Assembly (NCBI GenBank): GCA_010093995.1
Contig: ML992531.1
Coordinates: forward strand, 1-63,967
Direction: 5' to 3'
Source: Elsinoe ampelina
Lineage: Eukaryota
Length of the DNA: 63,967 nucleotides
Shown: positions 1-63,967 of the stretch, one piece after another
Position numbering within the stretch: the stretch's first letter is position 1
Layout of the letters: the number at the start of each line of letters is the position of its first letter
Notes under the pieces: model-generated
What the model was told of the DNA's origin: nothing
Databases searched by the model: none
The model's input: the letters and a program-made list of their open reading frames with translations, nothing else
Translations under genes and position numbers: made by a program

Positions 1-42
1 CTCTTTATAGCGCTCTTTATAGCGCTCTTTATAGCGCTCCTT
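1..42 (+). repeat. 12-bp tandem repeat (CTCTTTATAGCG)x3 plus partial copy
   Basis: Read directly at window start. Confidence 0.9.
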
Positions 43-1770
43 ACAGAGGACAAGTAGTAGTAGTAAGAGAGGTAAGGTAAAGGAGGAGTTTTATAATATT
101 AAAGAGATTAATCTTAGATAAGATTATTAAAATTTGCTATAAGCTAGCTATAAGCTACTCCTCCTTTACACTTTTCACCTTGTAAATTTATTATAATCTA
201 GTCTTAGATATTAGCGCATTATTAGTAGAGGATAGTTAAAGCGCTATAAGGTTTAATTACTACCTTTTATAGTCGTATAAAGGTTTAGTTAAGAGCATAG
301 CGACTCGATAATAAGCTCTAACTAGTAAGCGTACTATAGACTAGCTAGTAGCGTAATCTATATAGGTCTATAAGTTCCTTATAAGAGTAAAAGAGTACTC
401 TACCTTAATCCTTATTAACGACATTCTCGTATTAAATTTAGCTTCTTCTAGCCTAAGATTTACACCTAAGAATAGCGCTATTACTCCGTCGGTAAGGAAA
501 TAAGCTAGATCTCCGTATAGGAAGAGTATGTTATTACTGTTAGTTACTTAGTAGTTAATTATATATAGTCGATCTAGTACCTTAGAGTCTTAGAGTTACT
601 ACTAGTTATTTATTACTCTAGTAAAAGGTCTAGTTACTAACGAGATTAGGCTATTAGCTATATAGATACTAGTATACTTTATACTATAAGCCTTCTTATA
701 GCTAGAGTAGTACCTCCTCTAGTTAATTATTAGCCTTTAAAACCCCTTAAAGGTGCTATCGAGGAACCCCTAGAGAAGTCGATCTCTACTAGTAGCTACT
801 ATATAAGCTCTAAAGTACTTAAGCCGCTAGCGGTTAGTTAGTCGAGAATACTAGTTAAGGATTATGCTATACTATGCCTTAAGCTAAAGAATCGTCTCTA
901 TAGCTACGGTAGATAGATATCTAATACACCGGCTAAATATATCGAACTATAAGTACTAGCGGCCTAGATAGGCTAGTTAGTAGAGCGTTATATAGAGCGC
1001 TAACTAAGGTAAAGGCCTTTACCTATTACTCTACTAGATCTTAGCTATACTAAGAAGCTCGATTAGCTCCTTTACCTCTATATAATTAAAGCGCACTAAG
1101 ATCTTAAACTTTATATCTAGCTACTTATTAAGTATCTACGTAAACTAGTAGTATAGATAAGAACTCTAGTATTAATTTTAATAATGCCGGAGGGGTTAAG
1201 GTATATAGATTAGAGCTAGTAGAGGAGGCTAAGGAGGAGAAGTACTTAATTACTTCTCTTACTATATAAGGAGGAGAATTATAAGAGTAGCTATAGCTAT
1301 AATAACACGCTAGTAATTACTTAGCAGTATTATAACACCTTTTTATAGCTTTAATTTAGCTATACTAACAACGTAAAGAGTTGCTTATTAAGCATAAAGG
1401 AGAGCTAAGATATTTCGTTACTCGTATCTATCTCTACTAATTTCGGTAAGCTAAAGGTAACAAGTTAAACTCTAAGCTAATAAACTAAAAGGATTCTACT
1501 ACTAGCTAAAACTGCCTAATAGCTTTTAGATACGTTAACTAGTTCTTAATAGTTTAGGGGGTTAGAGGGCTAGGGAAATTAGGAGGTTAGGGCTAGGAGA
1601 GGTTAAAGTTAGATATAGGAAAGGTTAGCTAATATAAATATATAATAAGTATTTAACTAGTTTATAACAGATATAAATATTTAGGCAGTAATTAACTTGT
1701 TTAAAACAAGTTAAAATAATTGCGTTATGAAACACGTAAAAACGCGATCTAGTCTGAGGTAATTTAAAGT
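1..1770. mobile_element. AT-rich, RIP-like degenerate repeat/transposon relic
   Basis: Very AT-rich; saturated with TpA (tag/cta/taa/tat) and visibly depleted of CpA/TpG; no ORF until ~1625; abrupt switch to balanced composition at ~1770. Element family not recognisable. Confidence 0.75.
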
Positions 1771-2317
1771 TTAGATGAGGTGTTACTTTCGTCTCCACCT
1801 CAGCCGAGTTGTACGCTCGCCGGAATCCATGCAGTCTTGCAGCCTCAAACACAAAATGCGGGGGAAGACCAGTAGCCGATCTTGCCGGAACAACACAACC
1901 ACGGATTTTCATGATGTCTCATCTGAACGTCAGAGGTCACGAACGATGCAGACCATGCCTAGAACAAGTCATGTCTTTCTTAGTCTTGACACTAGCCACA
2001 AGCTTTCTTGCAAAGCTTATAGGGCTGGTCAAACCATATGATCCAGTCGTGCCCACCGGCCCAGCATCAACCAGTCAGGTACTTGGTCCAGACCTGCTCT
2101 TACCTTGCTTCTCTACGCATCCGGGCACTGACTGGTGTCTCATGGCACTCCTGGAAGTATACATGTCATTTGCCCACCGGAGTCGTCAATCGACCAGGCT
2201 ATAAGTACAGGAGCAGGACGTCGGGCAAGTATCATCTCATCCCAGAGTCTCAAGTCTCTCTCGATCTTGATTTCTCCCCTTTGACCTTCTCATCTCATCG
2301 ACATCTCCTCCTCTGAC

Positions 2318-3886
2318 ATGCCTTCAACTACCAAGCGAGCCTTAGTTGGTCTCGTTGCCACAGCGGCATTGGTGAACGCTGGCCCTTGTGACATCTACAA
2401 CTCCGGCGGCACGCCTTGTGTAGCCGCTCACGGTACTACCAGAGCACTGTACAGCGCCTACAGCGGCTCCCTCTACCAAGTTAAGCGTGGATCAGATGGC
2501 GCAACGACCGACATCAAGCCCGTCTCTGCCGGAGGTGTGGCCAACGCTGCTGCCCAAGATTCATTCTGCGCTGGCACCACTTGCTTGATCACCATCATCT
2601 ACGACCAGTCCGGCAAAAACAACCACCTCACACAAGCACCGCCAGGAGGCTTCCAAGGTCCAGACGTCAATGGCTACGACAACCTGGCCAGCGCCATTGG
2701 CGCCCCAGTCACGTTGAACGGACAGAAGGCATATGGTGTCTTTGTGTCACCCGGCACTGGTTACCGCAACAACAAGGTCAGCGGCACGGCCACCGGAGAT
2801 GCCCCAGAAGGTATGTATGCAGTTTTGGATGGCTCTCACTACAACGGAGCTTGCTGCTTCGACTACGGCAATGCTGAGACCAACAACCGTGACAATGGTG
2901 ATGGGACCATGGAGGCCATCTACTACGGCACAAACACCATATGGGGCACTGGATCAGGTAACGGTCCATGGGTCATGGCTGACGTGAGTACTCCTGTCGA
3001 AACCCCTGCTACCACCTGCTGACATGCCGAACAGCTCGAGAACGGTCTCTTCTCAGGATTCAACCCCAAGCAGAACACCGGCGATCCAACCATCACCTCC
3101 CGATTCGTGACTGCGGTGGTCAAGGGCAAGCAGAACCAGTGGGCCATCCGCGGCGGCAACGGTGCCTCCGGCGGCCTATCCACCTACTACAGCGGCGTCC
3201 GCCCCACATCAGGCGGCACAGCGAACAACTACAACCCAATGCGCAAGGAGGGCGCCATCCTCCTCGGCATCGGCGGCGACAACAGCAACGGCGCCCAAGG
3301 CACTTTCTACGAAGGCGTCATGACCAGCGGCTACCCGTCCGACTCGACCGAAGCCTCGGTCCAAGCCGACATCGTCAACGCCAAGTACGCCGTCGCCTCC
3401 CTGAACAGCGGCCCCGGCCTCTCCGTCAACTCCAAGATCTCCCTCCGCGTCACCACCCCCGGCTACGACACTCGCTACCTCACCCACACCGGCGCCACGG
3501 TCAACACCCAAGTCGTCTCCTCCTCCAGCGCGACTGCCCTCAAGCAGCAAGCCAGCTGGACCGTCCGCACGGGTCTGGGCAACAGTGGGTGCTACTCCTT
3601 CGAGTCGGTCGATACACCGGGTAGCTACATCCGCCACAACAACTTTGTGCTCCAGTTGGTTGCCAGCTCGAGTGACAAGCAGTTCAAGGAGGACGCTACT
3701 TTCTGCTCGTTGGCGGCGCTGAATGGGAAGGGCAACTCGATCAGAGCGTGGGGATACCCGACTAGGTTCATACGTCACTACGCCAATACTGGGTATATCG
3801 CTAGTAATGGTGGTGTGCATGATTATGATGCTACGGGGTCGTACAATGATGATGTGAGCTTTAGCATTAGTGCTAGCTTTGCTTAG
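2318..3886 (+). CDS. abfB: Alpha-L-arabinofuranosidase B (GH54 catalytic domain + CBM42), secreted; intron 2984-3034
   Basis: Signal peptide, GPCDIY..GGTPCVAAH, CCFDYGNAE, MEAIYYG; splicing GTGAGT..CTGAC..CAG joins WVMAD|LENGLFSG; C-terminal AbfB/CBM42 repeats. Confidence 0.95.
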
Positions 3887-4876
3887 GCAGGTGGTGCTGA
3901 GAGGGACGTGCTGGCTTGCATGTGGATGGTCTAGCAGGTGCGGTCTGAAAAGTACTGTCAGTAGCGAGCGGCTCAATGAATGATGTTCTTTGTAACTGTC
4001 AGTCCGAAGCATCTGTCAATCTTGTGTAGTCACAGCACTCGCCCATGAGAAGAACAATCCAGGTTTGTCGACATCCAGCTTCTACCTGCTGTATCTTCAT
4101 CCTGGACAGAAGTAGCATGCTTCGTCTCGTTATGGCTCGTCAACGATATGATCTTGATATTGCACCGAGTAAAAGGCGGATCAATACGTCTGAGGCCGTC
4201 TCTCGTGCGAGTAATGAAGGTGCAAGAGGTGAGCTGTTGCGGGCTCAAACAAGACCATTCCCTCTACTGAGATTTTTAGGTTGTCAGTCGCACCTCAGAA
4301 AGGTAAGAATTGTAGAACTGTCAGCATCTGGTAGGAATATTAATGCAAATACTACCAGATATGAATAGCAAATCTGAAAGTCTGCTATTTGTACTTGGAT
4401 ACTAGGTTCTGATAGTAATCATTATACTAGGTCCTACTAGAACTAGCGTTCCTTAGAAACCGAGTTTGTTTCGAGGCGTGACTGACAACCTGGAAATCTC
4501 GGTGACAGCCGCAGAGCCGCAAGCTCTCCGACAAAACGCCGAGACGGACGGCGACCGGGCCCGGGTCAGTGCACCGCCGACGACAAGCACCGACTTCCTC
4601 ATTCAGCTGCGGGGCATGTTGCAAAGAAGGCGTACGGCGTCAGATCTTGGTACGTCCGATATATAGACCGTCATCCGACAGACCACACAAAGGAGATCAC
4701 CGTGCCGTGTAACATCAGAGATGTAAGCAATATGTGCTGTAGGTACAAGTATTCAACACGTCCATCACCAATATCCCCATACTACCAGCCCATACCTCTT
4801 CTACCACATTGTGAAGAATCCATCGCTTACGCCAAGCGCCATCCCCCTTCCACCCCTCTAGACCTGAACAGCCCAT

Positions 4877-5902
4877 ATGGCCACCCTCGGCACCCACCTA
4901 GTCGGCTCCCTCCCCTCCCCTTCCTCCGCCAGGGACGCCTTCCTCACCGCCCTGTCCGCCTTCCCTTCCCGCCTCCTCCGTCTCCCCGACGGCGAACCCG
5001 GCCCCCGCGCCGGCTGGATAGAATGGCAACGCGATGTCTTCCCGACAGACATGCAGAAACAATTCGACGCCTCGTTCAACCCCGTCCCTCTTCCTGACGT
5101 TGCCCCGGACGTCGCGCAGGCAGCAGTGCATGCCCTCCCGCCTCTGGTGCCGGGGTATTTCGACGCGGCGATGGAGAGTTGGGAGGCGTTCAAGGGGTTG
5201 AAGGAGGAGGGGAAGGTGCCGCAGGGGTGGAGGTTTCAGGTCTCCCTCCCTACGCCTGTCGCGGTGGTGAGTTTTCTGAGACCGGCGTATCAGCCGCTCA
5301 TGGAGCCGTTGTACGAACGTGCACTGCTGGCTGAGCTGGAGCGTTTGCAGGATGCGGTCCCGGTTGAGGAGCTGGCTGTGCAGTGGGATTTTGCGGCGGA
5401 GATTGTGACGATTGAAGGGGCGAGGTGGCCGATTTTCGATGCTTGGTTTGAGGATTACGAGAATGAATCCGTGCGAAAGTTGGCGAGGTTGGTGGGGAGT
5501 GTGAGGGAGGAGGTCCAGGTGGGGGTACATTTGTGTTATGGGGATATAGGCAATAAGCACTCTGTTGAGCCGAAGGACACGGGGCTGTTGACCAGGGTGG
5601 CGAATGAGGTTATCAGGCAGGCTGGTAGGAAGGTCGATTGGGTGCATATGCCTGTGCCTATAGGGAGGGAAGATGATGCGTACTTCGAACCGCTGAAAGG
5701 GTTGGAGATTGGGGAGACTGACTTATATTTGGGGCTGGTGCATGGGTTCGATGAGGATGGGACGAAAAGGAGAATCGAAACCGCGAAGAAGGTGGTGGAG
5801 AAGTTTGGGATTGGCACCGAGTGTGGGATGGGAAGGACACCAGGGGAGAAGTTTGGGTCGATTGGGCAAATCAGTACAAAGTTCTCGCAGCCAGTCGTTT
5901 AG
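4877..5902 (+). CDS. UROD/MetE-like (cobalamin-independent methionine synthase catalytic-domain-like) protein, intronless
   Basis: HLVGS, LPDGE, HLCYGD and ECGMGR zinc-ligand motifs. Confidence 0.8.
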   Translation: MATLGTHLVGSLPSPSSARDAFLTALSAFPSRLLRLPDGEPGPRAGWIEWQRDVFPTDMQKQFDASFNPVPLPDVAPDVAQAAVHALPPLVPGYFDAAMESWEAFKGLKEEGKVPQGWRFQVSLPTPVAVVSFLRPAYQPLMEPLYERALLAELERLQDAVPVEELAVQWDFAAEIVTIEGARWPIFDAWFEDYENESVRKLARLVGSVREEVQVGVHLCYGDIGNKHSVEPKDTGLLTRVANEVIRQAGRKVDWVHMPVPIGREDDAYFEPLKGLEIGETDLYLGLVHGFDEDGTKRRIETAKKVVEKFGIGTECGMGRTPGEKFGSIGQISTKFSQPVV

Positions 5903-6021
5903 GAAGCACAGGACCGTTATAGTCGAGGATAAGATGGAATTTTTGATAAAGTCTTCGTCATTCGTTAACATTCCAGTCCAAACTATATACAAGAGAAACG
6001 TTGCCTTCCTACTGCCCATGG

Positions 6022-7722
6022 CTAATATCTGTAGTGGTCCTTACCATCCTGCTTTGGTGGCCCATCAAACTTTGGGCCATAGTAGTCCTGCGAGTAAGCT
6101 GGAGGTGGTGCTCCACTACCGCCAGCGCCTCCTGTGCTGCCATACTCCTGACCATGTGGCGCTCCAAATTGTCCACCACCATGGGCGTAATGACCAGAAC
6201 CTTGACCATTATTGATAGCTTGCTGCTGAGCCGCTTCTGCAGCTTTGAGCTCGCTGTCGGTCCATTGACCGCCGTCTCCGCCACCGACCACAACTTGCTT
6301 GCCATCTTTCATCTTGCCCACGACCATACCTTTGGCGACACTACCCACAACCGCTCGTCGGGAGACGCCGGTGACATCGATATAGACCAGGCCAACGTTC
6401 TTGACTCCGCCAGCAAGACCAGACGCGATGCTACCAGCCTGGTCACCCCAGCGATGTCCAACGACTGTGCTGGCAGCTGCACCGCTTTGAGTGAGCAATG
6501 ATTTGCCAGAATACGCAATGCCGTCCGCAAGTGTGGAGAACGCGATCATGCTCTTGTTGAGAATACCGGGTTTTCCTTGCTCTTCGGGGATGGGATTGCC
6601 TGCCTTGTCATACTTGGGCTGCTTCTCCTTCTTCCGGCTGAGACCAGCGCCAAAATTCTGAGCGTACTTGGATACCTGACCGACAGTTTTGGAAGACATG
6701 CCGGCAGCACCGTGGGTGAAGTTGTTGATCTTACGTACACGCTCGTGCGTCGCGGGTGCAAATTCCATTGGCTTAGCGTTTGGTTTCGTCTTTTGGACAA
6801 AATTGTCAGCACCCGAGCTCATCATGTTGCCCAGGTATGAAGATCCAGTAACAATGAGACGGGACGCTGCAGCGGCGTTCTGAACAAGAGAAGACTTCTG
6901 ATACTGTGGCATACGTGCCAGTTCCAGATAGTCCTCGCTAATAGGGCGGACGTCGACACGCTTGCCATCAGATGAGATCTGGATTTCCACAGGAGCTGAT
7001 GCTTTGTTAGTCAGGGAGTTGAAGAGACTGAAAACACAACGCAGGGGTGACCAACTCTTGGAGCCATGGTGTAGACGAGGATCTTCCACGACTTGTGCTC
7101 CCTCTGCCAATTCCCCGACAACGCTACCATTCTCTTCGTCTACGAGGACGACTTGGCCATGCTTCTTATCGTTGGGATAGCCGCCTTTGTAATCAGCTTT
7201 GAAGTCAGATGGATTGTACTCTTTGAGAGGGCGACCAGGCTTTGGAGGAGCAGCACGCTCGAGAAAGGCGGTGCATTGCGCGAGAATCGTCTCAAATGTA
7301 TCAATGTCTTCTTGGCTGATGCTCCCTGGCCCCTTGCCAACCGGCGGAAACTCGATTCTGGTGAAGGCGCCTGATTCAGGCGATAGGTCCCAGCGAGGGA
7401 TCAGGTAGCTCGTCGGTGGCTGGTGGTAAATCTGTGTGGTTGCGGGCATAGGGAGGTCGAGCTCTGGTGGAAGGTTGAGGTGAAGGTAAAAATCCTGGTC
7501 TGGTGTATGGTTAGTCAATTGCTCCCCAGAGATGGTGCCTATCATACCAGGTGTCTGACCTGGGGTGTGATCGTGTGCGTACTGCGAATTGGTAGGTACC
7601 ATGAGCAGAGACAATGTTTGCGGCCCAGACGGTGTCAAGGATGCCTCGTGGCCATCCTGAATGTGGTAGGCCTTGACCCCACCAACTGAGAATAGCAGGC
7701 GGGGATCGTTGTGGTCGGACAT
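6022..7722 (-). CDS. Senescence/spartin-associated domain protein; probable in-frame intron 6996-7055
   Basis: Long ORF with spartin-like C-terminal region (STLADGI..GK.LL..SG.AASTVVGHRWG) and PPAY motif; GTTGGT..CTAAC..CAG 60-nt intron. Confidence 0.8.
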   Translation of the reverse strand: MSDHNDPRLLFSVGGVKAYHIQDGHEASLTPSGPQTLSLLMVPTNSQYAHDHTPGQTPGMIGTISGEQLTNHTPDQDFYLHLNLPPELDLPMPATTQIYHQPPTSYLIPRWDLSPESGAFTRIEFPPVGKGPGSISQEDIDTFETILAQCTAFLERAAPPKPGRPLKEYNPSDFKADYKGGYPNDKKHGQVVLVDEENGSVVGELAEGAQVVEDPRLHHGSKSWSPLRCVFSLFNSLTNKASAPVEIQISSDGKRVDVRPISEDYLELARMPQYQKSSLVQNAAAASRLIVTGSSYLGNMMSSGADNFVQKTKPNAKPMEFAPATHERVRKINNFTHGAAGMSSKTVGQVSKYAQNFGAGLSRKKEKQPKYDKAGNPIPEEQGKPGILNKSMIAFSTLADGIAYSGKSLLTQSGAAASTVVGHRWGDQAGSIASGLAGGVKNVGLVYIDVTGVSRRAVVGSVAKGMVVGKMKDGKQVVVGGGDGGQWTDSELKAAEAAQQQAINNGQGSGHYAHGGGQFGAPHGQEYGSTGGAGGSGAPPPAYSQDYYGPKFDGPPKQDGKDHYRY

Positions 7723-8897
7723 GTTGGGTGGTCTTGTGGTCGCTCAATTGAGGGACAATTGATCGTGACTGACACGGGCGTCAAACAATTCGAGGTGTCG
7801 CCAATTGGTAGATTGTCCAGACAGATACGGGGCGAAGTGTCTGCAACTGTGGTGGAGCTTTGTCGTTCGTCTACTCGGAAATGCTAGTGCAAAGCAGTGA
7901 AGACGGCTTGGACCGCGAGGCTGAAGAAGAAGCAGAAAAACAAACCGCTGCTGGGGGTATATCTGTAGGATTGCGTAGGTGGATGTTTTGTCCTTAGCTC
8001 TGGCGGTTAATTCCTGGAGCCTGTGACCTGTGACCGCCACAATTCAAGCTTGCCAACGATTCGCCAGGAATGACGAACCTCGTTGTGGCTGAGGCAGCTT
8101 GGCGTCTCTCCAAAAAAGGTTCAAGTCACTTCTGGAACCTCGACAACTGCTGAATGGGTGTGCAAATGCCAATGCTGCGGCCTGCATGCGGCATGGATGT
8201 GGCGAGTGAATGTGAGGTGTATGTCACGCTTCCAGCTCGCTCAACGAGGTGTGGTCGCAAGCTTGAAGGTTGGAGGCGGCAGATCGTGCTGCGGCTCTGC
8301 AACCCACCAGGACCGCAGCGGATTGGCCCGCTTTGGTGAGTGGCGCTGGGAGACCTCGGCCACCACCCTTTCCAGCTTCATGAGGGCAAGACTGAGTGCA
8401 CAAGGTCATAGCACGCATCAGCCAATAGCAATGCATCAGCTCATCGATGATGCTCAGGCGGTTGGATTGCTTGGTTTCTACGGTTTCTCATTGCTACCTA
8501 TGCTCTGTTCGTCAAAAGACCCGCTGCTGTCAAAGAGACGAGAGGTTGCGAGACAACAATGTGAATCCCAGCTTGCTTGTCGGCTTCAGCAGGAACACAG
8601 GGATCAAGGATAAGCAGTGACTGTCTGGGCGGTATCTTTCACATGGGCGAGGTTGCCAGAGTATAAAGATCGCATTTCTCAACTCACTCAGCTAGATACA
8701 TCAACTCCTTACTACAGCATTCACATCACTCGTCTCGCTTTCACTCACAAGAACTCTGCTCACATCCATCAAAGATCTGCGAATGACTATATAGGTCTCC
8801 CAGCGCAGCATCCTCGGTCACTGCCAGACGCGCTCTCACCCTCTCAGTCCACTCCAACCTTCAAGACACCACACACCAGCCACCAAACTAAATCAGG

Positions 8898-9143
8898 ATG
8901 CACTTCTCCAAGATCCTCGTCGGACTTGTTGTCCTACCAGGCCTCGCTCAGGCTGGACCAGCCGCATACGGTGTGTGCCAGGCAGGCTGCGCCGGCATCG
9001 TGATGGCCTGCTATGCCGCAGCCGGATTCACCTGGGGCGCTACCCTGGGTGCAACCGCCCCGGCGTCCATCATTGCCTGCAACACGACCTTCGGTGCTTG
9101 TCAGGCTACCTGCGCTGCGCTCCTGCTCGCTCCCACCCCCTGA
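8898..9143 (+). CDS. Small secreted cysteine-rich protein (81 aa, 6 Cys)
   Basis: Hydrophobic signal peptide ending AQA|GP; CxxxC-x6-C...C-x6-CxxxC pattern; TATA-like GTATAAAG at ~8660. Confidence 0.8.
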   Translation: MHFSKILVGLVVLPGLAQAGPAAYGVCQAGCAGIVMACYAAAGFTWGATLGATAPASIIACNTTFGACQATCAALLLAPTP

Positions 9144-9435
9144 GCGTGGACGCGACACAACACACATCCCCGCCCGCGTTGGAAAGCTGACCACGGGATA
9201 TCAACGGGGTGGAATTATTGGGGACGATGTCGGCTGAGGTGAAGAAGTTGAAGATACTGATACGAGTGTCCAAAACCTCGTTGATCACGCAGATGGAATG
9301 ATTCGAGCTTACTGGAGCAGTCTGAATGAAGCCATGAGCTGCAAGTCGTTCGTCTCATTCTCTGTCGTGTTTCACGTGAATGGTGTGCTGCCCCGAATCC
9401 TATCGGTGATTACCGTGTTGGAGTCCTCTCATCAA

Positions 9436-10552
9436 TCATTCCAATTTGTAGGCTTCCTTTGCTGTCCCAGACCAGACTCTCCTCTGTTGTTCTTCCGAAA
9501 GCTGTCTCTGCTTTATCACAGCTTCCACAACACGCTGCCAGACCGTCCAAGGCTCCTCTCCAGCAGGTCCACGAATGTTGCAAACAGGCCAGTCGCTACC
9601 AAACATGATTCGCTCCGGCCCAAAAGCATCGAAGATGATATCCGTCCATGGCTTGATCCGTGCAGCGAGTTCCTCGGCATCCGTAGTGACGACCTTATCG
9701 TTGCTCAATTCTGAAAAGGCTCCAGACATCTTCATCCAGACCTTCGGGTAGCTTGCAAACTTCTTGATGCATTCAGACCAGACCTTGAAATCTTCTGATT
9801 GACTTGCACTGCTCTCATGGCTCTGTGTCAAGTCAGGCTTGCAAAGATGGTCTGCTGCACTTAGTTCAATGAACCACAGATCAGAGATCGGCGGACTTAC
9901 TCATGACGAATCTCGTTCCTGACTGGCCACCACCATTCACTTGCTCCAATACCTTCGCCCATGTCTCCAGCTGCCACAAGCCGCCACTGTGAGCGTCGAT
10001 GCCCACATCAAATACGAAATCCCTCCCTCCACTCCTGAATGCCACCAGCGTGTCCAGAAAGTCTTGACCGAAGACCAGCTCTTCGAACTCAGCCTTATCG
10101 GTGATGGCTTGAAGCAAGAATCTGAAGCCCTTGACTCTTTCCCACGTCTTCTCACCAGCAGCTTCCTCCGCCAGCTTGAGCCATTGCTCGAACACTTCCG
10201 GTCCTTGATCTAGTGGAGCCCACGCAAAGATCCCCTTGAGAAGCTCAGAATGTGTGTCACTGGATCTGCCTTCCACAATCGATCTCAGGAATCTGATTTC
10301 GTCGAGTGGGTTCTTCGCCCATACGTCTAACGGCTGAGACTTGTCGACTTTGTATTTACGGTCTGTTTCGACGTACACTACTCCTTCTACCTTCACTTGC
10401 GAGTCGTCGTCCTGCTTTGCTGCTTTTCGATAGTCTGACAGGACATGTTGCCTCGCAAGCTGTGTCACTACGCCCATCCATGCATGGCCATCTGCATTTG
10501 CCGCTGATTCGGGCCAGAGGTGGATGTGGCTGTCGATAATTGATTGGGCCAT
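9436..10552 (-). CDS. LRA2: Amidohydrolase_2 family lactonase, L-rhamnono-gamma-lactonase-like; intron 9852-9900
   Basis: IIDSHIHLWP, YVETDR, KGFRFLLQ, spliced M|NHLCKPD, KMSGAFSE, MFGSDWPVC. Confidence 0.8.
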
Positions 10553-10694
10553 GCTTCTCGCAGGGCGCTATGAGTACTTCGTAACGTAACTAGTCTGGAT
10601 TCAATTGACTTGATTCAATTGCCTGGATCCCGATCTGATGTCCAATTTGTTGAGCTTGACTGACTAGGATGTTTGCAGTGCCCCGCATGCACGA

Positions 10695-10718
10695 GCTCGG
10701 TGTAGCTTTACCCCGAGC
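10695..10718. promoter_or_regulatory. Quasi-palindromic CGG-N12-CCG site (candidate Zn2Cys6 binding site) in divergent promoter
   Basis: GCTCGG-T-GTA-GCTT-TAC-C-CCGAGC; flanked by SYGGRG (CreA-type) matches at 10681 (minus) and ~10769. Confidence 0.4.
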
Positions 10719-10950
10719 GATTTTTGTCGGCCTTCAGCCGCCGAAAGTGATACCTTCAAAGCCCGATGGCGGGGCAGTTGTTGGCGTGCTTCAAGGTTTC
10801 TTCGGTCGAGCATCTTTCTCAATTGTACACACTCTCTTCATCTTGCACTAGTATACCACACTGCTGAGCACCATACCTCTTCATTAGTACAATCTTGAAA
10901 GCCTGTCGCTTGTACCCTAACAACGCCGCATCAAGTACAGAAACTCCAAG

Positions 10951-12046
10951 ATGTCCTCGCCACCACCTAATGGCATCTACGTGCCGTAAGTACTGCCATT
11001 GTTTCAGCTCCACATATGAACGATGTCACCGCGCACCAAGCACATACTGATACTCCTGCAGTGTCCCCACCTTCTTCGCCAAAACATCCGCACAAGACTA
11101 CAACCCCACTGCTCCTCCTCTCGATCTCGAGACTCAGACCCAACACTCACTTTTCTTGGTTCGCGGTGGCATTCGAGGTCTTGTCATCCTCGGCTCCACT
11201 GGTGAAGCAATCCACATCACCAATGAGGAGCGCAACAAGCTGATCTCCTCACAACGCAAAGAGCTCGACTCCAATGGCTTCAAGGACCGGCCCATCATCG
11301 CCGGAACCGCAACACAGAACATTGATGAGACTCTTGGTCAGATCAAGGACGCGAAAGACGCAGGAGCTGAATACGCCATGGTGCTTTCGCCTGGATACTT
11401 TGCCTCTGCCGCTAGCCAGGAGGGAATCGCCAAGTGGTTTGAGGCCGTTGCAGACAAGGCTGTCCTGCCAGTCATGCTCTATCATTACCCAGGTGTGACC
11501 AATGGCCTCTACATCTCGCCCGAGACCTTCGAGAGACTGGCAGCGCACAAGAATATTGTTGGGTGCAAGCTGAGCCACGGTGACATCCCTGACCACACTT
11601 TGATCGCTGCAAGCCCGAAGATCGACAATAAGACGTTCGTGGTGTTCTCTGGTCTAGGGCAGAACTTGTTGCCCGTTCTTACCGTTGGGGGCCAAGGTGC
11701 GATCGATGGACTGGCTGGTATCTTCCCAAGGACTGTCGTCCGGCTTTATCAGCTGTTCCATGACAGCAGTGCCAAGGGCACAACGAAGAAGGACATTGAC
11801 GAGATGCGGGATCTGCAGTTCAGAATCTGCCAAGGCGAGAGAATTGTCGCGAAATGGGGTGCTGTGGGTATCAAGGAGAGCATTGCGAGGTTGTGGGGCT
11901 TCGGCGACAAGGAGGGCGCAAGACTGCCGCTTCAGGGCGGTCTTCAAGGTGGTGATGCTGAGTGGGCGAAGTTCAAGGAGGTGCAAGAAGGTCTCAAGAA
12001 GCTCGAGGAAAGCTATGAGAAGGGACAGCCCTTACCGTTGAGATAG
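10951..12046 (+). CDS. DHDPS/NAL-family 2-keto-3-deoxy sugar-acid aldolase; intron 10986-11061
   Basis: Spliced start MSSPPPNGIYVP|VPTFF, GLVILGSTGE, LYHYPGV, IVGCKLSHG Schiff-base Lys. Confidence 0.88.
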
Positions 12047-12529
12047 AGTAACGACCATCGCGTGTCGTCGCAAGAAATAGGTATTGCGATCATGAATATC
12101 GAGCAATTCTGTGTTGGATTAGAATACGACCAAAGTAACGACGGTTCTCAAATGCTTTCGCCGCACAAGATACTCAGACAAAGTGAGAAGATTGTGTTGT
12201 TGCTGGTTTTGTAACCTTGAACTCCTCATGGAGAGTGTCTTATGGCCCCAGCATCTGTCATCACAGTGATTTGGTGATATTGTCATTACACTTACTGGTC
12301 GAGTCCGACGTCAAGAAGGTTTGATCGTAATCGTCTACAGAGTGTCGCGCACATTTAGATTGTTGAAGATATGGCCAGGTCAAGTCGCGATGTTCGAGCA
12401 GTGACAGGATCATGACTAAGCGTCGCGCACGGACTTCACGGACCGCACACGAATTCCACCGCAAAATCAATCTCCAACTTCAAGCCAGAGTAGAGGAACG
12501 ACAATCGCAACAGCGACAACACCGCCATC

Positions 12530-13137
12530 ATGTCTCTCGTCACCGGAGAGAAGTCGAACTTCCAGTTCATCTTGCGTCTGCTCAACACCAACGTACGACT
12601 CATCCGATAAATCTGGACAGATGATAGACAACTAACACTTTCCTCAGGTTGATGGCAAGCAAAAGGTCATGTACGCCTTGACCCGCATCAAGGGTGTCGG
12701 TCGTCGCTATTCCAACTTGGTCTGCAAGAAGGCCGACGTCGATCTCAACAAGCGGTACGCAATATCCATCAACCAGGCGCAAGGACGGACAATCACACGA
12801 CCTGGGCCGGGATGAGGAATTATACTAACGCTTGTCCAGCGCTGGAGAACTCACCACCGAAGAACTTGAGCGCATTGTCACCATCATCCAGAACCCTCTT
12901 CAGTACAAGATTCCCTCCTGGTTCCTTAATCGTCAGCGCGATATTGTCGATGGCAAGGACTACCAGGTCTTGGCCAACGGTGTCGACTCCAAGCTCCGTG
13001 ACGATCTTGAGAGGATGAAGAAGATCAGGGCGCACAGGGGTCTTAGGCACTACTGGGGCCTCAGGGTCAGGGGTCAACACTCCAAGACGACTGGCAGGAG
13101 GGGTAGGACCGTCGGTGTGTCCAAGAAGAAGGGTTAG
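12530..13137 (+). CDS. RPS18: 40S ribosomal protein S18 (uS13); introns 12593-12647, 12755-12839
   Basis: [33 protein letters not shown]...[33 protein letters not shown]. Confidence 0.98.
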
Positions 13138-13442
13138 TGGTGTGCGCGTGGCAATGGGTGGAATGAGGGAGGAGGATGGAAGTGGATTATACTGCACAAT
13201 GCTGGTGGTAGCATACGAGTCCGGCTGGCCACAGATGCTGGTCTGGGCATGAATGGAGTTTTTCGACTTTCATGAGGATGCGCTGCAAAAATTTACATCT
13301 GCTCAAAGGTCTCATAGACATCACCTTGAGACCTCTGATAATTTGCCCTGTGCTCGACAGATCACCTGCATTGCGATGCAAAGAAGCTGTACCAAACGCT
13401 ATGCATTCAATCGTTCATGACTCTCAAACGGGGTATCATCTC

Positions 13443-14354
13443 TCAATCCGCTTCATGCACGACCGCCATGTCCAACACCTCCGCCCTCGCTCTCCCCTTC
13501 GTCTGCGTTCCCACAAACTCGCTCAGCGGCTTGAAACTCCCAGGTTCCACATAGCCTACCACCTCCCACTCATCCCCATCCACATCCTGGCTCTCCACCT
13601 GCTCAATATAGCTCAAAATCCTATCCTTGACCGTCCCCGTCGCCTTCCCCTCCTCCCCATCCTCCTCCTTCTTCTCCCCCTTGACCGCCTGCTTCAACAC
13701 CCCCGTCTGACACGTAACCCTCAACCTCATCCTCGCCCTCGCCACGGGTATCACCTGATGCGCAATCAACGCCTTCATCGCATCCAACGCCTGACTCTTC
13801 GCCGACTTCGTCGTCACAACCCCCGTCCACTTCGGCTTATCCCTCACCTCCTCCCCATTCGGCGTCGCCGTCCCACTGGCCCCCTCCTGCTTCCCCTTCT
13901 CCGCGTGTCCCCCGGCACTACTCAACTGATCCAACGCCTTCTCAATCATGCCCGTCGTGTACACGCGCTTACTCCTCGGATCCACCAGCTTCCCCGCCAC
14001 TATATCCACAACCTCATTATGCACCCTCTCCAACTGGGCATGCCTCTCCTTCTCCCCGACCTGCAGCTCGCCCTTGTTGAGGATCTCGAGGATGATGTCG
14101 TCGACGCTGGTCTTGGCGCCGAAGCTCTTGGTGAGGTCCTCCTTCGGGGCGACGGCGCCTTTGGAGACGTTGGTGAAGACGTTGGGGATTTGGAGCACGT
14201 TGTCCAGGTCGGTTTCCACGCCGGACCGCCATTCGAGCACTTTGTTCTTGTAGCAGGCGATTTCGTAGCGTTTTTTGCCTTTTTTCATGCGCACGAGGGA
14301 GACGTTGGTGAGGCGGATTTGGTTGGAGGGTTGGTTGATTTGGGCGGAGGGCAT
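13443..14354 (-). CDS. SDO1: Ribosome maturation protein SDO1/SBDS
   Basis: INQPSNQIRLTNVSLVRMKKGKKRYEIACYKNKV, KGELQVGEKER, KSAKSQALD. Confidence 0.96.
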   Translation of the reverse strand: MPSAQINQPSNQIRLTNVSLVRMKKGKKRYEIACYKNKVLEWRSGVETDLDNVLQIPNVFTNVSKGAVAPKEDLTKSFGAKTSVDDIILEILNKGELQVGEKERHAQLERVHNEVVDIVAGKLVDPRSKRVYTTGMIEKALDQLSSAGGHAEKGKQEGASGTATPNGEEVRDKPKWTGVVTTKSAKSQALDAMKALIAHQVIPVARARMRLRVTCQTGVLKQAVKGEKKEEDGEEGKATGTVKDRILSYIEQVESQDVDGDEWEVVGYVEPGSFKPLSEFVGTQTKGRARAEVLDMAVVHEAD

Positions 14355-14740
14355 GGTTGTGGTGGGTGGAGGGGTTGGTTGGAAGAAGAGGTGAAGGGCG
14401 ACTTGGTCGCGAGGTGGGGGCGGTGGTGTCCTTGGTGCGGTCTCTGTGGTGGAGCAGCGTGGATTGAAGCCTTTGTAATCGTACGAAAGTCTGCAATGCT
14501 ATTCGAGGGGATTGTAGAGACAGCGGAGGTTGTTCGCGTTGAGCAGCAACAAGGTCAAGTTAGGGTGCGTCATCGGCTGGAGGAAAGTTTTTTGGGTCAT
14601 GCTGCGGGATGGCCCAAACAGGAAATTTCTAACAAGCTGTTTTATTAACCACAACTCCAGCATTCTGTCTCGTGTACTAAGACACCTGCACAGTGCTCTG
14701 AAATATCCACGGATGCAAGTAATAATCATGATATTGTACA

Positions 14741-15470
14741 CTACGCTTTGAATGGCTGCGACACCAGCTGTAGACCCCTCTTCCCAGGCGGCAGGTTCGC
14801 CTCTGCACCCCTTTCATAAGCCCAAACAGTCCACTTGACACAGCCATTCTCGGAATTCGTCTGTGGGATGTCGCCTCCCCACTTTGCAGAGGTGGAACCT
14901 GTATCGCCTTCGAGACTGTCAGCATGTCCCGTACAGGGCTAACAACCAAAAGTCACTTACATCCATTGATCGGCTCGAGCAGAACTCTCTTACACTCGTT
15001 CGCATCTTGTGCTAGCCTGAACTTCTTTGGCTCACCGCACCCCTCGCGCTCACGATCAAAAGCTACGGAGATCTGCAATACCGTATCTCCTCGCGTGTAT
15101 GACTTGATAGGCGCCACATCGTCGCAGTCTTGACAGAATGCAGGAGGGCTGACGACCTCAGAATCCAGGACTCTGTTCTTGGAACAGAACTGGTTGATGC
15201 TCGCTTCGGCGTCGACCAGACTCATGGTGCGGTAGTATGAAGGCCTGTCGTAGTTACCGTAGCATCTCGGAATCTCTGTGGTTTCTACAGTCATTCGAAA
15301 CCTCACGCAGTCATCTGCGATGGATCCGCCTGATCACATCAGCTGTATGCCACCAGAGCTATGGCGAGGTACGTACCTTCTTCGTTGTCTGGCAGCTCGG
15401 TGGCGCACTTATCCAAGATCGTGTTCATGAGCGTCTTGCACCTGGTAGGATTGAAAACCCACCTCGACGA
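14741..15470 (-). pseudogene. 5'-truncated gene with tandem Cys-rich modules; introns 15330-15376 and 14908-14960
   Basis: Spliced product CKTLMNTILDKCATELPDNEEG|GSIADDCVRF...INQFC...ECKRVLLEPING|CDTGSTSAKWGG...GCVKW shows the same C..L..I...C...GG....C module twice; no signal peptide at the 5' end. Confidence 0.55.
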
Positions 15471-16381
15471 TCTCATTGCGGGCAGGGACACCCCTCGCAG
15501 ACGCTATATCGCACGACTGGTCAACGATCTTTTCGCCATCGAGTACAAGGTCGGCAGCGATCAAGATGAATCTGTAATCGAAAGTCTCGAAAACGTCAGT
15601 CTGATATACAAAGACATCATCGACACTGCTGGACCCAATGCTGACAGGGCCACCCTCATATGCGGCGATGGTGGATTTGTTCATCTGGCAAATGGTGTCA
15701 AGGCTCCCGACAACACCGTGGGACAAGCAGGGCAGTGGTGGATACAACCTGACGGGATGAGGGAAGCACGAGTATACCCTTTCAAGGAATCAACTCCCTG
15801 CTATCCAGGCAGCAATGGACTGTCTGGTCTTCGAGGCATCACACTATCTAAGGAGATTGTCATGTTCTGCCCTGAGATCCTCGACAATCCATTGACGACT
15901 GTTGGCCAATTCAATCCTGAAGGGAAAAGCTTGAAAGGATTCGCGTCGCTGAGCTCGATCATGCTGCACGAATTCTTCCATCTGCGGAGCAATTGTAACT
16001 ACCAGAGACCCTCGTTGCTTATCTGTTGCTGATGCGATCCAGTGGTGGACGAGCCCTGTCCAGTCGGCGGTTCTGGCTCTCGACCTGGTCAGGTTGAGCT
16101 TGACGGAACCCTATACGACGGCAAGGACGGAAGGCTCAAGATGGAATCCTATGGTTATGGTGGGTGCTTCTCGCTTGTAGGCGGACCAAGTGGCGTACTG
16201 ACAACAGACAGAGAGATCATACATGCTCGCTCGATTCGTACAGAAGTATCCGGACCTTATCGATGAAGATGAACCTGTGACCCCCTTGACGAATGTGGAT
16301 TCATTCGTCAGCTTTGCCTTGGCAGTGTTCTGGGATAATTTTGAGGCGCGAGGAATTAAGGGCCAGCTCTATAGACTCTGA
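15449..16381 (+). pseudogene. 5'-truncated zincin metallopeptidase (M35/aspzincin-like); introns 15995-16042 and 16160-16211
   Basis: IVMFCP, LSSIMLHEFFH (HExxH), spliced YGY|ERSYML and downstream NVDSFVSFALA; no signal or pro-peptide; 5' end collides with opposite-strand coding sequence. Confidence 0.6.
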
Positions 16382-16645
16382 TATGCAGAGTGATCAAGCA
16401 TGTTCAGCATCGTCCTTATACCAATTCTGCCATGGAATCCACTCAAGCATGATGATTGTTGCAATTCTGCCAAAATAAGCCTCGTTCGAAGGTCTGCAAA
16501 AGACGGAAGTCAATTTGAGAAGAGCGATTGCGGCCATCGTATCTATCACATACATCACGCAGAGTACTACCAGATCTTTCTTGACGTACTACCAGCCAGG
16601 AGTCCCCACCGCCCCTGTGCGTCAAGACTTCCTAGCAATGGCAAG

Positions 16646-18469
16646 CTATCTAAGCAGTCTACGCCCATTGAAATACTTCATTTCCGTCCTGTATGATCTC
16701 ACCCGGCAACCAACGGTCTCCAGTTCTTGCATCGGCCGTATAATGTGCTTCAGCCAGTAATCTCTGGAGATGCTACTGTTGTTAGTGCCGATGGTCTCCG
16801 TTTCTGGATCTTTAAAGTCGGCTTCCTGATCCCATGATTTCCAGTGAATGAGCATGTGAAGAGTCCCCAGCTCGTCCTCAGGCACTTGTCGAGCATCCAT
16901 CCATGCGCAGGAGACGTCTTTGACAGGACCCCGAGTAGCGAGTTGAGTCCGGTTGGCCGTGAGCTCCCTTTGAAACCACTGCAGTGTATCGAAATTCTCC
17001 TTGGTGAGCCTTTGTTGCTCCGCGTTTAGATCCGCAGGTATGGTGATGCTCCAAATTTCTAGATATCGCCCGATTGAATTTGATCCCTTGGGGAGGAAGT
17101 CGGGGTCCCAGTGACATATCTCAATAGTCCTTGCTGGGATGTCCTCGAATTTGCGATCTAAACCCTCTTCAGTCAATGGTTCGAGGTCACTTTCGAGCTT
17201 CAGGAATGGCGAGGAGATATAGCGATGCCAGAGCACAATAAGAGACACGATTTGAGCATCGTCTGGTGATGATCCACCAAAGATAAAGCCGGGACTGTCG
17301 CGCTCCAGATTGAACCGATCCAGGGAAGCTATTTTCCGAGCCACAACAATGGGATCGAGGCTGTTTGCCTCGCTGGTAGGCATCGTGAGCTCGACTTTGA
17401 TGTGTGTCACTAAAGGCTGATAGTTTGTATATTTCGGCAAGGCTGCCGCTCTTCCCTCCGGAAGGTGCCAAAGCAAATTGCATGCGGCAGTCTTCTCATT
17501 GATACGATTCGAGACCGCGAGTTCGTCCGAGGCATGGATCGTGTTTGAGGGCTCTTCCGCAAGTGTCATCTCTGCCTTTGTCCAGGACACATCGCAACCA
17601 GCGTGCGCGAAATTGCCCGACGCGGATACAATGAGTCGCCGCCATGCATCTGTTGATAGGGAGGGATCGTGAGGCCCGACTCTGTTGGTCATATCCTCTT
17701 TGAATATTTGAGCTCGCTCCCACGATCTCCAGTAGAACAACATATAATGAACCCCCAGGCTTTCCGAGGACTGCGATGCTTCTTACCAGGCATAACCGAT
17801 CTTTTCGAGATCCCGATGAGCCAGTAAGCCCAAGGCATTTGGTGGAGTAATCGTACTTTCGAAGGCATTGAGCGTTTGAAAGCTGTCTTGTAGGACCTCT
17901 CTGTTATTGTCGAATGAAGTGGTAGGAATATCGAGCTTTAAAATCTCGACGCGTGTTCTCTCTGTCGTCTGAAAGTACGACATAGGCCAGTACAACCAGT
18001 CGGTGACCTCGACTGTCCGTGCATTCAAGCCCTCGAGCATCTTGTCAAATGTCTCAAGCGTAAGGGCTTGACGTTCCGCCCCGGCTTGGATCTCAAAAGT
18101 CGCCCAAGCTCGTTTCCATAAAATAATGAATGTTGCAAGAGCTGGGTCATCTGGAGACTGGCCGCAGTAGATTGAGCCTCTCTGAGGTACTGTGCTTGAA
18201 AATCTGTCCATTCGTCTGATTCTCTCGTTGGCGGCTTGGATTCTCACGATGAGATCGTTGGATACGTCTTCTGAATCATCCAGTTTAGTGAATGATATGA
18301 CAGCATATGTGATAGGTCCTTGATTCCTTGTCGTCAAATGACGCCGCTCGATACCAGGCTGGAGCGCAAGGCACTCTGCCATCTTCTGTTCAATGTCCAT
18401 GTCGACGTACGAGGCGAGTCCTCCGATGAATGCGGCATTCAGTGCATAACGAGAGAAGAGAATAATCAC
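16646..18469 (-). pseudogene. Two-repeat protein (dimeric alpha+beta barrel/ABM-like), split by one in-frame TAA at 17783-17785
   Basis: ORFs 17783..18469 and 16646..17743 are in frame, 13 codons apart. The repeats align (SPDDPALATFIILWKR vs SPDDAQIVSLIVLWHR; YAW*EASQSSESLGVHYMLFYWRSWE vs CAWMDARQVPEDELGTLHMLIHWKSWD). Fold assignment is tentative. Confidence 0.6.
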
Positions 18470-19084
18470 AAAGTGCTTTCGGAAACGGTCTGATCACCTC
18501 TTCGCCTTCTCTCCCACGCCGCAGCTGAACGCAGCCGTCACAAGTGAAACTCGGCCAGCTGCGCCGCTTCAGCCGCAAAGATCACATGATAGCAACACCT
18601 ACATTGAACAAGCGTAACACTACCAGCAGCTCGTCGCAGGATCAATGTATCGAGTTTCTGCATGTATTCCGTGCAGTCGAAATGGAAAATATCCAACGTA
18701 GATGATCATGCGGACGGAGTTCGGCAACGGGTCGCATCTTGACGATAAGTTAAGCTCACAAGGCCATTTTCGGCTTCCCAAACAAGACTAGATGGAATCG
18801 GTAGGTTGCCCTGACCAACTGAATGGCCCGCCGATGACGCTGCCATCTAACCGCTGCTCGTTCCGCACCCTGGACAGGAACCTGGAGCTCTATCATCCTC
18901 TCCTTCCAGGCATCCTCTTTCTCTCTCCCTTCCCATCAGCCTATCAACCCATCACCTTCAGGTATCCAAGGTGTGAAGGCTTGAATCTCATCTCCTCTGC
19001 TTGATCTCTGTTTACAAGTCTCATTTGTCTCTATTGCAGGTCCTGGTCGACTCTGCCTCGTTCAAAACCCCACTCTACACCAAG

Positions 19085-20800
19085 ATGAAGGTCACAGCAT
19101 CTGCGCTGCTCGTAGGAGCGGCGACAGCCTCCTACCTTCCCGAACAGTTCCCCATGCAGATCCCAAAGCAGGTCTCATCTGCATGGAGCAAGCCCCTTCA
19201 CCAGCTCAAGGATGGCTTGAAGCACATGACTGCTGAGGCGAAGCAGGCATGGGACGAGGTCGCCCAGCTCTTCCCCGAAGAGATGGACAAGGCGACTTTC
19301 TTCTCCAACCCCAAGGCCCACACTCGCAAGCCCGACACCCACTGGGACTACATTACTTCTGGTGCTGATATCCAGAACGTCTGGGTTACCAACAGCCAGG
19401 GTCAGAAGGAGAGGGAGATTGATGGAAAGCTCGAGACCTTCAACCTCCGCACCAAGAAGGTTGACCCTTCGGTACTCGGCGTTGACAAGGTGAAGCAATA
19501 CAGTGGATACCTCGACGATGAGGAGGAAGACAAGCATCTCTTTTACTGTAAGTCATGCTTGTGCGGTATCGAGACGCAATACTGACGAATGTAGGGTTCT
19601 TCGAATCAAGGAATGACCCCAAGAACGATCCCGTGGTGCTCTGGCTCAACGGTGGGCCTGGCTGCTCATCCTTGACCGGTCTCTTCATGGAGCTCGGCCC
19701 TTCCTCGATCGACAAAAACGGCAAGGTCGTCTACAACCCACACTCTTGGAATGCCAATGCTTCGGTCATCTTCCTCGATCAGCCCGTCAACGTCGGTTTC
19801 TCATACAGCAGCGGTCAGGTCTCCAACACCGTCGCAGCCGGAAAGGACATCTACGCTCTCCTCACCCTGTTCTTCAAGCAATTCCCAGAGTATGCTAAGC
19901 AGCCATTCCACATATCCGGAGAATCCTACGCTGGTCATTACATCCCCGTCTTCGCCTCCGAGATTCTGTCCCACAAGAAGCGCAACATCAACCTCCAGTC
20001 CATACTGATCGGTAACGGTTTGACTGATGGCCTGACTCAATACGACTACTACCGTCCTATGGCCTGTGGCGAAGGTGGCTGGCCTGCTGTCGTCGACCAG
20101 GGTACCTGCCAAAGCATGGACAACGCCCTGCCTCGCTGCAAGTCCCTCATTGAAAGCTGCTACAAGTCCGAGTCAGTCTGGTCATGCGTACCAGCCTCTA
20201 TATATTGCAATAACAACCTCATCGGTGAGATTTTTGCGATTTACATCTCTAGAAATAGACTAACATCACCCAGGACCTTACCAACGCACCGGCCAGAACG
20301 TTTACGATGTCAGGAAGAAGTGCTCCGGATCCAGCCTTTGCTACGACGAGCTGGAGTGGATCTCGAAGTACCTCAACCAGCCTGCGGTCATGAAGGCTCT
20401 GGGCGCCGAAGTCGACAGCTACGACTCGTGCAACTTCGACATTAACCGCAATTTCCTCTTCGCCGGAGACTGGATGAAGCCCTACCACCGTCTGGTGCCA
20501 GGTATCCTCGAGCAGATCCCTGTACTCATCTACGCCGGTGATGCCGATTTCATCTGCAACTGGCTCGGTAACCTTGCGTGGACCAATGCGCTCGAGTGGT
20601 CTGGCAAGAAGGAATACGCCAAGGCTCCTCTCGATGACTTCACTCTCCTCTCCGACGGCAAGAAGGCCGGCTCAGTCAAGAGCTCAGGCAACTTTACCTT
20701 CATGAGGCTCCACGCAGGTGGCCACATGGTTCCGTACGACCAGCCTGAGGCGTCTCTCGAGATGCTGAACAGGTGGATCGGTGGTGAGTGGGTGCACTAA
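19085..20800 (+). CDS. PRC1: Carboxypeptidase Y (S10); introns 19548-19594, 20225-20273
   Basis: [48 protein letters not shown]. Confidence 0.97.
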
Positions 20801-21478
20801 GTGGTGCAAGGAGTATAGGGGTAGTTGTTGGAAGACGCAACGTTGACTTATGCGAATCCGCTTACGGTCACATCAGCATGTATTTAGTTTCCATAGTCTA
20901 CTTATCATTATCCCTTCCGATACCACTTTTGCGCTCAGCATCATGCTGTTACTCAGCAGTCAGACATCTTACAGGCAGACGATAGCGCAAATGGATGGCC
21001 ACGTTAGCTTCAAGTTTGTCCAAACGATGCCACACAATCACGTGGGACGACGCTCGCAAGTACGGTATTCGTGCACAACATGAGTCTTGTTCGTGGCGCA
21101 TGGTAGGCCCGAGCATTGTGCATGAGGCGACTAGATCTTCCCAGTGCCTAGCGGCCTAAATAATGTCACTGCTAGTGGCTAATGATACGCACGAGAGTCT
21201 AGCAAGCTCTCTGCTCTGGCAACCAGCTGGTCCGCTCAGGCGTCCCGAAGGTGAGTCAACAATTTCACGATTCACCCCATCTGTAATCAGTACCACTATG
21301 CTTTTATGATCCTGAGGCATCCTTGAGAGGGTTTTAACATATCTCAGTACTTCAAATCGTCCCGGAACAGCACAGGGTTCTCTTCTTGTAGAGCAGATTC
21401 CGCATACAGCCATTCAGCGGCCAAACCGACGAGGAACTACCACACATCTCCACAATCACATCCATCTCGACCTCCACG

Positions 21479-22417
21479 ATGCCATTGTCAGAGCGACCTC
21501 CTCCAACCTTGGCTCCATTGCTGGCAAAAAAGTCCATCGACGGGAGCCCGACACAAATCTCACAATTAAACCACCGATTGGCCATTCTTGAATCTTGGTT
21601 CGCTTCCTTTCCTTATGCAATCCACTTCCTCTCGTCGGCCCATGTGGTAGAGATAGGATGCGGACAGGGCGACATGACCATTCCCCTCGCTTGGGCCGTG
21701 TCACAGCCTCAATCAGGAGAATCGAGCTCGGCTCAATCAAGCCCTGGACCTGGAAAAGTAACAGGTCTTGACCCAGCGCCTCTTGACTATGGGTCACCTT
21801 TCACGCTGGGTCAGGCACAAGGACACATCAGCGAGTCTGACCTGGGTCGTCACGTGGAGTGGCGGAAGGAGGATCCGCTCAAGTACTTCGAGGGCGACGT
21901 GGGCGATGTGGACTACATAGTACTGGCGCATAGCCTGTTCTACTTGCCTTCCGAAAAGTACTTTTCCGAGCTGCTGAGAGTGCTCGCGAAGGTTTCCAGC
22001 AGGAGCACTGAAAGTGGGGAGGAGCAGCAGCAAGACGAAGGTACCAAAGGGACCAAACTACTAATCGCCGAGTGGGGCATGAGGTCCACCACACCAGCAC
22101 AGGAGGCGCATGTTCTGGCTGTAAAGGCTCAATCTATCAGTACCATTGAGGATGGGAATGTAAGGACCGTCCTTGCACCAGAACGGGTTGTCGAGCTGTG
22201 CAAGGCAGCAGGATGGAAGGTCGAAAGGCAAGACTGGATCAAACTACCAGACGTGGAAGATGGAAAGTGGGAAGTCGGTGCAGCCCGTACATTACTTGAT
22301 CAAGAGGGGCTTGGAGATGATGTCAAGGGGTTGCTGCAACAAATGAACGACGCAGCAAGCAAACACGACAACATCGAGAGCATGGACGTCTGGACCGGCG
22401 TCTTCAATCTATCATGA
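21479..22417 (+). CDS. Class I SAM-dependent methyltransferase (UstM-like family)
   Basis: VVEIGCGQGD motif I, DPAPLDYGSPFTLGQAQ, VLAHSLFY, LLIAEW. Confidence 0.85.
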   Translation: MPLSERPPPTLAPLLAKKSIDGSPTQISQLNHRLAILESWFASFPYAIHFLSSAHVVEIGCGQGDMTIPLAWAVSQPQSGESSSAQSSPGPGKVTGLDPAPLDYGSPFTLGQAQGHISESDLGRHVEWRKEDPLKYFEGDVGDVDYIVLAHSLFYLPSEKYFSELLRVLAKVSSRSTESGEEQQQDEGTKGTKLLIAEWGMRSTTPAQEAHVLAVKAQSISTIEDGNVRTVLAPERVVELCKAAGWKVERQDWIKLPDVEDGKWEVGAARTLLDQEGLGDDVKGLLQQMNDAASKHDNIESMDVWTGVFNLS

Positions 22418-23032
22418 GAATGCACCCGCACACAAAACCGACCATCTGACTCGCCACGCCAGAAACCCAACTGTCAAAGTCGAGGAAGCCATGGTTCAAT
22501 CGACGGGGGATCGTTCGCATCCCGCCCAACACCTCCAGGGACCACGGCGGTGGAGCCGTCATCAAAAGCCGCGCAGACCCTGGTCGCACCTGTGACGATG
22601 TGCTACACGATCCGCGATGATCAGCAGGGCTCGACTAAGCAAAAACTAGCAAGTGGATTTACATGAAAGGGTCGCTTCAGCCGCAAATGCAATCTATATC
22701 GACGACTGGGAGAGGTGCGATCGAGGTGTGGCTCGTCGACGCCTGGGGGTCGGGGTAATCTATATCAACTTTTTCTCCGCGTCAGACGAGGGCAAGTGAC
22801 AGTGGAGGCTGGGAGAGGCGGTCATGGTGTTTCCTTGCAGGTAGTATATAAGAGGTGAATTTCCCACCATTCTCCTTCACAGCCAGTACCAGAAAGACTT
22901 TGAACCCTACCACATCATCAATCCTCATTACCATCACCACCACCACCAACAACACCTTCCAACACCATCAACACCACCCCTTCATACCGTCCAACTCCTG
23001 CCAGACCACCCACCCATCCCGAAAACACAACC

Positions 23033-23332
23033 ATGCTCTTCGCCCCACCAACCCTCACCCGCGTCCGCCCCGTCGTCTCCGACGCCTCGAAGAAACAAAA
23101 CCCCCACCTCCTCCAACCCGCCTCCGTCGCCCGCAAGTCGACCAGTTCACGGACAAACGCCAGTTCGAGCACCAGCCAGTACACTTCCAGAACGGCGGGG
23201 AACTCGCAGGATAGTAACCAGTCGGCGCCTGAGGCCGGGTCTACAGGAGCGACGACGGACGCGTTGCAGCCGCCGCCAATGGCCAGGTTGAAGAAGGCGC
23301 TGTCGATGCAGTCACTCAGGAGGAGGGTGTAG
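23033..23332 (+). CDS. Hypothetical small Ser/Thr-rich protein
   Basis: Kozak-like CAACCATG, TATATAAG at ~22845 and C/A-rich leader; no recognisable domain. Confidence 0.4.
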   Translation: MLFAPPTLTRVRPVVSDASKKQNPHLLQPASVARKSTSSRTNASSSTSQYTSRTAGNSQDSNQSAPEAGSTGATTDALQPPPMARLKKALSMQSLRRRV

Positions 23333-24183
23333 GGATGTCGAGGGGAGGATGTGACAGGGTAGGGGTTGGATTTCGAGGGGATGATGGATTGGTTTGGGAA
23401 GGGGTTGGGGACCGGAAGAGAATGGAAGGAGAAGGATGGGACTTGTTTTTCTTAGGAGCATTCATAGCTGGGCGCGAGGATATTTTATGTGATATGCAGG
23501 GCTTGGTGATGAATCTCATGATGATCAAACCCAATGTTGGCGGTGTCCGAACATGTTCTTCTGTGGTGCTTGTCGTTGTTAGGACACATCAAAGAGCTGG
23601 ATGTCCAGATCGCTCCCGACCATGTCAGTGTGAGGTCAGAGTCTTTGCCGAAACACTCTCATATCACTTGCACTATCACTACCAGATCGGCCAACAAGCT
23701 AGGTGCTCAGTAAGAATCGCTGTGACAGCCAGGACAAAAAACATGGGAGATGGTCCGACTTGACGGTCCCCAGAACCTCGGTTGTTCAACTCTGCCCACG
23801 ACTCAAGCAGTGACGACATGATTGCACGGTCATGTAACCTTCACTGACATTTCCCATTGCCATCGAAAATGCCCGATGACATGGATATCTGGTCCAGGTC
23901 GCTTATACCATACCTGGTAATCGCCTCGCAATGACATGGGCGGCCACACAGTCGGCAGCGTAGCTCCGAACAGGCCTAACCCACCAGCAAAACCTCCCAA
24001 GTATCCGACCTCCCTTCTGCTCTCAAACGTACCATCCTCCATCTACCTCTCGTCTCGTCTCGCCCACACAAACCACATCCATCCCCATCTCCCCCTCGAT
24101 AGCACCTCCCTGGCTCCCCTCCCTTGGCCCCCCTCCTGCCCACCTCCTGCCCCCCTCCTGCCCACCTCCTCCCCACCACCAGA

Positions 24184-25416
24184 ATGTCCTTCCCCCATCC
24201 CCACCGCGTCCTCCTCCTAGGCGGCTTCCTCACCTCCCTCTCCCACGCCCTCGTCCTCCTCACCCACTCCCCCTCCACCAACCTCACGATCCTCGAACGC
24301 TCCCCCTCGGCGCTCCTCCACAACCAAGGCGCCGGCGTCGTCGCGGGCCCGGACGTCCAGGCTTTCTTCGACAAATACGTCAGACCGGGTCGCGACGTCG
24401 CGGTGTCCAGCAAGGCGAGGCTGTACCTTGACGGGTCGGGCGGGGTGATCGAGGGGTGCGTGGAGGAGAGGGAGCAGAGCATGACGAGTTGGGATGTGCT
24501 GTACCGCTTGCTCAGGTGGAGGGTGGATGGCATGGGGGCGGGGGAGTACTGGGGGGATGTGGTGGCGGGGGAGACGCAGCCCGGGAATGCGGGGCCGAAG
24601 GCCGAGTATAGGTATGGGTGTACGGTGGAGGGGTTGGAGGATTTGGGGGACGAGGGGGTGAGGGTGAGTTGGAGGGATAGGGAGGGGGAGGTGAGGAGTG
24701 AGGTTGCGGATTTGGTGATTGCTGCCGATGGGGCGAGTAGTAAAGCTCGAGGTATTTTGAAGCCGGAGGTGGAGAGGAGGTACGTGGCGTTGAGGGGGAC
24801 GGTGGAGGAGACGGAGATGTCGGAGGAGGCACGGGAGGTTTTCTTTGAGAAGTTTGCTTTCTTTCGCGGCCAGGGGATACAGATCCTGGCGTATTCGATA
24901 CCGGGGGAGAATGGCGATTTGCGGGAAGGGAAGAGGCTGGTGAACTGGGTGTGGTATGTCAACTTTGAAGATGGTAGCGAGGACCTGGAGTCTTTGATGA
25001 CCGATAAGGAGGGGAAGCGTTATCCGATCACGTTGCCGGCAGGTGGCATGCGGGAGGAGATATGGCAGAGAGAGAAGAGGAGGGCAGAAGATGTGTTGCC
25101 ACCACAGTTCGCAGAGCTGGTAGTGAAGACCAAGCAACCCTTTGTGCAGGCCATCACGGATGTCATCAGCGAAGAGAACATGTTCTTCGATGGCAAGATA
25201 CTCATGGTAGGAGATGCCCTGGCAGGGTTTCGACCACACACCGCGGCTAGTACCAGCCAGGCGACATTCGATGCAATGACGCTGGGCGAATGGATGACAG
25301 GCGATATCGACAGGACGACCTACAGGGACAAAGTACTTGGTTACGCACAAGATGTACAAAGACACGGTGTCGAACTAGGCGAGAGGAGTCAATTCGGCCG
25401 ACATCCGTTTAGCTGA
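24184..25416 (+). CDS. FAD-dependent monooxygenase (2,6-dihydroxypyridine 3-monooxygenase-like)
   Basis: ILERS..LHNQGAG, LVIAADGASS, NWVWY, PFVQAITD, VGDALAGFRPHTAASTSQA. Confidence 0.85.
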   Translation: MSFPHPHRVLLLGGFLTSLSHALVLLTHSPSTNLTILERSPSALLHNQGAGVVAGPDVQAFFDKYVRPGRDVAVSSKARLYLDGSGGVIEGCVEEREQSMTSWDVLYRLLRWRVDGMGAGEYWGDVVAGETQPGNAGPKAEYRYGCTVEGLEDLGDEGVRVSWRDREGEVRSEVADLVIAADGASSKARGILKPEVERRYVALRGTVEETEMSEEAREVFFEKFAFFRGQGIQILAYSIPGENGDLREGKRLVNWVWYVNFEDGSEDLESLMTDKEGKRYPITLPAGGMREEIWQREKRRAEDVLPPQFAELVVKTKQPFVQAITDVISEENMFFDGKILMVGDALAGFRPHTAASTSQATFDAMTLGEWMTGDIDRTTYRDKVLGYAQDVQRHGVELGERSQFGRHPFS

Positions 25417-26137
25417 GCAATGTAGCCAGCAGCTCCCCTAATATCAGCCGCGGAAGAGCGATGTTACTACCAGCGCTGCCCTGATTGCAGCAACGAAGTT
25501 TGCACCTGCCGGCATCTAGCAATCTACTCTGGTCGATCGAGCGACAGTCCCACATAGCATGCAGGATTGACCGTAGAAGCTCCAGCATCGGCAAACGTCG
25601 TATGACCAGCAAAAGCAGGTCAAATGCCTGCAGAACATTTCGTGTTGCTGTGCTATGTGCAGCGTCCATATCATCTAAGCCTGATCAACGGCCACTAAAC
25701 GGAGACCGACCTTCCAGATGTCAATTTGAACACAAAAGGTCGCAGATCGTTTCTTACCCTACCACGAGTCCTTCACCAGGACCATTGTATTCGCGCAAAA
25801 TTTGCCAGTGCTCGCCGCGCTCGCGTTCTTATGAAAATTCGAGCAAAGACTTCGGTGGTTGTGGTAAGATGTGCGCAGGAAAACCTACCAGCATAGCAAA
25901 CCTGACCAATCCGGACGTGAATCGTAGATCAAGGCAGAATCAGGGTCTTGTTCTGAGTAACTTATGTCTGGTCATGTTGGAGAAAGAACTGCTCAACGTG
26001 AAGTTGGAGAGCATGCCGCGGCGCTTACCTAAGCAACTCTCTTCACTATGCCGTCGCAGACCAGCACCATCCTCGGACAACTCTCTACAATCGAGCATGC
26101 CTACTTGAATTGGTGCATAACAGACTTTTGGAGAGAC

Positions 26138-26634
26138 ATGGCAGCTATGGCGGCGCCGAACTCCTCAAGCAACAACCGAATGCCAGACGTCGACCCGTCA
26201 CGATCACCCATACCACTCTCGGCATCCCAAGAAGCTCAAGTGTACCACCTCCCGTGTCCCTCTTCTTCCGCGCAATCGCTGACCTTCGTACCAGCCGAGA
26301 GATCTACCACAAAAACGTCCGCAACAAATGCGCCGACGAAGTACGAGACTTTGCCGCCTGCGCAACGAACAAAACCTTCACAGCACCATTCGTATGCCGA
26401 GCTCAACGGCGAGCAATGAACACATGCATGATACAATTCGCGACACAAGCGGAGCAGGACGCGGCTAGAGCGGAGTGGTTCGCCACGAGGGACCTGCGGC
26501 GGAGAGAGAGGGAGTTGAAGGAGGAGAAGCGGAAAGAGCAGGAGAAGTTTCACAAGGAGTGGTGGGGTTTGGATGAGAATGGGAAGAGGATATTGAATAA
26601 GGGGCCGAGGAAGGAGGGAGAAGGGGAGAAGTGA
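26138..26634 (+). CDS. CMC1: COX assembly mitochondrial twin-CX9C protein; intron 26242-26294
   Basis: PLSASQEAQV|REIYHKNVRNKCADEVRDFAAC...VCRAQRRAMNTC (two CX9C motifs). Confidence 0.85.
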
Positions 26635-27345
26635 AGCAACATGTCTGTTGGAATCATGACGGAAAAGAGAACAAAGGCCATTAGGACGGAGCAAGGGGGT
26701 GGAACATTGACCCTCCGGATGGCGCTACAAGAGTACACCTCCTGGGAAGATGCAGCATGACCTCGCCCAGACCGGACTGAGTGTAGATGCTGACACTCGG
26801 TCAGACAAGGGAGTCTACGAGCGACCAGGCATGGTGGAGGAAGGACAGCGCATAGAAGTTTTGGAGGAGGAAGATCCACAGCGTTCAGGTCGTAGACATT
26901 CCGTGGAAACCTCTCCACTCGCAAAAGCTTGCGTCCCTCTTCCGTAATACGAAATGTGTGGCTTATTGCGATAGCTATTATAACACGAGAAGATGATTAA
27001 GAGATCTGGTAGTTGCAGGCGTAGTTAATAACTACCAGAACTATCTGTCGGCTTGATTCAAGGCTTACAGATCCTGTGTTGACGGAGTGAGGGGTGTAGC
27101 AAGTTAATACCCAGCTAAGATAGTGTTACAGAGGACTAAAACTTTTGCAAGTGGAGAGGAAAGCACAGCTCTCATCTCTGATTCCATGTGGCATATCGCC
27201 TCAGCTGCCGATGTCTCCAGCAGCTGAATCCCGTAAGCATCCCGATTTGAACGCCGCGCTATGCACCATCCCCATCCTCAGCCGGCGAACCCAACCCCCA
27301 AAGACGCCTCACCTCCATTCTCTTCCTCAAAGCCTCCAGATCCTC

Positions 27346-28041
27346 CTAGTCATCCTTCATCTCCCCATCCCCAAAAACATCCTCAAAATCCCCACCCTCC
27401 TCATCCTCCCCCTCCATCCCCCCCATCGCCTCATCCCCCTTCTCCTTCACCCCATTCGTCTTCCCCTCCTCTCCCTCCGTCTCTTCCTCACCCTCGCTAT
27501 CCCACTCGTCCCTCAACCCCCACGGCGTCCCCGTCAGCACATACCTCTCCGGCGGCAACTGCATCCCAAACCCCTTCTCCACCTTGGGCAACATGACGCG
27601 ATTCCTCTCCTGCGCTTGCTCAAGCATCCACTCCTTCGGCAGCGCAGTGACGAAGCTGCTATCCAGTCTACTCGCGATGGCCTGTCGCAGCGCCGAGACA
27701 GTGATGTTGCTCCCGTCGCCGGGGTCGTTGTTTTGGGCGCCCCCGCGGCGGTTGGGTGGCGCGGTCGAGTTGTAGCCTTCTGCGCTGAGGCGGAGCGAGT
27801 CCGAGAGGATGGCGGAGGTGTAGCGGTAGGCGAAGTCGAGGAGTTGGAGCGGGACGCGTTCTTGGTAGCTGTGGATGCCGAGGGAGGAGAGTATGAGGTG
27901 GAGGAGGCGGGCGTCGCGGGGCCGTTTGGAGAGGCCGTCGTCTGAGGTCGAGAGGGCGGGTTGATCGGGGACCGCGGTGGAGGTGGGTGCTGGTGCGGTG
28001 TTGGTGGTGGTCGTTGGTTCGGCGGGTGGGGTGGCTGCCAT
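27346..28041 (-). CDS. TAF9: Transcription initiation factor TFIID subunit 9
   Basis: RPRDARLLHLILSSLGI..YQERVPLQLLDFAYRYT histone fold; ERNRVMLP, LPPERYVLTG. Confidence 0.95.
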   Translation of the reverse strand: MAATPPAEPTTTTNTAPAPTSTAVPDQPALSTSDDGLSKRPRDARLLHLILSSLGIHSYQERVPLQLLDFAYRYTSAILSDSLRLSAEGYNSTAPPNRRGGAQNNDPGDGSNITVSALRQAIASRLDSSFVTALPKEWMLEQAQERNRVMLPKVEKGFGMQLPPERYVLTGTPWGLRDEWDSEGEEETEGEEGKTNGVKEKGDEAMGGMEGEDEEGGDFEDVFGDGEMKDD

Positions 28042-28361
28042 GGTGGGGGTCTAGGTGGGGTAGTGATGTCGGTTACGACGCGCCGCAGCGGTTTATGGAT
28101 GGTGTAATCCTCCGAGCACGGCGTATGTGTATGCGATCGAGAAGTGAAGGAATGTGTGATTACGCCAGGTCAGTGAATGTTCGCAAAGTGAAGGTTGAAG
28201 CTCGGCCCTCTGAGCCGCGACAAGCGCCAAATCCGGGGTAGATGCATGTGAACGAGGAGCAGCTGTTGAACCGCGGCTCATTTCATGCTCACTCCCCGGC
28301 CTCACTTTTCGTCAAATTTGATTCACTGTTTCCACTCCATTCCACACAGACCAAAATCACG

Positions 28362-29198
28362 ATGCAGATCAAGGACAGAGTATTCCTAATCACGGGTGGA
28401 TCTAGTGGCTTAGGGCTGGCTACTGCAGAGGACCTCTACTCTCAGGGAGGTTATATTGCTCTGCTGGATCTGAATCAGGACCTCGGCGATCAGGCTGCGA
28501 AGAAACTAGGGTCAAGGGCAAAGTTCTTTGAGTGCGATGTCACGAGCACAGAGAACATCGAGTCAGCAGTGAAGGCCGCAGTGGACTGGGCGAAGGCAGA
28601 AGGAAAACCCATTGGTGGCGTTGTCAGTGCTGCCGGTGTCGGCAACCCTGGAAAGGTTCGTATATTTGTGGTATGTAGCATAGACCAATTCTCATCATTT
28701 CAGATGCTCGATCGTCATAACGAGCCGCTATCATTATCCTCTATCGACTTCGTCCTCAACATCAACCTCCGTGGCACGCTCGACTTTGTTCGCCAGTGCT
28801 TACCATACATGGCCAAGCAGGAGCCATTGGGTCAAGACGGAGAACGGGGTGTCGTCATTCTTGTCAGCTCGTCCGCAGCATACGATGGCCAACCTGGTCA
28901 GGTGTCGTATGCTGCTAGCAAAGGTGCTGTTAGATCCATGACATTGCCGATGGCAAGAGATCTCGCGCCCCTCGGTATCCGGGTGGTCACTATTGCTCCC
29001 TCATTCTTTGAGTCTCGCATGACAGCCATGATGTCCGACAAGGTCCGAAAGTCCCTGGAACGGGTGATGGAATTCCCCAAGAGGCCTGGCAAGGCTCCAG
29101 AATTCGCGTCACTCGTAAGGCAAGCCATCGAGAACCAGATGCTCAACGGCGTGTGCATCCGGCTTGATGGCGCCACGAGGATGCCAAGTAAGATGTAG
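28362..29198 (+). CDS. SDR, 3-hydroxyacyl-CoA dehydrogenase type-2-like; in-frame intron 28656-28703; C-terminal SKM (PTS1-like)
   Basis: TGGSSGLG, GERGVVI, YDGQPGQVSYAASKG, MTLPMARDLA, RLDGATRM. Confidence 0.92.
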   Translation: MQIKDRVFLITGGSSGLGLATAEDLYSQGGYIALLDLNQDLGDQAAKKLGSRAKFFECDVTSTENIESAVKAAVDWAKAEGKPIGGVVSAAGVGNPGKVRIFVVCSIDQFSSFQMLDRHNEPLSLSSIDFVLNINLRGTLDFVRQCLPYMAKQEPLGQDGERGVVILVSSSAAYDGQPGQVSYAASKGAVRSMTLPMARDLAPLGIRVVTIAPSFFESRMTAMMSDKVRKSLERVMEFPKRPGKAPEFASLVRQAIENQMLNGVCIRLDGATRMPSKM

Positions 29199-29220
29199 TT
29201 CTTCCAATGCAGTCCAGACT

Positions 29221-29952
29221 TCAACGCTTCCTCTCGCGGACCTTGAACTTGACTCCGTTCCTGTTCACACCTCCGACAGTACCCTCCATCCTAGCTCTCT
29301 GGAACTGAACCTCGTCCAGCGCCTGGCTCAGCTGTGCCTCGCGTTGAGACAGTGCTTGCAGTTTCCTCTCGAGCATCTCCACAGTTCGCTCCTTCTTCCG
29401 CTTCGCTCGATATGCGTCGGTCTCGAGGCGCGGGGCGGGTTTGTCGTCCATATCGTCATCGCTTCCACCATCCAAAAGATCCTTCAGCTCAGCCACCTCA
29501 TTCCCATCCTCGTCGAACCTCTTGTGTTTGCTCAGATCTGTTGATGTGTTTGCATTGACGTCTACATCAACTAGTACAGCTTCCTCCCGAGTCTTCTCCA
29601 GTTCTCGCTTGGTCTGCTGCAGCATAGTACTGACGTATCCCGCGTCCTGCGTTTTGAGCAGCTTGACCACATCCACGCTCATGCTGCCTGCAGTCCCATT
29701 TTGTGCTCCACGATCCTGAATTTTGACTCCATTCTTCGTCGTGCGGCTCATCATACCGAAGGCGAATTCATCCGGATTCCGCTCTGCAGCCTTCTGTCGG
29801 AGAGCTTTGAGGCGTGCTTTCTTCACGTTGTGGTCTTTCGCTCGGAGTGAGTAGTCCTTGTGTTTTTCCAGGAGGCCCCATTTTTTGCGCTCCAGTGGTT
29901 GCGCTCGCTCTTTGTGATTGCGCCGCTGGACGGCATTTCGCATGGACGACAT
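29221..29952 (-). CDS. UTP11: U3 snoRNA-associated protein 11
   Basis: MSSMRNAVQRRNHKERAQPLERKKWGLLEKHKDYSLRA, RNPDEF, LLKTQD, FKVRERKR. Confidence 0.95.
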   Translation of the reverse strand: MSSMRNAVQRRNHKERAQPLERKKWGLLEKHKDYSLRAKDHNVKKARLKALRQKAAERNPDEFAFGMMSRTTKNGVKIQDRGAQNGTAGSMSVDVVKLLKTQDAGYVSTMLQQTKRELEKTREEAVLVDVDVNANTSTDLSKHKRFDEDGNEVAELKDLLDGGSDDDMDDKPAPRLETDAYRAKRKKERTVEMLERKLQALSQREAQLSQALDEVQFQRARMEGTVGGVNRNGVKFKVRERKR

Positions 29953-30494
29953 TTTGGGGTTGGGATGAAATGTGTCGAGTAGAAGCAGGAGAGCAAGATC
30001 TACAACCTTTACAAAATTGTGCCAAGATTTCGCGATCTGGCGCGGACGGCAGGGGCGGGGAAAGAAAGATAGATCCAGCCAATCATGGGCTGTGGAATCG
30101 ACCATTCACGGCGTGTCGTCACCTTCGCTTACTGAGGTGAGTTCTGGACTGATCAAACACATCACGAGAACATACCTCCAAGTCTGTGTTATCATTGTGA
30201 TTTGACCATCGCTTTAAATCTGGTCTAGACCTATTTTGTCACCCCGAATTTGAGTGAAGGTGTAATTACAAGAAACGCGCCTGTTAGGCTGTTACTCGCT
30301 TGCTGCATAAGCCAACAAGGGCTAACCACTATCTGTTGCTTTCCCTGTGATGGAGGGCTAGGCGGCCTAATCTCACTTCACCCCGGAGCACTTCGCTATT
30401 CCTGCTTCCTCTCTCTCAACTCAGACTGCGGTCCTCTTGACAAGACATCCAAGACTTCCACGTAGTTCTTGGTCCTCTGAAGGTGTCTGCAAGC

Positions 30495-32177
30495 ATGGAG
30501 GCTTTTACCAATTCCACAGCACACAACCTACCAGATGTACATGTCAAGCCATCAGCCTTGCTTACGCCTGGCAACATTGCCGCAGCTTTGATTTTGTACA
30601 TCTTAGGATACGGACTGTTTGTCTCTGCTCGGAAGCCATCGCTGCCAGAGTCTATTCCTTGGGTTGGGCGGGATGGCAAAGGATGGTTGGCTGGATTCAT
30701 CGCCACATTTAAGACCGCCATACACTACACGAAGTGGAATCATGAAGGCTATGAGATGTACAACAAGACCGATCGATCGTTCATCGTACCCGGGTTTCCT
30801 GGAACACAAACTGAAATCATTCTTCCTCGATCACAGATGAAATGGCTCATCGACCAGCCCGACAATGTACTTTCCGTGGCAGCTGCACACTATGAATCAC
30901 TACACGGCGAATATTCTTTTATCACGCCGAGATTGCTCAAGGATCCGTATCACGAGCATGTCATCCACCGAAGTCTCGCGAGACATCTCACCGGCCTGAT
31001 TCCCGAGGTTGAAGACGAAACAATTGCGGCGATTGACGGCCACCTGGGTATGGATGAAGAGAATTGGAAGTCGATCTGCGTGTGGGACATGCTGATGAAG
31101 GTCATCCCTCTTTTGACCAACCGCATGATCATCGGCCTCCCTGTTGGAAGAAACCAGCATTACCTCGACAACATGATCGGCTTCACCGAAGACATCATCC
31201 GTAACATCATGCTCCTTGGTCTCACGCCAGAGGCCCTGAAACCCATCGTCGGCCGCCTCGCCGGTCTTCCCGGCAAATACCACTGGCGTCAAACCGCCCG
31301 CCACACTCTCCCCGTCATCAAGCAACGTCTCCACGACTTCTCCCGCAAAGAAGCCGACGACCCAGCCTACAAAGACTGGACCCCACCAAACGACTACATA
31401 ACCTGGCACATCAAGCTCGCCAAAGCCGAAGGCCGCACCGACGAGCTCGACCCCAAAATCATCTCCATGCGCCTCACCCCACTCAACTTTGCCTCCATCC
31501 ACACCACCAGCATCACCGCCCTCAACCTCATCTTCGACCTCTTCTCCTCCGACCCAAGCAAAGGCTACGTCTCCGGCATCATCGAAGAATGCACCCGCAT
31601 CTGGTCCGAAGAATCCAACCACGCAACGAAAGACGGTCTTTCGCGTATGTTCCGCACCGACTCGGCCATCCGCGAAAGCATGCGCGTGTCCAACTTTGCG
31701 CAAACCATCGTCAGCCGCGTCGTCGTGGCAGACGCCGGCATCGTCAACGAGGCAGAAGGATGGCATGCCCCCAAAGGCACGATGCTGACCATGAACGTGC
31801 ACAACATCATGCACGACCCTGAGCTCCACGAGGATCCGGAGACCTACGACGCGTTCCGACACAGTCGCGAGCGGGAGGCGTGGGAGGCGAAGAGTGCCGG
31901 GGAGAAGACGGATACCGAGGAGTCGTTGAGGGTGAAGCGCAAGGGGATGGTGACGACGGGGGACACGCATTTCCCGTGGGGGCATGGGAGGCATGCGTGC
32001 CCCGGGAGATTTTTCGTGGCGCATGAGTTGAAGATTTTCATGGCGTATCTGGTGATGAATTATGAGGTCAAGACGTTGGAGAAGAGGCCCGAGACGAAGT
32101 GGTTTGGAATGAATAGTATTCCGGCTACCAAGGCGTGTATTGAGGTTAGGAGGAAGAAGGGGACGGGGAGGAAGTAG
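30495..32177 (+). CDS. Cytochrome P450 (ent-kaurene oxidase-like clan), intronless
   Basis: N-terminal TM anchor, NFASIHTT I-helix, ESMR (ExxR), WGHGRHACPGRFF heme motif. Confidence 0.93.
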   Translation: MEAFTNSTAHNLPDVHVKPSALLTPGNIAAALILYILGYGLFVSARKPSLPESIPWVGRDGKGWLAGFIATFKTAIHYTKWNHEGYEMYNKTDRSFIVPGFPGTQTEIILPRSQMKWLIDQPDNVLSVAAAHYESLHGEYSFITPRLLKDPYHEHVIHRSLARHLTGLIPEVEDETIAAIDGHLGMDEENWKSICVWDMLMKVIPLLTNRMIIGLPVGRNQHYLDNMIGFTEDIIRNIMLLGLTPEALKPIVGRLAGLPGKYHWRQTARHTLPVIKQRLHDFSRKEADDPAYKDWTPPNDYITWHIKLAKAEGRTDELDPKIISMRLTPLNFASIHTTSITALNLIFDLFSSDPSKGYVSGIIEECTRIWSEESNHATKDGLSRMFRTDSAIRESMRVSNFAQTIVSRVVVADAGIVNEAEGWHAPKGTMLTMNVHNIMHDPELHEDPETYDAFRHSREREAWEAKSAGEKTDTEESLRVKRKGMVTTGDTHFPWGHGRHACPGRFFVAHELKIFMAYLVMNYEVKTLEKRPETKWFGMNSIPATKACIEVRRKKGTGRK

Positions 32178-32340
32178 GGTGTTTTGTTGTTTTGTCTAAT
32201 GATGAATGGACTTGCCTTTGCTTTCGATCGATGGAAGATTCATTGATGTTGGTCATGCGGACTTAGCTTGTACGGTGGCTTTTGGAGTTCCTTGGTGGAC
32301 TTCTCTTTCTGTTCATTTTCACGTGGTATCATGGTAGCTC

Positions 32341-33125
32341 TCATATCGGTAGCAGGTGACAGCCGAGCATGCCTCTACCTCCCCAATTATGCCTCGGTAT
32401 GAGTTTCAGCTCCACCGTAACACTGGCAGCTGTGTCTTCTTCTGCACGCAGCACCTTCAGTGCAATCTCCCTTCCCTCGTTCGCCTGGACAATCTGAGCG
32501 ACCTTGGCCAGCTTGTCGTGGTTCGTCCAATTGGCATAGCCAAACTGTGTGACTTTGTCGCCGACCTTGAGCCCTGCCATTTCTGCCGGACTTGATCGTG
32601 CCACGCTGTTGACCTTGGCGAAAGGTGCCTCGATGGTGGGAGCAGCTCCGGCAGCTTGTGCAGCTGGTCGTGCTGAATCTGTTCGCTCAGAAGATGTCGC
32701 CGATCCGTTGGATGCCCTTTCCGCAGGTGGAGCATTGGCAAGGTTGGCATGATGCTCTTCCAGTCCTTTCTCGATCTTCTCCATTAACCACTTGTAATCG
32801 TTCTTGAGCCGTATTATCCTTGCGCGAGTTGTGCGTATTTGGGCGACGTCGATGTCAGCACGAGGGTAGCCATCAGGAGTGAGGAGGGGAGTTTGCATGT
32901 CGACATTGTGCTATCGTTGCGATCAGATGCTGACATGGAGATGTCCATAAGTAAACATACAGATTCGAGGACTGAGCCTAGAGCGAACAGTTCCGACTGA
33001 ACACCATCACGCTCGTTCATGAGCTCAAAGAGAGACTTGCGGCTCTGATCGATGGTCGAGGCAGTATTCGTGGTTGGTCCCGAAGGAACTGTCGGCGCAT
33101 GAATGTCGTCCATCCTTAGACCCAT
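32341..33125 (-). CDS. NAS2: 26S proteasome assembly chaperone p27 (PDZ); intron 32911-32960
   Basis: MGLRMDDIHAPTVPSGP, LES|HNVDMQTPLLTPDGYPRADIDV, PFAKVNSVA..SPA, WGGRGMLGCHLLP. Confidence 0.93.
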
Positions 33126-33525
33126 ACTTCTTTGACCAGTAGAATGAATTTGGCTATTTCAATGATTGAACTGATGCTTTCTAATGAGGTGCACCACATC
33201 AAATGGCGGGGTCGTCTTGCGCAGGCAACCAAAAAGGCTTAGTCAGCCCAGCCGAGCCGCCTGCCGTCAGACCGCCTCCGTGAGTGAAAACAACGGAATG
33301 ATGCATGCCTGCACCCAGCCAATCTTTGCCCCGCTACCACCATACTTTTGATCACAGCCCAACAATCTTCATCACCTTTTCACCCACAACACCTTCACTC
33401 ATCAACAGTCACCGTACGTTCTCGGATCAGCATTGCGATCATCTAGTCTGTCCATTGATCGCGACCAATCTGCTTACACTGCTCTCACCTGCAGAATCTT
33501 CAGCTCTTCTCAGCTTCCTTTCACC

Positions 33526-34377
33526 ATGTCCGAAACTCCAACTTTCAAGCTCGTGCTCGTCGGTGATGGTGGTACTGGCAAAGTAAGCTCAATCGCGATC
33601 TCGGTATTCATGCGCCTTGGCTTTGACCGCTGACACGAATCCATAGACCACCTTCGTCAAGCGTCACTTGACAGGAGAGTTCGAGAAGAAGTACATTGCA
33701 ACCCTTGGAGTGGAGGTTCACCCTCTCGGCTTCACCACCGTAAGAGATAGACATATACCCATACTTCGACGCAGCTAAACCTTTCAGAACCTCGGTCAGA
33801 TCCAGTTCGACGTGTGGGACACAGCCGGTCAAGAAAAGTTCGGTGGTCTCCGTGATGGCTACTACATCAATGGCCAGTGCGGTATCATCATGTTCGACGT
33901 CACCTCCCGCATCACCTACAAGAACGTCCCCAACTGGCACCGTAAGATTTGAGCACAAAAGCGATCGCGACTCATGACTAACACACTCAGGCGATCTCGT
34001 GCGTGTCTGCGAGAACATCCCCATTGTTCTTTGCGGCAACAAGGTCGACGTGAAGGAGCGCAAGGTCAAGGCCAAGACCATCACCTTCCACCGCAAGAAG
34101 AACCTCCAGTACTACGACATCTCGGCCAAGTCCAACTACAACTTCGAGAAGCCTTTCCTCTGGCTCGCACGCAAGCTGGTCGGCAACCAGACTCTTGTAG
34201 GTCTTGCCTGCGATACGCTTGAAATTGATGCTGACATTACTACAGGAATTCGTTGCTGCCCCTGCCCTTGCTCCTCCTGAGGTTCAGGTCGACCAGGAGC
34301 TGCTCAAGAAATACCAGGACGAGATGACCGCGGCTGCCGAGATGCCTCTGCCCGACGAGGATGATGCCGATCTGTGA
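33526..34377 (+). CDS. GSP1: Ran GTPase; introns 33583-33646, 33740-33787, 33942-33990, 34197-34245 (plus probable 5'UTR intron 33414-33494)
   Basis: [41 protein letters not shown], acidic tail DEDDADL. Confidence 0.98.
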
Positions 34378-35119
34378 GCATGTCACGAGCGACCAATGGA
34401 CAAGGCCTACGGGTAGGGTTATAGCCAGTTGAGACTGGGCAGCCGGCATAGGAGAGAGAACAATCTCTGGCTTCTCCGAGCAGATGATGGGAGGATCAGC
34501 GAATCACCTTTCACCAAGACCGACACGATCTTTTCTTTTCAGCGTTCACATGCACCATTCAAGCATCTTCACCGGATGATTGAGAGCAACTCTCAAACAC
34601 GCCAGGGGACACAAAGTGAAGGGCAGTGTAGTACAATAGATAGCTTTCTTCGGGCCAAACTAGCCAGACGAATATCATCAAAAGTCTCAAACATCTTGCC
34701 TATGATCGTCGAAGATAGATCCATCCGCATTGACCTCTGGATCTTGACCATAAGACCCACTTCGCACTGACCGGTACGTACTTCACCAGAGCTTGTGAAT
34801 CCAATTTTGCAGGCTCCCGTCATCCTCACGTGTTGACGCGAAAACGCTTGGACCACTCGTTCTCAATTCAACGTGATGCAGCTGTCAGAGGGTCCTACCA
34901 TTTCTTCATCCATTACACACAGCGCCGTTTATTATATGGTCATCCACAATCCGTGATAGAAGGTCCGTCGCTCTCGAATCAGGGAAAACGCGGCGCGCGC
35001 CAAAGTCAGGCGATAAGGCATCAAACAGCGCTGCGGAGTTATTACTGCGCTCGGCGCAGCCAGATCTGCCTTTGAATTCACGCCACTCTCACAACCTTCA
35101 CTTTCCACTTTCCACCTTC

Positions 35120-35175
35120 CAACTACCAGCATATCATCCCGCCCAACTACCAGCATCTCATTCAACTACCAGCAT
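35120..35175 (+). repeat. Three direct copies of CAACTACCAGCAT upstream of the SNF2 gene
   Basis: Copies at 35120, 35144 and 35163. Confidence 0.85.
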
Positions 35176-35219
35176 GGAACGACCCGAGCGCGACCCCTGA
35201 GTCACTCGTAGTAACCAAG

Positions 35220-38200
35220 ATGTCTTCTTCCTTGGGGCCGGATGCCTCGCTGCAGGATATCGAAGATGAGCTCACTTTACAGACCATGCTCATGGAGAGC
35301 TTGGATGATGCACCCGACGATGATGAGACTAAATTGGGAATCAAAGAAGCCATCCAGGAATTGGAACGACGTCTAAGTGAGATGGATTCACTACCAGAGT
35401 CGAGTCACGGATCGGCCACCTTGGAGACAGATGTCACCGCACCTACCGACTCTGACGACTCCCTCTCGATTGTCAAGACACAAAAGCGACCAGCTCCTTT
35501 TCCTCAAGGCGGTAGTCACCCAAAACGTCATGCAGCAAACAATCACGTCTCCTCACAATCCACCCAGAAGAAGTCGTATGCCGAACGTGCTCGTCAAAGG
35601 CAGCTCGAGGAGGAAGAGAGGATGCGAGCTCGTCGCCGCATCGAAGAAGCAGATGCCGAGCTCGCCATGCACCTCACTCAGCATGGCGAATCATCGAGCG
35701 CAGCCGCATCGAGACCAGCCACAGGTCCAACCTTCGGTGCGCCCAGTCAGCTTGGAGCAAACAATCCCTTCTCGCTGCCTTCCCATGCACGCAGCACTCC
35801 TCAGCCGAGATCATCTCAAGACACCTACCAGACCAGTCTTTGGCACCCACCAGCCCGTGTCAAGTCAGAGTCTCGACCATCGCAGCCTGGTAGGACCAAC
35901 AGTCACGTCAAGTCTGAAGGGGGAACATCGACTGCTCGCGCAGGCCCGGTCGATCGCAGCTCGGACATAGTTGACCTGACTGGTGACGACTCGGATTCAC
36001 CAGTGCTCCCGCCTCAGTGGCAGCAGACGAACTCAGGGTCCACCTTTGGGTCGTTTGCAAGGCCGGTCTTCGTCGCACCCGGCCAGCCGAGCACTTTCAC
36101 TCCGCCTTCTGGTGGTGCTCTGGTAGTACCTGGATCATATCCTACCACAATGCAGCAGCTCAGTGGCGGTTCTGGCAGCCCAGGCTCCTATCCGAATCAC
36201 GCGGCGGCGCTAAGAGAGAGGCAGAGACACCAGATGGAGCAGGTGATGCAGCGTAGGATGCAAGCAACCGGTAATTACGTCTTCGGTCAGCATGCTCAGC
36301 CGGGCCCTGGTAGTTCGTACCCCCGACATCAGCCGACCCCTGGTAGTTCATACCCTCAACGTCGGCCACCGAGCATCTATGAACGACAGGATCTACCACC
36401 ATCCGTGTTCGATCGAATGCGGGGTGCTATGACGACCTTTTCCGAGAATGTGGCGCAATTGGGCGAGCTCATCAACGGGTCTTCATCGAGAGTCAAGCGT
36501 GATCCCTACGATGACGGGGATAGTGACTCCGGCATGGGCGATCCTGCGGAGCTGACCGAGGATCTCAAGAATCTCATGGACAATATTCGTCCTGACGAAG
36601 AGCTGCCGGTCGAAGAACGTGACGTGGAGATCGAAAGCATGACGGTGAAATTGAAGCCCTATCAGGGGGCTGGTCTTACCTGGTTGCAGAACATGGAAGA
36701 TGGCACGAACAAAGGCGGCATCCTGGCTGACGACATGGGTCTGGGCAAGACTGTCCAAGCTATCGCATTGATGTCGACAAGACCATCACCAGATCCCGCC
36801 AATAAGACGACCCTCATCATCTGCCCAGTGGCCCTTCTACGTCAGTGGAAGGAGGAGATACAGAACAAGCTCAAACGTGGTCGTCACAGTATGAGCGTCT
36901 ATATCCATCACGGACCTCAGAAGAAGAAGACGCACCAGGAGCTACGTGCTTTCGATGTCGTCTTGACCTCTTTCGGCACCATCGGTTCCGAGGCCAAAAA
37001 GCGTCAGAGATTTGAGGCCCGCAAGGAGGTTGATCCTACCACAACCGAGCGAGCGGACGAAAAATGCCTGTTCATCGCACCACGTAACAAGTGGTATCGC
37101 GTAATTTTGGACGAGGCGCAGAACGTCAAGAATCGCAATACTCAGGCATCGCGAGGAGTCTGTCAACTATCTGCCGAGTTCAGGCTGTGCATGACTGGCA
37201 CGCCAATGATGAACAGCGTGGACGAGCTATACTCGTTGATCAAATTTCTTCGCATTCGCCCATATAACATCTGGACGAAATTCAACCTCGAATTCTCTAG
37301 GCCCATCAAGTCGAGCCGCGAGGAATTCCGTGAGAGCGCCATGAAGCGTCTACAGGCTTTGCTCAAGGCCATACTACTACGTCGTCACAAGAAGTCAAAG
37401 ATCAACGGCAAGCCTATCTTGGTACTACCAGAGCGCATTGTGGAGCAGACTGCAGCGGAGTTCACCGAAGAGGAACGCGACTTCTACAAGGCGCTAGAGA
37501 CTCAACAACGCATCCAGTTCAACAAATACGTCAAAGCTGGCACTGTCGGCAGGTCTTACGCTCACATTCTGGTCATGCTGCTCCGCCTTCGTCAAGCATG
37601 TTGCCATCCTCATCTGGTCAAAGACTTTGGTGTACAAATGGCCGCCGAGATATCCGAGGACGATATGATCAAGATTGCCGAAGGCTTGGATGCTGGGGTT
37701 GTGGAACGCATCAAGAACAGCAATGGAGAGTTCGAGTGCCCTGTGTGCTACGATGCTGTCGACAATCCTGCCATTTTCGTTCCATGTGGTCACGACACCT
37801 GTGCAGACTGTTACATCAAGATCAAGGAAGCCGCACAGAATGGTGAGGTCGCCGATGTCGGTCAGAACAAGGCCAAATGTCCAAACTGCCGTGGCATAAT
37901 CGATCCAAAGCAGGTCATTGACTACGAGACTTTCAAGAAGGTTCACATTTCTCAACCCGAAGAGGAGCCAGAAAACGTCTATGGTGCAAAGACTGGATCT
38001 GAGACCGAGACAGACCCTGAGGCTACCGAGTCAGAAGACGAGGGCGACGACGTTGATGATAGCAGTAGCGAAGACGAGGATAACATTGAGAGCGAGACCG
38101 AGTCCCTCGATGGCTTCATTGTTAACGACGATGCTGAGATTGATGAAGACAAGCCGAAGAAGAAGGGCAAGAAGCCAGTCAAGGTCATGCGCAAGAAGGA

Positions 38201-39155
38201 CAAGAGGCTTGCTGATGCTGACTCCGAGACTGAGTCGGAAGATGAAGCTCCCAAGCAGCGCGGCAAAGGCAAGAAGCCAATGGCTGTCATCTTCCGCCGA
38301 CCAGGTCAGCCAGCACTCGACTCAGATGATGACGACGACGAGACCGATGGAACTACCACAAAGGTCGATGGAACTACCACAAGGGTGGATGGAACTACCA
38401 CAAAGCCTGCCGAAGAGAAGAAGCGTCGCAAGAAGCACCGCTCCAGGAAGTCCAAAGGCAAGAGCAAGAAGAGCAAAGGCAAAGCCCCCGCCGCACCCAA
38501 AAAGAAGCGCGCGCAACAAAAGACCATCGCGGAGCTCAAGAAACTCGCCACCCGCTCCCTCGCTGCCAAGAAGGAGTACCTCGAGCGCATCCGCAAAGAC
38601 TTCATCGACTCAGCCAAAGTCTCCAAATGCATCTCCCTCATCAAGCACATCATCGAGACGACCGACGAGAAAATCATTGTCTTCAGCCAATGGACCTCGC
38701 TCCTCGACCTTGTCGAAATCCCCGTCGACGAAGCCGGTTGGTCCTACACGCGCTACGACGGCAGCATGCCAGCCAAATCCCGCGCCGACGCGGTCGACGA
38801 CTTCAAAGACCCCACCCGTCGGCAGCAGATGCGTCTCATGCTCGTCTCCCTCAAGGCGGGCAACGCGGGCCTGAACCTCAACTGCGCGAGCCAGGTGATC
38901 ATCTTGGATCCGTTCTGGAATCCGTACATCGAGGAGCAGGCGATTGATCGCGCGCATAGACTGGGGCAGGAGAGGGAGGTGAGGGTGCATAGGTTGTTGG
39001 TCGAGGAGACGGTGGAGGACCGCATCTTGAAGTTGCAGGAGGATAAGAGGGCGATGATCAATGAGGCGTTGGATGAGGGGGCGGCGCAGAGGCTTAGTAG
39101 GTTGTCTGCGGCGGAGTTGGGGTATTTGTTTGGGGTGAGGGCGAGGCCTGCGTAG
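35220..39155 (+). CDS. SNF2-family ATPase with inserted RING finger (ULS1/Ris1-like), intronless
   Basis: GGILADDMGLGKT, LDEAQ, TGTPMMN, CPVC..CGHDTC..C..CPNC RING, SLKAGNAGLNL, QAIDRAHRLGQ; SIM-like IVDLT. Confidence 0.92.
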   Translation: MSSSLGPDASLQDIEDELTLQTMLMESLDDAPDDDETKLGIKEAIQELERRLSEMDSLPESSHGSATLETDVTAPTDSDDSLSIVKTQKRPAPFPQGGSHPKRHAANNHVSSQSTQKKSYAERARQRQLEEEERMRARRRIEEADAELAMHLTQHGESSSAAASRPATGPTFGAPSQLGANNPFSLPSHARSTPQPRSSQDTYQTSLWHPPARVKSESRPSQPGRTNSHVKSEGGTSTARAGPVDRSSDIVDLTGDDSDSPVLPPQWQQTNSGSTFGSFARPVFVAPGQPSTFTPPSGGALVVPGSYPTTMQQLSGGSGSPGSYPNHAAALRERQRHQMEQVMQRRMQATGNYVFGQHAQPGPGSSYPRHQPTPGSSYPQRRPPSIYERQDLPPSVFDRMRGAMTTFSENVAQLGELINGSSSRVKRDPYDDGDSDSGMGDPAELTEDLKNLMDNIRPDEELPVEERDVEIESMTVKLKPYQGAGLTWLQNMEDGTNKGGILADDMGLGKTVQAIALMSTRPSPDPANKTTLIICPVALLRQWKEEIQNKLKRGRHSMSVYIHHGPQKKKTHQELRAFDVVLTSFGTIGSEAKKRQRFEARKEVDPTTTERADEKCLFIAPRNKWYRVILDEAQNVKNRNTQASRGVCQLSAEFRLCMTGTPMMNSVDELYSLIKFLRIRPYNIWTKFNLEFSRPIKSSREEFRESAMKRLQALLKAILLRRHKKSKINGKPILVLPERIVEQTAAEFTEEERDFYKALETQQRIQFNKYVKAGTVGRSYAHILVMLLRLRQACCHPHLVKDFGVQMAAEISEDDMIKIAEGLDAGVVERIKNSNGEFECPVCYDAVDNPAIFVPCGHDTCADCYIKIKEAAQNGEVADVGQNKAKCPNCRGIIDPKQVIDYETFKKVHISQPEEEPENVYGAKTGSETETDPEATESEDEGDDVDDSSSEDEDNIESETESLDGFIVNDDAEIDEDKPKKKGKKPVKVMRKKDKRLADADSETESEDEAPKQRGKGKKPMAVIFRRPGQPALDSDDDDDETDGTTTKVDGTTTRVDGTTTKPAEEKKRRKKHRSRKSKGKSKKSKGKAPAAPKKKRAQQKTIAELKKLATRSLAAKKEYLERIRKDFIDSAKVSKCISLIKHIIETTDEKIIVFSQWTSLLDLVEIPVDEAGWSYTRYDGSMPAKSRADAVDDFKDPTRRQQMRLMLVSLKAGNAGLNLNCASQVIILDPFWNPYIEEQAIDRAHRLGQEREVRVHRLLVEETVEDRILKLQEDKRAMINEALDEGAAQRLSRLSAAELGYLFGVRARPA
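38345..38405 (+). repeat. 21-bp coding tandem repeat (DGTTT[K/R]V x~3)
   Basis: GATGGAACTACCACAA repeated three times at 21-bp period. Confidence 0.85.
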
Positions 39156-39593
39156 GAGGTGATGAGAGGGGTTGGGGAGTGGTGATGGAGCGGAGATCGG
39201 TTCGGGGCTGGAGTGAATGATATATGAGGAGTTACGGTTACACGACAACGAAGAACGAGACGAGGTAAATGGTATTTTTGGGCTCGGACGGGGGGAGATT
39301 CATTACAGCATTATACCTCACGGCAACTTATTTCAGACGGCGTTGCTTTCGGCAGATAATAGTAGTAGATATACCCAGCATGGTTATCAGAGCAATCACT
39401 GCAAGATGCTACATGCGGTAGACGCTCTAGTCAGACGAATGCAAAAGTCAGCTATACAATTATGCCGTTCCTTGCGCGATTAATATCCGCACCAGGTGCA
39501 ACTTCCTTTGCACTTGACAAGCAATCCCTCCTTGCTGGCTCCAACACGGCACTCTTACCACCTCACCCCAGATTCCTCCTGGCCCGCCCCTCG

Positions 39594-40781
39594 TCAATGA
39601 CCTCCAACACTTTTCTGCTTCTCCACCGGATTCGCAGCATTGATCCCCTTTACGATCCCATACGACGTCCCAGTCGCGAGCGCACCAACGAACAGCGTCT
39701 GCGCGGCAGAAACCCACCTGTCGCGAGGACTGCAGCCGAGGACAATGGCTTTGACGTACCCAAACGCGATGAGCGTCATTATAGTGATGCATACGGAGGC
39801 AGGGAGGGCGTGTTTGGTCTTCTTGATGATGAAGTAGGGGATCATTGGGACGAGGCCGCCTGTCTCTCGTCAGTGCCTGATCGTGCGATGGAGATGAGGG
39901 TCAAGAAGGGGAGGGGAGGGGAACGAACCGATGAAGAAGGCGATGCTCATTACTAGCCCTTCTTTGAGGGCGAAGCGGTGGTCGGGCTTTTCGAGGCGGA
40001 GCTTGAAGTGCATGATGAACTGGTGGGTCAGTATGAGATGGTGGGGGAGGTGGGTGGAGGCTACCTTGATCTACGTTGATTCATCAGAGTGGAGGCGTTG
40101 TGCAAAGGCGGTGATGTCCTGGGTTTTGACGCCGTAGTCGTTGAAGAGTCTTCGGATTTCCTTCTCTGCTGATCGGGGCTGTGATGTGACTGGTGCATGT
40201 TGGGAAGAGTGGGCGAAAGACAGAGTTGGAGGTGGTGTCGGGAAGGATTGCTCTGATGTTTGCGGGTCTGGCCGTCGAGAGAAAGTAGGGGTCTGGTATT
40301 GCTGGCGTTCTGGAATCGTTTCCAATTCACCATCCATGGTAGGTAGGGCCGTGTGCACCTCAGTATGGTCACGAGGCAAAGATGGCTTCTCCTGATCGTG
40401 AATGTGCTCTCCCAGGTCCGGCGCAGGTATCTTGACCTCACCGTACTACTTGGCTCGTTCTTTCGCCTGCATGATCTCATATCGCTTCTTCTCCGTGACA
40501 CTGGCCAGGACGGCTCCAAGACCCATGGAGATGGCTCCGGCAAACAATTCTGCAAGACCACCGAGGATGACCAGCTTGGAGTCTCCGAGACTGCTCAGAC
40601 CTGCTGTGAGGGCAAAAGGGACCGTCAAGCCGTCGCTGAATCCAATGACTGCGTCGCGGATGAGGACAGGATCCTGGAGGAACTTGACATTGGGTTGAGT
40701 GGACACTAGGTCAGCGGATAGGGTTGTATCGAGGGAAGTTGTAGAGGTAGATGGCTCCATGTATGTACCAGGAGCAGCCAT
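39594..40781 (-). CDS. VIT1/CCC1 vacuolar Fe/Mn transporter with two in-frame TAG codons (40446-40448, 40071-40073); introns 40020-40064, 39860-39928
   Basis: RDAVIGFSDGLTVPFALTAGLSSLG, AELFAGAISMGLG, spliced *IK|FIMHFKLRLEKP, FFIG|GLVPMIPYF, FGYVKA; splice sites intact and no frameshift. Confidence 0.85.
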
Positions 40782-41273
40782 CGCAACTTTTCACTTGAAA
40801 TGATAAGAGTGTTAACGATGTGCTGCCTTTGAGCTGCTATCGACTGAAGCGAACATGATTGGGGGCACGAATGAGATGAATATCATTTGAGGAAAGAGCG
40901 ACCCTCCATGGCCTTGCCTCTGCTAGGCTCTCAACATTACCTCCGAGTTGGCAGTGGTCAAAAATATCACAGGCGGGCTGTGGATGTCCGCGTTGATGGT
41001 CTGCCTGCTGTTGTGGCGGATTCAGGTATATGAAAGCGCTCAAAATCTGCAAGTTGTCATCACAAGTCACCCGGATGGTCTTCGGAACCGATCCAGAGAT
41101 CCGATTTGATTAGAATCGTGCCTTGGAGATGCGTTGGAGGTTTTGGAGGTCATGTTTGGAGGCAGAAATTTTGAGGCCGAGACATCAGCGAGAATGGCGG
41201 GGCGCTCGAAGGAACCGACATATATATGTCATCTCTCCCGTTCTTTGTTCATAGCTCTACAGAACGTTCAGTC

Positions 41274-42212
41274 ATGGCCAAATTGCTCAAGAAGCCATTG
41301 AAGCTTGCCCTCGTGCAGCTGTCCACAGGTCGGTCGGCCATGCCCATGGGTTACCAGCGCTGACTCTCCTTAGGCGCAGACAAGACGGCCAACCTTGCAC
41401 GAGCAAGATCAAAGGTCCTCGAAGCCACCTCGAAAGGAGCAAAGTTGGTAGTCCTGCCAGAATGCTTCAACTCTCCCTACGGCACCTCGTTCTTCCCAAA
41501 GTACTGCGAAACCCTACTCCCATCACCACCGTCTGAGGAACAGTCTCCAACCTTCCACGCCCTCTCCAAGTTAGCGAAAGAAGCAAATGCATATGTGGTA
41601 GGAGGGAGCATACCAGAATACTGGGAGGAGACCAAGAAGTACTACAACACTTCTCTGACCTTCGGTCCGGACGGGAACCTCCTCGCGACACACAGGAAGG
41701 TTCACCTCTTCGATATCAACATTCCTGGCAAGATCAAGTTCCGGGAAAGTGACGTATTGTCTCCAGGCAACAAAGTCACCATCATTGACCTACCAGAATA
41801 CGGCAAGGTCGCAGTAGCCATCTGCTACGATGTCCGCTTCCCAGAACTCGCGACCATTGCTGCGAGGAAGGATGCATTTCTCCTGCTCTACCCAGGAGCA
41901 TTCAACCTGACCACCGGCGCGCTGCATTGGGAGCTGCAAGCTCGAGCACGAGCTATGGACAATCAGGTCTACGTCGGTCTCTGCTCGCCAGCACGAGATA
42001 TGGAGGCCGAGTACCACGCATGGGGCCACAGCATGATCGTCGATCCCAACGCAGAGATTCTGAGCCAGCTAGAAGAGAAGGAGGACATTGTCTACGCAGA
42101 TCTGAACGGCGAGAGGATAGAAGAAGTGCGAAAGGGCATACCGATATATACGCAGCGACGATTTGACGTCTACCCTGATATCAGCCAGGGGAAGGTCAGA
42201 TACGAGGACTAG
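41274..42212 (+). CDS. NIT3: Nitrilase-family omega-amidase; intron 41329-41373
   Basis: VLPECFNSPYG, HRKVHLFDI, AICYDVRFPE catalytic triad, RARAMDNQ. Confidence 0.93.
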
Positions 42213-42528
42213 AAAAATGATACCCCATTACATCAATCATAGTCCAGCGTCACACCATATAAGAGACCATTCCATCTGCCTGAAACGGTTCAGAACTCCG
42301 ATGGCGAATTGTCGGGAAGGTGCTTTCTCAAGGCCGCCTGCCATGTTTGGTAAGTATATGTCGGTCCTGGACATTACGGACACGCTGCACATTTGTCTCT
42401 GCCACATGTGTTCCGCATATTCTTCGAGGTCACATTGATACCCATCAGACCTCATCATACTCGTTCGCTATCTTTATCGCGACCGATCATCAACTCCCAG
42501 GAAAACTGGCTGGACTTTGCGACCTAGG

Positions 42529-45500
42529 ATGACTTCGAACGAGCGCCGTCATGACAGTCGCCGTACATCAGCATTGTTTCACAATGGCCGAGAGCAAAGA
42601 CTCGAACATATTCGACCTTCGAAGTTGATTCTGAAACGTCCTGCCACAAGACTGCCTTGGCTTGACGGCGGCGCAAGCTCTCGCAGCATCCCAGGTCAAT
42701 TCGGCACCGAGCTCAGCGATCTCACGGAAAGTAATGCATACCCTAGCGGCACGTCCAGCAGCCCAAACTTGCTCGATCGATCGCCTGTCCCGAAGCCACG
42801 CTTGTCCATTGGCAGCCTACCAGACGTACCCGGCTCGTTCACACGAAAGGGTGGAGAGTACACACCTTCGACCTACAGCGGTAAGCACAGAATCGACAAA
42901 GATACCGACAGTCAGCATTCATTGTCAAAGAAGGATGCTGCGTCATACGAAAAACTTGTCGATCGCCCATTTACTCTGCTCGATCGTGCAGAAGCTCCTG
43001 CGATTCCACCAAGGACATCCAGCAGCACCCATGATGTACCAGAGACCGGAGATATCGGCCTCAGTGCCATTCCACGCACGAGAAGCTTCGACGGCAATTT
43101 GTCTTCAGACGCTCCATCTGTCAAGAAACCCTCGCAACAACATCACCGCCGACATGCACCGTCGACTGTATCTCAATTGGCTGTTCCCCGCGCACCCACA
43201 ACCTTGCAGCCAGTGTCGATGCGCGACACCATGTCAAATCTTCGAAGTCTCATGTCAGAAGCGATGAAGGTGGCTGAACAGGCGGAGAGGCAGAACAGGA
43301 CTGAAGACATGTCTGCCATCTTTCGAGAAGCTTCGGTCGCTATGAGAAATGCCAGTCAGGTCAGCGGACAGATGAGAAGTCCTTTAGCGCTTTCCGACAT
43401 CGAGTTGGCTCCGACCAGCGAAGAGTATACTGCGGACTCCAGCTCCGATATTGGATCCGAGTCGTCAGCCTGGGACTCACCCAGGAGAAAGCACATGTCC
43501 AACGAGACTATGCCGACTGAGTACTCGGCCAGTGTACCATCTGTTGGCAGTCCCCGTGTCAGCTCTCCATTTGCCGACCCTTCAAAGAGGCCATCAACAT
43601 CTTTGGGAAGCCAGCTTAAGATCCCGACTATTGCCGACCAGGTATCAGAAGGCGAGATCAGTCCGGGGACAGTACCAGAGAAATCAAAGAGTACTCAACT
43701 AGGTCTTCCGGATGCCCTTCAGAGACTGCATCAACCTCCGTCAGCCGACTCGATCATCATCGACTTTGCCTATGTTGAGCGACAAATTGGCGCGCCGTCT
43801 GGCAACCTTTCGCCGGTGATAAAGTCGAGACCACACCATCGCAACAAAAGCTTGAGACCCAGCGTGCCAGAACGAGACATGGACGTCAACCCCGAGGATG
43901 TCACGCAAGTTCCGATCAGGCCGAAGACCAGCGAAGAACCTGTCCCTGCACTAACGTCTATTCTTCCTGAACCAATATCCGAACCACGAGTAATAAGCGG
44001 TAGCGGTCCCAAGCGTCGAAAGCCACGCAAGGGCAGCACTCGTCGATCGCCCTATTACGAGGTCCCCGATCAGGCCCCCGTTGAGAGGGTACCGACCAAT
44101 CGAGAGACAGTCATCATCCCAGTGCCAGTTCCTGAAGCGCAAGTACCACCACAACAAGTCGTGAACATCACGGTCGGAGGAGGAGATCCTGGAGATAACG
44201 ACAACGTCAACCGAACGAAGAAGCTCAAATACAAGCGGCGACCAATCGCGAGGGAATAGGGAACCCTTCGCAAACGCATCACCGCCATCATTGCGTGCAT
44301 CAACACTGCTCTGATCGGTCTCATTGCTGGCATCTATGCTGGAGAAGTTCCCAAGATCCAGTATCAGCTCGCCGACATGAATCATCGGGTTATCCTCGGT
44401 AACGTCTTCTTCTACATTGGACTCGGAATCAGTACACTGATTGCCTGGCCATTACCATTGCTGCATGGTCGAAAGCCGTACATTCTGGTCGCACTCGCGC
44501 TGACGCTACCACTGCAATTCCCTCAAGCCATTTCTGTCAGCCAATTCCGATCACCAGACAGACGGTGGTATGTCGCTCTACTTCTGCCCAGAGCTGTCAG
44601 CGGACTCGTCTTGGGTTTCGCCAACGTGAACTTTCTGGCGACACTCCTGGACTTGTTCGGCGCATCCTTACAATCTCATCATCCACATCAAGAGATCGTC
44701 ATTTACGATGACATTCGGCGTCAAGGCGGGGGTGTCGGCCAATGGCTCGGTCTGTGGTCGTGGTGCTTTGTTGGGTCACTCGCAGTTGGCTTCCTGATTG
44801 GTGCAGTAATCACAGCCCGCCTACCTCCTGCTTGGGGCTTCTACTTTGTTGTCATCCTTCTGGCTGTCTTTCTGCTCATGAACATTGTGGCACCAGAGAC
44901 TCGGCGCTCGCCACACCGACGATCTATTCTGCATTACTTTGATGAGGAGGACAATCTGCAGCGGAAGATCGCTCGCGGAGAAATCAAGCTCCACTTGGCT
45001 CAGGATGGTCCGAAGTATTGGTGGGAAGAGGTATGGGCAGGGTTGAGGCTGATGCTTTACATGGTATCTCAAGCCGGCTTTGCAATACTGGCGCTATACT
45101 TGGCGTGGATATACGCGCTTGTGGTGCTGGTCACGCTGGTAAGTACCATGTCCGCCACAGTGGAGGTTCCGGTCACTGACAACATTTCAGCTGCTTAGTG
45201 CGCTATTGTCTACAAATTACCTGTGGCGTCCACAATATGTCGGTCTGGGTGTTTTCGCCTTAGCAGTCGGCGCTCTACTGGCAGTACCCCTTACGAGAGC
45301 CAACATGCTGTCTCGCGATCGAGTTGAGCCCGTCAGGACAGACAGCATGACTTTCCAACCCAGAGTGACATGGTCGTCTCATCTTGTACGCCGATGTATC
45401 TTCACTTTTGCCCTGCCACTTGCTGGCCTCGCCTTCACCTTGACCTCGCCCGGCCCAAGTCTCAATTGGGCGGCACCTACCGTCATGAGCGCGCTTGTGG

Positions 45501-46063
45501 GCTTTCTCGCAGTGCTTGCCATTGCTGAATGTGTGGGACTCACCATGGAGACCTACGATACCTGTGATCTCCAACCCGGTGCAAACTCCAAGCACCGTTT
45601 ACAATCTATGGACAGTCAAACCCGCCGACGCCGCACCAACTACTCATGTTTCCCTCGCGTCATTGCAGGCCTCTTCGCCTCTCAAGGACTCGGCTTCTTC
45701 CTCGCCGCCGCAGCCACCGGCGTAAGTGGACGCATCACCCGGGCTCTCGGCGCCCAAGCCGCCGTCGGAGTTGTCGCCGGCATCCTCCTATTCCTCACCA
45801 TCCTTCTCTCGCTCATCCTATGGCGTTTCCGCACAGTTCAAGTCATCCCCAACCACGCATTTGGTACTCGAAAGGGTACGAAGGAATGGACGGCTGACGA
45901 CGACGACAAGTTCTGGAAGCCCGTCATCGTGGGTAATCCGTCTGGAAAGGTCAGGAGGATGAATTTGCTGGAGACGGGCAAGTGGAGCAGGTGGACTGAG
46001 ATAAGGAGGATGAACAAGTTGGTCAAGCCGGGGACGTGGGAGGTGCAGTATGGGAAGAAGTGA
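42529..46063 (+). CDS. Large MFS membrane protein (AMD1-like architecture) with in-frame TAG at 44257-44259; intron 45139-45190; 5' end uncertain
   Basis: ~575-aa disordered N-terminus, then PIARE*GTLRKRITAIIACINTALIG..IYAGEVP, WPLPLLHGRKPY and multiple TM helices; the frame continues across the TAG. Confidence 0.82.
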
Positions 46064-46365
46064 TGTAGTCGGATTTCTGCGGGCCTTAGAGGAGCCTGAG
46101 AATTGATCTATTGACGCTTTACAATGGTGCTCTGCTCTGGTTCTTGCAAATCTAGTCTGCTTTCCTGAAGCCATCCAAAAGTGCGGGCTGCGACTGCCTC
46201 ATGCATGTCGCCTGTATACAATTCCTCAACCATCGAACATGCGCACCCTCTGATACACTACCAAACAATCCTTCCCACGACAGTCCTTACAGAGCAGACT
46301 TTTACAGAGCAGTCATTACAAAACACTCTCCGCCGAATCCTCCACCGAAGCCTCCGCTGAGGAAC

Positions 46366-47531
46366 ATGTCCCTCCAACGCCCCCAACAACTCGCCTCGAC
46401 CACGACAGACGAACACACAGGCGGCACCACCCTCTCCTCCCTCTACGGACACTACCACCACTCGCCCACCTCGACATGGCAATCGAGGACGGGAGCACAG
46501 CACAAGCGTACCGGAGCTGTAGCGCATGCCGTGATGGGCGACGTGTGTGGGGCCAACGCGATGATGAAACATACGGCGGGGACAGGAGGTGAGATTAGAC
46601 ACTTCTTTTTTTTTCCTTTTTTTGCGGATGGCGAGAGATCGACCGTGGATCTACTGTGTCTCTGGGTGAGAGTGGGGAGAATACTGATGGGGTGCTGATC
46701 ATGGCAGCTCGTTCGCCGGGTGCGCTCCCGCCGGGGACGCCTGGTGGTGTCACTTCACCTTCAGCTCGATCCGTACGGTCGCATGTGATGGGGTACCAGT
46801 CTGCGGTTATCCCGCCTGCGCTGAGGAGTCCGCCGACGTTGCCTCCTCGTGCGCCTCGACCTCTGGTGGTGAGACCCGAATGTGTCCCTGGGCGAAGGAC
46901 GGGTGGGGTCGAAGGTGTGGGGAGGCAGGTCTCGGCGCCGGGGCAGGTGTACACGCCCTCTTTCTATGGGGGTTCTCTGTCGTATGGGCGGACGACGTCG
47001 TTGTTGGGGCTCACGCCACGGCCGAGGAGGGATGTGTGCGAGGTGTTGGAGCTGGCGGAGATGATGAGATCTGGGCCGAAGGAGCTCGTAGGGAAGATGG
47101 TGATGGATAGTGCGGGTGAGGGCGAGGTGCGGCAGGGTAAGAAGGCGAGGCCGAGAGGTGTCTATCTTCCTCCGAGCATGTCGGCGCCTGTGTTCGGCAG
47201 TCCTGCGTCAGGGCCTACTCTGGTGTATTCTCCTGCGAAGCTGGCATCGTCGAGTACAGGCGGGAGCGCTCCAATGCCGTCATCGACTGGGACGAGATCG
47301 AGTCCATGTTCGCCGGAAAGAGCAGGTCAGGGTTTCAGCACCTTTGCTACTGTTGAGATGGGCGATGAGGCTGGACTGGACAGCACGATTGTGGAAGAGC
47401 GGGGAGCACAGAGGCGAATGACGCCGAGGAAGTAGATATTCCTTGCTGGTGGAGTAGCGCTGGTGTTGCTCGTCGTTGCTATCGCTGTGGTCGTGGCGTG
47501 GCGGTTCACGCCGAGGCCTGGTCGGGCCTGA
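46366..47531 (+). CDS. Orphan Pro/Ser-rich protein with C-terminal TM anchor behind an in-frame TAG (47433-47435); intron 46589-46707
   Basis: A GTGAGA..CTGAT..CAG intron joins two ORFs in phase; after RRMTPRK-TAG the frame reads IFLAGGVALVLLVVAIAVVVAWRFTPRPGRA-TGA. Confidence 0.6.
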
Positions 47532-47621
47532 GAGGATGCGGCTGCATGCCCATTAAGAGCGCGTGGTGTCGATGCTCCGCTGCTAGTGTCTTTGGATATT
47601 ACCGCAGTCTCAAGGAGCTCT

Positions 47622-48053
47622 TCACACTTTCTCTCCTATCCTGCGCTTCGGTAACGTCCATGGCTCAGCACAGACGACTTCTCCTTCCGTGTAAGCCCAG
47701 AAGTACACCGCCGTCGCAACCATGTAATACACCGCCGGATTCGTCGCCTGGTAGAGTAGCACACTCGCCATAGCAGCCAGTGGTAACCAGAACAGCCTCA
47801 GCTCGATACTCCCATGTATCGACGTGCCAGCCAGTAGCGGCAGTGGCCACTCGTATGCCAGACTCAGCAATGCGATGCCGAGATTGATCGTCTGGAGGAT
47901 GGGCCAGGGCTTGACGGCGCTATCGAGGGTTTTGGTCAGGAAATCGAAGAAGAATTTTGGCCAGAAGAAGGACTCGACTGCTGCGGCGAGCTGGTATGTG
48001 GCGGCGGTGAGGACGATGAGGCGCGCCCAGTGGTTCTTGATGAGCTTGCCCAT
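47622..48053 (-). CDS. noxD: NADPH oxidase subunit NoxD/Pro41 (p22phox homologue)
   Basis: MGKLIKNHWARLIVLTAATYQ..FFWPKFFFDFLTKTLD.AVKP.PILQ, EWPL, LYQATNPA, EGEVVC.EPWTLP. Confidence 0.9.
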   Translation of the reverse strand: MGKLIKNHWARLIVLTAATYQLAAAVESFFWPKFFFDFLTKTLDSAVKPWPILQTINLGIALLSLAYEWPLPLLAGTSIHGSIELRLFWLPLAAMASVLLYQATNPAVYYMVATAVYFWAYTEGEVVCAEPWTLPKRRIGEKV

Positions 48054-49186
48054 TGCCCTTGCGCAGGCAGAGATCGGTCAGAGATGGAGAATGCTATAAG
48101 TCGAGAACGAGGACAGGCATGTTGATGTACGGTTGCACAGGTGTGGGGTGCAGATGGTAGAGTTGGTCCGGGGGCCGGAGAATGGGAAGGGTGGCGTCGA
48201 TGTGGTTGTTCAAGTCGACATGTGCGATGGAGACGAGATAAAGATGGACGTGACGATGGCAGAGGCTATTGAAAGCCAAATTGCGTGGCCAAGAGGACGG
48301 GTTTGCTATGCGGGTTGCTTGGCCGGATGCTTGGGTGAGGGGTGGCTAAGGCTACGTGCCGCTGAGAGGTCAGGGACGTGGGCTTGGTATTGGGCTGTGT
48401 GGCTTTGATTCGCGCGTCGTTGGCCAATGGAGTGAAGGAGATGAGAGGGAGATCTGTGGGATGAGCGGGAGGAAAGTGCTTGCATATGCATGGGTTTTGA
48501 GGTTGCGGTAGGATTATAGAGAGTCTTTTTGAACTGCTTCGAATTCTCCTGCTGCATTTGAGGATTTTTGACCTGCGACCTACTGACTCTCAAGATAGAA
48601 CATACCGTACGTATGCGCGTCGCAGTGCTGTAGCAGCGATCACAAAGCAGGAATCAGTACATGGACAGACCGAGTGGCGGATTGGACGAGGACGAATGGT
48701 CACGGACAAGAGAGGTCGTTAAAGGGCCAGCGCTAAGGGAGCCAATCAGCTTTCCAGGACCAGGTTCTTCTCCTAGTCCGTCCCGCGTGACGCCAATCCA
48801 AATGAAGACTAGATCATATGCATCACATCTGTCGCCTCCAGCCAGTCAACTCTCGTCCCTTTCATAGCACCGCAATGGACTGTATTTGACCGCCCTTGGC
48901 CGTCCTAGTCATGCATCGCACATGTTGCTTGTGCGACTCTTGTGGCCAGCCAGGCAGCCGGATCTGGCCTGTACATTGTGCCGTTAATCAACGACACACT
49001 TGGCTGTCCGCGGCCCTAAAACTCGGCGTGGAAGGATCAGGGTGCATCGACCCTTGCGGATGATCTTTCGGTCTATACTGCCGGGCGTCTAGCTTTCGAC
49101 GACGTCTGTCTGTACGACTTCAGACATCTGCACTTCACAAAGTCAAGACGATATTCACCCGGCCGCGAGGCCTCAATCAACACACT

Positions 49187-50913
49187 ATGTCTTCGGACAG
49201 GCGTTTCTGGCGCGCACAATTCAGACCTCGGAAGCTCACCTTCTATCTGCTATTCCATGGCTTTCATGTCGGCATCTTCATCCTGGGCTGGTGGAAGCAA
49301 GTAACAGACAACCGGCTTGCTGCCCTCAACACGCTCAACTTCTCGGTCTGGTTCTCGCGCGGCGCCGGACTGGTACTCTCCGTCGATGTCCTGCTTATAT
49401 TACTACCCATGTGCCGGAATCTTCTGCGCATAGTCCGCCCCAAAGTACGGTATTTGCCACTGGACGAGTCGCAGTGGTTTCACCGGCAGTGTGCGTATTC
49501 GCTGCTCTTCTGGACGATTGTGCACACTGCTTCGCATTACGTCAATTTCTTCAATGTTGAGCGGTTTCAAATTCGACGAGAGGGTGCACTTCAGATCCAC
49601 TATGCCCAGGCCGGCGGCATCACGGGTCATGTCATGCTGTTCTGCATGTTCATGATGTACACGACTGCACATCACAAGATTCGACAGCAGTCGTACGAGA
49701 CGTTTTGGTATACGCATCATCTGTTCGTACCGTTCTTGCTGGCAATGTATACGCATGCTACTGGATGCTTCGTCAGGGACAGCGTGGAGCCATACTCGCC
49801 TTTTGCTGGGAAGAACTTTTGGCAGCATTGCATCGGCTATCAAGGCTGGAGATGGGAGCTCGTTGGTGGAGGTATCTATCTGGTCGAACGGATATACCGC
49901 GAAGTCCGCGCTCGAAGAAAGACCGAGATCATCAAAGTCGTCAAGCACCCCTATGGTAAGCCTACCCCAACGCCCTACCGGAGCAACACTAACCTCCACC
50001 AGACGCCGTAGAAATTCAATTCCGCAAGCCCTCCATGACCTACAAACCGGGCCAATGGCTCTTCCTCAACATCCCCTCCATCTCCGCCCACCAATGGCAC
50101 CCCTTCACCATCACCTCCTGCCCCTTCGACCCCTACATCTCCGTCCACGTCCGCCAAGTCGGCGACTTTACGCGCTCCCTCGCCGACGCTCTCGGCGCCG
50201 GCACCTCCCAATCCGAACTCTACGACGCCCTCGACCCGCTAGGCATGTACGAAGTCGCCCTCTCCAACGGCCAAGAGATGCCTGCCCTGCGCATCGACGG
50301 CCCCTACGGCGCCCCCGCCGAAGACGTCTTCGAGAACGAAGTCGCCGTGCTCATCGGCACCGGCATCGGCGTCACCCCCTGGGCCAGCATCCTCAAGAAC
50401 ATCTGGCACCTGCGCCTCAGCCCGAACCCGCCCAAACGCCTCCGCCGCGTCGAATTCATCTGGGTATGCCGCGACACGACGAGCTTCGAGTGGTTCCAAG
50501 CCCTCCTCAGCAGCCTGGAAGAACAGAGCCTCGAGCTCTCCCACCCGGACGCGGGCGGGGACGGGGTCGAGGTCCTGCGCATCCACACCTACTTGACGCA
50601 GGCTTTGGACGCGGACACGGCGCAGAATATCATCCTGAACAGCGTGGGGACGGAAAAGGATCCGTTGACGGAGCTGAGGAACAGGACGAATTTCGGACGG
50701 CCGGATTTGAAGAAGTTGTTGGGAGGGATGAGGGAGGGGTTGGTGAGGGGGGATTATTTGGGGGAGGAGTTTGCGAGGGAGAGGGCCGGGAGGGGGACAG
50801 AGGTGGGGGTTTATTTCTGTGGGCCGAGTAATGCTGCCAGGCAGATCAGGAGGGCGTGTAAGGAGTGTACGGGCGACGGGGTCAAGTTTAAGTTTTGGAA
50901 GGAGCATTATTGA
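49187..50913 (+). CDS. noxA: NADPH oxidase A (Nox1, gp91phox homologue); intron 49956-50002
   Basis: Short N-terminus (NoxA type), heme His motifs (WFHR, VHTASH, YTHHLF), QWHPFTITS, IDGPYGAP, IGTGIGVTP, VYFCGP, FWKEHY. Confidence 0.96.
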
Positions 50914-51117
50914 TGAGTGATGATATACCAGCGCCGGCAATGCATATCTTTGACTACTTGGAGTCTTGGGCATGAGTGTCTGGGTATTTCCTGGCTTGCT
51001 CTTGTGGCCCACGGTCGTCTCTTTTGGACGTGTATGTGCCGCTCTGCCTCCTGCTACTATCCTACATGACTCCGGCTCAACTTCTGCTGTTTCTGCGTTT
51101 CCCTGCAAGTGTGCCCT

Positions 51118-51527
51118 CTACCGTCCGAATCCTCCGCCCATACCTCCTCGTCCTCCTGCCGCGGCCTCACCCTGCATCTTCTCGGAAACCTTGATATTCG
51201 TCTCGAAAAACTTGGCCACGCATCGGTCGAGGCAGACTGACTCGCCCTTGTTGAGGTCGGCTTCGCGGTAGCTAGGTGGGATGCACTTCTTTGTGCAGGT
51301 CTCTTGGAGGCTTGTAATCATTAGCTGTTGCTATGCTGAAGTGGGAGTAGTGAATGAAGGTCCGTGGAGTACGCAAGGAGAGGACACAATCCCTACCAGG
51401 AGACTGATGAAGGGGTAATCTTGACTCACCGGTTGTACATGTCTGATACCATGTCTATCTCTGCTTCTGCGGCGGCGATCTTCTCCGCCGAGGAAGGCTG
51501 GGGGCGGCCACCGAAGAGGAATGACAT
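51118..51527 (-). CDS. TIM10: Mitochondrial import translocase small Tim; intron 51311-51429
   Basis: [62 protein letters not shown]. Confidence 0.94.
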
Positions 51528-52020
51528 TGCGTTGATTATTCGATTTGATTATTGTCTTTCGATGTTTGTAGAGAGCTGGATTGACAAGCGCCGAATGCCG
51601 TGTATCTGATGTATAGTTAATGTTTCTTGAAGGGCAGAACTGCTGTATGCGGTGATGGACGTCTGAAGCTCGGGCCACATGGAATTTTTTGGACGCTGCC
51701 ATGCTTCTGCGCAATTCATGATTTACTATACATAGACAACAAATTGATGATCCTGGTTGTCTCTTCCCTCGGAACGATAGTCGGAGGCCTTTACGGACTT
51801 GCTATCAACTGCAATCATGTTATGACACGTGAGTCGCCACAATATCTCCTACATCTCCACTTCCGCAAGATGAACAATGCAAAAGAACCGTTGCGAATGA
51901 CAACTCCGGTTGTTTGATTTCAACACCTTACCCATATCTGATGCCCTCAATTTCGTCCATGATCTCGAATTGGCACAGTGGATTCAACCTGACCTGTACA
52001 GCAAAAGTGCACCAGTTGCC

Positions 52021-53887
52021 ATGGATCTGTACCGATGCTTGAGGCCATGTCTGCAGTCCAGCATCAAGAGCAGTCCTTGTGCGGCGTATAGCAGGTTCTA
52101 CACAGCCAGCACGAGGCTTTTGAAGGACAAATCGCCCAAACATGGCAAGCCCGAAGCGCAGAGCGACTTTGACAAGCGCATCCAACTCCTTGAAACCCAC
52201 CAAGGCCCTTCATCGTCGTGGTATCCTCGATTGCACATGACTGGTCTCGTAGAGGCCCGGCCGCTACTGATTAAAAAGGTGGCGAAAGAGCTCGAACCTG
52301 GACAGACAGCTATGAGAACGCCATTAGCATTGCAAGGTATGCCAAGCTTCGATCTGAACGGCGACTGTACTTACGCTCGTTAGGGAGGGTCAAATCAGTC
52401 AGAGTGGCGTCCTCAAAGCTCCTCTTCATCGATGTGGAGCGAAGACAGCGGACCATGCAGCTTGTATGCAATTTCGGAAGATTGAACGACGATCCACCAG
52501 ATCGAGATGCAAAAGCAGCTTTTCGCAAAGCAGTACGCAGAGGCGACTGGATTTGTGCGTCAATCAGCTAATTCCACTGTTCTACTTACAGCTGACCATG
52601 TGCAGCTGTCACCGGCCTTGTCTACAAATCTCCCAGTGGTGAGCCTGGAATTTTGGCGACAGAGATACCTCGGATAGAGTCTCCATCCTTACGTCAGATA
52701 CCGACAGTGCTCGATGATGCAGAAACAAAAGCTAGAAAGCCACACGTCAGCATGCTGGTAGATCCTGCTGAATTACAGACCATCTCTATTCGGTCCAAGG
52801 TCGAACGACATCTCTTCTTGTACTTATCCGGAAACGGATTCATGAACGTGCGAACACCAATCTTGACGTCAGGTGCCGGCGGCGCAGTGGCGAAGCCCTT
52901 TGAGACCATGGCTACAGAGCTAGCCGACACCAAATTGAACTTGCGGATAGCGCCAGAGCTGTGGCTGAAGCGTTTGATGGTGGGAGGAGCCGACAAGGTG
53001 TTCGAGCTTGGTCCTGCGTTCAGAAACGAAGGTATAAAGCACGTTGAAGTGCATTGTCACGTACCTCTGACTCTCTCGTAGGCGTCGACAACACCCACAA
53101 TCCCGAATTCACCATGTGCGAATTCTACTCCGCATTCACCGACATCGAAACTCTGATGAACTGGACCGAAGCCTACCTCCACGACCTCTTCAAACATCTC
53201 AGCAGCAAAGTCGACGCAGGCGAAACCTCCCACCTTCCCGACAGCATCATCCACCGCACCTTCAACGGCACCCCTCTCGAGCCCTTTTTCCCCGACCACT
53301 TCCCTCGCCTCCGTTTCATCCCCACCCTCGAGCGCGAGATGGGCCGTCCCCTGCCGAACCTCACTTCCCCCACCACCTACCGCGACCTCACCAACCTCTT
53401 CCTCACCCTGAATCTTCCCCTTCCCAGTTCCCCCACCGTCCCCACCCTCCTCGACGCCCTCGCCTCCCACTTCCTCGAACCCCTCTGCACCGTCCCCACC
53501 TTCATCACCTCCCACCCCGCCGCCCTGTCCCCGCTGGCAAAATCCTACACCTGCTACAAGACAGGCCAACTCGTCTCCCCGCGAGCCGAATTGTTCATCG
53601 CCGGCCGGGAATACGCGAACATGTACGAGGAGGAAAACAGTCCGTTCGAGCAGCGGCGGAAGTTCGAGGAGCAGATCGCGTATCGCAGGCAGATCAAGCC
53701 GGATTTCCACGGCGAGGTGGACGAGAGTTACCTCGAGGCGTTGGAGTGGGGGTTGCCGCCGACGGGGGGTTGGGGAATGGGGGTGGATCGGTTGGTGATG
53801 CTTTTCGCGGGGAGGAGGAGGATAGGGGACGTCTTGCCGTTTGGGACGTTGCGGAATGTGGTGGGCATGAGGGGGAGGTGGAGGTGA
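52021..53887 (+). CDS. MSK1: Mitochondrial lysyl-tRNA synthetase; introns 52337-52383, 52555-52605, 53032-53081
   Basis: Presequence-like N-terminus, GAGGAVAKPF, LRIAPELWLKRL, FRNEG|VDNTHNPEFTMCEFY, WGLPPTGGWGMGVDRLVML. Confidence 0.93.
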
Positions 53888-54015
53888 TCTCTGCATGTGC
53901 CATTCCTGCGGCATTCCCAAGAAGGGACAATCTTGAAAAAATCTGTAGATTATGTATCATATAGACAACCTCACATTCCTCCTCCACACAGTCCTTTGTC
54001 TTCCTTCATCTACTG

Positions 54016-55707
54016 CTACTCAAGCATCCCCTGCACAGCCCTCACCACCTCCTCCGCCCTCTCAACCATAGGCAAATGCCCCGCCCCCTGCACCACGGTC
54101 AACTTCACCCCCTTGCCCCCCTTTCCATCCCCCAACGCCTCGGCCATCTTCCTCATCCCCTCCGGCAAAGCCCCATCCTGCGCTCCAACCAAGAACTCCC
54201 CCCTCGCTTCACACCCGCCCATCTCCTCCCTCAAATCGTACGCATAAAGCGCCTGCACGCTCGCCTTGAACCCTTCGAGCGAGTTACTGGCCACCATGCC
54301 CTTCACCTCCTCGATCTTCCGCGCCAGCTCAGGGGTGGAGTAAGATTCTTCCGGGAACCACCTGCGCACGGTGGCTTCGGCGAGGTTCTCCCCCACGACT
54401 TTCTCCGACGCGGACGAGGTGGTGGCGGTGTACGGATCCTGGTGTTCCTGGGACCCCGCGGCGGGGGTGGAACTCGGGTCTGATTCGGCCATCTCGATGC
54501 GCTCGCCCCATGCTTTGGGGTTGGAAGGCGGGGCGGAACTATTCGTGTCGCAGGCCAGGAAGGCAGGGACGCGGGAGGGGTGTTTGAGGCCGAGGTTGAG
54601 GGCTGTGGCGCCGCCTAGGGAGACGCCTATTGCGAGGGCGACGCGGGGGATGCGCAGGGCGTCGAGGAGGGTGATGGCGTCGGTGGTGAGGGTGTCGAGG
54701 GTGATGGGGGAGAGGGTGCCGGTGGAGGAGGTGCGGCCGCGGGTGAGGTAGCGGAGGATGCGGTAGGAGGGGTTGGAGGTGAGGAAGGAGGTGGTGAAGG
54801 TGGCGTAGATGTTGTGGTGGGTGAGGATGGAGTTGATGCAGAGGATGACGGGGGCGGTGGGGGAGGACGAGCCGGTGAGGTGGTATTGGAGTTTGGCGCC
54901 GTCGGGGGTGGTGATGTAGGATTCGAGGACGGGGGGGTTGGAGGGGATGGTGCGGGTGACGTTGACGGGGGAGTTCCAGGAGGAGACGCTAGAGAGGTGG
55001 CGTGGGGCGGGACCGAAGGTGTAGTAGTGGTTGTAGACTCGTCGGTGTTTGGAGGCGATTACCTCGTTGTTGACCTTGTGTGCCCACGGGGTTGTTGTTG
55101 CTGCCACGAACTCTGGGCCCCCCAGACCATTTTGTGGAGCGTACTCGTGTAGTGCCAGGTATTCTGTCACAGCACTCTTCTCAATAGACGAGGTCTTGAA
55201 TCTTCTGGTTCGCAGCCAACCTGGCACTTTCTGCAACATCCCAGTGTGCTCCTCCTCGTACCAACGTCCAATTTCTTCAGGGTCTTGGTCTGGCTTGACT
55301 GTGAATGCCACGTGCACCATCACATTGCCACCATCTTCACCTCCGATTCTCTCCAATGGCTGATAGTCGTCGGCCTTCCGATCGCTGAGCAGATCAAAGT
55401 TGCGACGGTTAATTTCGAGGTATGGTCGGATGTCGACTTCTCTTTGCGTCTGGACTGGAGGACCTCTCAGCTTCATGTACTCTTCCCCGTTCAACTTGTC
55501 CATATCGTCGAGATCATAGACTGCCATCCACTCGTGCTGTCCCTTGCCTGGACCATCCAGATCTGCTGCTCTGTACCGAAAGCCATTCTGGCAGAAGGAG
55601 AGGCGCAATCGCAATGGACCGTGCTCGTTGTTGTACCAGTCCTCGAATTGCTCGAACGGCAACTCAGGCTTCGGCTGCATCGTGACATAGAGTATTCCTG
55701 GTGCCAT
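54016..55707 (-). CDS. Two-domain protein: N-terminal dimeric alpha+beta barrel plus alpha/beta hydrolase (3-oxoadipate enol-lactonase / carboxymuconolactone hydrolase-like)
   Basis: WYNNEHGPLRL and WYEEEH..ML.KVPGWLRTRRF repeats; GVSLGG nucleophile elbow, VGAQDG, GAGHLPMVE. Confidence 0.8.
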   Translation of the reverse strand: MAPGILYVTMQPKPELPFEQFEDWYNNEHGPLRLRLSFCQNGFRYRAADLDGPGKGQHEWMAVYDLDDMDKLNGEEYMKLRGPPVQTQREVDIRPYLEINRRNFDLLSDRKADDYQPLERIGGEDGGNVMVHVAFTVKPDQDPEEIGRWYEEEHTGMLQKVPGWLRTRRFKTSSIEKSAVTEYLALHEYAPQNGLGGPEFVAATTTPWAHKVNNEVIASKHRRVYNHYYTFGPAPRHLSSVSSWNSPVNVTRTIPSNPPVLESYITTPDGAKLQYHLTGSSSPTAPVILCINSILTHHNIYATFTTSFLTSNPSYRILRYLTRGRTSSTGTLSPITLDTLTTDAITLLDALRIPRVALAIGVSLGGATALNLGLKHPSRVPAFLACDTNSSAPPSNPKAWGERIEMAESDPSSTPAAGSQEHQDPYTATTSSASEKVVGENLAEATVRRWFPEESYSTPELARKIEEVKGMVASNSLEGFKASVQALYAYDLREEMGGCEARGEFLVGAQDGALPEGMRKMAEALGDGKGGKGVKLTVVQGAGHLPMVERAEEVVRAVQGMLE

Positions 55708-56229
55708 GATGGGCGAAAATACTACGCCAGGTCCAACAGCGAGCGTTACTTGGTGTGATATAGGTGATGGCTCAATTGCAGCGTGACCGCACTTCCAAGA
55801 AAGGACAGCTTCTTCGCCGTACGTATATGTGTACTGTAAGAGACACTAATCGACGGACTGACCTCTTCGTTATATGTCCAAGTGCTGAACCACAATTGAC
55901 TTTGAGCTCTCCAACTGTTCGGAGTAATGTTCATTACCCAAATCCCGCGGTGCAATGCCGTGATGTCAATTGCTTGCCCCGCTGTGCCCCTCCAACGGAG
56001 CAAAAGGAATGTGGAGCCGACTTTACCCGACCACAAGTTTGATCACGTGATCGTTCTTCGTGTTGTCGACCTCGCGGTGCCACCAAGAAGCATCTTGCCA
56101 AATGCAATGAAGTAATCAAATCGGTGAGCGTCTTCATGTAAAGCGTTCTCATCATAACGCCGTTGGTCTAAAGTACAAGTCTCATGTCCTTTTATACTAC
56201 ACGTGTCTCTCCATGCCAATACACCTTCG

Positions 56230-59200
56230 TCACCGCGCACAACAGTCCAAGACCTCCCCGACATCAATCATCTTCACCTCTCCTTCGCCACCCACGCTCC
56301 TCCTCCCTGCCATCAAGCTCGCTGCACCCCACAATCCCCGTCTATCGTCCCAGTTCCTGAAGAGCATCTCCACTTCTCTGCCTAGCCCACCCAGACAGAT
56401 CTTGACGTCCGGCACTTTCTGTCGATCTTGAAGTCCTGCGGCGAGCATGGCGTAGTCGCTGCCGAAAAGACAAGACTGCGCGAAGAGGTGCTCCCACATC
56501 TTGGTCTCGTGGCCAGAGGCATCCTTTGGCTTGACGGACTGTGTTGCTGTGGTCGCTAGCAGAGGCCCGGGGATGATCAAAACCGTGCTGGCTACGTCAA
56601 CCACGTAGACCTGCTCCGGCTCAAAGTCGTCTTGACTGAATGGCGACAGTTCTGTAAGCGTAGTGAGCGCGTCGTCCTGTGTGGTTGGGGACGTGAGTGA
56701 GCGGTTTGATGCTGAGGAGGCTGGACGCGCAGACGGTGAAGGTGAAGTGGGTCGCTTGTTGAAGAAGCCGAAGAAAGTAGACGAGGATCGTCTCGGTGGG
56801 AGGATCTCGAGGCGGAACAGTCGTGGTGGCGACCGTTCAGATATTGCGGGTATCTGCTGGAGCAGTGTTGGAGACTTGAACGGGAACAGTGATAGGAATG
56901 AGTCCGGCTCTCGACCAGATACGACTTCGATCACGTCGCGTGATGATAGGTCCATGCTGATCAGTCGAGCACTACCGACAGCTTCTGCTCCGCATCCAGA
57001 GCCTTTCCAGAGATAAACCTGAGTGTCTTGTATTGTGACAGGATTGACAACGATGTACGGAAACACTGGTGCAAGGGTGTCGAGACTCATGTCGACCTCG
57101 TCAAAGGCGATATGACCAAGATGCGGACGGCCGCAGAGCATGTAAGGCTTGGTCGCAGCTTCGGCGTGAGAGCCACGTCGAATGATCACAATGCCCCCCA
57201 GAGCCTGGAAGAAGCTCGCTGGCTCGCGTGATTGTCTGACCAAGGTCACTGGTGGCGTAGACCGAGCTCCATTAGTCGCATCTCTGGCCACTCGCTTTGC
57301 AAAGATCTGAGCATCTTCAATCGCAGCACCTGCTACGTTTGCACCCGCCCACAAAAAGACCTCGGTCTGGCGCTGCCCAGTAGCGGAGCCGAAAACATGT
57401 GTGACGATGTAGATGGCAGATGAGAACAAGATGTACTCCTTCTCCGTGGGCAGAGCCGTGAGCTTTCCATTTTCTGCGAGTAGTTGAATTGTCTTGCGGA
57501 GAGTCCGCCCCGGAGCGGGCTTCTCTGTCGTCAAGATTGCTTGAGCATCGATTTCCAGGCGGGTGGATATTATCGGTATCGTCCCAAAGTAGTCCGACAA
57601 AAGTCGACCAGCGCGGGATTGAGGCGGTGCCGCGGTTGTGGGTGTTGTCAGATCGTCCTCGTCTACTGAAGGAGAGCTGTCAGCCCTGCACAATCAAACT
57701 ACGAACAGAAATCAGAACGGCGTTGCTAGATATCTTGGAAAGCGTGTATATGAAGGAGCTTGATGAAGTAGGTCGGATAAGAAGAGAAAGAAGGAACATA
57801 CCTCGGACACCTGCTGGCTCCCCCAACGTCTGGCTCACGACCCGTGAGCTCTTGGCTGGCTTTGGTGGCATACCACCAGACGAAGGGGGAGACAGAGGGT
57901 ATTTGTTCGACTTGGGCGAATCATTGCCACTCGTGGATATCCCTAGCCCATCCGGCTTCAATCCTTGATACCTGAGCGGCGAATTCGACAGAAGCCCTGC
58001 GGACCGCATCGCAGCTTCTTCGTCTTCTCGTGATGGTAGCTTGATGGGAGTGCCACGGGGTGTATTCGCTCGAGAGCTGTCAAGCTTGCCCCATTTTGCT
58101 GCAGCAGACTTTACTGAAGGGACTTGGGAGGAATTCTCCTTGTTCTCCTCTGTCTTGGCTGCAGGCCTTTCGTTGCTGCCATCCAGGCTCGATTCAGGTA
58201 TCGAAGCATTGTTCCTTGCCTCCACTCTCGGCTTCTCGGTGATCATAACTGGTGATGCGAGCGTTGGTATCGGCTTTGGCTCCTCATGCAGCTGCCGAAT
58301 AGCTTGAGCAGGCTTCGACATGCTCGTCTTGACAGGTAACGAGACGGACTTTGTGGGCGTAGGCGGCTTTTCTTTCTCCACAGGCTTATCGGATAAGGTC
58401 ATGGATAGAGTCCTGACTGCGATGGACTTTGGGCGAGGCTGTATCGGGACCCTCGCAGTTGCGGCCGGAGATGGTTCTCGTTGGCTAATTCTCTTGGGCA
58501 TGGATATCGACGAGTCGAGTCCCGAAACAGGTGGCTTTGCCTCTTCCTTATTACTGGACGCTGGCTTTCTTCTCTTCGGTCCTCTCGCTCGACCTTTGGT
58601 CATGTGCGTGAGTTCACCACCCTTGGAATCTTCTGAAGCGCCAGTGTTTCTTACTGGACCGTTGGTGGATGCTGAGAATGCGTCGTCAGTCGAAGTTGCC
58701 GTCGGCCGATTTCCAGAGCTCTGTTGAGGCGGCCCACGGGCGAGAAGACCAGCTAGACCAGGATTGAATCTGTCAGCCAGAGGATTTGACTTGCTAGCGC
58801 TAGCGGCTTTTGTGGCCTCTGCGACAGGCTTGTTAGGCGCGGAAGACGTCTCTCTCGATTTCTCCACAATCCTAGGTTGGAAAGTAGCGGGTTCCTCGAT
58901 GACCGGTCTAGCATGACCTACGAGGTCTGAAGCTGCCTTATCAGAGGGTGCATCTGCTTGACTCTCGGCCTTGAAAGGAGCGGATGAGGGCGTTGCTGAC
59001 GGCTTGGTCTTGTCTTTCGGAGGTATTGGTTTACCTCGTAGTGACTTGTGTCGTGCGAGTGCTTCTGGTGTGATGTCACGACGAGCATCTGGTGTACCGG
59101 CGCTGAGATTGCTGCTGTTTGATCGTTGAAGACCCTTCTTGACTTCCAACGCTTCCGGCGTAGGTGCTTGGATGGGTGGCTTCTGGAAAGGTTTCGACCC

Positions 59201-61387
59201 AAGCTCAGGGGTCTTAGTCTTCATCTCGGTCTTCTTCGCGAGAATGCTCTCCTTGAATTCGTCGCGCCTCACAGTCTTCTGCGGACCACCAGTCACGGAA
59301 AGTCCGGCTTTGCCACGCAGAATGTTGTTCTTCAGCACGTCTGGTGCCACGTAATTCTGGGTCGTCGTACGCTTGAGCTTTCCAAGAGCGCCACGAAATT
59401 CTGGCTCACTCGACTTGTCCTTGTCGACCGATGTTTGCCGGGGTTTCAGTGTCGACCGAAAATCCATCTTCGGTGGAGTGGCTGGTTTGACCTTGTCGGT
59501 CAGGGATTGTGCTTGCAATGATCGTGCCGATGGCGAGACCACGCTTGACGTGTCGCCTTCACGCTTTGGAGTAGTTGGTTCTTGAGCCGTAGGAGACATT
59601 GGCGCTTCTTTGGAAGTGATCTCGGAGGTTCCTAAAAGACCTGCTTGAGCTAGCTTCTCCTTGCTTGGCTTTGCTGCAAGGGCTGGTGGCTTGGCCTTGG
59701 TTGGAGGTGTAAATGTCCGCTTGGTCTCAGTCGGCGTCACATCGCGAGTAGATGGGGTGCGTGTCAAAGAGGACGCTGATTCTGTTGCAGAAGCCTTCAT
59801 GGGTTGAAACGACTTGACTGACGCCGTACCCATCTCCACAATCTCGTCCTGCGAGGAGAAGGTGGCGACACTGTTTCTCTGTTGCTTTGCTTTGCTAAGC
59901 TCGGTCATCCAGCTGGGCTGATTGGATGGTGCGCTCATTTGTTTTGTGGGTGATTCTGGTCTAGCCAAAGCACTCTCCAACCAACTGGATTTGGTGGGAC
60001 TCCATCGTTTAGAGGGACTCAGAGGTGGCGAAAACGTCTGAGGTAGGTCTGAGGGTTGTGATGGATTCTCCCGCAACGATGCGTGTGATTTGGATCTGCT
60101 GTGCATAGAGCCCATGCTGCGCGATGGCTTGTCGATCTGGTCTGACTCCAGAAGACCGAGATTGCTCACAGCGCTTACCGTGCTATGGCTCGAGCCTGGT
60201 CTTGAAGCTGGTTCCTGACTACTGCGAGACTGCTCCAATCTTGGCATGCTCGTTGAAGCAGCCATGCCATTTCGAACACTGCCAAATCCGCTTCGCAAGC
60301 TAGCTGTGGAATCTGCTCGACCCAGACCTGCCGGCTGGTTGCTCCATCTCTTACTGACGCTGTCCGTCCTTTTCATCATGGCGCTTTGTACGAAACCCCC
60401 CATTCCCTTCGTGGGCGATGCAGGCCGCTCACTGATGCTACCTCGGCTTGAAAGACTGGGTACGGTGCGACCGAATGCTGCTCTCTCAACTTCGGGAGTC
60501 GACGCACGTACATTCGCTGCTACAGGTGCGGCAAGAGACGTATTCCGGTTACCATTATCCACTTCTTCAATCGCTGGAGAAAGTTCACGCTGGGGCGATA
60601 ATCTTGGCGGAGATGCAATTCCATTGCCGCGCATATCCTCTGTGGATTCGTTACTCATCAGACCAGGCAAGTGTCGTTTTTCCGATCCCAAATTTGCCTC
60701 CAACTCTTCATCTCTGTTTCTTCTGTACGCTGCAGAACCAGCCCCTCGATCAGGTGTCTGTCTGAACCAGGATGGATCTTTCGTGGACAGGTTCTTTGCA
60801 ATGTCTTGCTGAGTTGGTTCGTCGCGGGATGTCGGTCGACTGTCGGAAGGGGTCTCCGTGGAAGCACGCGAAGCATTCTCCGCCGCTAACATTGACAGAG
60901 GTCGTGTGCGCATGCCAGACTGTGGTCGTCTCTGCCATGACATGGTGTTTGCGCGTGACGGCATAGCTGCGCTGGGTGACGAAGGTTTGCTGGGACTCGC
61001 TGGGCGCTCTGTCACTACTGGAGAGCCGCGATCTGAGCGAAAGCTTCGGACACTATCTTCTCTTGCAAGATCGCGGACTGGTGAAGAAGGCCTTGAGTTG
61101 CTCGGAGAACCGGCGTTCAAAGAAGTACGCGTGCTCAGCGAATGTACAGATTGTGGCGTCTTTTCTGGCGACAGCGAACGTTCGCGCTCTGATATTTGAT
61201 TAGCGACTTCACGCAGGTGACAATTGGAACCCCGCATACCCATCTTGCGCTCCAATCGCGCAGTCCTATCTTGGAGAATCTGCGCTTCTAGCTTCTCATA
61301 TCGCTCGTTATCCTCCCTCTGCCTCTTATCACTCAGATCGCGGACAGTCTTGAGGAAGGCTTGGGGGTCGAGGTCGGAGTCGGCCAT
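56230..61387 (-). CDS. Large disordered protein with C-terminal gelsolin-like repeats (DUF4045 family-like); introns 61189-61239, 57666-57801
   Basis: N-terminal FLKTVRDLSDKRQRED coiled coil, SPTKGMGGFVQSAMMKR, SSWLESAL, LTHMTKGRARGPKRR; C-terminal VFLWAG, FFQALGG, VYLWKGSG. Confidence 0.8.
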
Positions 61388-61649
61388 CTTGGCGACCTGA
61401 ATGTTTGACGGCTGTCGCGCGGAATTGGGCAAAGGTTTCGTGCAGACGTGTGGTATGCTATCGAAGCATTGGACGGGGTAATGCTATGAAGCGCTGGTCC
61501 TGCGCAAGAATAGCGAGCGAGTGTGGACGGGAAAGACGAACGTTTGTTGACATTTGGACTTCTCAATGTTTGAAGCTTCCGGCGACGCTCCACTTGAATA
61601 GCCAGCCAATCAGAAGCGTTCAGGGTCTAGCTGTCTTCACCATGCTTTA

Positions 61650-61940
61650 AACCAACAATGCTATTTAAATATCTAGTGAAATTCACAATTATTTTTGTAT
61701 GAGCTGAATCGTCAGAATTAAGGCTATCTAATGAATTAAAAAAAAAACTTGTAAATTTAAGAGAAGTCGCGATGTAGTGACGGAAAACAATAATTTTATT
61801 TAATTAAGAGTAATTAAAATGCTCTAGTAGTCTAGCTAGATATTAGACTTTGGGAATATATAATCTAGGTGCTTCTACCTTTCTCATCTGTGCTTTCACT
61901 TCTAAATTACCAGACGACAGCTATATAATTATCTCAAATA
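61650..61940. other. Short AT-rich island between divergent genes
   Basis: Poly-A run and TpA-rich text (TAATTTTATTTAATTAAG, CTAGTAGTCTAGCTAG) against balanced flanks. Confidence 0.5.
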
Positions 61941-62138
61941 ATGGTACGTAACAAACCTAGTCCCCCCACTTCACTACCACCCTCTTGATTATCGCTTTCA
62001 CCCGCATTTCATGTACGTCTCATATGCTCAATGGGTGCATTATTGACAGCCTCCTTGCACTTCATTCTCACAACGCATGCTGCATGTCGGTTCTAATAGT
62101 ACTTGTACCATCTTTAAGTCACCGCTAATTCATGATAG

Positions 62139-63494
62139 CCATCGTCTGCCGAAAGCGCGACTAAGCTTCATACTCGTCTGCCCAGCGATGCTCCACGATC
62201 CGCTAAGATCATATCTAGAGAGCATGTCGGTGCCGGTGCCATCCCAGCATATACGCTCAAGGTTGGATCTGCGGTCATTCCCAACGTCAGTCTAGATGAG
62301 CTTTTCGACTTTGTTTCCCCTCAGGATCTGGAGATATTCGAAAATGCAGAGTTCAAGCGCGAAAACGATGAGAAGGACATGATCCAGCAGGCTCTATGGC
62401 AAGCCAAACGTCGTCCAGGCCGGCCTCGCAAAGACCGTAACCTTGTCAATGGCAGTGACAGCTCTATTTCAAGCACTTCCGATGACGCAGTCACGTCCAG
62501 TGGCGCGTCACCTGAACCATTGGCAGCGCCTACAGCCGTTGGGCGATTCGGGAGGCCGCGACCTGACTACAGTAAGATGTACAAGCCACGACGGCAGCGT
62601 GGCACGCACGCCGCTGTTCCTACACGATCAGACTGGAAGCAACGACTGGCGACAGAATCTGAGCAAGACCTCCCTGGCAGCACTGCCTCTCTCAGTCTCA
62701 ATGACAATCCGAAACGCCGTAGATTGGACCAGTCAGGCTCACATTCCCGTACAAGACCATCTCCTACTCCCAGCAGCAGTGCCGGCCGTGGGAAGAGCTC
62801 CAGTGCCTCCCAATCTTCTGCTAGCAGAGTCGGCCCGCCACCTGCTCTCAGACAACCCGCTCCTGAGCCACTGATTGCCCTCTCTTCTCTCCGAGCCGGC
62901 GCTCCTCGCCCCACCAGCAGCTCCGCATCATCAACCATCGTCTCCTCATCCTCCTCGGCAGCCGGTCCCAACGAGCAACTCGCCACGGAAACCCATATCT
63001 CCAAATCCCAATCCCGATTCCAACCTACCTCCACCACAGTCCCAAGCTCCTCCGCAACCCCAGCCACCACCTCCATCCGCGCAAAGTACCAATCCACTAC
63101 CTCAACACCAAGCTCCACCGACCCCTCCACCAGCAGCGGCGACGAAGACCCCCACGCCCATGCCCACGCCCACGCCCACTCAGAAGACGAACAGGACGAC
63201 GGCGAAGAAGACACCTACGAAATCGAACGCATCATCTCCCACCACTTGTCCGACCCACGCACCCACCCTGCAGAACTGGGCAAGAAGCCCGTCATGCTCT
63301 ACCAGGTCAAATGGGCAGGGTACGACGAGACGACATGGGAGCCGGAGGCGAGTTTCGATGACAAGAGCGTGGTGGAGACGTACCTGCAGAGAATCAGAGA
63401 GGGGAGCCAGGGGAGCGGGAGGAGCGGGAGGAGCGGGGTGGGGGTAAGAAATGGGGGGAGTGCAGGGGCTGGGAAGGGGAAGGGGAGGGCGTGA
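62139..63494 (+). CDS. Chromodomain protein with AT-hook; first exon not resolved
   Basis: The frame opens after acceptor CTAAT..TAG at 62138 and includes FVSPQDLEIFENAEF, AT-hook RRPGRPRK and C-terminal chromodomain YEIERIISH...YQVKWAGYDETTWEPE. Confidence 0.8.
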   Translation, partial: PSSAESATKLHTRLPSDAPRSAKIISREHVGAGAIPAYTLKVGSAVIPNVSLDELFDFVSPQDLEIFENAEFKRENDEKDMIQQALWQAKRRPGRPRKDRNLVNGSDSSISSTSDDAVTSSGASPEPLAAPTAVGRFGRPRPDYSKMYKPRRQRGTHAAVPTRSDWKQRLATESEQDLPGSTASLSLNDNPKRRRLDQSGSHSRTRPSPTPSSSAGRGKSSSASQSSASRVGPPPALRQPAPEPLIALSSLRAGAPRPTSSSASSTIVSSSSSAAGPNEQLATETHISKSQSRFQPTSTTVPSSSATPATTSIRAKYQSTTSTPSSTDPSTSSGDEDPHAHAHAHAHSEDEQDDGEEDTYEIERIISHHLSDPRTHPAELGKKPVMLYQVKWAGYDETTWEPEASFDDKSVVETYLQRIREGSQGSGRSGRSGVGVRNGGSAGAGKGKGRA

Positions 63495-63935
63495 GTGGAG
63501 ACGGGTGAGTGTGATGGTGGCGAGGCAAGAGAGAGGGGGTTGCGGTAATGATAACGATTCATGATTCAAGCAGCGTTGGAAAGCGGAAAGCAGATGTTCC
63601 AGTATCTAAAATGAGTATTTTCAGCCTTGACGGACCGCGTTTCTTGTGCAAGTGAATTAGTGTGCCCTGCTTCCATGCCACTCTCCAGCTCCCATGTGTG
63701 CATACCAAAGCTCAAGATGCCAGTGAGGCAGTTCCAGTGTGGATGACAAAGGTCAAACCCGTGGCCATGCGAGGCAGCTTTCACACGCCCAAGCCAGGTT
63801 CAATACAATCACACTCACTGCACGAACACATCGACATGCTGTGGGAAAAGCGAGAAAAGTATTCCATTATGCACACCATTTCTCCAACGCCTGTCCTCAC
63901 AAGCTCACTGGCTCACTCTCGCCCTCAACTCTCCC

Positions 63936-63936
<1 letters not shown>

Positions 63937-63967
<31 letters not shown>
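63937..63967 (+). repeat. (TC)n microsatellite running off the window end
   Basis: Read directly. Confidence 0.95.

Follow-up and report, generated by a model that had tools for sequence, protein, structure and literature searches.

The AMD1-type gene on contig ML992531.1 of Elsinoe ampelina (GCA_010093995.1) raises the question of whether a long reading frame broken by one stop codon, immediately before its membrane domain, is dead or still yields a full-length protein, and in the latter case by which means the stop is overcome. The window analyzed comprises the first 63,967 nt of the contig, and all positions given here are those of its forward strand. A scan for stops with at least 120 open codons on each side returned 12 places in the window, and among these interrupted frames only that with the TAG at 44257-44259 unites two halves of a homologous protein. 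The other 11 look like intron or non-coding contexts on inspection, the TAGs at 53962 and 55150 being judged by eye only.

Gene structure and reality of the stop

The gene occupies positions 42529..46063 on the + strand and contains a single real intron of 52 nt (45139..45190, GTAAGT...CTGAC...CAG, + strand). Counted from the ATG at 42529, whose Met is identical to the start of the annotated protein P0002, the frame comprises 576 + 1 + 583 = 1160 codons; codon 577 is the TAG, which is the sole break in this frame, and no other defect was found. The letters around the stop read CGA CCA ATC GCG AGG GAA TAG GGA ACC CTT CGC, with the A of the TAG at 44258. The stop-to-stop ORFs of the same frame extend over 42439..44259 (ending in ...KYKRRPIARE) and 44260..45198 (beginning with GTLRKRITAIIACINTALIG), and the ORF 45143..46063 carries the protein on beyond the intron. 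Letters, ORFs and hydropathy thus bear out the preliminary description, in which a TAG was said to break a frame of about 1160 codons at about codon 577, just before TM1.

The two sides of the stop differ in character. Codons 1-576 (42529..44256, + strand) encode a soluble, disordered N-terminal half with 69% disorder-promoting residues and a maximum Kyte-Doolittle 19-residue mean of 0.70, in which hydropathy analysis and a Pfam scan detected neither a hydrophobic, membrane-like segment nor a Pfam family. TM1 begins six codons after the TAG, the first hydrophobic segment being residues 7-25 past the stop, and about 11-12 such segments are present in the 583 residues past the stop. These residues are encoded by the remainder of exon 1 (44260..45138, 293 codons, + strand), which carries the first half of an MFS-type membrane domain, and by exon 2 (45191..46063, 290 codons and the stop, + strand), which carries the second half and the conserved C-terminal tail NPSGKVRRMNLLETGKWSRW. 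The likeness of the gene to MFS transporters (PF07690) consists in these segments and in a match of the Pfam profile MFS_1 to residues 593-861 of the read-through translation (E about 1.7e-6 to 1.8e-6); on the exon-1 piece the profile scored 27.5 bits, which is under the Pfam cut-off of 33.4, and the precomputed Pfam assignment of P0002 is PF07690 (PF07690.22). Many relatives are labelled 'polyamine transport protein', which is a database name only.

Contigs from four runs were compared with the window, of which X4 and X6 do not reach the stop. The TAG is read alike in X1, a DNA contig possibly derived from the source sample, and in X3, a spliced contig from a different sample, and a sequencing error at the TAG is ruled out by the agreement of the two. 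The RNA nature of X3 to X5, X9 and X10 was guessed, no RNA run being listed. Contig X3 joins across the GT..AG intron at 45139-45190, which is present in X1, yet it runs through 44206-44259 with 0 differences. Removal of the TAG by an intron in cDNA, named in the preliminary description as an outcome that would refute its reading, was looked for, and the spliced contig was found to retain the TAG, which is therefore kept in mature mRNA in this one sample, as seen in a contig rather than in reads. The public model P0002, by contrast, misses exactly the 18 codons of 44206-44259, treated as a 54-nt in-frame intron (GTCAAC...ATAG, + strand) that encodes VNRTKKLKYKRRPIARE followed by the stop; the segment includes KYKRRPIARE, a conserved motif of relatives. 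The annotated intron hiding the stop is invented. No A-to-G difference was present in X3 across 3.8 kb, and position 44258 reads A, in a contig whose stage is unstated and of a kind that loses minority variants.

Orthology with AMD1 and the tryptophan before TM1

The gene had been proposed to be the orthologue of AMD1 of F. graminearum, and the searches placed it there. BLASTP of P0002 against FGSG_10094 (P0403) gave 48% identity (282/589 residues, E 4e-173) over the whole membrane domain, spanning TM1 to the NPxGKxRRMNxLE tail. HMMER with the Myriangium orthologue against 1.84 billion representatives led to P0162, which represents the Fusarium cluster (E 1.5e-174); a search with the membrane region of P0162 found the cluster containing FGSG_10094 among its matches. 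Elsinoe was represented in the homologue search by one cluster per species. The architecture is that of the AMD1 group: an extended disordered N-terminus precedes an MFS domain that has repeated hydrophobic segments. AMD1/PSC04 (FGSG_10094 = FGRRES_10094 = FG1G45470) and the E. ampelina gene have in common this N-terminus, the MFS-type domain and the conserved C-terminal tail; for FgAMD1, an MFS domain with 11 helices has been described (PMC5496914). Judged by its similarity to FgAMD1, which is of orthology grade, the gene is most probably the E. ampelina orthologue of AMD1.

FgAMD1 is described as a protein of the ascus membrane that functions in the maturation of asci and the discharge of ascospores, reported there for F. 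graminearum only (PMC5496914). In late perithecia, 97% of its transcripts are given as edited from UAG to UGG at the stop codon, and an intact ascus wall and the discharge of spores are reported to require this editing (PMC5496914; PMC10776026, Table S1). FgAMD1 too was mis-annotated with an intron covering its stop (PMC5496914). As in FgAMD1, a single in-frame UAG, masked by a wrong intron, is the only interruption of the ORF in the E. ampelina gene. The two genes differ in class, E. ampelina belonging to the Dothideomycetes and F. graminearum to the Sordariomycetes, and in that the E. ampelina gene is known from sequence alone. They differ also in the position of the stop: unlike the E. ampelina gene, FgAMD1 retains the Trp of PIARDW and carries its UAG far upstream in the disordered N-terminus, at nt 631-633 (PMC5496914), in agreement with the earlier suggestion of an independent stop site. 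Identity of the FgAMD1 'A632' with the PIARDW codon was considered and rejected because FGSG_10094 has W there and the split F. graminearum model P0410 ends after 220 residues.

The motif PIARxW, put forward in the preliminary description, was recovered as PIAR[E/D/N]W, and the TAG (44257..44259, + strand) stands at the position of its Trp, hitting one particular Trp codon out of 22 in the gene. This codon is also the one with stop signatures in other fungi, which, along with the scan of the window, speaks against a chance stop. Trp was found at the TAG column in 267 of the 280 aligned homologues, the nearest species with W there being E. fawcettii, E. australis and Myriangium; at the level of this alignment, Trp is shown to be the ancestral state at codon 577. 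Some homologues belong to more than one of the sets, and a species may be represented by several strains.

The site is not peculiar to Elsinoe, as stop signatures at the PIARxW codon occur in many Hypocreales, namely the F. fujikuroi and F. oxysporum complexes, the F. albosuccineum group, Tolypocladium, Trichoderma virens and others. Ten hypocrealean proteins terminate exactly before the Trp of PIARxW, four of them from the F. fujikuroi complex and ending in ...QPIARD; 22 models have a gap that ends exactly at this Trp, a class of gap larger than any other in the 291 aligned domains, and two read ARD-Y at the Trp site. Codon and annotation symptoms (...PIARD ends, holes and ARD-Y) are the same in those Hypocreales and in E. 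ampelina. Unlike Elsinoe, the Hypocreales belong to a class with known editing machinery, and their stops are deduced from protein models only. In a tree of 294 leaves, at least nine state changes are required, corresponding to eight hypocrealean clades and Elsinoe; six rows classed as 'other', one of which (P0141) has W by eye, were excluded from the tree, and the 96 of 293 proteins in which the first anchor pattern was unmatched were left out of the counts. On these models, the Trp before TM1 is a recurrent stop site, distinct from the published F. graminearum site. A stop at the PIARDW codon of AMD1 orthologues was not found described in the literature search, which leaves room for a publication on it. 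The annotation error is systematic: in at least 24 public models the stop is buried within a fictitious intron, and at least 10 models break off at the stop; models of the F. fujikuroi and F. oxysporum complexes are among those affected.

Constraint past the stop and explanations other than editing

The E. batatas model P0294, a separate accession in the same 90% cluster, has the identical junction of GDNDN with GTLRKR. The acceptor AG of the false intron is the AG of the stop codon, and therefore the E. batatas codon must be NAG. The domain tree pairs E. ampelina with E. batatas as sister species and places E. fawcettii, which has W, as the next branch; the stop is probably common to the two sister species and old. 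Past the stop, the two species are identical at 574 of 581 residues (98.8%), as compared to 485 of 556 (87.2%) in the disordered half before it (Fisher p = 3.5e-16), and the downstream/upstream divergence ratio is 0.09, whereas it is 0.19-0.24 in Elsinoe pairs not sharing the stop. With the stop of E. batatas taken from its protein model, this comparison shows strong purifying selection at the protein level past the stop. In E. australis, the unspliced ORF calls P0296 and P0299 end in ...NP[G/D]RR where other species have RRW, and the NCBI models have RR-Y-G there with 11 residues missing, which suggests a second stop at a different Trp position; the TAG in E. batatas and in E. australis is deduced from protein models and ORF calls, not from DNA. 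A comparison of two E. australis variants gave 31 differences in 591 residues upstream of this second stop and 5 in 468 residues past it (p = 1.2e-4). The hole shared by E. batatas, the conservation of the domain past the stop and the second Trp-position stop of E. australis argue that the stop is bypassed.

Bypass does not by itself mean editing, as constraint past the stop demands translation only and the RNA contig X3 is unedited; UAG readthrough or a suppressor tRNA could supply some full-length protein. We nevertheless regard such a translational bypass as rather unlikely. Both Elsinoe stops fall on Trp positions, that of E. ampelina on an invariant Trp, which is predicted by a G-to-A change repaired by A-to-I editing but not by readthrough. 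Near-cognate decoding of UAG inserts mainly Gln, Tyr or Lys, and a purine after the stop codon favours termination; UAG-GGA-ACC is not known to be a leaky context. A tRNA scan, confined to the 63,967-nt window, found no tRNA genes there.

A decaying or recently broken gene, in which the TAG would be an ordinary nonsense mutation of a rarely sexual fungus that nothing bypasses, would agree equally with the unedited X3 and with the fact that no editing is known in Dothideomycetes. It would not account for the absence of a second defect in 1160 codons, for an intron that is still spliced, for the identical hole in E. batatas or for the higher identity of the two species past the stop than before it; nor would it account for the independent Trp-position stop of E. 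australis, where constraint is likewise retained, and on these grounds decay appears unlikely.

The segment 44206-44259 could alternatively be spliced out in certain tissues, in which case the protein would lack KYKRRPIAREW, in the manner of FgBUD14, for which editing and splicing of a stop-bearing intron are described as coexisting (PMC11156358). It is bounded by GT..AG, is 54 nt long and in frame, and was chosen as an intron in two separately deposited models, those of E. ampelina and E. batatas. Such stage-specific splicing is nonetheless considered very unlikely, given that the segment is kept in X3, which does splice the true intron, that it has a poor donor (GTCAAC) and no visible CTRAC branch site, and that the segment codes for the best-conserved juxtamembrane motif of the family. 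Moreover, the hole of E. australis would, assuming colinearity, be a 33-nt intron, and 33 nt is generally too short for a fungal intron.

Finally, it is highly improbable that the disordered half is one protein and the membrane domain another, made from an internal transcript or start codon: constraint would then persist on both halves and many models of relatives do start nearby, e.g., P0004 (628 aa) and P0053 (606 aa), but these short models begin upstream of the Trp and contain it, the first in-frame Met is located 40 codons past the stop and after TM1, the 39 residues before that Met are identical in E. ampelina and E. batatas, and contig X3 spans both halves as one piece.

A-to-I editing as the proposed bypass and its wider meaning

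We propose sexual-stage A-to-I editing of UAG to UGG as the likeliest bypass of the stop, and consider it moderately probable. Following this proposal, the TAG would have arisen by a G-to-A change in the codon for the invariant Trp of the juxtamembrane PIAREW; the unedited mRNA, which is the form present in the sole RNA contig available, would yield the 576-residue disordered N-terminal half only, and the transporter-like domain would be produced only when the stop is bypassed. During ascus development, deamination of the candidate A44258 would convert UAG to UIG, which would be read as UGG (Trp), so that editing would restore the ancestral residue exactly, as it does in the premature-stop-correction (PSC) genes of Fusarium graminearum, and the stop would act as a gate that prevents production of the membrane domain except in the sexual stage. 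We infer both that the bypass is editing and that it is specific to this stage.

PSC genes are recognized by a TAG from an ancestral TGG in an intact ORF, and this is what the alignment and the otherwise undamaged frame of the E. ampelina gene point to. Further likenesses to PSC genes are the disorder-rich protein and the independent recurrence of the stop at one site, and the presence of the transcript also outside the sexual stage was counted as another, the stage of X3 being unstated; these traits have been described for 71 PSC genes of F. graminearum (PMC10776026). The PSC 'pseudogenes' of Sordariomycetes are reported to be restored by A-to-I editing through Tad2-Tad3-Ame1 (PMC10776026; PMC11087585).

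The preliminary description had also seen a fit of the sequence context to the fungal editing preference. This fit holds for the letters, as the context A-U-[A]-G-G-G-A matches the preference at five of six positions from -2 to +4, the A at -2 being a depleted letter, when scored by the rules of F. graminearum (PMC9600606). As evidence for editing the context is weak, however, because the change from TGG to TAG itself gives the U at -1 and the G at +1 and because hairpin loops are common. The A of the UAG sits in the 10-nt loop AAUAGGGAAC (44255-44264) of a predicted RNA hairpin (44248..44271, + strand) with a 7-bp stem (44248-44254/44265-44271), which folds at -10.7 kcal/mol (z -2.86; 3 of 200 shuffles equally good) and recurs in a 61-nt fold. 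In a control, 44 of the 99 UA sites of the gene were likewise located in predicted hairpin loops, and the hairpin was for this reason downgraded as evidence.

Editing in Elsinoe would explain the Trp-position stops in three of the four Elsinoe species covered here, at two sites in one gene. Published work places the evolution of the Tad3-Ame1 interaction within the Sordariomycetes (PMC11087585; PMC10776026), and neither A. nidulans nor B. cinerea is reported to have shown mRNA editing (PMC11156358); according to two reviews, of 2020 (PMC7306014) and of 2024 (PMC11156358), as far as their treatment of the subject goes, fungal mRNA editing was never examined in Dothideomycetes, and no report of A-to-I mRNA editing in this class was found in the literature searched. 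The odds that a functional stop-correcting A-to-I mRNA editing system operates in Elsinoe (Dothideomycetes, Myriangiales) are, in our judgement, about even; such editing would imply that the machinery is older or wider than a Sordariomycete origin allows, or that it has arisen independently another time, the third.

Taken together, these results indicate that selection continues to act in E. ampelina and E. batatas on an AMD1 gene with a presumed role in the ascus, and therefore that the seldom-seen sexual cycles of these two species matter. If the stop is indeed corrected by editing, the Trp codons of AMD1 would be a convergent target by which the membrane domain is gated to the ascus stage, the proposal of a Sordariomycete origin of the machinery would be challenged, and restorative mRNA editing would reach the largest class of plant-pathogenic ascomycetes.

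The in-frame TAG and its annotation as an intron

The AMD1-type MFS gene at 42529 to 46063 (+) comprises two stop-to-stop ORFs in the same frame, 42439..44259 (+), ending KYKRRPIARE, and 44260..45198 (+), beginning GTLRKRITAIIACINTALIG, the latter joined to a third ORF at 45143..46063 (+) by a true intron of 52 nt at 45139-45190 (+; GTAAGT...CTGAC...CAG). The sequence at the stop reads CCA ATC GCG AGG GAA TAG GGA ACC CTT, and the TAG (44257-44259) is codon 577 of 1160 counted from the ATG at 42529; the preliminary description of a TAG interrupting the frame just before the first membrane helix (TM1) was accurate. The N-terminal 576 residues contain 69% disorder-promoting residues, and a hydrophobic segment and a Pfam family were sought in them and not found. 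In the 583 residues behind the TAG a hydrophobic segment is present already at residues 7-25; their MFS_1 match in a profile scan was weak (27.5 bits, below the cut-off of 33.4), and the precomputed domain of the full public model in its source database is PF07690. Upstream, a carbon-nitrogen hydrolase is encoded at 41364-42212 (+; PF00795, E 1.7e-61). The AMD1-type family member P0029 from Ascochyta lentis bears the name 'Omega-amidase'; this points to a model in which the same pair of neighbours has been fused, and hence to conserved synteny. Two other TAGs, at 53962 and 55150 (+), lie between long one-frame open stretches (297/172 and 177/201 codons); judged by eye, their contexts look non-coding or intronic, and the open stretches may be shadows of a nearby long minus-strand gene.

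The public model P0002, 'hypothetical protein BDZ85DRAFT_286102 [Elsinoe ampelina]' (1142 residues), lacks exactly VNRTKKLKYKRRPIARE and the stop, the latter being hidden by an annotated in-frame 'intron' of 54 nt at 44206-44259 (+; GTCAAC...ATAG). This intron was ruled out, because the segment encodes KYKRRPIARE, a motif common to E. fawcettii, E. australis and Myriangium, and is retained in RNA. The latter was seen when contigs of four public sequencing runs were compared with window positions 42400-46200, those of X4 and X6 missing the stop. The DNA contig of X1, perhaps the source sample, was identical to the window. The X3 contig, from another sample and a run whose RNA origin was a guess, lacks 52 nt bounded by GT..AG (joint 45137/45190); since this joint is absent from X1, the contig comes from spliced RNA. 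From 42400 to 45137 it showed zero differing letters, and so the transcript retains the 54-nt segment, with UAG rather than UGG at the stop. The stop is thus present in mRNA; removal of the TAG by an intron in cDNA, which had been named beforehand as a refuting outcome, was not seen in this contig. As minority variants drop out of contigs, X3 is no proof that editing never occurs. A contig of X6, a run labelled as a different organism from the source runs, matched 43618-43861 at >99% with one differing letter, which indicates that X6 contains an isolate of the same fungus that differs slightly from the sequenced one.

A Trp codon with recurrent stop signatures

The codon 577 column across 280 aligned homologues held Trp in 267, a gap in 11 and misaligned residues in 2, bearing out the PIARxW motif given for this family in the preliminary description; a first anchor-pattern count gave W in 192/197 anchored proteins, 96/293 proteins having no pattern match. 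Six residues ahead of TM1, the motif takes the form PIAR[E/D/N]W, and the near invariance of its Trp points to a G-to-A change in TGG as the origin of the TAG. The proposed link to F. graminearum AMD1 (FGSG_10094; P0403, found in the cluster of P0317) was supported by an alignment that spans 589 residues at 48% identity (E 4e-173) and extends from TM1 through the C-terminal NPxGKxRRMNxLE tail, and by the same layout of a disordered N-terminus followed by a membrane domain. FgAMD1 carries W in PIARDW and its own UAG is placed at nt 631-633 in PMC5496914, so that the Elsinoe stop, at the PIAREW codon, lies at a different place, in line with the suggestion of an independently evolved stop site. 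A split F. graminearum model stops after 220 residues, and its tail is missing from intron-bearing models.

In Hypocreales, where stops were read from protein models rather than DNA, 10 proteins end exactly ahead of the PIARxW Trp: four from F. fujikuroi, F. proliferatum and F. globosum (terminus KSHIRQPIARD), the others from Tolypocladium (3), Ilyonectria, F. nematophilum and one other. A further 22 models have a hole with Trp as the last missing column, the largest gap class of 291 aligned domains, followed by classes of 9 and 6; the holes always open at a Val codon (GT donor) and close at the Trp codon, which must therefore end in AG. Two models read ARD-Y-TALIG, as if a donor were built from the G of TAG and the following T. 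Models ending at, skipping to or splicing out of this Trp (P0415, P0417, P0420, P0426, P0286, P0288-P0292, P0301, P0318, P0323, P0345, P0165, P0312, P0355 and others) imply an unannotated stop at that codon in taxa including the F. fujikuroi and F. oxysporum complexes, Tolypocladium, Ilyonectria, Dactylonectria, Trichoderma virens, T. chlorosporum and Metarhizium album. In a FastTree of 294 domains made without the site's own columns (W 270, stop signature 24), at least 9 state changes were required, namely 8 Hypocrealean clades and Elsinoe; judged from these models, the PIARxW Trp codon is a stop hot-spot in Hypocreales. P0287 (Cladobotryum) ends ahead of a different consensus Trp. P0114 (Lecanosticta acicola) and P0256 begin at a Met directly after the Trp position (MRRKRL..., MRKRF...), and the frame could be broken upstream there too.

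Constraint behind the stop in Elsinoe

The E. batatas protein P0294 has its own accession (locus tag KVT40_007455) and shares with P0002 both a 90% cluster and an identical junction between GDNDN and GTLRKR; going by the protein, its codon must be NAG and is almost certainly TAG. The tree places the two species as sisters, followed by E. fawcettii (W). Between them, 485/556 residues (87.2%) are identical in the disordered half before the stop, as compared to 574/581 (98.8%) in the membrane domain behind it (Fisher p = 3.5e-16), and the 39 residues from the stop to the first in-frame Met are identical. The downstream/upstream divergence ratio was 0.09 for this pair as against 0.19-0.24 in Elsinoe pairs not sharing the stop. 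Sequence that is not translated would be expected to diverge no more slowly than the disordered half, and by this comparison the membrane domain must therefore be translated.

A second Trp-position stop was read from protein models and ORF calls of E. australis: P0296 and P0299 (694 aa) begin at the annotated Met and end SQFRNP[G/D]RR, a point at which the sequence goes on as W-YVALLLP in E. fawcettii, E. ampelina, E. batatas and Myriangium. That these calls are unspliced ORFs is evident from P0297 and P0298, which extend into the true intron; in the NCBI models P0003 and P0295 an 11-residue hole is present and the sequence is RR-Y-G. A comparison of two E. australis variants gave differences at 31/591 residues upstream of the stop but at only 5/468 behind it (p = 1.2e-4). 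The homologous place in the window, ~44560-44575, has a TGG-type Trp (PDRRW-YVALLLP). The two Elsinoe stop sites thus differ, with constraint apparently kept behind both; together, three of the four Elsinoe species seen would have a Trp-position stop in this gene.

Probable editing, its alternatives and the proposed role of the stop

A TGG-derived stop at an invariant Trp, persisting across species ahead of a selected downstream domain, is the signature of restorative UAG-to-UGG editing, as described for 71 F. graminearum genes in PMC10776026, and such editing is probably how the stop is bypassed. The editing-preferred context noted earlier holds in that 5/6 letters at positions -2 to +4 around the A agree with the rules in PMC9600606, and this A is placed within the 10-nt loop of a predicted 7-bp hairpin (-10.7 kcal/mol, z -2.86). 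Both are weak arguments, because U at -1 and G at +1 accompany any TGG-to-TAG change and 44/99 UA sites in the gene are likewise in predicted hairpin loops. Against editing count the unedited X3 contig, a literature search for mRNA editing in Dothideomycetes in which no report was found, the statement in PMC11156358 that no editing was found in A. nidulans and B. cinerea, and the description of the Tad3-Ame1 interaction as a Sordariomycete innovation in PMC11087585. Translational bypass, in which the UAG read in X3 would be passed by the ribosome, is unlikely; constraint behind the stop fits it as it fits editing. Plain decay of the gene, compatible with the same uncorrected transcript, is improbable beside the 98.8% identity of the membrane domain. 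Alternative splicing, as the annotated intron would have it, is very doubtful next to the retained segment, and separate products from the two halves are highly improbable, the 39 residues between the stop and the first in-frame Met being identical.

That PSC (premature-stop-correction) editing exists and operates in AMD1 is already known. New are the stop site itself at the PIARxW Trp, its recurrence across Hypocreales as read from protein models, and its presence in a class for which editing has not been reported, where comparative data support its bypass, the relatives' stops being taken from proteins. FgAMD1 is assigned to the ascus membrane, ascus wall integrity and spore discharge in PMC5496914, and bitunicate asci of Elsinoe are described in PMC8295512. 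Following this, we propose by analogy that the full-length protein would be active in the bitunicate Elsinoe asci, and that the stop may withhold the membrane domain in tissues that transcribe the gene without correcting the stop, which would agree with the trade-off model that PMC10776026 puts forward for PSC genes.

Follow-up and report, generated by a model that had tools for sequence, protein, structure and literature searches.

The window analysed here is a 63,967-nt stretch of DNA from the grapevine fungus Elsinoe ampelina (contig ML992531.1), which carries on its + strand a two-exon gene for an orphan protein. Exon 1 (46366..46588) comprises 74 codons plus one base, starts with MSLQRP and includes the conserved block DEHTGGTTLSSLYGHY. 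It is followed by a 119-nt intron (46589..46707) of the form GTGAGA...CTGAT...CAG, in which CTGAT is the branch motif, and this intron is confirmed by the annotated E. ampelina protein P0003 (BDZ85DRAFT_322953, 371 aa, 100% match to the window), which reads ...TGTG-A-RSPG, with the junction at the A between GTG and RSPG. Exon 2 (46708..47432) encodes a disordered region rich in Pro, Ser, Thr, Gly, Ala and Arg with 12 S/T-P sites, and its 3' end encodes the invariant sequence RMTPRK, after which the frame is closed by a TAG stop codon (47433..47435; the candidate edited A is 47434). Beyond this stop the same frame continues as a tail (47436..47531) of 31 sense codons (IFLAGGVALVLLVVAIAVVVAWRFTPRPGRA, 47436-47528) and a TGA (47529-47531); the tail encodes a 22-residue membrane helix, IFLAGGVALVLLVVAIAVVVAW, and the terminal residues RFTPRPGRA.

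Two further features of the + strand surround the TAG. The minimum-free-energy fold of the RNA contains a hairpin (47425..47445) with a 7-bp stem (CGAGGAA/TTCCTTG) and a 7-nt loop (GUAGAUA), and the repeat comparison revealed a 17-nt direct repeat, of which copy 1 (47413..47429) encodes RRMTPR and copy 2 (47500..47516), 82% identical to copy 1, encodes WRFTPR. On the opposite strand a convergent gene (47622..48053, - strand) codes for a 143-aa protein of the PRO41/NoxD family (DUF7727), as identified by Pfam and by its named relatives. The first-pass annotation had described the region as RRMTPRK-TAG-tail-TGA converging on noxD about 90 bp away; the sequence, including the A at 47434, is as it described, and the neighbour ends at 47622, 90 nt past the TGA, while the intron had gone unmentioned.

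The start codon at 46366 is favoured over the annotated ATG at 46201, since in the alignment the E. fawcettii ortholog begins at the Met equivalent to ATG 46366 and the N-terminal extension of the E. batatas protein resembles a different E. ampelina frame (ORF 46181-46360). Judging from these comparisons, the annotated N-termini of E. ampelina and E. batatas are probably over-extended, and the region 46181-46365 resembles a conserved 5'UTR more than it does coding sequence. In practical terms, none of the three annotated Elsinoe proteins includes the tail, and two of the three N-termini are probably too long. The GC skew flips within the gene, from -0.47 at 46200-46349 (C-rich) to +0.55 at 47000-47149 (G-rich).

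The convergent neighbour (47622-48053) matches DUF7727 with an E-value of 2.4e-48 over profile positions 1-139 of 139, which makes it a full-length member of the family, and it has 961 relatives at E-values of 1e-10 or lower, several of them named PRO41, which we take to be identical with NoxD. The 3'UTR of this noxD-type gene must overlap the tail region. An extra antisense noxD exon over the tail was considered and rejected, as the 143-aa protein is covered to 94-100% by the 120 relatives listed (139-188 aa). About 1.1 kb from the PRO41/NoxD gene and divergent from it lies a gene for the catalytic subunit of an NADPH oxidase (49187-50910, + strand; domains Ferric_reduct, FAD_binding_8 and NAD_binding_6), and it is possible that the oxidase and its small membrane partner share a promoter region. 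On the other side of the orphan gene, two adjoining long ORFs at 44377-46063 (+ strand) show weak similarity to MFS_1 (25.8 bits, below the cut-off) and to a holin-like family (E-value 0.0047); several segments that rank among the most hydrophobic in the window fall within them, and the two ORFs are probably exons that belong to a single gene for a membrane transporter. The contig itself begins with an AT-rich block (positions 1-2000), with a GC content of 0.345 compared to 0.50-0.59 elsewhere.

The orphan protein and its relatives

Searches of 5.8 billion and 1.84 billion sequences identified three proteins of this kind, all of them from Elsinoe. The word-index search reported only those of E. 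ampelina and E. batatas (P0004, KVT40_007470; 64% identity), and the exhaustive search of 1.84 billion representatives contributed the E. fawcettii protein as the sole addition (P0005, D9617_58g048320; 185 aa, half the length, with 45% identity over the matched part). A search with P0005 as the query recovered only P0005 itself and no further homologs, the Pfam search of the orphan protein matched no family, and a metagenome scan yielded 94 pattern matches, none of which is a relative. The designation of the protein as an orphan in the first-pass annotation is in full agreement with these results, which confine it to three Elsinoe proteins without a Pfam family.

The three orthologs are similar in composition, with 56-60% of Pro, Ser, Thr, Gly, Ala and Arg and 10-15 S/T-P sites. 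In the canonical proteins, i.e. those ending at the stop codon, the highest 19-residue Kyte-Doolittle mean is just 0.52-0.96, hence none of the three contains a membrane segment, and the mean pLDDT of the model of P0003 in the ESM Atlas is only 0.36. Both results conform to the earlier description of the protein as soluble and disordered. The structural look-alikes found in the ESM Atlas (scores not above 0.76, TM-scores not above 0.31) were dismissed as noise. The alignment of the orthologs reveals few invariant blocks, one of which is formed by the six C-terminal residues RMTPRK; the T-P-R-K at the C-terminus fits the CDK consensus.

A membrane helix encoded behind the stop codon

The most hydrophobic segment of the whole window is encoded by the tail. 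Its 19-residue Kyte-Doolittle mean of 3.08 is the top value of 73,777 stop-free windows of this size in six frames over 64 kb; the second-highest value, 2.89, belongs to the upstream ORF 45206-46063, whose only Pfam hit is a weak, holin-like one. In the extended form of the protein (P0001), the mean of 3.08 is found at residues 243-261 and the remainder does not exceed 0.93. Besides the tail, four segments of the + strand reach at least 2.5, all of them within long ORFs, and three of these four sit in upstream ORFs with weak MFS or holin-like Pfam hits. AlphaFold2, run on the extended form in the single-sequence mode, predicted a helix at residues 239-266 as the sole confident element, with block-mean pLDDT values of 88-97 over residues 241-270 and below 50-60 elsewhere. 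The "textbook" transmembrane helix that the first-pass annotation had placed after the stop agrees with the Kyte-Doolittle analysis and with the AlphaFold2 model of the extended form. The tail also displays a strong codon periodicity: among the 22 codons of the membrane segment, G occupies position 1 in 14 and T occupies position 2 in 14.

A trivial explanation for such a segment would be base composition, i.e. that the G/T-rich 3' end of the gene reads as hydrophobic by chance, and the 3' half of the gene is indeed strongly G-rich, with a GC skew of up to +0.55. However, when the 93 nt of the tail were shuffled, the value of 3.08 was reached in 0 of 20,000 mononucleotide shuffles and in 1 of 20,000 dinucleotide shuffles, and even a mean of at least 2.5 was reached in only 0.03% and 0.125% of them, respectively. 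Moreover, the same DNA is not hydrophobic in its two other frames (YSLLVE followed by a stop, and IPCWWSSAGVARRC), and no other segment of the window attains 3.08. The top rank of the tail and the rarity of shuffled sequences that match it argue that the tail is a real coding sequence and not a chance reading of a 3'UTR; the earlier judgement that it is "unlikely for random 3'UTR" can now be expressed as rank 1 of 73,777 and as a frequency among the shuffles of at most 1/20,000. The six-frame ranking and the shuffles bring the explanation by chance close to refutation, and we find it barely credible.

The codon-usage score gave no distinction between the tail and non-coding frames; exon 2 itself also scored about 0, and the ORFs used for training overlap each other. 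The tail could not be interpreted as a separate small ORF, as it contains no ATG. The two copies of the direct repeat are identical at 14 of 17 positions and lie in frame, 87 nt (29 codons) apart, so that they flank the stop codon and the membrane segment; they may reflect the repetition of a motif, or they may be left over from an ancient insertion or duplication event. Altogether, the analysis supports the view that the post-stop segment genuinely codes for a membrane helix and continues the reading frame of a soluble disordered orphan protein.

Age of the stop codon and variation between lineages

The C-terminal RMTPRK is found at the same place in all three annotated orthologs (E. ampelina, E. 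batatas and E. fawcettii), which come from different projects. The stop position is therefore conserved among the relatives in 3 of 3 annotated orthologs, as is typically demanded of readthrough genes. Since three orthologs with no more than 45-64% identity and with large indels between them share the RMTPRK end, the stop position is old and not a private mutation of one genome.

The data sets compared at the locus (X3, X4, X6 and X7) all consist of DNA contigs in which the intron is present. One of them, X3, bears the same organism label and is identical at the TAG region, with a word depth of 153. A second lineage (X4, X6 and X7), also under the same organism label, has 95.4% identity, with 83 differences over 1801 nt in an alignment that covers the tail; it carries 81 substitutions, and among the 40 of these 81 that were listed, the last one is at 47408. 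The 30 listed changes in exon 2 comprise 12 synonymous and 18 non-synonymous ones, which corresponds to a pN/pS of about 0.56 on the listed part and suggests that the constraint on exon 2 is weak, as expected for a disordered orphan. Among the variants listed, indels occur in the intron only. The 3' half of the intron (46650-46699) is hypervariable between the lineages, with 10 substitutions and 1 insertion in 50 nt, compared to about 4% in exon 2.

Could the tail be a dead relic? An ancestral tail-anchored protein may have lost its anchor through a nonsense mutation, in which case the tail would be an undecayed remnant that is never translated. This explanation requires no unusual mechanism, it is in line with the clearly coding origin of the tail, and the gene evolves fast, as indicated by the 12 synonymous and 18 non-synonymous changes listed in exon 2. 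On the other hand, the stop position is common to three species whose proteins retain only 45-64% identity and differ by large indels, and a remnant of that age should exhibit stops, frameshifts or polar residues, whereas the tail encodes the best hydrophobic helix in 64 kb. The conserved position could also be reached by three independent nonsense mutations at one codon, which is very unlikely. We consider the relic explanation improbable. A neutral relic should have decayed, and the tail has stayed open, free of indels and ideally hydrophobic behind an old stop, which argues that it is still in use; by elimination, selection most likely still acts on the tail, which would then be translated in one form or another.

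A probable gene with two products

The arrangement described above would be explained by a gene that produces two isoforms, one soluble and one membrane-bound, and we regard such a gene as probable. To the main reading, namely that the tail is functional and is reached by some kind of bypass of the stop codon, we assign a probability of roughly 0.6. According to this model, termination at the UAG would yield a soluble disordered protein, rich in S/T-P sites and ending with RMTPRK, while bypass of the UAG would add 31 residues, comprising the hydrophobic helix of 22 residues and a basic C-terminal stretch (+3). The extended form would become a tail-anchored membrane protein, with its disordered, S/T-P-rich part exposed to the cytosol.

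The tail-anchored architecture is proposed because the extended form lacks a signal peptide and any hydrophobic segment besides the helix; the predicted protein has a single helix near its C-terminus, as is characteristic of tail-anchored proteins. The helix ends with a Trp, which is followed by RFTPRPGRA with a net charge of +3, and its flanks are basic. The slightly favoured route to this form would be A-to-I deamination of A47434 by Tad2/Tad3, which would convert UAG to UIG, read as Trp, and the hairpin would serve the deaminase as a mimic of a tRNA anticodon stem-loop (7-bp stem, 7-nt loop, U33-A34). The full model, with the editing of A47434 included, is put forward as a tentative one.

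Possible routes past the stop codon

Ribosomal readthrough would be one route: in a small fraction of ribosomes a near-cognate tRNA (Gln, Tyr or Lys) would decode the UAG, and the unedited mRNA would give rise to a minor tail-anchored isoform. The anatomy of the gene and the argument from conservation apply to readthrough in the same way as to editing, and a weak G.U-rich hairpin begins 9 nt past the stop. The sequence UAG CAR YYA is a leaky stop context, and a purine at position +4 usually favours termination. The context found here, UAG-AUA-UUC (TAG ATA TTC in the DNA), matches neither UGA CUA nor UAG CAR YYA, hence it is not a known leaky context as expected for programmed readthrough, and it has a purine at +4. 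Besides, readthrough leaves the strong hairpin unexplained, as the stop codon is in its loop and the structure would be melted by the ribosome. Readthrough calls for no special machinery, and its use for dual localisation in fungi is documented (PMC4207609); weighing all this, we regard it as a possible but rather unlikely route.

The stop codon could also be removed by alternative splicing, if an in-frame intron ended at a TAG/N acceptor (47435 or 47457) and thereby joined the membrane segment to the upstream sequence. In-frame candidates are available, for instance from G/GTAAGA at 47137 to the TAG at 47457 (321 nt) and from GTGAGA at 46869 to the TAG at 47435. However, a CTRAY branch motif located 6-45 nt before the acceptor is present in 0 of the 86 in-frame GT/GC...AG candidates, while the real intron of the gene has CTGAT. 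Wherever the donor is good, the candidate would remove 100-190 codons, among them blocks conserved in the three species, and a 45-nt candidate has the poor donor GTGGAA, at a place where E. fawcettii has no Val codon. This makes splicing a very unlikely explanation. As to suppression of the stop by a dedicated tRNA, the 64-kb window contains no tRNA gene.

The editing route is suggested by the structure around the stop codon. The fold of the 61-nt segment 47404-47464 places G-U-A-G-A-U-A in a 7-nt loop between the stem arms 47425-47431 and 47439-47445, in such a way that A47434 is loop position 3, directly after a U; the U-A at loop positions 2-3 has the U33-A34 geometry of the tRNA anticodon loop. 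Among the 1116 TAGs of the window, this geometry is associated with a stem of at least 7 bp in 4 cases and of at least 6 bp in 8 cases, counts that are post hoc, as the anticodon-loop geometry was defined after the fold had been seen. A stem of at least 5 bp is found for 15 TAGs, and among these only the TAG at 47433 terminates a long ORF, with 278 open codons upstream and 31 downstream. Two results weigh against the hairpin: with a looser definition (any loop of 4-8 nt, stem of at least 6 bp), 8% of the TAGs qualify, and the z-score of the 61-nt fold is only -1.46.

The features by which stop-loss editing sites are recognised, i.e. a UAG with U at -1 (here AAG-TAG-ATA) and an A in the loop of a hairpin, are both present. 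According to passages of PMC11156358, A-to-I editing in fungi favours an A that follows a U and lies in a hairpin loop, and owing to this preference it often removes UAG stop codons; passages of the same paper and of PMC13123824 attribute the reaction to the tRNA deaminase Tad2/Tad3. The Elsinoe hairpin can be described as a site compatible with this type of editing. In Fusarium graminearum, 403 stop-loss genes were counted according to PMC13123824. It speaks against the editing route that most of the stop-loss extensions described so far are disordered, destabilising tails and not membrane helices.

The taxonomic distribution is less encouraging. In the passages of PMC11156358 and PMC11087585 that deal with the occurrence of A-to-I mRNA editing, it is documented only in Sordariomycetes and in one Pezizomycete (Pyronema), Aspergillus nidulans and Botrytis cinerea gave negative results, and the Ame1-Tad3 interaction required for editing is said there to have originated in Sordariomycetes. 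A limited literature search found no case of mRNA editing in Dothideomycetes. For Elsinoe, editing would therefore be structurally attractive and taxonomically unprecedented, and we treat it as a possible rather than a probable form of the bypass.

The earlier proposal of a switch by stop-loss editing or read-through fares unevenly under this analysis: the anchor is in frame, the stop is not a private mutation, the site is compatible with editing, and a known leaky readthrough context is absent. The most specific version of the editing route, namely that Elsinoe edits UAG to UIG at a mimic of the anticodon loop and in this way switches a soluble protein into a tail-anchored one, appears unlikely when taken as a whole.

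Comparison with known systems

The closest analogy to the editing route is the stop-loss editing of Sordariomycetes (e.g. FgDBF2; Tad2/Tad3 with Ame1), which shares with the Elsinoe gene a UAG with U at -1, an A in a hairpin loop and an in-frame extension. The machinery behind such editing consists of sexual-stage Tad2/Tad3 isoforms and an Ame1 that binds Tad3. The differences are that Elsinoe is a Dothideomycete, i.e. belongs to a class without reported mRNA editing, and that its predicted extension is an ordered hydrophobic helix rather than a disordered destabilising tail.

A different analogy is provided by fungal peroxisomal enzymes, in which, as described in PMC4207609, a PTS1 signal is hidden behind UGA CUA and exposed by readthrough. 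The two cases are alike in that a localisation signal is placed in frame behind a conserved stop codon, so that one gene can serve two destinations; they differ in the stop context (UAG AUA UUC in Elsinoe, UGA CUA in the peroxisomal case), in the signal (a tail anchor versus PTS1) and in the protein (an orphan versus a metabolic enzyme).

Membrane helices in extensions have been predicted before in an animal: in Drosophila, according to parts of Dunn et al. 2013 (PMC3840789), ribosome profiling revealed 8 readthrough extensions with predicted transmembrane domains, and as in Elsinoe the helix is predicted in the post-stop part only. Our literature search found no fungal case of a readthrough extension with a membrane segment. 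The Drosophila examples, in the account given in those parts of the paper, are animal genes with footprints, for which insertion into the membrane was not demonstrated, whereas the Elsinoe extension is predicted from the sequence and follows a stop position conserved in the genus. As a candidate described from its DNA sequence, and one whose stop lacks a known leaky context, the Elsinoe gene is assigned neither to stop-loss editing nor to programmed readthrough.

The fate of the extended protein need not be a membrane. PMC10364623 describes how hydrophobic tails encoded by 3'UTRs route readthrough products to degradation by the BAG6/GCN1 quality control, and the extended Elsinoe protein, which also has a hydrophobic C-terminal extension past the stop, could simply be degraded in the same manner. 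Such tails, however, are by-products of non-coding composition, while the hydrophobicity of the Elsinoe tail exceeds what its composition provides, and the tail possesses the interface Trp and the basic flanks of a real anchor.

If the extended form is a genuine product, its closest structural relatives would be the ordinary tail-anchored proteins. Those have a single membrane segment at the extreme C-terminus and are inserted post-translationally by the GET pathway. The extended form resembles them in having one 22-residue helix that ends 9 residues before the C-terminus, and differs in that its anchor lies behind a stop codon and not in the ordinary reading frame. To our knowledge, the anchor of the tail-anchored proteins described so far is always within the ordinary reading frame.

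Implications

Should editing of this site prove true, A-to-I mRNA editing would be known for the first time from a class other than Sordariomycetes and Pezizomycetes, and a stop-loss edit would for the first time append a membrane anchor instead of a degron. Fungal mRNA editing would then reach a third ascomycete class, and the Elsinoe site would represent a compact natural mimic of the anticodon stem-loop. If, on the contrary, the tail is not used, the case shows that a tail resembling coding sequence can be well preserved downstream of a stop codon.

Until now, the signals linked to fungal recoding have been peroxisomal ones in the case of readthrough and destabilising tails in the case of editing. 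Provided that the Elsinoe tail is used, recoding would here give access to a signal of a new kind, namely a membrane anchor that follows a stop conserved within the genus, and a single stop codon would determine whether the protein is cytosolic or fixed to a membrane.
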